From: a virus
DNA length: 7,046 nt
IMG/VR virus record: IMGVR_UViG_3300029462_000034
Span: 1 to 7,046 of that record
Direction: 5' to 3' (one strand)
This document shows, one piece after another, positions 1-7,046 of this stretch. A program made the position numbers and the translations under genes. The notes beneath the pieces are model-generated. The model was not told the DNA's origin. It did not search any database and was given only the letters and a program-made list of their open reading frames with translations. Within the stretch, counting starts at the first letter, position 1. Every line of letters starts with the position of its first letter.

Positions 1-77
1 CTACTAAGGTATATAATAGTCCTAATTTGTCTATTTTACCTTTACTTGCTTATCATAAGATTTGCAATGACCATTAT
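1..77. repeat. Terminal redundancy copy 1 (circular-contig overlap)
   Basis: It is 77/77 identical to 6970-7046, checked base by base. Confidence 0.97.
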
Positions 78-1337
78 CGTAATGAAAAGTGGCAGCCTTT
101 TGAGCCTTGGACTTGTAACATTGATTATGTTACTCCTACTTCCAACATGAATGCTACATCTTTTATCTCTCAGTCTCTGTTTTCGAGTTACATGACTTCT
201 ATTCTCGATTTGGAAAATTCTAACCTTCCTATCGATTATTTCACTTCTGTGTTGCCACGTGCTCAGTATGGTGATGAATCTGCTGCTCCTGTTTCTGTTG
301 ACGGTGCTAATTCCTTCTTCAAACTTCAGGATCCTAACAATAATAAAATTGGTCCGGTTTTTAGTGGTTCTTCAACTCATGAAACTGATAATTTGATAAA
401 GGACTCTGAAACTTCTGTTATTATTCCTGAGGGTAACGTTGCACCTGTTCACACTTTGTACACTAATCAGTTACTTATTGGTTTGAAAGGTCGTTTAAAT
501 GCAGATGCGTCTCTTAAAATTTCTGCTTTGCGTTCTGCTACTGCTTTGCAGAAATATAAGGAGATTCAGAATAGTAACGACCCCGATTTTGCTAATCAAG
601 TTTTGGCACATTTTGGTATTAAGCCAAAGGTTGATTCACGTACATCTATTTTTATAGGTGGTGATGATAAAACTTTGAGCATTAATCCACAAGTTAATAC
701 TAACTTTGTTGACGGTGGTGAACCAGATATTAAGGCTATTGGTGTTGGCGATTTGTCTGCCGGCTGTAAGTTTACCGCATCTACCTATGGTATGATTATC
801 GGTATCTATCGTGCGGTTCCTCAACTTGATTATTCTCATGTAGGTATTGACCGTAATCTGCTCAAGACTGACGCGACCGATTTTCCTGTTCCGGAACTTG
901 ACAGCGTAGGTATGCAAACACAATATCGTTATGAATTGAGTGCTCCTATTATTGGGCTTAGTAAATATTTTGATTCTACCGTTATTTCCCCTAACCCTAT
1001 TGATATGTCCGTAACTTATGGTTTTTCCCCTAGGTATGCTGAATTAAAGAGCGCTCGAGATTACTTTGAAGGCGGTTTTTGTGGTTCATATTCTTCTTGG
1101 GTTACTGGTTATGACCAGGCTTTTTTGCGTCGTTGGCGCAGTAATCTTGGCTCTCCAACTGTTGCTACTTATAAAAGCATTACCGATTTGTTTAAGTGTC
1201 GTCCGTCTTTACTTTATCCAATCTTTGTCAACCAGTGGTCGGGTACTGTTAACGATGATAAGTTGCTTATTGGTAGTGTAAATACATGTGTGGCTGTCCG
1301 TCCATTTAGTATGTATGGTTTGCCTTATTCTAAATAA
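1..1337 (+). CDS. VP1: Major capsid protein VP1 (phiX174 F-like), 3' portion; continues from 6258..7046 across the circular junction (nt 1-77 duplicate 6970-7046)
   Basis: The frame matches 6258..7046 once the 6,969-nt period (divisible by 3) is removed. It is open from nt 3 to the TAA at 1335-1337. It contains the capsid-family signature LPLLAYHKICNDHYRNEKW (conserved AY..I.n.YyR block of Phage_F/VP1). Codon usage is strongly NNT, as in the other + genes. The TTG at 27 in the ORF track is an internal Leu, not a start. Confidence 0.93.
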   Translation, partial: TKVYNSPNLSILPLLAYHKICNDHYRNEKWQPFEPWTCNIDYVTPTSNMNATSFISQSLFSSYMTSILDLENSNLPIDYFTSVLPRAQYGDESAAPVSVDGANSFFKLQDPNNNKIGPVFSGSSTHETDNLIKDSETSVIIPEGNVAPVHTLYTNQLLIGLKGRLNADASLKISALRSATALQKYKEIQNSNDPDFANQVLAHFGIKPKVDSRTSIFIGGDDKTLSINPQVNTNFVDGGEPDIKAIGVGDLSAGCKFTASTYGMIIGIYRAVPQLDYSHVGIDRNLLKTDATDFPVPELDSVGMQTQYRYELSAPIIGLSKYFDSTVISPNPIDMSVTYGFSPRYAELKSARDYFEGGFCGSYSSWVTGYDQAFLRRWRSNLGSPTVATYKSITDLFKCRPSLLYPIFVNQWSGTVNDDKLLIGSVNTCVAVRPFSMYGLPYSK

Positions 1338-1354
1338 TTTAAAATTGTTTGATT

Positions 1355-1804
1355 ATGAATGCTAAAAATGAAGTAGTTTATGTACCACCTGTTTATGAGG
1401 AGGTACAACATGAGGTTACATCTGTTGATGATAATAATAACCCTTTGCGCACGTCTTTTCATACTGACGTCTCTTTGTTGCAGCGTATTGATACTATGCG
1501 TGCCGATGCTGAGACGTTGCGAGAAATTAAGGAATCTTTGCAGCCTATGATTGATAGTTCTAATTTCCGTACAGAGTTCGAACAAACTTTCGGTTCTCTT
1601 ACAGATGATGAGTTGATTAATTCTTGCCCTAGTCGTTATACTCAGACTGCAAGTGAGAAAATGTCTTATCTCAAAGAACTTGCTGCTAAGGATAAAGAAG
1701 CACGTGAAAAGGCTGCTGCCGCTCTTAAGGATAAAGAGGAAAAAGAAAAGGCTGCTAAAGAAAATGCTGATTTTCAGTCTCGATTAATGGAAATCTTTAA
1801 ATAG
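1355..1804 (+). CDS. Hypothetical 149-aa acidic protein with Lys/Glu/Ala-rich coiled-coil C-terminus; a possible scaffolding-type protein by position only
   Basis: The ATG at 1355 lies 18 nt after the VP1 stop; the track start at 1349 is a TTG two codons upstream. The ORF ends at TAG 1802-1804, 8 nt before the VP2 ATG. NNT codon bias matches the neighbours. The C-terminus reads KELAAKDKEAREKAAAALKDKEEKEKAAKEN. I recognise no family motif. Confidence 0.72.
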   Translation: MNAKNEVVYVPPVYEEVQHEVTSVDDNNNPLRTSFHTDVSLLQRIDTMRADAETLREIKESLQPMIDSSNFRTEFEQTFGSLTDDELINSCPSRYTQTASEKMSYLKELAAKDKEAREKAAAALKDKEEKEKAAKENADFQSRLMEIFK

Positions 1805-1812
1805 TTTTGCCT

Positions 1813-3270
1813 ATGTTGTCTAATATAATTAACTGGAGTGCTGCCGCTTTTGGCGGTACTCCTTTTCGTTTAAATAAGTGTACTGCTCTTGGTTCTGCTG
1901 CTGGTGGTGCTGCTGGTGGTGCTGCTGTTGGTGGTGTTCCTGGTGCTCTAGTTGGTGGTGCTCTAGGTCTTGCCGGTTCTTTGATTGGTGGTCTTTTTGG
2001 TAAACACAATACCGATAAGACTAATAAGTCGAACTATCAAATTATGCAAGAGCAGAATAAATTTAATAAAGAAGAAGCCCAAAAAAACCGAGATTGGCAA
2101 GAAATGATGTATCGTATGTTTGGTACGTCTTCTGCTAAGGCTGCTGATATGCGTGCTGCAGGTCTTAACCCTCTTCTTGGTGATGTTTCTGCTAGCGGAA
2201 ATGTTGGTAGTGGTGGTGCTGCTACTGCTGCTGAATCTGCTCAAATGATGCCTACCGATTATTCATTTATTGGTGATGCTGCTAATCGCGGTTTGGCTGC
2301 TTATAATACTACTCGTTCCGTTGATGCGTCTGTTTCTTTGCAGAAATCTCAAGAGAATGTTAATAAGTCTATAGAGGGTGTTAATATGGCTCAGAAAGGG
2401 CTTATGGAATCTCAATCCGCTATGCAAAAACTGACCTATAAGTTTGCTATGGATACGTATCAGAATCGATTGTTGCAAGAACAATTTCGGGCTGAATTGG
2501 AAAATTGGCGCGGTTTCGATGCTATGTATGATGCCCGTCTTAAAGCATTTAGTCTTTATAATGTTATGCCACAAGAGGTTGAAAAGAATGTTGCTCAAAC
2601 AATGTCTTTCTATGCTTCTGCCTTTCGTGATATTGCTGCCGGTAAATATACCCTTAAGCAAACCGAAAATTACGGTAAATGGTTATCTATTCAGCAGACG
2701 TTTGCCCATGCTGCTACTGTGCAAGGTCAGGCTGCCTTAATGCAAGGTCGTGCTGCCATAACAAATGCCAATGCCAATGCTAGTTATCTAAAACAGTTAG
2801 GTGGCTATTATGGTTCATTGATTTCGGGTCAAAACATGTCAAATGATATGCAGCGTTATTATACTGATTTTATGCTTGGTAGAATGCCTATTGGTAAGGC
2901 TGAGAGCATTCTTCGCCAAACACCTTATAAGCATTTGCTTGACTTGAACATTCAGCAAAATGAGTGGTCTTTGAACAAGTTGATGCAGGAGCCCGATTTG
3001 ATACGTTCTCTTAGTGGTATGTATAAATCAGAGACGTCTCTTACTAACAAGCGTGTTGATAGCTACGATACTGATAAAATCTTTGAGCGTGGTGAAAGTG
3101 TTACGCGTATGGTCAAGAATGTTTCTGACGGTATTAGTAACTTTACCCCTAAGCCTAAGTTTAAAAAAGGTTCTTCTACAGGTGGTGAACCTACACCACC
3201 GCCTAGCGGTAAATCTTGGCTTGATGCGTATCGTGAAAATCCTAATTATAGCCCTACTGGCTATAGATAA
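1813..3270 (+). CDS. VP2: Minor capsid / DNA pilot protein VP2 (phiX174 H-like)
   Basis: The ATG at 1813 is two codons after the track's TTG at 1807. The N-terminus has a Gly/Ala-rich hydrophobic segment, GSAAGGAAGGAAVGGVPGALVGGALGLAGSLIGGLFG (GxxxG glycine-zipper-like). It is followed by EEAQKNRDWQEMMYRMFGTSSAKAADMRAAGLNPLL, which matches the conserved ...AGLNP.L block of microvirus VP2 proteins. Its size (485 aa) and its position after VP1 fit this call. Confidence 0.85.
   Translation: MLSNIINWSAAAFGGTPFRLNKCTALGSAAGGAAGGAAVGGVPGALVGGALGLAGSLIGGLFGKHNTDKTNKSNYQIMQEQNKFNKEEAQKNRDWQEMMYRMFGTSSAKAADMRAAGLNPLLGDVSASGNVGSGGAATAAESAQMMPTDYSFIGDAANRGLAAYNTTRSVDASVSLQKSQENVNKSIEGVNMAQKGLMESQSAMQKLTYKFAMDTYQNRLLQEQFRAELENWRGFDAMYDARLKAFSLYNVMPQEVEKNVAQTMSFYASAFRDIAAGKYTLKQTENYGKWLSIQQTFAHAATVQGQAALMQGRAAITNANANASYLKQLGGYYGSLISGQNMSNDMQRYYTDFMLGRMPIGKAESILRQTPYKHLLDLNIQQNEWSLNKLMQEPDLIRSLSGMYKSETSLTNKRVDSYDTDKIFERGESVTRMVKNVSDGISNFTPKPKFKKGSSTGGEPTPPPSGKSWLDAYRENPNYSPTGYR
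1897..1935 (+). repeat. Tandem 12-nt repeat GCTGCTGGTGGT (2 exact copies plus a third with a GTT insertion) encoding (AAGG)n in VP2
   Basis: Direct reading gives 1897-1908 and 1909-1920 identical, and 1921-1935 = GCTGCTgttGGTGGT. A nearby GGTGCTCTA occurs at 1942-1950 and again at 1957-1965. Confidence 0.9.
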
Positions 3271-3276
3271 TAATTT

Positions 3277-3307
3277 AGGCGCAAAGGTAAAACCCTTGCG
3301 CCTTTTT
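3277..3307. terminator. Intrinsic terminator hairpin between the convergent VP2 (+) and 3308..3568 (-) genes
   Basis: AGGCGCAAAGG-TAAAA-CCCTTGCGCCT spans 3277-3303. That is 10 Watson-Crick pairs with one A.C mismatch and a 5-nt loop. It is followed on + by TTTTcTaTTTTT. It starts 7 nt after the VP2 stop and ends 5 nt from the stop of the minus-strand ORF. The U-tract is good for + and poor for - (AAATTATTA). Confidence 0.7.
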
Positions 3308-3568
3308 CTATTTTTCTACTTTAATCAGGATTTCTGTTACCTTTCGGTCTCCTTGAGCGGTCTTTTCGTTCTTGTAACAATATAGGCTACCTGCTCTTAC
3401 TTCTGTTGCGAATCCCATTTCTTTGTAATCGTTTTGAACTATATCGAATAAGTAATGTATAGCGTCTCTTCTTAGTCTGAAGAACTCGCCCATACCTAAG
3501 TATTTGTAATTTTGTTCTTTACTTGAAAGGCTTTCTGTTTGCTTGCTGTAATAATTCAATTTATACAT
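3308..3568 (-). CDS. Hypothetical 86-aa protein encoded antisense to all other genes
   Basis: It has a true ATG (CAT at 3566-3568 on +) and a TAG stop at 3308-3310 abutting the terminator hairpin. It is the only ORF of 70 aa or more lying wholly within 3271-4092 on either strand; only the 3' tail of the rejected +1 shadow ORF 3014..3385 reaches in. A Bacteroidetes-type promoter lies about 50 nt upstream. The protein is balanced and non-repetitive (K/E/Y-rich with a predicted helix GEFFRLRRDAIHYLFDIVQNDYKEMGF), unlike the Leu/Ser-rich shadow ORFs. Codons mostly end in A or C. I recognise no family. Confidence 0.6.
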   Translation of the reverse strand: MYKLNYYSKQTESLSSKEQNYKYLGMGEFFRLRRDAIHYLFDIVQNDYKEMGFATEVRAGSLYCYKNEKTAQGDRKVTEILIKVEK

Positions 3569-3619
3569 AGTCGTAATATTTAATTGTTTATTGTAAAAGG
3601 TCTTTCCTTTTATCTATTG

Positions 3620-3651
3620 CAAAGGTACGAATTTTCTCTGACACTACCAAA
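3620..3651 (-). promoter_or_regulatory. Candidate Bacteroidetes sigma-ABfr-type promoter for the antisense gene
   Basis: The minus strand reads TTTG (3651->3648), a 20-nt spacer, then TAccTTTG (3627->3620). This matches the published Bacteroides -33 TTTG / -7 TAnnTTTG consensus. The predicted leader to the ATG at 3568 is about 45-50 nt. Confidence 0.55.
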
Positions 3652-3791
3652 TAATTTTAGTTAAATATCTGTTAATCGTACGTTAAATAATGCAAACCCG
3701 TTTTTAGATAATTCTCATTCAACTTAAAATACCTTCCGTAAAAATCCATATTTTTTTATGAAATAATAAAAATTTATATTATACTATTAAT

Positions 3792-3858
3792 GTATCTGTT
3801 TTGTATTTGTGTGCGTGCGCATTTTATACGTACGTACACAATTTAACTAAACAGATAC
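3792..3858. repeat. 67-nt composite inverted repeat / hairpin with alternating purine-pyrimidine core
   Basis: The outer arms are perfect: GTATCTGTTT (3792-3801) and AAACAGATAC (3849-3858). The inner arms are TTGTGTGCGTGCGCAT (3807-3822) and ATACGTACGTACACAA (3826-3841). They give 13 Watson-Crick pairs, 2 G.T pairs and 1 C.A mismatch around a TTT loop. The inner arms are built from (GTGC)n and (ACGT)n tetranucleotide repeats, with strict Pu-Py alternation over 14 nt and 16 nt respectively. Confidence 0.85.
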
Positions 3859-3936
3859 TTTATATTGGTTTGTCTGCTAGAAAAACCTTAGCTTTGCGCG
3901 GAAAAGTTTATAACTTATTAGTAACTACCTTTTTAT

Positions 3937-3946
3937 GAAAATTTTC
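3937..3946. promoter_or_regulatory. Perfect 10-bp palindrome GAAAATTTTC, followed by a half-site repeat CGAAAATTCC (3950-3959)
   Basis: Direct reading. It lies in the non-coding region about 110 nt upstream of the + promoter. It is AT-rich, so chance occurrence is plausible. Confidence 0.3.
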
Positions 3947-3987
3947 TCCCGAAAATTCCTACTCTCTTGTTATGGGTAGGCAAAAGT

Positions 3988-4003
3988 GGGAATACATATT
4001 CCC
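3988..4003. promoter_or_regulatory. Inverted repeat GGGAATA-ca-TATTCCC (7+7 bp, 2-bp spacer), a candidate operator
   Basis: Direct reading. It is centred about 60 nt upstream of the -33 element of the + strand promoter. Confidence 0.35.
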
Positions 4004-4056
4004 TAATTACTGCACTTTTGTTCCCTGTAACTATATTCCTAAATAATGTTAACAAA

Positions 4057-4088
4057 TTTGGTAGTTCCAAAACTTCCTTTTATCTTTG
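4057..4088 (+). promoter_or_regulatory. Candidate Bacteroidetes-type promoter for the + strand transcription unit
   Basis: TTTG (4057-4060), a 20-nt spacer, then TAtcTTTG (4081-4088). The ATG at 4093 follows 4 nt after the -7 box, which implies a leaderless or near-leaderless first gene. I found no comparable consensus match in front of VP4, VP1 or VP2. Confidence 0.6.
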
Positions 4089-4092
4089 TGCC

Positions 4093-4308
4093 ATGAAAAA
4101 GGAAATTATACAAATTATCATCAAAGTAGCGCTGTATGCGCTCGGATTGATAGCTGCTTATTTTGGTGTCTCTGCTATGACATCATGCAGTACGTCTCAC
4201 AATGTAGATGCTAGTGGTCGCACTACTATTGTTACTGTTGATACCACAATTGTTAAACATAACGGCTTTGTCCGTTCTAAAAATTTTAAGCCTTATGGTG
4301 AATATTAA
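4093..4308 (+). CDS. Small putative lipoprotein (71 aa precursor, about 40 aa mature)
   Basis: MKKEIIQIIIKVALYALGLIAAYFGVSAMTSC|STSHNVDASG... has a basic N-terminus, a hydrophobic core and a relaxed lipobox (M-T-S-C, Cys32) of the kind common in Bacteroidetes. The mature part has NNT-biased codons like the core genes. The ATG at 4093 is chosen over the in-frame TTG at 3967 because a signal peptide must be N-terminal and the promoter lies inside that extension. The alternative reading is a signal-anchored membrane protein. Confidence 0.68.
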   Translation: MKKEIIQIIIKVALYALGLIAAYFGVSAMTSCSTSHNVDASGRTTIVTVDTTIVKHNGFVRSKNFKPYGEY

Positions 4309-4474
4309 ATCTCGCTGCTTCATTGTCGAAGTTAACAATGTTCAGTATGTTGTAAAGTATGGCAAAATTGATGAGTTCCTTTGTTTGTTTTTGCCTAGTG
4401 TTGTTATCATTTCTTCTATGATTACTTCTCCAGTATCTTGGGAACATGATTATCAATGGTATAAACGTATCTGA
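4295..4474 (+). CDS. Hypothetical small membrane protein (59 aa from ATG 4295; an alternative 88-aa form starts at ATG 4208)
   Basis: The ORF 4208..4474 is the only open frame covering 4309-4474. NNT codon bias typical of this genome begins only after 4295. Codons 4208-4294 mostly end in A or G and lie in the +1 frame of the lipoprotein gene. There is a hydrophobic segment FLCLFLPSVVIISSMI. The ATG at 4295 overlaps the lipoprotein 3' end by 14 nt. Confidence 0.5.
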   Translation: MVNIKSRCFIVEVNNVQYVVKYGKIDEFLCLFLPSVVIISSMITSPVSWEHDYQWYKRI

Positions 4475-4486
4475 TTTTTTTTGCTT

Positions 4487-4696
4487 ATGACTGCTAAAGA
4501 TTATTTGACTGCTCTCAAGGTTATTAGAGAAATTCAGCGGAAACAGGCATATTGTAGTGGTCAGTCTAAACCCTATCTTGCTGAAACATTGAAAGAGATT
4601 GAAATGTATTGTCCTTTGGATTTCTCTAAAAGTGGAGGTCGTGTTAACGATAAGGTTCTTTTAAGTTGTTATAATGGTAATTTATTTAGTTCATAA
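4487..4696 (+). CDS. Hypothetical 69-aa protein immediately upstream of VP4
   Basis: The ATG at 4487 is preceded by the track's TTG at 4481 and follows a T8 run (4475-4482). The TAA stop at 4694-4696 lies 2 nt before the VP4 ATG, suggesting translational coupling. The sequence MTAKDYLTALKVIREIQRKQ... is predicted helical and soluble. No family recognised. Confidence 0.6.
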   Translation: MTAKDYLTALKVIREIQRKQAYCSGQSKPYLAETLKEIEMYCPLDFSKSGGRVNDKVLLSCYNGNLFSS

Positions 4697-4698
4697 CT

Positions 4699-6252
4699 AT
4701 GGCTCTCTTTCCTCGTTGCAATAATCCTGTTCCTGTCGTTGGTCGTCATGGAGTTACTCTTGTTGGTTGCCACTCTTGTATTCAATGCCGTGTTGCTGCG
4801 CAGGAACATCTTTGCAAAATACTAGAGGTTGAAGCATCTAAACATCAATATGTTGAATTTATTACCAATACTTATGATGATTTACATTTGCCCTATATTG
4901 ATACTTCTTATTTGTACCCTTTTGGTTATGCCCTCCGCATACCTAATCGTGTAGTAAAAAAGTATAACAGAAGAACTAAAAGTTTTTACTTTGTAGAGGA
5001 TAAAATCTCTAAATCGTTTAAACTTACAAGTTTTGATACTGTAGACACTGCTCCTATGCTTCGTGATTATTATGCACGTATTGACAAATACTATAGCAGA
5101 TTTCCTTCTCGTTCTCGTGGTATAAGAAATAACTCTGTTGTTCCTATACTATGGTATGATGATATTAGAAAATATATAGGTCGTTTAAGAAAATGGTTTT
5201 TTAAAGAATATGGTGAAACATTACGGTACTACATTATTTGCGAGTACGGTTCACAATCATTCCGTCCGCATTATCATATCCTATTATTCCACGATTCGCC
5301 TAGAGCGAGAGCGGATTTTAGGAATGTTCGAACTTTGCCCCAATCAACCAAAGAAAATCCCCGAGAAATTTGTGTTAAACTCGATTTGGCTGATTTATGG
5401 GTCTACGGTGATACGACTTCAAAGGTTACAGACGGCAACATGCAGGAATATGTTAGTAAGTATCTTACACAACATTCTGACTTCCCTAGAGTGCTTGACA
5501 AGTTTCCACAAAGGAGTTTTCACTCAATCTTATTGGGTTCAAAGGTCAGAAATGAGGTTAGAGAATTACTCAAGGCTCGAGATTTCGAAACACTTACAAC
5601 AGATTATGTTGTTAACAAAAAAGGTGTGCGACGCCCTGTTTCCATGTCCGATGCGTATTACTCTCAATTTGCCGTTAAATTTACAGGTTCTTCCCTTTTT
5701 AATGTTGCAGAAACTTCTTCCCTTTTTCGTTCGGTGGTATACGTTGCCCGCCGTTTCTTCGCTACCAAAGGCGAAATCTATGATGACGGTCAAGTAAGGG
5801 AGTTTCTTATGTGGTTGCTTAAGCCTTCCACTGTTGATTTATATAAATATAATTATCAGTTTCGTGCTGTTCATTGGTATGCTGTCACTTTCGCTAAACC
5901 TATTTATAACAGTTCCGATTCTGTCAACCCTTTAAAATCGTTGCTTTATGCTGCACATCATCACTATTCGTTATCCTCCTATTTAGGTTTGGGTTTCTAT
6001 GAATGTCTTAAGTTACGTTTTGACTTCGTAGCTTGGAAGGATTATCTAAATATGATTCAGTATTTCCAAAATTTGGAAGATGACAAGTTATTTGCTTATG
6101 AAAATTATGCAAGTATGTCTCCATATACTGGAACTTATGATTTTAATAGTTTAAAGACACGGTCTATATTTCAGTATCAAGTTCAGAAAGCTAATATGGC
6201 TTATATTGAAAATATTAAGCACCGTGATGTTGTTGATTCTTATAAAAATTAA
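4699..6252 (+). CDS. VP4: Replication initiation protein VP4 (phiX174 gpA-like HUH rolling-circle endonuclease)
   Basis: It has an N-terminal Cys cluster (C7, CHSCIQC at 24-30, C39). Motif I is FITNTYD (nt 4858-4878). The HUH motif is RPHYHILLFH (His191/His193, nt 5269-5277). Motif III is EYVSKYL, with two Tyr three residues apart (Y251/Y255, nt 5449-5463), as with the paired catalytic tyrosines of phiX174 gpA. It is 517 aa. Confidence 0.93.
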   Translation: MALFPRCNNPVPVVGRHGVTLVGCHSCIQCRVAAQEHLCKILEVEASKHQYVEFITNTYDDLHLPYIDTSYLYPFGYALRIPNRVVKKYNRRTKSFYFVEDKISKSFKLTSFDTVDTAPMLRDYYARIDKYYSRFPSRSRGIRNNSVVPILWYDDIRKYIGRLRKWFFKEYGETLRYYIICEYGSQSFRPHYHILLFHDSPRARADFRNVRTLPQSTKENPREICVKLDLADLWVYGDTTSKVTDGNMQEYVSKYLTQHSDFPRVLDKFPQRSFHSILLGSKVRNEVRELLKARDFETLTTDYVVNKKGVRRPVSMSDAYYSQFAVKFTGSSLFNVAETSSLFRSVVYVARRFFATKGEIYDDGQVREFLMWLLKPSTVDLYKYNYQFRAVHWYAVTFAKPIYNSSDSVNPLKSLLYAAHHHYSLSSYLGLGFYECLKLRFDFVAWKDYLNMIQYFQNLEDDKLFAYENYASMSPYTGTYDFNSLKTRSIFQYQVQKANMAYIENIKHRDVVDSYKN

Positions 6253-6257
6253 TTATT

Positions 6258-7046
6258 ATGGCTAATAAAGTTTTAGGTATGCACCGCCTTAAGAATAAGG
6301 TAAATCGTAATGCTTTCGATTTGTCTCATCGACACATGTTTACCGCTCAAGTTGGTGAATTGCTGCCTGTATTTACTCAGTGGGTTAACCCTAATGAGAC
6401 GTTCAAAATTGGGTATAATGGTAAAACCCGTACCGCTGCCCTTAACACCGATGCATTTACTCGTATTCGTGAAAATATTCAGTACTTTTTTGTACCTTTT
6501 CAGTCTCTTTGGAAGTATTTTGAGCAGCAGGTTAATAATATGATTAAAGGTGACTCAGGACAAAATATTTCAAAGTTTGCTAGTAGTTCTACAGAGGCAT
6601 CTAAAATTTCTACTTCTCTTCCTTATGTTTCGTACGTAGATTTGGGTTTTTGGTTATCTTTAATGTTTAACCATGCTCTTGATGCTGTAGATACTTATTT
6701 TCATACTTATACTTCTGGTCGTTCTGCTGTTGGTTTTAAAGATTTCTGTGATTCTTCTACTTCATACAATGATGTCTTTGTTTGTGATGGCTATCGTTTA
6801 TGTCGTGCTGGTAAACTTTTAATGTCTCTTGGCTATGGTAATTTTAGTACCGTTATTCAGTATGATATTTATGCTATGGCTGAAGCGTTTGTTAGAATGG
6901 GTTCATCTTGGAATAAAACCGCTTTTTCCAATAGTTCTGTTTATGGGCTTAATCTTGTCGGGTTTGAATCTACTAAGGTATATAATAGTCCTAATTTGTC
7001 TATTTTACCTTTACTTGCTTATCATAAGATTTGCAATGACCATTAT
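6258..7046 (+). CDS. VP1: Major capsid protein VP1, 5' portion (runs off the window end and continues at nt 78 by circularity)
   Basis: This ORF is absent from the ORF track because no stop is reached. From the ATG at 6258 it reads MANKVLGMHRLKNKVNRNAFDLSHRHMFTAQVGELLPVFTQWVNPNETFKI...FTRIRENIQYFFVPFQSLWKYFEQ. These are the canonical N-terminal blocks of microvirus capsid proteins (N.FDLSH, G.L.P, YFFVP...W). My hand translation found no stop in 263 codons. Confidence 0.93.
   Translation, partial: MANKVLGMHRLKNKVNRNAFDLSHRHMFTAQVGELLPVFTQWVNPNETFKIGYNGKTRTAALNTDAFTRIRENIQYFFVPFQSLWKYFEQQVNNMIKGDSGQNISKFASSSTEASKISTSLPYVSYVDLGFWLSLMFNHALDAVDTYFHTYTSGRSAVGFKDFCDSSTSYNDVFVCDGYRLCRAGKLLMSLGYGNFSTVIQYDIYAMAEAFVRMGSSWNKTAFSNSSVYGLNLVGFESTKVYNSPNLSILPLLAYHKICNDHY
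6970..7046. repeat. Terminal redundancy copy 2 (circular-contig overlap)
   Basis: It is identical to 1-77 and lies in frame inside VP1, so it marks closure of a 6,969-nt circle rather than a biological terminal repeat. Confidence 0.97.

Follow-up and report, generated by a model that had tools for sequence, protein, structure and literature searches.

The VP2–VP4 interval of a gut microvirus genome: an antisense gene, a hairpin-rich spacer and three small genes

Genes and promoters of the VP2–VP4 interval

The window, i.e. the whole 7046-nt stretch of DNA that was analysed, represents a circular microvirus genome of 6969 nt with a 77-nt terminal redundancy. Around the interval under study it contains the following genes, together with two promoter motifs that lie within the interval:

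1807–3270, + strand: VP2
4699–6252: VP4 (Rep)
6258 through the junction to 1337: VP1
1349–1804: ORF of 151 aa
3620–3651, − strand: P_rev, a Bacteroidetes sigma-ABfr-type promoter motif, TTTGGTAGT-N-TACCTTTG
4057–4088, + strand: P_main, the sigma-ABfr-type promoter motif of the long + strand operon

Between VP2 and VP4 (3271–4698) are located a reverse ORF (3308–3568, − strand; rev86), 524 nt of non-coding DNA (3569–4092) and three small + strand ORFs, in agreement with a preliminary description of this DNA. All four small ORFs are real genes, as indicated by protein clusters and dN/dS for rev86 and by pN/pS for the + strand ORFs. Their products had no significant match in Pfam, PHROGs, NCBIfam or PADLOC and no sequence match in the PDB. 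The preliminary description treated the interval as a single accessory module. It is not one that travels as a unit: rev86 and its promoter are gained and lost independently, and the spacer and the three + strand genes are found in all complete relatives. Distant microviruses in which the reverse gene and the lipoprotein gene recur lack both the 59- and the 69-aa gene. Of the small ORFs, rev86 is lost or shortened in 16 of 22 close genomes, and the three + strand ORFs are conserved in close relatives. The stretch 3301–3660 is the only hypervariable part of the genome, with 10–42% identity between relatives versus ∼80–90% elsewhere. It is likely that 3271–4698 is a composite of three units that differ in their evolution: an antisense cassette, a control region and the start of the operon with its three small genes.

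The genome contains exactly two matches to the promoter consensus TTTG-N19-21-TAnnTTTG, at 3651–3620 (−) and 4057–4088 (+), versus 0.24 expected, and two sites were reached in 5 of 200 shuffled sequences. Both face outwards from the spacer, one on each strand, so the divergent transcription that had been proposed is probable on the basis of these Bacteroidetes-consensus motifs. A scan for sigma-70 promoters, a model that is wrong for the host, gave no enrichment. P_main is present in all 22 relatives with a fixed spacing to the ATG of the lipoprotein gene. When the start is placed by the −7 box numbering of PMC6847099, it falls on 4093, the A of this ATG, which predicts a leaderless mRNA. P_main would thus drive one long, probably leaderless + strand transcript that runs from the lipoprotein ATG through the 59-aa and 69-aa genes, VP4, VP1, the 151-aa gene and VP2 to a terminator at 3277–3303. 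We infer the actual transcription starts, including the leaderless one, from the motif positions.

The antisense gene rev86 and its probable exchange between lineages

The antisense cassette (3304–3657) and the adjoining terminator contain, besides P_rev, the following elements:

3277–3303, both strands: bidirectional intrinsic-terminator hairpin, common to the convergent VP2 (+) and rev86 (−)
3308–3568, − strand: rev86, encoding an accessory protein of 86 aa from an orphan family, with a predicted beta-beta-alpha-beta-beta-beta fold
3569–3615, − strand: predicted 47-nt 5′ UTR of rev86 with a hairpin near its 5′ end at 3595–3611 (AAAAGG/CCTTTT)

The terminator stem comprises 12 bp, including seven G-C pairs (RNA fold −18.4 kcal/mol, z −5.2), and is kept in relatives L001 and L002. 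On the + strand this G+C-rich hairpin is followed directly, as in intrinsic terminators, by a T-tract at 3304–3317 (TTTTTCTATTTTTC) that overlaps the last codons of rev86. On the rev86 side, the hairpin (3303–3277) begins 4 nt past the stop codon and the − strand U-tract is weak. The rev86 start site was placed by reference to the −7 box, with the G at −5 (PMC6847099).

At 90% identity the rev86 family forms 234 clusters, every one from contigs of ∼7 kb, with a constant length of ∼86 aa and 19 invariant columns. An exhaustive profile search of 1.84 billion proteins returned only 20 representatives at 50% identity, all of them short stand-alone proteins; a 780-aa repeat protein (E 3e-4) was judged spurious. 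The AF2 model of rev86 has a pLDDT of 85. The family profile had no match among PDB sequences, the best Foldseek match of the fold in the PDB was meaningless (E 0.014, TM 0.30), and matches in BFVD were confined to uncharacterised phage proteins. None of the 62 family members, each scanned singly, had a significant match in Pfam, PHROGs, NCBIfam or PADLOC. An ORF that is short, lacks database annotation and is missing from many relatives could also be a chance antisense ORF in non-coding DNA. However, the constant-length clusters, the invariant columns and dN/dS values of 0.10–0.22 at saturated dS (0.8–1.6) refute this explanation, against which the confident AF2 fold and the conserved promoter also speak, and we assign it virtually no likelihood.

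Among 22 close genomes, rev86 is full-length in six, reduced in five to a 3′ remnant, these remnants deriving from two allele types, and absent from 11. P_rev was found only with intact rev86 (in the window, L001, L003 and L018). Homologues that are 41–52% identical to rev86 occur in five pig-gut microviruses (L022–L026) on the same strand, in the same position convergent with VP2 and with the same promoter, which precedes the homologue in L023–L026; the palindrome of the leader at 3595–3611 is conserved in L023, L024 and L026. VP1 and VP4 of L022–L026 are about 25–33% identical to those of the window, and rev86 itself is 37–88% identical within the window's own clade. Extended DNA similarity between the window and L022–L026 (E < 1e-6) was found only at 3301–3691 and, in L024, in the 5′ part of the lipoprotein gene, with a few short and far weaker similar segments elsewhere. 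Rapid positive selection as the source of rev86 divergence is ruled out by dN/dS of 0.1–0.2 with saturated dS, which instead indicates old alleles shuffled by recombination. As judged from sequence comparison, these alleles are probably exchanged among distantly related gut microviruses.

The segment 3304–3657 behaves like a moron: it is dispensable and has been repeatedly lost by deletion. Morons were reportedly described by Hendrix and colleagues as autonomous promoter–gene–terminator units between conserved genes of tailed dsDNA phages. Similarly, rev86 has its own predicted host-type promoter directly upstream and a terminator directly downstream, sits at a gene boundary, varies in presence among close, collinear relatives and has a phylogeny decoupled from that of the core genes. 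Unlike these units, rev86 belongs to an ssDNA microvirus of 7 kb, runs opposite to every other gene and has its terminator in common with VP2. The cassette would consist of a host-type sigma-ABfr promoter, a 47-nt leader and the 86-aa gene, and would end at the main-operon terminator behind VP2; it occupies what is probably the only spot in the circle where an insertion spares the operon.

Repeats and hairpins of the proposed intergenic control region

The following elements are located between the two promoters:

3660–3686, no strand assigned: iteron-like array of three GTTAA(A)T repeats with 11–12-nt spacing
3687–3787, no strand assigned: AT-rich stretch, conserved and unstructured, with the lowest G+C content of the genome (∼28%)
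3788–3862, + strand: HP1, an imperfect hairpin of 75 nt with the loop ATTTTAT and two G·T pairs on the + strand only
3867–3887, + strand: HP2, a small conserved hairpin of eight pairs, 99% paired
3925–4021, + strand: conserved hairpin cluster that includes HP5 (3980–3988 paired with 4013–4021)

The triple GTTAA array is found once in the window, versus 0.00 matches expected. It lies upstream of P_rev and ∼370 nt from P_main, and it is conserved in relatives without rev86 and in the distant L023, L024 and L026. The repeats adjoining P_rev could be operators.

In the preliminary description, the interval was likened to a regulatory switch, with control of lysogeny or immunity among its candidate roles. 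In such a switch, a repressor-like rev86, diverging from the main operon, would act on operators in the spacer. The divergent promoters are compatible with such a switch, as is the GTTAA array, which directly precedes P_rev and accompanies rev86 into distant genomes. In addition, proviruses are known for Alpavirinae (PMC3091885), and L030, a distant lipoprotein-bearing genome, lies inside a bacterial contig, flanked by direct repeats of 18 nt that mark its integration. However, rev86 contains no HTH or RHH motif and matches no DNA-binding family, its AF2 fold is an orphan, 16 of 22 close genomes lack it or carry only a truncated form yet retain the control region and P_main, and the GTTAA repeats persist without it. 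The genome contains no ORF for an integrase or recombinase; the best match to a generic bacterial dif consensus (21/28) was reached by 97.5% of shuffled sequences; the att repeat of L030, sought in the window and its relatives, scored at chance; and a VP4 search of 185,579 species genomes revealed no provirus of a close relative. A switch of this kind, of the CI/Cro type, is very improbable. The clade resembles the Alpavirinae and the Bacteroidetes microvirus (BMV) proviruses (PMC3091885) in the gene order VP4-VP1-x-VP2, gut source, Bacteroidetes-type promoters and a genome of >6 kb, and differs from them in that neither a dif-like att site nor an integrated close relative was found. We infer from the sequence data that the rev86 product would be a host-directed accessory factor, acting in anti-defence, host takeover or exclusion, and not the phage's own repressor.

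The preliminary description also attributed structure to the entire 524-nt spacer. This held for the right-hand ∼300 nt (3780–4095; ssDNA folding z-score −7.1) but not for 3569–3785 (z −0.6). The 33-nt core of HP1 is exact in 19 IMG/VR microviruses, but conservation at this site is inflated because an exact 33-mer within HP1 had served to collect most of the relatives. Two genomes selected independently of this core, L027 and L028, correct the bias in part, and their HP1 carries C-to-T changes that preserve T·G pairs. Compensatory changes were found in HP1 of L019 (T-A to A-T) and in HP5 (T-A to C-G in five genomes and G-C to A-T in one). The cluster at 3925–4021 is tandemly duplicated in L015 and L028. 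Overall, the hairpin region contains 59 pairs that are 98.9% paired among the relatives, with three compensatory pairs, a number reached in 5 of 500 shuffles, and its one-sided changes are G·T-compatible on the + strand. Covariation is thin because the region, with 90–95% identity among relatives, barely varies. Indels within it rule out a coding function, and a 45-aa ORF at 3801–3938 was rejected as a gene since its frame is broken by 1–2-nt indels in relatives. A tRNA scan of the window found none, and comparison of the window with the 30-nt origin of phiX174 scored at chance.

The segment 3652–4056 would be the only intergenic control region of the genome and, judging by the two recognisable promoters, would be untranscribed, with its array of hairpins predicted to form in the packaged + strand. 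In other microviruses, a role as minus-strand origin has been proposed for conserved hairpins in the intergenic DNA that precedes Rep (PMC9865509). The hairpins here are likewise conserved, intergenic, formed on the packaged strand and accompanied by compensatory substitutions. The segment probably carries a signal that directs synthesis of the complementary strand once the ssDNA has entered, and possibly also the Rep origin or a packaging signal. Among complementary-strand origins of Microviridae, the primosome-assembly hairpin of phiX174 (in the F–G spacer) and the reekeekee- and roodoodoovirus hairpins (PMC9865509) were used for comparison. The hairpins here resemble them in lying between genes ahead of Rep, in their compensatory changes and invariant loop, and in pairing on the strand that is packaged; they differ in having no sequence similarity to them and in forming an array of about six over 270 nt beside an iteron-like repeat.

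The hairpin region 3788–4056 might instead act as RNA, either as a structured 5′ leader, as an sRNA of the + strand operon or as part of a read-through transcript. The G·U-compatible changes are equally expected from an RNA of + polarity, the RNA folding z-score is −5.3, and ten relatives carry a second promoter-like site, TTTG-N21-TAGCTTTG, at 3864–3896. However, the window lacks the −33 TTTG of this site, Bacteroidetes −7 boxes tend to avoid the G at −10 (PMC6847099), and L001 has a 1-nt deletion inside its −7 box. In addition, the site is preceded or overlapped by HP1 and HP2, and the universally conserved P_main is located downstream of every hairpin. No Rfam family matched either, the only hit in the window being a spurious one to mir-466 (27.8 bits versus a threshold of 85) caused by a long GT/AC-rich hairpin. 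A role as RNA is improbable by these measures.

The interpretation as an ssDNA signal also invites comparison with the intergenic region of geminiviruses and other CRESS-DNA viruses, which are rolling-circle ssDNA replicons with an HUH Rep and in which divergent promoters similarly flank a conserved hairpin together with iterons. This likeness is an analogy only, as the segment contains neither the TAnTATTAC nonanucleotide nor a phiX-like ori sequence. Rep of the phiX174 type nicks a non-hairpin origin.

The three small genes upstream of VP4 and wider implications

The operon begins with three small genes:

4093–4308, + strand: lipoprotein precursor of 71 aa with a signal peptide and the lipobox (L/M)-(T/S/A)-S-C, in which Cys32 is invariant
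4295–4474, + strand: 59-aa protein with one hydrophobic segment (residues 29–47)
4487–4696, + strand: 69-aa protein, soluble and mostly helical, with its stop codon 2 nt before the VP4 ATG

The presence of the spacer and these three genes in all complete relatives defines them as core for the clade. Substitutions in the three ORFs concentrate at third codon positions, with pN/pS of 0.18–0.28 indicating purifying selection, versus 0.14 for VP4. The lipoprotein, which had been proposed as putative, has the basic n-region (MKKE..K), hydrophobic h-region (VALYALGLIAAYFGV; maximum hydropathy 2.13) and lipobox of a lipoprotein precursor, and Cys32 is unchanged in all 17 sequences aligned. Its mature part of ∼39 aa contains the invariant residues H36, G42, D50, T51, H56 and G58. 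It forms 843 clusters (pN/pS 0.28), and homologues with 48–61% identity are located directly upstream of VP4 in L022–L025 and L030. A match to the YgdI/YgdR lipoprotein (E 0.01, 15.7 bits versus a cut-off of 42 bits) was rejected, as it does not extend beyond the signal peptide and lipobox. The start of the 59-aa gene overlaps the lipoprotein gene by 14 nt; the gene is intact in 20 of 20 relatives (pN/pS 0.18), and its product has no homologue in L022–L026. The 69-aa protein, whose gene closely precedes VP4 as anticipated, forms 1168 clusters (pN/pS 0.19), likewise has no homologue in L022–L026, and gave an AF2 model of three helices with low confidence (pLDDT 59).

The lipoprotein gene is the first after P_main, in line with the earlier suggestion that envelope-directed genes are promoter-proximal. 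As the preliminary description had noted, the genome contains no recognised lysis gene elsewhere. Searches of Pfam and PHROGs revealed no peptidase, endolysin or holin family; phiHBP1, an isolated Bacteroides microvirus, carries an M15 peptidase (PMC13064476). From this context, the lipoprotein most likely acts on the envelope and is required in each infection; host lysis is its best candidate role, and receptor masking or exclusion the second. A two-component spanin (Rz/Rz1) was rejected, as the hydrophobic segment of the 59-aa protein is central or C-terminal, no coiled coil is present, and no endolysin or holin was found. Alternatively, the lipoprotein, with or without the 59-aa protein, could serve in receptor masking or superinfection exclusion like T5 Llp or Cor, with lysis carried out by something unrecognised, such as an overprinted gene. 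A small lipoprotein that is first in the operon, so probably early, and conserved across lineages fits such a role, and, as noted in PMC9239249, searches of this kind would miss an overprinted lysis gene of the phiX174 E type. However, the protein has no similarity to Llp, Cor or any PHROG, and an essential role fits at least equally well with a gene that is found in every lytic-type genome in which no other lysis candidate exists. We regard exclusion in place of lysis as possible but rather unlikely. The lipoprotein, as the favoured lysis candidate, resembles T5 Llp, phi80/N15 Cor, Rz1 o-spanins and phiX174 E as a very small envelope-targeted protein of a lytic-type phage. A further likeness to small phage lipoproteins is the overlap of its gene with one for another small membrane protein. 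It differs from them in the lack of homology, in the absence of an endolysin, holin or i-spanin partner, and in its mature part of only ∼39 aa with an invariant His/Asp/His. In the most far-reaching interpretation, which we consider doubtful, the antisense cassette may be horizontally exchanged among gut microviruses of Bacteroidota and act as an anti-defence or host-takeover factor, and the universally conserved lipoprotein may represent a new kind of single-gene lysis protein in diderm Bacteroidota.

Microviruses count among the most abundant phages of the gut. To our knowledge, almost nothing is known outside phiX174 about their transcription, complementary-strand priming, lysis or accessory cargo. 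None of the findings overturns current understanding, and the protein functions are putative throughout. For a clade that is very common in the human, dog and pig gut, the analysis provides a testable transcription map with one probably leaderless operon, a terminator and an optional antisense gene. The conserved ssDNA hairpin array is an origin candidate, and the small lipoprotein is a lysis or exclusion candidate in a lineage without the M15 peptidase of phiHBP1. Microviruses have been claimed to be genetically isolated (PMC9239249), and a small gene with its promoter that is common to deeply divergent microviruses and repeatedly lost bears on this claim. If true, rev86 would move between lineages whose capsid and Rep are ∼25% identical, against the view that exchange across families is at most rare.

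Gene content of the region between VP2 and VP4

The window (7046 nt) spans a microvirus genome that is circular and 6969 nt long, the remaining 77 nt being a terminal redundancy; VP1, a 151-aa ORF, VP2 and VP4 are all carried on the + strand. Within 3271–4698, the ORF map exactly matches the layout given in the preliminary description, with one reverse gene, 524 nt of non-coding DNA and three small + strand genes.

Features of the genome
6258 through the junction to 1337, +, VP1, 682 aa
1349–1804, +, acidic ORF, 151 aa
1807–3270, +, VP2, pilot protein (PHROG pilot-protein matches)
3308–3568, −, rev86, reverse ORF, 86 aa
3569–4092, non-coding DNA (spacer), 524 nt
3651–3620, −, P_rev, predicted promoter 52 nt upstream of the rev86 ATG
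3660–3686, iteron-like repeat GTTAA(A)T, three copies at 11–12-nt spacing
3788–3862, HP1, predicted hairpin; the hairpin array begins at 3788
3867–3887, HP2, predicted hairpin
3925–4021, hairpin cluster that includes HP5
4057–4088, +, P_main, predicted promoter directly 5′ of the lipoprotein ATG
4093–4308, +, lipoprotein precursor, 71 aa
4295–4474, +, 59-aa ORF with a single hydrophobic segment, overlapping the lipoprotein gene by 14 nt
4487–4696, +, 69-aa ORF, ending 2 nt 5′ of the VP4 ATG
4699–6252, +, VP4, Rep protein (PF23343 and phrog_942 matches)

The four small ORFs had no significant match in Pfam, PHROGs, NCBIfam or PADLOC, and the equivalent of 3271–4698 is unannotated or 'hypothetical' in the two close GenBank relatives, PV067919 (human, 87.6% identity) and MG945894 (dog faeces, 84%). 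The preliminary description had considered that the small ORFs might not be conserved or might be interrupted; nearly every relative keeps the three + strand ORFs intact, with substitutions mostly at third codon positions and pN/pS values of 0.28 (lipoprotein), 0.18 (59-aa) and 0.19 (69-aa), the 5′ part of VP4 giving 0.14. At 90% identity, the rev86 family forms 234 clusters, almost all of its members being 86 aa long and on ~7-kb contigs, and its dN/dS is 0.10–0.22. Judged by these sequence signatures, all four ORFs are real genes. A strong terminator-like hairpin was also found inside the VP2 coding region, ~25 nt in (1835–1862, +; 12 bp, 7 of them G-C, then TTTTCGTTTA); this hairpin could lower expression of VP2 compared with that of VP1 and the 151-aa gene.

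Relatives were collected independently of rev86 (n = 21; 2 from GenBank and 19 from IMG/VR, the latter retrieved by an exact 33-mer from the big hairpin). In the whole-genome alignment, only 3301–3660 is hypervariable (10–42% identity to the window), and the remaining spacer (3661–4080) is 81–95% identical, equal to or above coding regions. Full-length rev86 is present in six of the 22 genomes (the window, L001, L002, L003, L010 and L018), five others (L005, L011, L015, L016 and L017) keep a C-terminal remnant adjoining the terminator and derived from two allele types, and 11 lack the gene. Protein clusters number 234 for rev86, whereas the lipoprotein has 843 and the 69-aa protein 1168, in agreement with a patchy rev86 and universal + strand genes. 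The view of 3271–4698 as a single non-core module travelling as a unit is therefore not tenable, as rev86 is hypervariable and dispensable, whereas the neighbouring spacer and three + strand genes are found in every complete relative.

Predicted transcripts and the structured spacer

The primary-sigma consensus of Bacteroidetes consists of a −33 TTTG and a −7 TAnnTTTG (PMC4747536, PMC6847099); in its refined form, the −7 box has no G at −10 or −9, and a G at −5 sets the numbering (PMC6847099). With 19–21-nt spacing, this consensus occurs at exactly two sites in the genome, both strands counted (0.24 expected; two reached in 5 of 200 shuffles), namely P_rev and P_main. The two share the initial TTTGGTAGT, and their −7 boxes, TACCTTTG and TATCTTTG, both comply with the exclusion of G at −10 and −9. 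The divergent transcription described earlier is thus supported at the level of motifs, by two outward-facing promoters, one per strand. P_main is present in 22 of 22 genomes, with invariant spacing to the ATG in all relatives, and P_rev occurs only with an intact rev86. Because the G of the −7 box is placed at −5, transcription from P_main should start at 4093, the A of the lipoprotein ATG, and yield a leaderless mRNA.

The terminator hairpin 3′ of VP2 (3277–3303; 12 bp, G+C-rich, −18.4 kcal/mol, z −5.2) is followed on the + strand by TTTTTCTATTTTTC, and on the − strand it starts 4 nt past the rev86 stop. The simplest map suggested by these motifs has three parts: one long + transcript would begin at 4093 and go round the circle as far as about 3304–3317, one short antisense transcript would extend from about 3615 to about 3270–3276, and about 400 nt (3652–4056) would be transcribed from neither promoter. 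The T-tract of the VP2 terminator (3304–3317) also forms the opposite-strand codons for the conserved rev86 C-terminus (...IKVEK), and this overlap may be the reason why deletion remnants always retain the 3′ end of rev86. In L016, the terminator stem (equivalent of ~3277–3303) is duplicated.

The GTTAA(A)T array gave one match (0.00 expected), is retained in relatives without rev86 and also in the distant L023, L024 and L026, and is directly followed by the AT-richest stretch of the genome. The spacer had been described as structured, which holds for its right part (3780–4095, ssDNA folding z −7.1) but not for 3569–3785 (z −0.6). The hairpin region is non-coding, since it contains 1–2-nt indels and frame-breaking changes among relatives, and its divergence is several-fold slower than that of the synonymous positions of the adjacent genes (pS 0.2–0.46). 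Pairing holds in 98.9% of cells over the 59 predicted pairs, with slid controls all lower at 33–58%, and compensatory double changes occur at three pairs, a count reached in 5 of 500 shuffles. On the + strand, nearly all one-sided changes allow G.T(U) pairing, and on the − strand these changes would be C.A mismatches; C-to-T changes in L027 and L028, both selected without the hairpin, likewise allow G.T(U) pairing on the + strand. Since the pairing fits the + strand, which is the packaged strand, an ssDNA-level role is favored, above all in complementary-strand priming. Such priming is the established role of the phiX174 F–G hairpin. In other microviruses, conserved hairpins 5′ of Rep have been suggested to act in this way (PMC9865509). 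Ten relatives carry a weaker promoter-like site (3864–3896), which makes it conceivable that the region acts as RNA, rather than in the favored ssDNA form. With iterons, a conserved hairpin and divergent promoters on either side in an HUH-Rep replicon, the layout resembles the geminivirus/CRESS intergenic region, and by this analogy the Rep origin may also lie within the spacer.

In L015 and L028, a stretch of about 95 nt within the hairpin block (equivalent of ~3940–4030) is tandemly duplicated, the L015 copy including a second P_main. The spacers of the distant pig-gut genomes L022–L026 and of L030, a distant integrated relative (e.g. L030:6140–6700), are 800–1000 nt long, with structured G+C-rich blocks that are conserved (CCATACTATGAAAAACAC..., GCTTCCGTGC..GGACGGAAGTAGGGTTATAGGGGCGACGCCCCTAATC) as well as hairpins of alternating purines and pyrimidines. 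These blocks had no match in Rfam and so may constitute an undescribed structured element.

The rev86 cassette and the lysogeny question

The rev86 homologues of L022–L026 are 41–52% identical to that of the window, although VP1 and VP4 reach only about 25–33%. In all five genomes, rev86 directly adjoins the 3′ end of VP2 and converges on it from the strand opposite VP4–VP1–VP2; in four of the five it has the same full-consensus promoter at its 5′ side (pattern TTTGG/A T..(N)..GTACCTTTG). L024 (MG945831) carries two tandem diverged copies downstream of VP2 (reverse-complement 4771–5034 and 5067–5330; 49% and 40% identity to the window's). When the window was compared with these genomes by blastn (E < 1e-6), extended similarity was confined to 3301–3691 (67–70% over 360–400 nt, E 1e-20 to 1e-38), with L024 also matching in the 5′ portion of the lipoprotein gene; elsewhere there were a few short and much weaker segments. 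Within the window's own clade (VP4 86–93% identical), rev86 is only 37–47% identical in L001, L002, L003 and L018; identities in L027, L028 and L029 are 88%, 70% and 67%. Because dS between alleles is saturated (0.8–1.6) while dN/dS stays at 0.1–0.2, the sequences argue for allelic lineages that are old and have been reshuffled through recombination or transfer, and not for runaway positive selection. The identity between the window and L027 over 3100–4800 is mosaic: it is 92–97% from the 3′ end of VP2 up to the lipoprotein gene, then drops to 81% within the 69-aa gene and 75% where VP4 starts, which indicates a recombination breakpoint within the region.

The three genomes L002 (6769–6903, −), L018 and L029 have a further small reverse ORF (41–44 aa, MKVMVTIKFINVNGKGQITVKD..., 93–100% identical) in the same slot, between rev86 and the conserved spacer, and this ORF is additional cargo at the rev86 hot spot. 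A predicted promoter of its own, a terminator shared with VP2, presence/absence pattern, sharing with distant lineages and allele shuffling together give the rev86 cassette the apparent properties of a moron, an autonomous promoter–gene–terminator unit, in the sole position where the co-directional circular operon tolerates insertion.

The rev86 alignment has 19 invariant columns, and the AF2 model is confident (beta-beta-alpha-beta-beta-beta, pLDDT 85). The rev86 model had no neighbor in the PDB (best E 0.014, TM 0.30) and matched only uncharacterized small phage proteins in BFVD, and among 1.84 billion proteins searched exhaustively with the rev86 profile there were just 20 representatives, each short and stand-alone. 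Since rev86 is expected to be expressed early from its host-type promoter, is dispensable and is exchanged among lineages with a common ecosystem, a host-directed accessory role, e.g. anti-defense, takeover or exclusion, is a plausible though tentative assignment.

The preliminary description had also compared the layout to a regulatory switch for lysogeny or immunity. This is very improbable, because rev86 is not repressor-like and is missing from most close relatives. The genome contains no integrase, and neither a dif-like site nor an att site of the L030 type was found in it; no proviruses of close relatives were found in 185,579 species genomes. The lipoprotein-bearing L030 (L030:241–6826; CAVBFV010000077.1, a MAG labelled Lachnospiraceae; order lipoprotein–VP4–VP1–ORF–VP2) is integrated between 18-nt direct repeats (TTACCATAATACCGGTTA, at about 241–259 and 6808–6826), which fits earlier accounts of Alpavirinae proviruses (PMC3091885) and has no direct bearing on the window's clade. 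To the right of this provirus is an AAA_21/AbiEii-like ATPase gene. The bin label may be wrong, as the −7 box of the right-flank gene (TATATTTG) is of the Bacteroidetes type.

The lipoprotein gene and the nature of the region

The lipoprotein shows classical n- and h-regions and a lipobox whose Cys is invariant, and its mature form of about 39 aa contains invariant H36, G42, D50, T51, H56 and G58, of which His36, Asp50 and His56, invariant across lineages with otherwise 44–60% identity, may form a metal or ligand site. Homologues (48–61% identity) lie directly upstream of VP4 in L022–L025 and provirus L030, where the 59-aa and 69-aa genes have no counterpart; the lipoprotein gene thus appears older and more widespread than these two. 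As stated earlier, no lysis function is otherwise identifiable: Pfam and PHROGs searches of the genome found no peptidase or other recognizable lysis gene. The sole cultured Bacteroides microvirus has an M15 peptidase (PMC13064476). Given this lack in the genome, the lipoprotein, as a conserved, promoter-proximal, envelope-targeted mini-protein, is the best candidate for lysis, albeit a rather uncertain one. Receptor masking or exclusion, on the model of T5 Llp, is the second choice and is unlikely. The 69-aa protein is helical and its gene is tightly coupled to VP4; its AF2 model was too poor for a fold search, and a replication or packaging helper would be a guess.

In summary, the observation is confirmed and its earlier interpretation partly supported. 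The region 3271–4698 is composed of a moron-like antisense cassette, a putative microvirus control/origin region and clade-core small genes, and is of a known kind in an unusual setting. More novel are the antisense orientation of the cassette, the lipoprotein gene heading the operon as a predicted leaderless gene, and the conserved promoter and gene unit common to deeply divergent microviruses, in contrast to the reported rarity of exchange between microvirus families (PMC9239249).

Follow-up and report, generated by a model that had tools for sequence, protein, structure and literature searches.

The Microviridae are the textbook example of compact ssDNA phages whose genes all face the same way. 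In temperate filamentous ssDNA phages such as CTXphi, the rstR-type repressor genes are placed differently, on the opposite strand, divergent from the main promoter and expressed from double-stranded DNA only; their alleles are sharply bounded and highly divergent within otherwise similar phage genomes. RstR is the HTH repressor of a lysogenic phage, and its operators vary along with it. Among dsDNA phages, moron-type genes and Acr-type loci encode small orphan proteins in self-contained units of promoter, gene and terminator. These loci are characterized by patchy spread, frequent gain and loss, turnover of alleles and paralogues, and a varying number of small ORFs behind each promoter.

The one-strand rule has also shaped how microvirus genomes are read, as the largest microvirus survey (Kirchberger et al. 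2022) dropped reverse-oriented genes on the ground that all genes lie on one strand (PMC9239249). The only earlier report of a complementary-strand microvirus gene that we found is that of Roux et al. (2012), where a 153-codon ORF on the complementary strand of Human_gut_33_003 was called highly unusual (PMC3394797). Ambisense circular ssDNA genomes are known from eukaryotic CRESS-DNA viruses, including Circoviridae and Geminiviridae (PMC5075696). Gokushoviruses offer a further point of comparison in their defensive hypervariable regions (Kirchberger et al. 2021 PNAS, as summarised in PMC9239249 and PMC9512667), sharply delimited segments of otherwise conserved microvirus genomes that are linked to conflict between phages in the form of superinfection exclusion; according to PMC9512667, the pilot protein, encoded on the coding strand, is involved in that effect.

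The window considered here is the whole 7,046-nt stretch of the IMG/VR record IMGVR_UViG_3300029462_000034. It has a terminal overlap of 77 nt, and the genome is therefore a 6,969-nt circle; the promoters of this ~7-kb gut microvirus point to a Bacteroidales host. An earlier sequence-only reading had proposed that an 86-codon ATG-initiated ORF runs here against the other genes, starting from the premise that all described Microviridae use one strand. That premise agrees with the literature, apart from the one isolated 153-codon exception, and the ORF, named AS86 here, is present. The locus comprises the following features.

3269..3690, both strands: AS86 module (terminator, coding sequence, leader, promoter and upstream element), sharing nucleotide similarity with distant genomes.
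3277..3303, both strands: putative terminator hairpin shared by the convergent VP2 and AS86 units; 12-bp stem with 7 G-C pairs.
3308..3568, minus strand: AS86 coding sequence, ATG at 3568-3566, stop codon TAG at 3310-3308.
3569..3615, minus strand: predicted A-rich leader of 47 nt, placed by the start-site spacing rule (PMC6847099); sequence conserved.
3595..3611, minus strand: 5' hairpin AAAAGG-AAAGA-CCTTTT, 6 bp with a 5-nt loop.
3620..3651, minus strand: candidate promoter P_AS, -33 TTTG at 3651-3648, 20-nt spacer, -7 TACCTTTG at 3627-3620.
3652..3690, minus strand: AT-rich upstream element (TTAACAGATATTTAACTAAA) with two TTAAC repeats 12 nt apart start to start; kept in divergent lineages.
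4057..4088, plus strand: main plus-strand promoter, the second of two full consensus matches, divergent from P_AS.

According to the ORF listing, the 86 codons begin with ATG and fill 3308..3568 of the minus strand, stop included. The VP2 stop occupies 3268-3270 and the AS86 ORF lies 38 nt past it, in a region that had been described as lacking plus-strand coding; the listing indeed holds no plus-strand ORF of 40 aa or more between 3386 and 3800. In every one of the 32 non-artefactual loci the homologue is antisense to VP1, VP2 and VP4 and follows VP2 immediately on its 3' side. Candidate departures from this picture were rejected. Locus L021, an apparent same-strand exception, is a fold-back assembly chimera; a 19-kb contig is a concatemer of the circular genome; and an invertible segment finds no genuine locus in the other orientation and only a weak flanking inverted repeat (I1, 75% complementary).

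The ORF of Human_gut_33_003 is, like AS86, a complementary-strand accessory ORF from the human gut. Compared by description, it has 153 codons, adjoins a peptidase M15 gene and was described from one genome, whereas AS86 belongs to a family of 82-93-aa proteins with hundreds of members, a fixed spot 3' of VP2 and its own conserved, predicted promoter and terminator. The likeness to CRESS-DNA viruses lies in having genes on both strands, with promoters that diverge from one intergenic region and complementary-sense genes that need the double-stranded replicative form. In those viruses, however, it is core genes (Rep or Cap) that are read in complementary sense, the infected cells are eukaryotic and the proteins are unrelated, while AS86 is a single small accessory gene reversed in a phage genome that otherwise runs one way.

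Viewed as a single sequence, the ORF is only modestly unlikely by chance: an ATG ORF of at least 86 codons arose in 143 of 5000 mononucleotide shuffles of 3271-4092 (2.9%), which makes it rarer than the expectation of about 0.2 given in the sequence-only reading. That frequency could favour the view that AS86 is no functional protein gene and that its open frame and its conservation reflect chance or a constraint on the nucleic acid itself (an antisense RNA, for example, or some structural element), and the GenBank records of eight homologous genomes leave AS86 unannotated, with no feature on the homologue's own strand in any of them (8/8). The comparative data effectively refute this view, which we consider scarcely credible. 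At least 454 homologue clusters at 90% identity (20 clusters at 50% identity) keep the frame open, down to ~37% identity, and nearly all members are full length at 82-93 aa, occur on microvirus-sized contigs and show no domain fusions. Conservation of this kind had been named beforehand as the decisive check, and it was clearly passed. Purifying selection, the other expectation, is apparent, with a median dN/dS of 0.14 over 84 pairs in the AS86 frame alone, read at a median dS of 1.05 where synonymous divergence is near saturation; the ratio is 0.76-1.7 in four control frames and an expected 0.29 in the antisense mirror frame, and each of the five frames other than that of AS86 contains 2-11 stops. 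Amino-acid changes within the family are conservative, the ATG context and promoter are conserved, and structure prediction is confident. AS86 is almost certainly a genuine protein-coding gene.

Its product has 86 aa, a mass of 10.3 kDa and a computed pI of 8.95 (family median 8.6), and a search for a transmembrane segment or signal peptide found neither. The AlphaFold2 model (pLDDT 87.7) has the topology b1-b2-a1-b3-b4-b5 with a single 17-residue helix, at the start of which lies a conserved basic motif, FRL(R/K)(R/K)..A.H; the conserved basic residues are given by F30 R31 L32 R/K33, H38 and K66, and would also suit nucleic-acid binding. Variable loops take in residues 13-27 and 70-74 of the model. 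The predicted protein is best described as a soluble, mildly basic 10-kDa alpha/beta protein.

The codon usage of AS86 had been noted as deviating from that of the other genes, with strand mutational asymmetry or foreign origin offered as causes. The deviation itself stands, with third codon positions that are 45% A and 23% C in AS86 compared with 50-60% T in every plus-strand gene, and of the two causes strand mutational asymmetry explains it best. Seen in mirror image, its third positions match the plus-strand bias toward T, and the gene has therefore resided for a long time in its present orientation.

The sigma-ABfr consensus of Bacteroidetes pairs TTTG at -33 with TAnnTTTG (in refined form TAHHTTTG) at -7, separated by about 19-21 nt (PMC6847099, PMC4747536), transcription starts 4-5 nt past the -7 element, and A(-3) is a positive determinant (PMC6847099). 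P_AS has the form TTTG-N20-TACCTTTG and lies 51 nt upstream of the AS86 ATG. The pattern TTTG-N18-22-TAnnTTTG has only two full matches when both strands of the window are scanned (0.47 expected), and P_AS is one of them. The proposal of a Bacteroidetes promoter upstream of the ORF is well founded as far as the consensus goes, and P_AS would be expected to act as a sigma-ABfr promoter. Of 30 loci, 21 carry an exact match to the full pattern at a distance of 71-92 nt (mostly 82-87) from the downstream ATG, among them lineages of ~27% VP1 identity, and in two-gene variants the same promoter precedes the first antisense ORF. A scan of IMG/VR with the 20-nt P_AS motif for other cargo returned mostly phage contigs of 30-170 kb and was uninformative, since the motif appears to be a general promoter sequence of Bacteroidetes phages or to match by chance.

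From the spacing rule, transcription would start near 3615, which places the start site 5 nt downstream of the final G in the -7 box, and an A is present at -3 of the AS86 start codon. The hairpin at the head of the leader folds at -4.8 kcal/mol as RNA (z = -4.1). Three of its six pairs show two-sided compensatory changes (13 cells), 98.8% of cells are paired, and its covariation score was reached by none of 500 shuffles and by no slid control; as there are no G-U intermediates, RNA and DNA forms of the hairpin are indistinguishable. At the other end of the gene, the suggested hairpin between the ends of VP2 and the ORF was found at 3277-3303, between the two stop codons, as a 12-bp GC-rich stem. 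It is followed by TTTTT on the plus-strand (VP2) side and by TAAATTATTAT on the minus-strand (AS86) side, where the scan rule of 5 T in 8 bases is satisfied by something other than a clean U-run. A strong hairpin occupies this junction in nearly all loci, its position conserved and its sequence differing in divergent lineages, and it probably terminates transcription of both VP2 and AS86.

Together these elements suggest that AS86 is very probably transcribed separately, from a unit of its own. The packaged plus strand would first be made into the double-stranded replicative form, on which host sigma-ABfr polymerase would then fire P_AS (3651-3620, minus). The predicted mRNA of ~340 nt would begin near 3615 with an A-rich leader and 5' hairpin and run as far as the hairpin that AS86 and VP2 have in common. 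The antisense placement would insulate AS86 from the genome-spanning plus-strand transcription unit and, more speculatively, may restrict its expression to the replicative-form stage.

The module carries the main nucleotide similarity, ~70% over 170-434 nt, to seven genomes whose VP1, VP2 and VP4 are only ~25-35% identical to those of the window (capsids ~27%). The other nucleotide matches to distant genomes are limited to a 155-nt stretch of LIPO71 (L003) and a 92-nt stretch of VP1 (L007). Similarity to L002-L005, L007 and L026 ends between 3684 and 3691, and the element at 3652..3690 marks the outer edge of the horizontally shared module. The module seems, from these alignments, to have moved between distant microvirus lineages from promoter to terminator. 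Among closer genomes, identity falls to 42-68% exactly over the coding sequence (3300-3550), and alleles only 37-41% identical stand between flanks that are 82-100% identical. Allele classes include those of the window, of MG945894 (83 aa) and of PV067919. Duplication and extension also occur: MG945831 carries tandem AS86 paralogues, and other genomes have extra antisense ORFs of 41-52 aa behind the same promoter, for which no family match was found. High recombination is general in this clade, and allele replacement could be a by-product of it.

The gene is also frequently lost. AS86 is kept in 7 of 34 close relatives in IMG/VR and deleted in the remaining 27, where 185-437 nt are missing and the -7 box, leader and ATG are gone in every case; left breakpoints vary and leave 3' remnants of differing length. 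In most deleted genomes the deletion ends before the upstream element (right breakpoints mostly ~3631) and leaves most of it in place, so the role of this element extends beyond AS86. Repeated loss of AS86 could simply follow from packaging pressure, the genome being unusually large for a microvirus (~7 kb).

No known family or solved fold matches AS86. Foldseek found no significant hit in the PDB (best E 0.03, TM <0.45), what it returned being loose PAS, longin or roadblock-like topologies, and the BFVD returned one family member (A0A345N1P6) and otherwise uncharacterised phage proteins only. Profile searches of PDB sequences, NCBIfam, PHROGs and PADLOC, the last of which covers defence proteins and not anti-defence proteins, gave no AS86 match. 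Kinship with RecA was considered and rejected: the PDB match at E = 7e-10 came from concatenated RecA fusion chains and amounts to ~6 bits per repeat (E about 200), and RecA_C (PF21096) scores 16 bits against a cut-off of 27, with 3 of 70 members matching. A pattern-based scan, which divergent prophage copies could escape, found no homologue in one genome each of 185,579 bacterial and archaeal species, and none was found in plasmids. A VP1-based scan recovered two integrated or binned relatives, L035 and L036, neither with an antisense gene, and the genome has no integrase. Because no family or fold matches, the functional class of AS86 is drawn from its evolutionary behaviour only.

A gene divergent from the only other consensus promoter invites comparison with a cI- or RstR-like switch, or with an autoregulator binding its own 5' hairpin, that would control the lytic or the carrier/lysogenic state. 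The sequence ATTTGGTAGT at -33 is common to both promoters (inverted repeat I12), the TTAAC repeat is conserved upstream of P_AS and the hairpin downstream of it, the basic motif at the helix start and the family's median pI would fit such a role, and proviruses are known among relatives of Bacteroidales microviruses (PMC3091885; locus L036). At the main promoter, the predicted start site coincides with the ATG (4093) of a 71-aa lipoprotein-like ORF, and the -7 box ends 4 nt before the ATG in 14 of 14 genomes checked from the 7-kb clade. Like rstR-type genes, AS86 is an opposite-strand gene of an ssDNA phage with divergent, sharply bounded alleles. Unlike RstR, it has no HTH: Pfam, NCBIfam, PHROG, the AlphaFold2 model and PDB fold matches disclosed neither an HTH nor an RHH fold, the folds that the sequence-only reading had suggested looking for, nor any other known DNA-binding fold or family. 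Genomes with AS86 alleles of 37-41% identity agree at 90-100% across the control region (3600-4000), which therefore does not co-vary with the alleles. The 27 relatives that have lost gene and promoter keep the main promoter region ~90% identical, and the lytic programme therefore does not need AS86. No lysogen carrying the gene turned up in the pattern-based species scan, and the prophage-like L035 and L036 lack it. The regulator and provirus options of the sequence-only reading, which had also listed immunity and anti-defence, are weakened accordingly; a regulatory role appears unlikely, and a core regulator less likely than a factor directed at the host or a competitor.

A helper or host-takeover protein, useful and not essential in replicative-form replication, complementary-strand synthesis, packaging or the timing of lysis, would be in keeping with a protein that is small, basic and made from the replicative form and that is under strong purifying selection inside each allele class. 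AS86 also adjoins 3700-3950, the most conserved non-coding stretch of the genome (92-100% identical), which holds palindromes expected of an origin or packaging signal. Such a protein would be expected to co-evolve with the backbone, but pairwise identities of AS86 show no correlation with those of any other gene (rho about 0), and the gene crosses between lineages with ~27% capsid identity and is frequently deleted. The match to the RecA C-terminal domain, below the family cut-off and confined to so few members, adds no weight, and we regard a helper role as quite improbable.

We prefer to think of AS86 as a dispensable accessory factor acting in trans on a component of the host or of a competitor, in anti-defence or exclusion, and not as a core regulator, replication protein or assembly protein; on the evolutionary record we would put this at a little short of an even chance. 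The reading fits because selection is purifying within allele classes while alleles are swapped wholesale by recombination, transferred between lineages, duplicated or extended, and repeatedly deleted. The traits of an anti-defence-type locus are present, namely a small protein, its own promoter, patchy spread and fast turnover of alleles and paralogues, and with its variable small ORFs this self-contained unit resembles moron and Acr-type loci. It differs from Acr-type loci in that no Aca-type HTH partner was found at the AS86 locus and no anti-defence protein in the PDB or BFVD matches it in sequence or fold. With the defensive segments of gokushoviruses it shares a bounded hypervariable stretch (42-68% over 3300-3550 against 82-100% in the flanks), whereas it forms an ORF apart from the pilot-protein gene, on the other strand and behind a promoter of its own. 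Taken as a whole, the proposal of a separately transcribed gene that encodes an accessory conflict factor stands at about even odds.

The presence, in hundreds of gut microvirus genomes, of a reverse gene with purifying selection and its own promoter means that the rule that all microvirus genes face one way needs revising, as do the annotation pipelines built on it. Module similarity across capsids of ~27% identity has implications for the view that gene exchange between microvirus families is rare. Gut microviruses may, more tentatively, include a widespread ambisense group in which a self-contained complementary-strand unit (promoter, stabilising hairpin at the 5' end, one or two small genes and shared terminator), active from the replicative form only, serves as an exchangeable slot for genes of counter-defence or competition between phages. 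If so, that slot would move horizontally between deeply divergent microvirus lineages, the one-direction rule and the claim of rare cross-family exchange would both fall, and surveys that delete reverse-oriented ORFs would have systematically missed this class of gene. The first Bacteroides microvirus isolate, phiHBP1 (PMC13064476), has all its genes on one strand and no AS86 homologue, making it a possible chassis for gain-of-function tests. How a phage tolerates, or exploits, transcription that runs counter to rolling-circle replication becomes a question with AS86, which would also offer a handle on how the ssDNA phages of Bacteroidales meet host defences or rival phages.

The window carries an exact 77-nt direct repeat at its termini (1-77 is identical to 6970-7046) and is therefore a circular genome with a true length of 6,969 nt, unusually large for a microvirus. 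All recognisable genes other than AS86 lie on the plus strand.

Genes and ORFs of the window, with family matches
1349-1804, plus strand, 151-aa ORF
1807-3270, plus strand, VP2 pilot protein (pilot-protein PHROGs)
3308-3568, minus strand, AS86, 86 codons with an ATG start
4093-4308, plus strand, LIPO71, a 71-aa lipoprotein-like ORF
up to 4696, plus strand, small ORFs
4699-6252, plus strand, VP4 replication initiator (PF23343, phrog_942)
6258 across the circle junction to 1337, plus strand, VP1, 682 aa

The plus strand is T-rich, as is expected of the packaged strand in a microvirus, with T at 50-60% of third codon positions in each of its genes. As the sequence-only reading had stated, the approximately 820 nt around AS86 (3271-4092) are free of plus-strand coding. 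That reading took AS86 for an antisense protein gene while allowing for a chance ORF, and length alone is indeed weak evidence: 2.9% of shuffles of 3271-4092 give an ORF at least as long, which is only mildly improbable. Conservation argues against chance. Eight Microviridae genomes, from the faeces of pigs, dogs and humans, contain full-length homologues at 37-52% identity (tblastn of GenBank phage records), and in none of the eight records is the homologue annotated on its own strand. Searches of a 5.8-billion-protein collection gave overlapping sets of 234, 165 and at least 454 clusters, nearly all of 82-93 aa with full-length coverage and nearly all on microvirus-sized contigs, the few longer contigs including one known concatemer. 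When 1.84 billion representatives were searched exhaustively with a profile, just 20 clusters were recovered at the 50% level, without any domain fusion. Across 14 coding sequences from the window's own AS86 subfamily (84 pairs, Nei-Gojobori), median dN/dS is 0.14 at a median dS of 1.05; over the same alignment columns four control frames give 0.76-1.7 and the antisense mirror frame 0.29, as expected, and each of the five other frames contains 2-11 stops. Because the homologues keep the frame open and dN/dS lies far from 1, the sequence-only reading is supported on its central point: AS86 is almost certainly a real gene, and a non-coding explanation of the open frame is extremely improbable.

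The orientation is equally constant. AS86 lies opposite to VP1, VP2 and VP4 and directly 3′ of VP2 in 8/8 GenBank records and in all usable metagenomic loci. The single apparent same-strand exception, contig L021, was rejected as a fold-back chimera (bases 1-1288 repeat 1512-2799 in reverse complement), and the 19-kb contig from which L030 comes is an assembly artefact, a head-to-tail concatemer of about 2.8 copies of the circular genome. The A/C-ending codons of AS86 had been noted as a possible sign of either strand mutational asymmetry or foreign origin. Its third positions (45% A, 20% T) are the mirror image of those in the plus-strand genes, so synonymous sites track the strand rather than the reading direction. 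This composition is consistent with AS86 having long been antisense and exposed to the packaged strand's mutational bias, and it speaks against both a recent insertion of foreign DNA and an inversion made in assembly.

The predicted AS86 promoter, P_AS (3651-3620, minus strand), has the form TTTG-N20-TACCTTTG and lies 51 nt upstream of the ATG. Over both strands of the genome the Bacteroidetes -33/-7 consensus, described with its sigma factor in PMC6847099 and PMC4747536, is matched in full only twice, against 0.47 expected, and P_AS is one of these matches. In 21/30 loci an exact full-pattern match precedes the ATG by 71-92 nt (mostly 82-87), and the pattern extends to lineages with VP1 only ~27% identical. 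Most loci lacking a match at that distance have either a contig end or an extra small antisense ORF between leader and AS86, and near-identical promoter and leader precede this ORF wherever upstream sequence suffices. According to Baez et al. (PMC6847099), transcription starts 4-5 nt past the -7 element; the predicted AS86 start lies near 3615 and is followed by an A-rich leader of 47 nt that has an A at -3. Four nucleotides into this predicted transcript is a 6-bp hairpin (3611-3595; RNA fold -4.8 kcal/mol, z = -4.1) with compensatory double changes at three pairs, 98.8% of cells paired and a covariation score unmatched by 500 shuffles or any slid control. Being so near the 5′ end, it would most simply stabilise the AS86 mRNA, and since G-U intermediates are absent it may have a role at the DNA level. 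At the opposite end of the gene, a GC-rich hairpin of 12 bp (3277-3303) separates the stops of AS86 and VP2; read in the VP2 direction it is followed by a clean T-run, and read in the AS86 direction by a T-rich tail. A hairpin 3′ of the AS86 stop is kept in position in nearly all loci, another hairpin sequence apparently filling the same terminator role in divergent lineages. The promoter and common hairpin that had been said to bracket AS86 thus both hold up, and the gene is very probably expressed from its own minus-strand promoter.

The motif GTACCTTTGCnnYAGAnAAA, 20 nt long and taken from around the -7 box of P_AS, also occurs in 74 viral contigs from IMG/VR (L037-L108, 30-170 kb), mostly of large dsDNA phage, and the small contigs L050, L062 and L070 additionally have the ATTTGGTAGTTTCAGAAA spacer in common with the P_AS region. 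The motif may be an extended strong-promoter consensus of Bacteroidetes phages, or chance.

The second consensus promoter (4057-4088, plus strand) has the extended -33 sequence ATTTGGTAGT in common with P_AS and ends 4 nt before the LIPO71 ATG in 14/14 clade genomes checked, which places the predicted start on the A of that ATG and would make the mRNA leaderless. LIPO71 (MKKEIIQIIIKVALYALGLIAAYFGVSAMTSC...) has a signal peptide, a lipobox-like Cys and a weak, sub-threshold NCBIfam match to YgdI/YgdR lipoproteins; it is 48-61% identical across microviruses whose capsids are ~27% identical, and is a candidate lysis or exclusion lipoprotein. The promoter pair and the predicted common hairpin terminator give the genome what looks like a two-unit layout, with divergent promoters ~400 nt apart and a single common terminator: a long plus-strand unit runs round the circle and a short minus-strand unit carries AS86. 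In this layout the antisense orientation gives AS86 a predicted promoter and terminator of its own, insulated from the genome-spanning plus-strand unit.

Between the two promoters, no part of the genome is better conserved than non-coding 3700-3950 (92-100% identity to relatives ~85% identical overall). This stretch contains inverted repeats and palindromes (3788-3804 with 3846-3862; GTACGTAC near 3830; TGCGTGCGCA near 3812), is still present in genomes with an AS86 deletion, and is a candidate for the origin of replication or for a packaging signal.

AS86 is a hydrophilic, mildly basic protein of 10.3 kDa (GRAVY -0.78; pI 8.95, family median 8.6) with no signal peptide or membrane segment by sequence properties. 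A confident AlphaFold2 model (70-sequence alignment, pLDDT 87.7, pTM 0.73) has the elements b1 2-12, b2 28-30, a1 34-50, b3 54-58, b4 61-69 and b5 75-85. The most conserved residues are M1, Y2, F30-R31-L32, A36, Y48, E56 and C64-Y65-K66, and the most variable parts are the loops 13-27 and 70-74. AS86 has no family match in Pfam, PHROG, NCBIfam or PADLOC and no similar solved structure by sequence profile or by fold; the only strong match in a BFVD fold search is a member of its own family in UniProt (A0A345N1P6), the others being uncharacterised phage proteins, and a family member in nr is DAG77847.1, "MAG TPA: hypothetical protein". AS86 is an orphan protein, with no characterised relative among the libraries searched.

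The gene evolves apart from its surroundings. Against the window, PV067919 and MG945894 show 84-88% identity over the whole genome and 88-92% in VP2, with AS86 only 41% and 37% identical, respectively. Segments of 50 nt show 42-68% identity precisely across 3300-3550 and 82-100% in the flanks, and non-coding 3600-4000 is 90-100% identical despite the diverged alleles. When 13 genomes of the 7-kb clade are compared pair by pair, AS86 identity (37-97%) shows no correlation with the identity of any other gene (Spearman rho -0.09 to 0.09), whereas the other genes correlate with some neighbours at 0.3-0.57. In seven further genomes AS86 is 41-53% identical, though VP1, VP2 and VP4 are only ~25-35% identical to the window. 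The main nucleotide similarity of these seven lies in the AS86 module, which runs from terminator through coding sequence, leader and promoter to an upstream element (3269/3301-3690, ~70% over 170-434 nt), and further matches are only a short LIPO71 stretch (L003) and a 92-nt VP1 stretch (L007). Kirchberger et al. 2022 (PMC9239249) concluded that gene exchange across microvirus families is rare. L003 (MG945831) also carries tandem AS86 paralogues of 87 aa each (4771-5034 and 5067-5330, both minus), the second with its own AACAATTAAA...ATG leader segment. The extra antisense ORF between conserved leader and AS86 (L008, which is MG945894, L011, L025, L111, L112 and L023) is a conserved 41-44-aa protein (MVTIKFINVNGKGQITVKD...LLAVGYGILKIEQ) in several genomes and an unrelated one of 52 aa in L023; neither matches the family libraries searched. 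In L028 (1186-1611, protein P0255) an AS86 copy is frameshifted after about residue 33 into a 141-aa read-through product, either a pseudogene or a sequencing error.

Loss is frequent. Among 34 IMG/VR genomes of the same clade with enough sequence (VP2 82-94% identical), AS86 is present in 7, one of them with a 36-aa remnant only, and absent from 27. These 27 (among L109-L145) lack 185-437 nt corresponding to window 3306-3752, and each deletion takes the AS86 ATG, leader and -7 box; genome size is ~6.7-6.8 kb without AS86 and ~7.0 kb with it. Left breakpoints fall anywhere between 3306 and 3458, so that the 3′ remnants differ in length (L124 and L131 keep ~130-150 nt of the AS86 3′ end, and L124 encodes a recognisable 36-aa remnant); the losses are therefore many independent deletions rather than ancestral absence.

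Since close relatives manage without it, AS86 is dispensable for the basic infection cycle and is thus unlikely to serve as a core regulator or in replication or assembly; purifying selection where it is kept means that in some conditions it earns its place. One role suggested from sequence, that of a repressor-type or immunity regulator, is unlikely. Neither the predicted model nor the family searches show an HTH or RHH fold, the model has no other known DNA-binding fold, and the adjacent control region does not co-vary with AS86 alleles. Expression from a provirus had also been allowed for, and a pattern-based search of 185,579 species, one genome each, found no prophage copies of AS86. A Bacteroidaceae prophage relative, integrated at 5900-12320 of the 173-kb MAG contig L036, has a LIPO71-like ORF (61% identical), VP4, VP1 and VP2 in that order without an antisense gene; it apparently ends just after VP2, followed by a short tandem repeat translating as SHFYLSHFYLSHF and by host genes from 12321. 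This prophage points to Bacteroidaceae as hosts of the wider group. Less likely still is a non-essential role in helping the virus through its own cycle, and the remaining probability falls to something else. Allele replacement within conserved flanks, promoter-to-terminator movement between distant lineages, turnover of paralogues and partner ORFs, and frequent loss form a pattern typical of conflict-type phage accessory genes. We tentatively read AS86 as such a factor, acting for example in anti-defence or inter-phage exclusion, with confidence a little short of even; as the protein appears cytoplasmic, anti-defence comes somewhat ahead of exclusion.

More speculatively, minus-strand transcription would use the plus strand as template and run head-on to rolling-circle synthesis, so that AS86 might be expressed only early, at the replicative-form stage, and might be costly to carry. 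Such a cost, added to the limit that packaging sets on an unusually large genome, might account for the frequent deletions.

In temperate inoviruses, repressor genes on the reverse strand are ordinary. Reverse-strand genes are likewise ordinary in ambisense CRESS-DNA viruses (PMC5075696), which AS86 resembles in this respect, so its arrangement is not a new principle. Within Microviridae, Roux et al. 2012 (PMC3394797) described a single complementary-strand ORF, of 153 codons, in one gut microvirus and stated that no other case was on record, and we found nothing in the literature on such genes beyond that report. Kirchberger et al. 2022 (PMC9239249) described all microviruses as having unidirectional genes and removed reverse-oriented genes from >13,000 genomes. 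The finding of AS86 would surprise the specialist, change annotation practice for these viruses and open a directly testable question.
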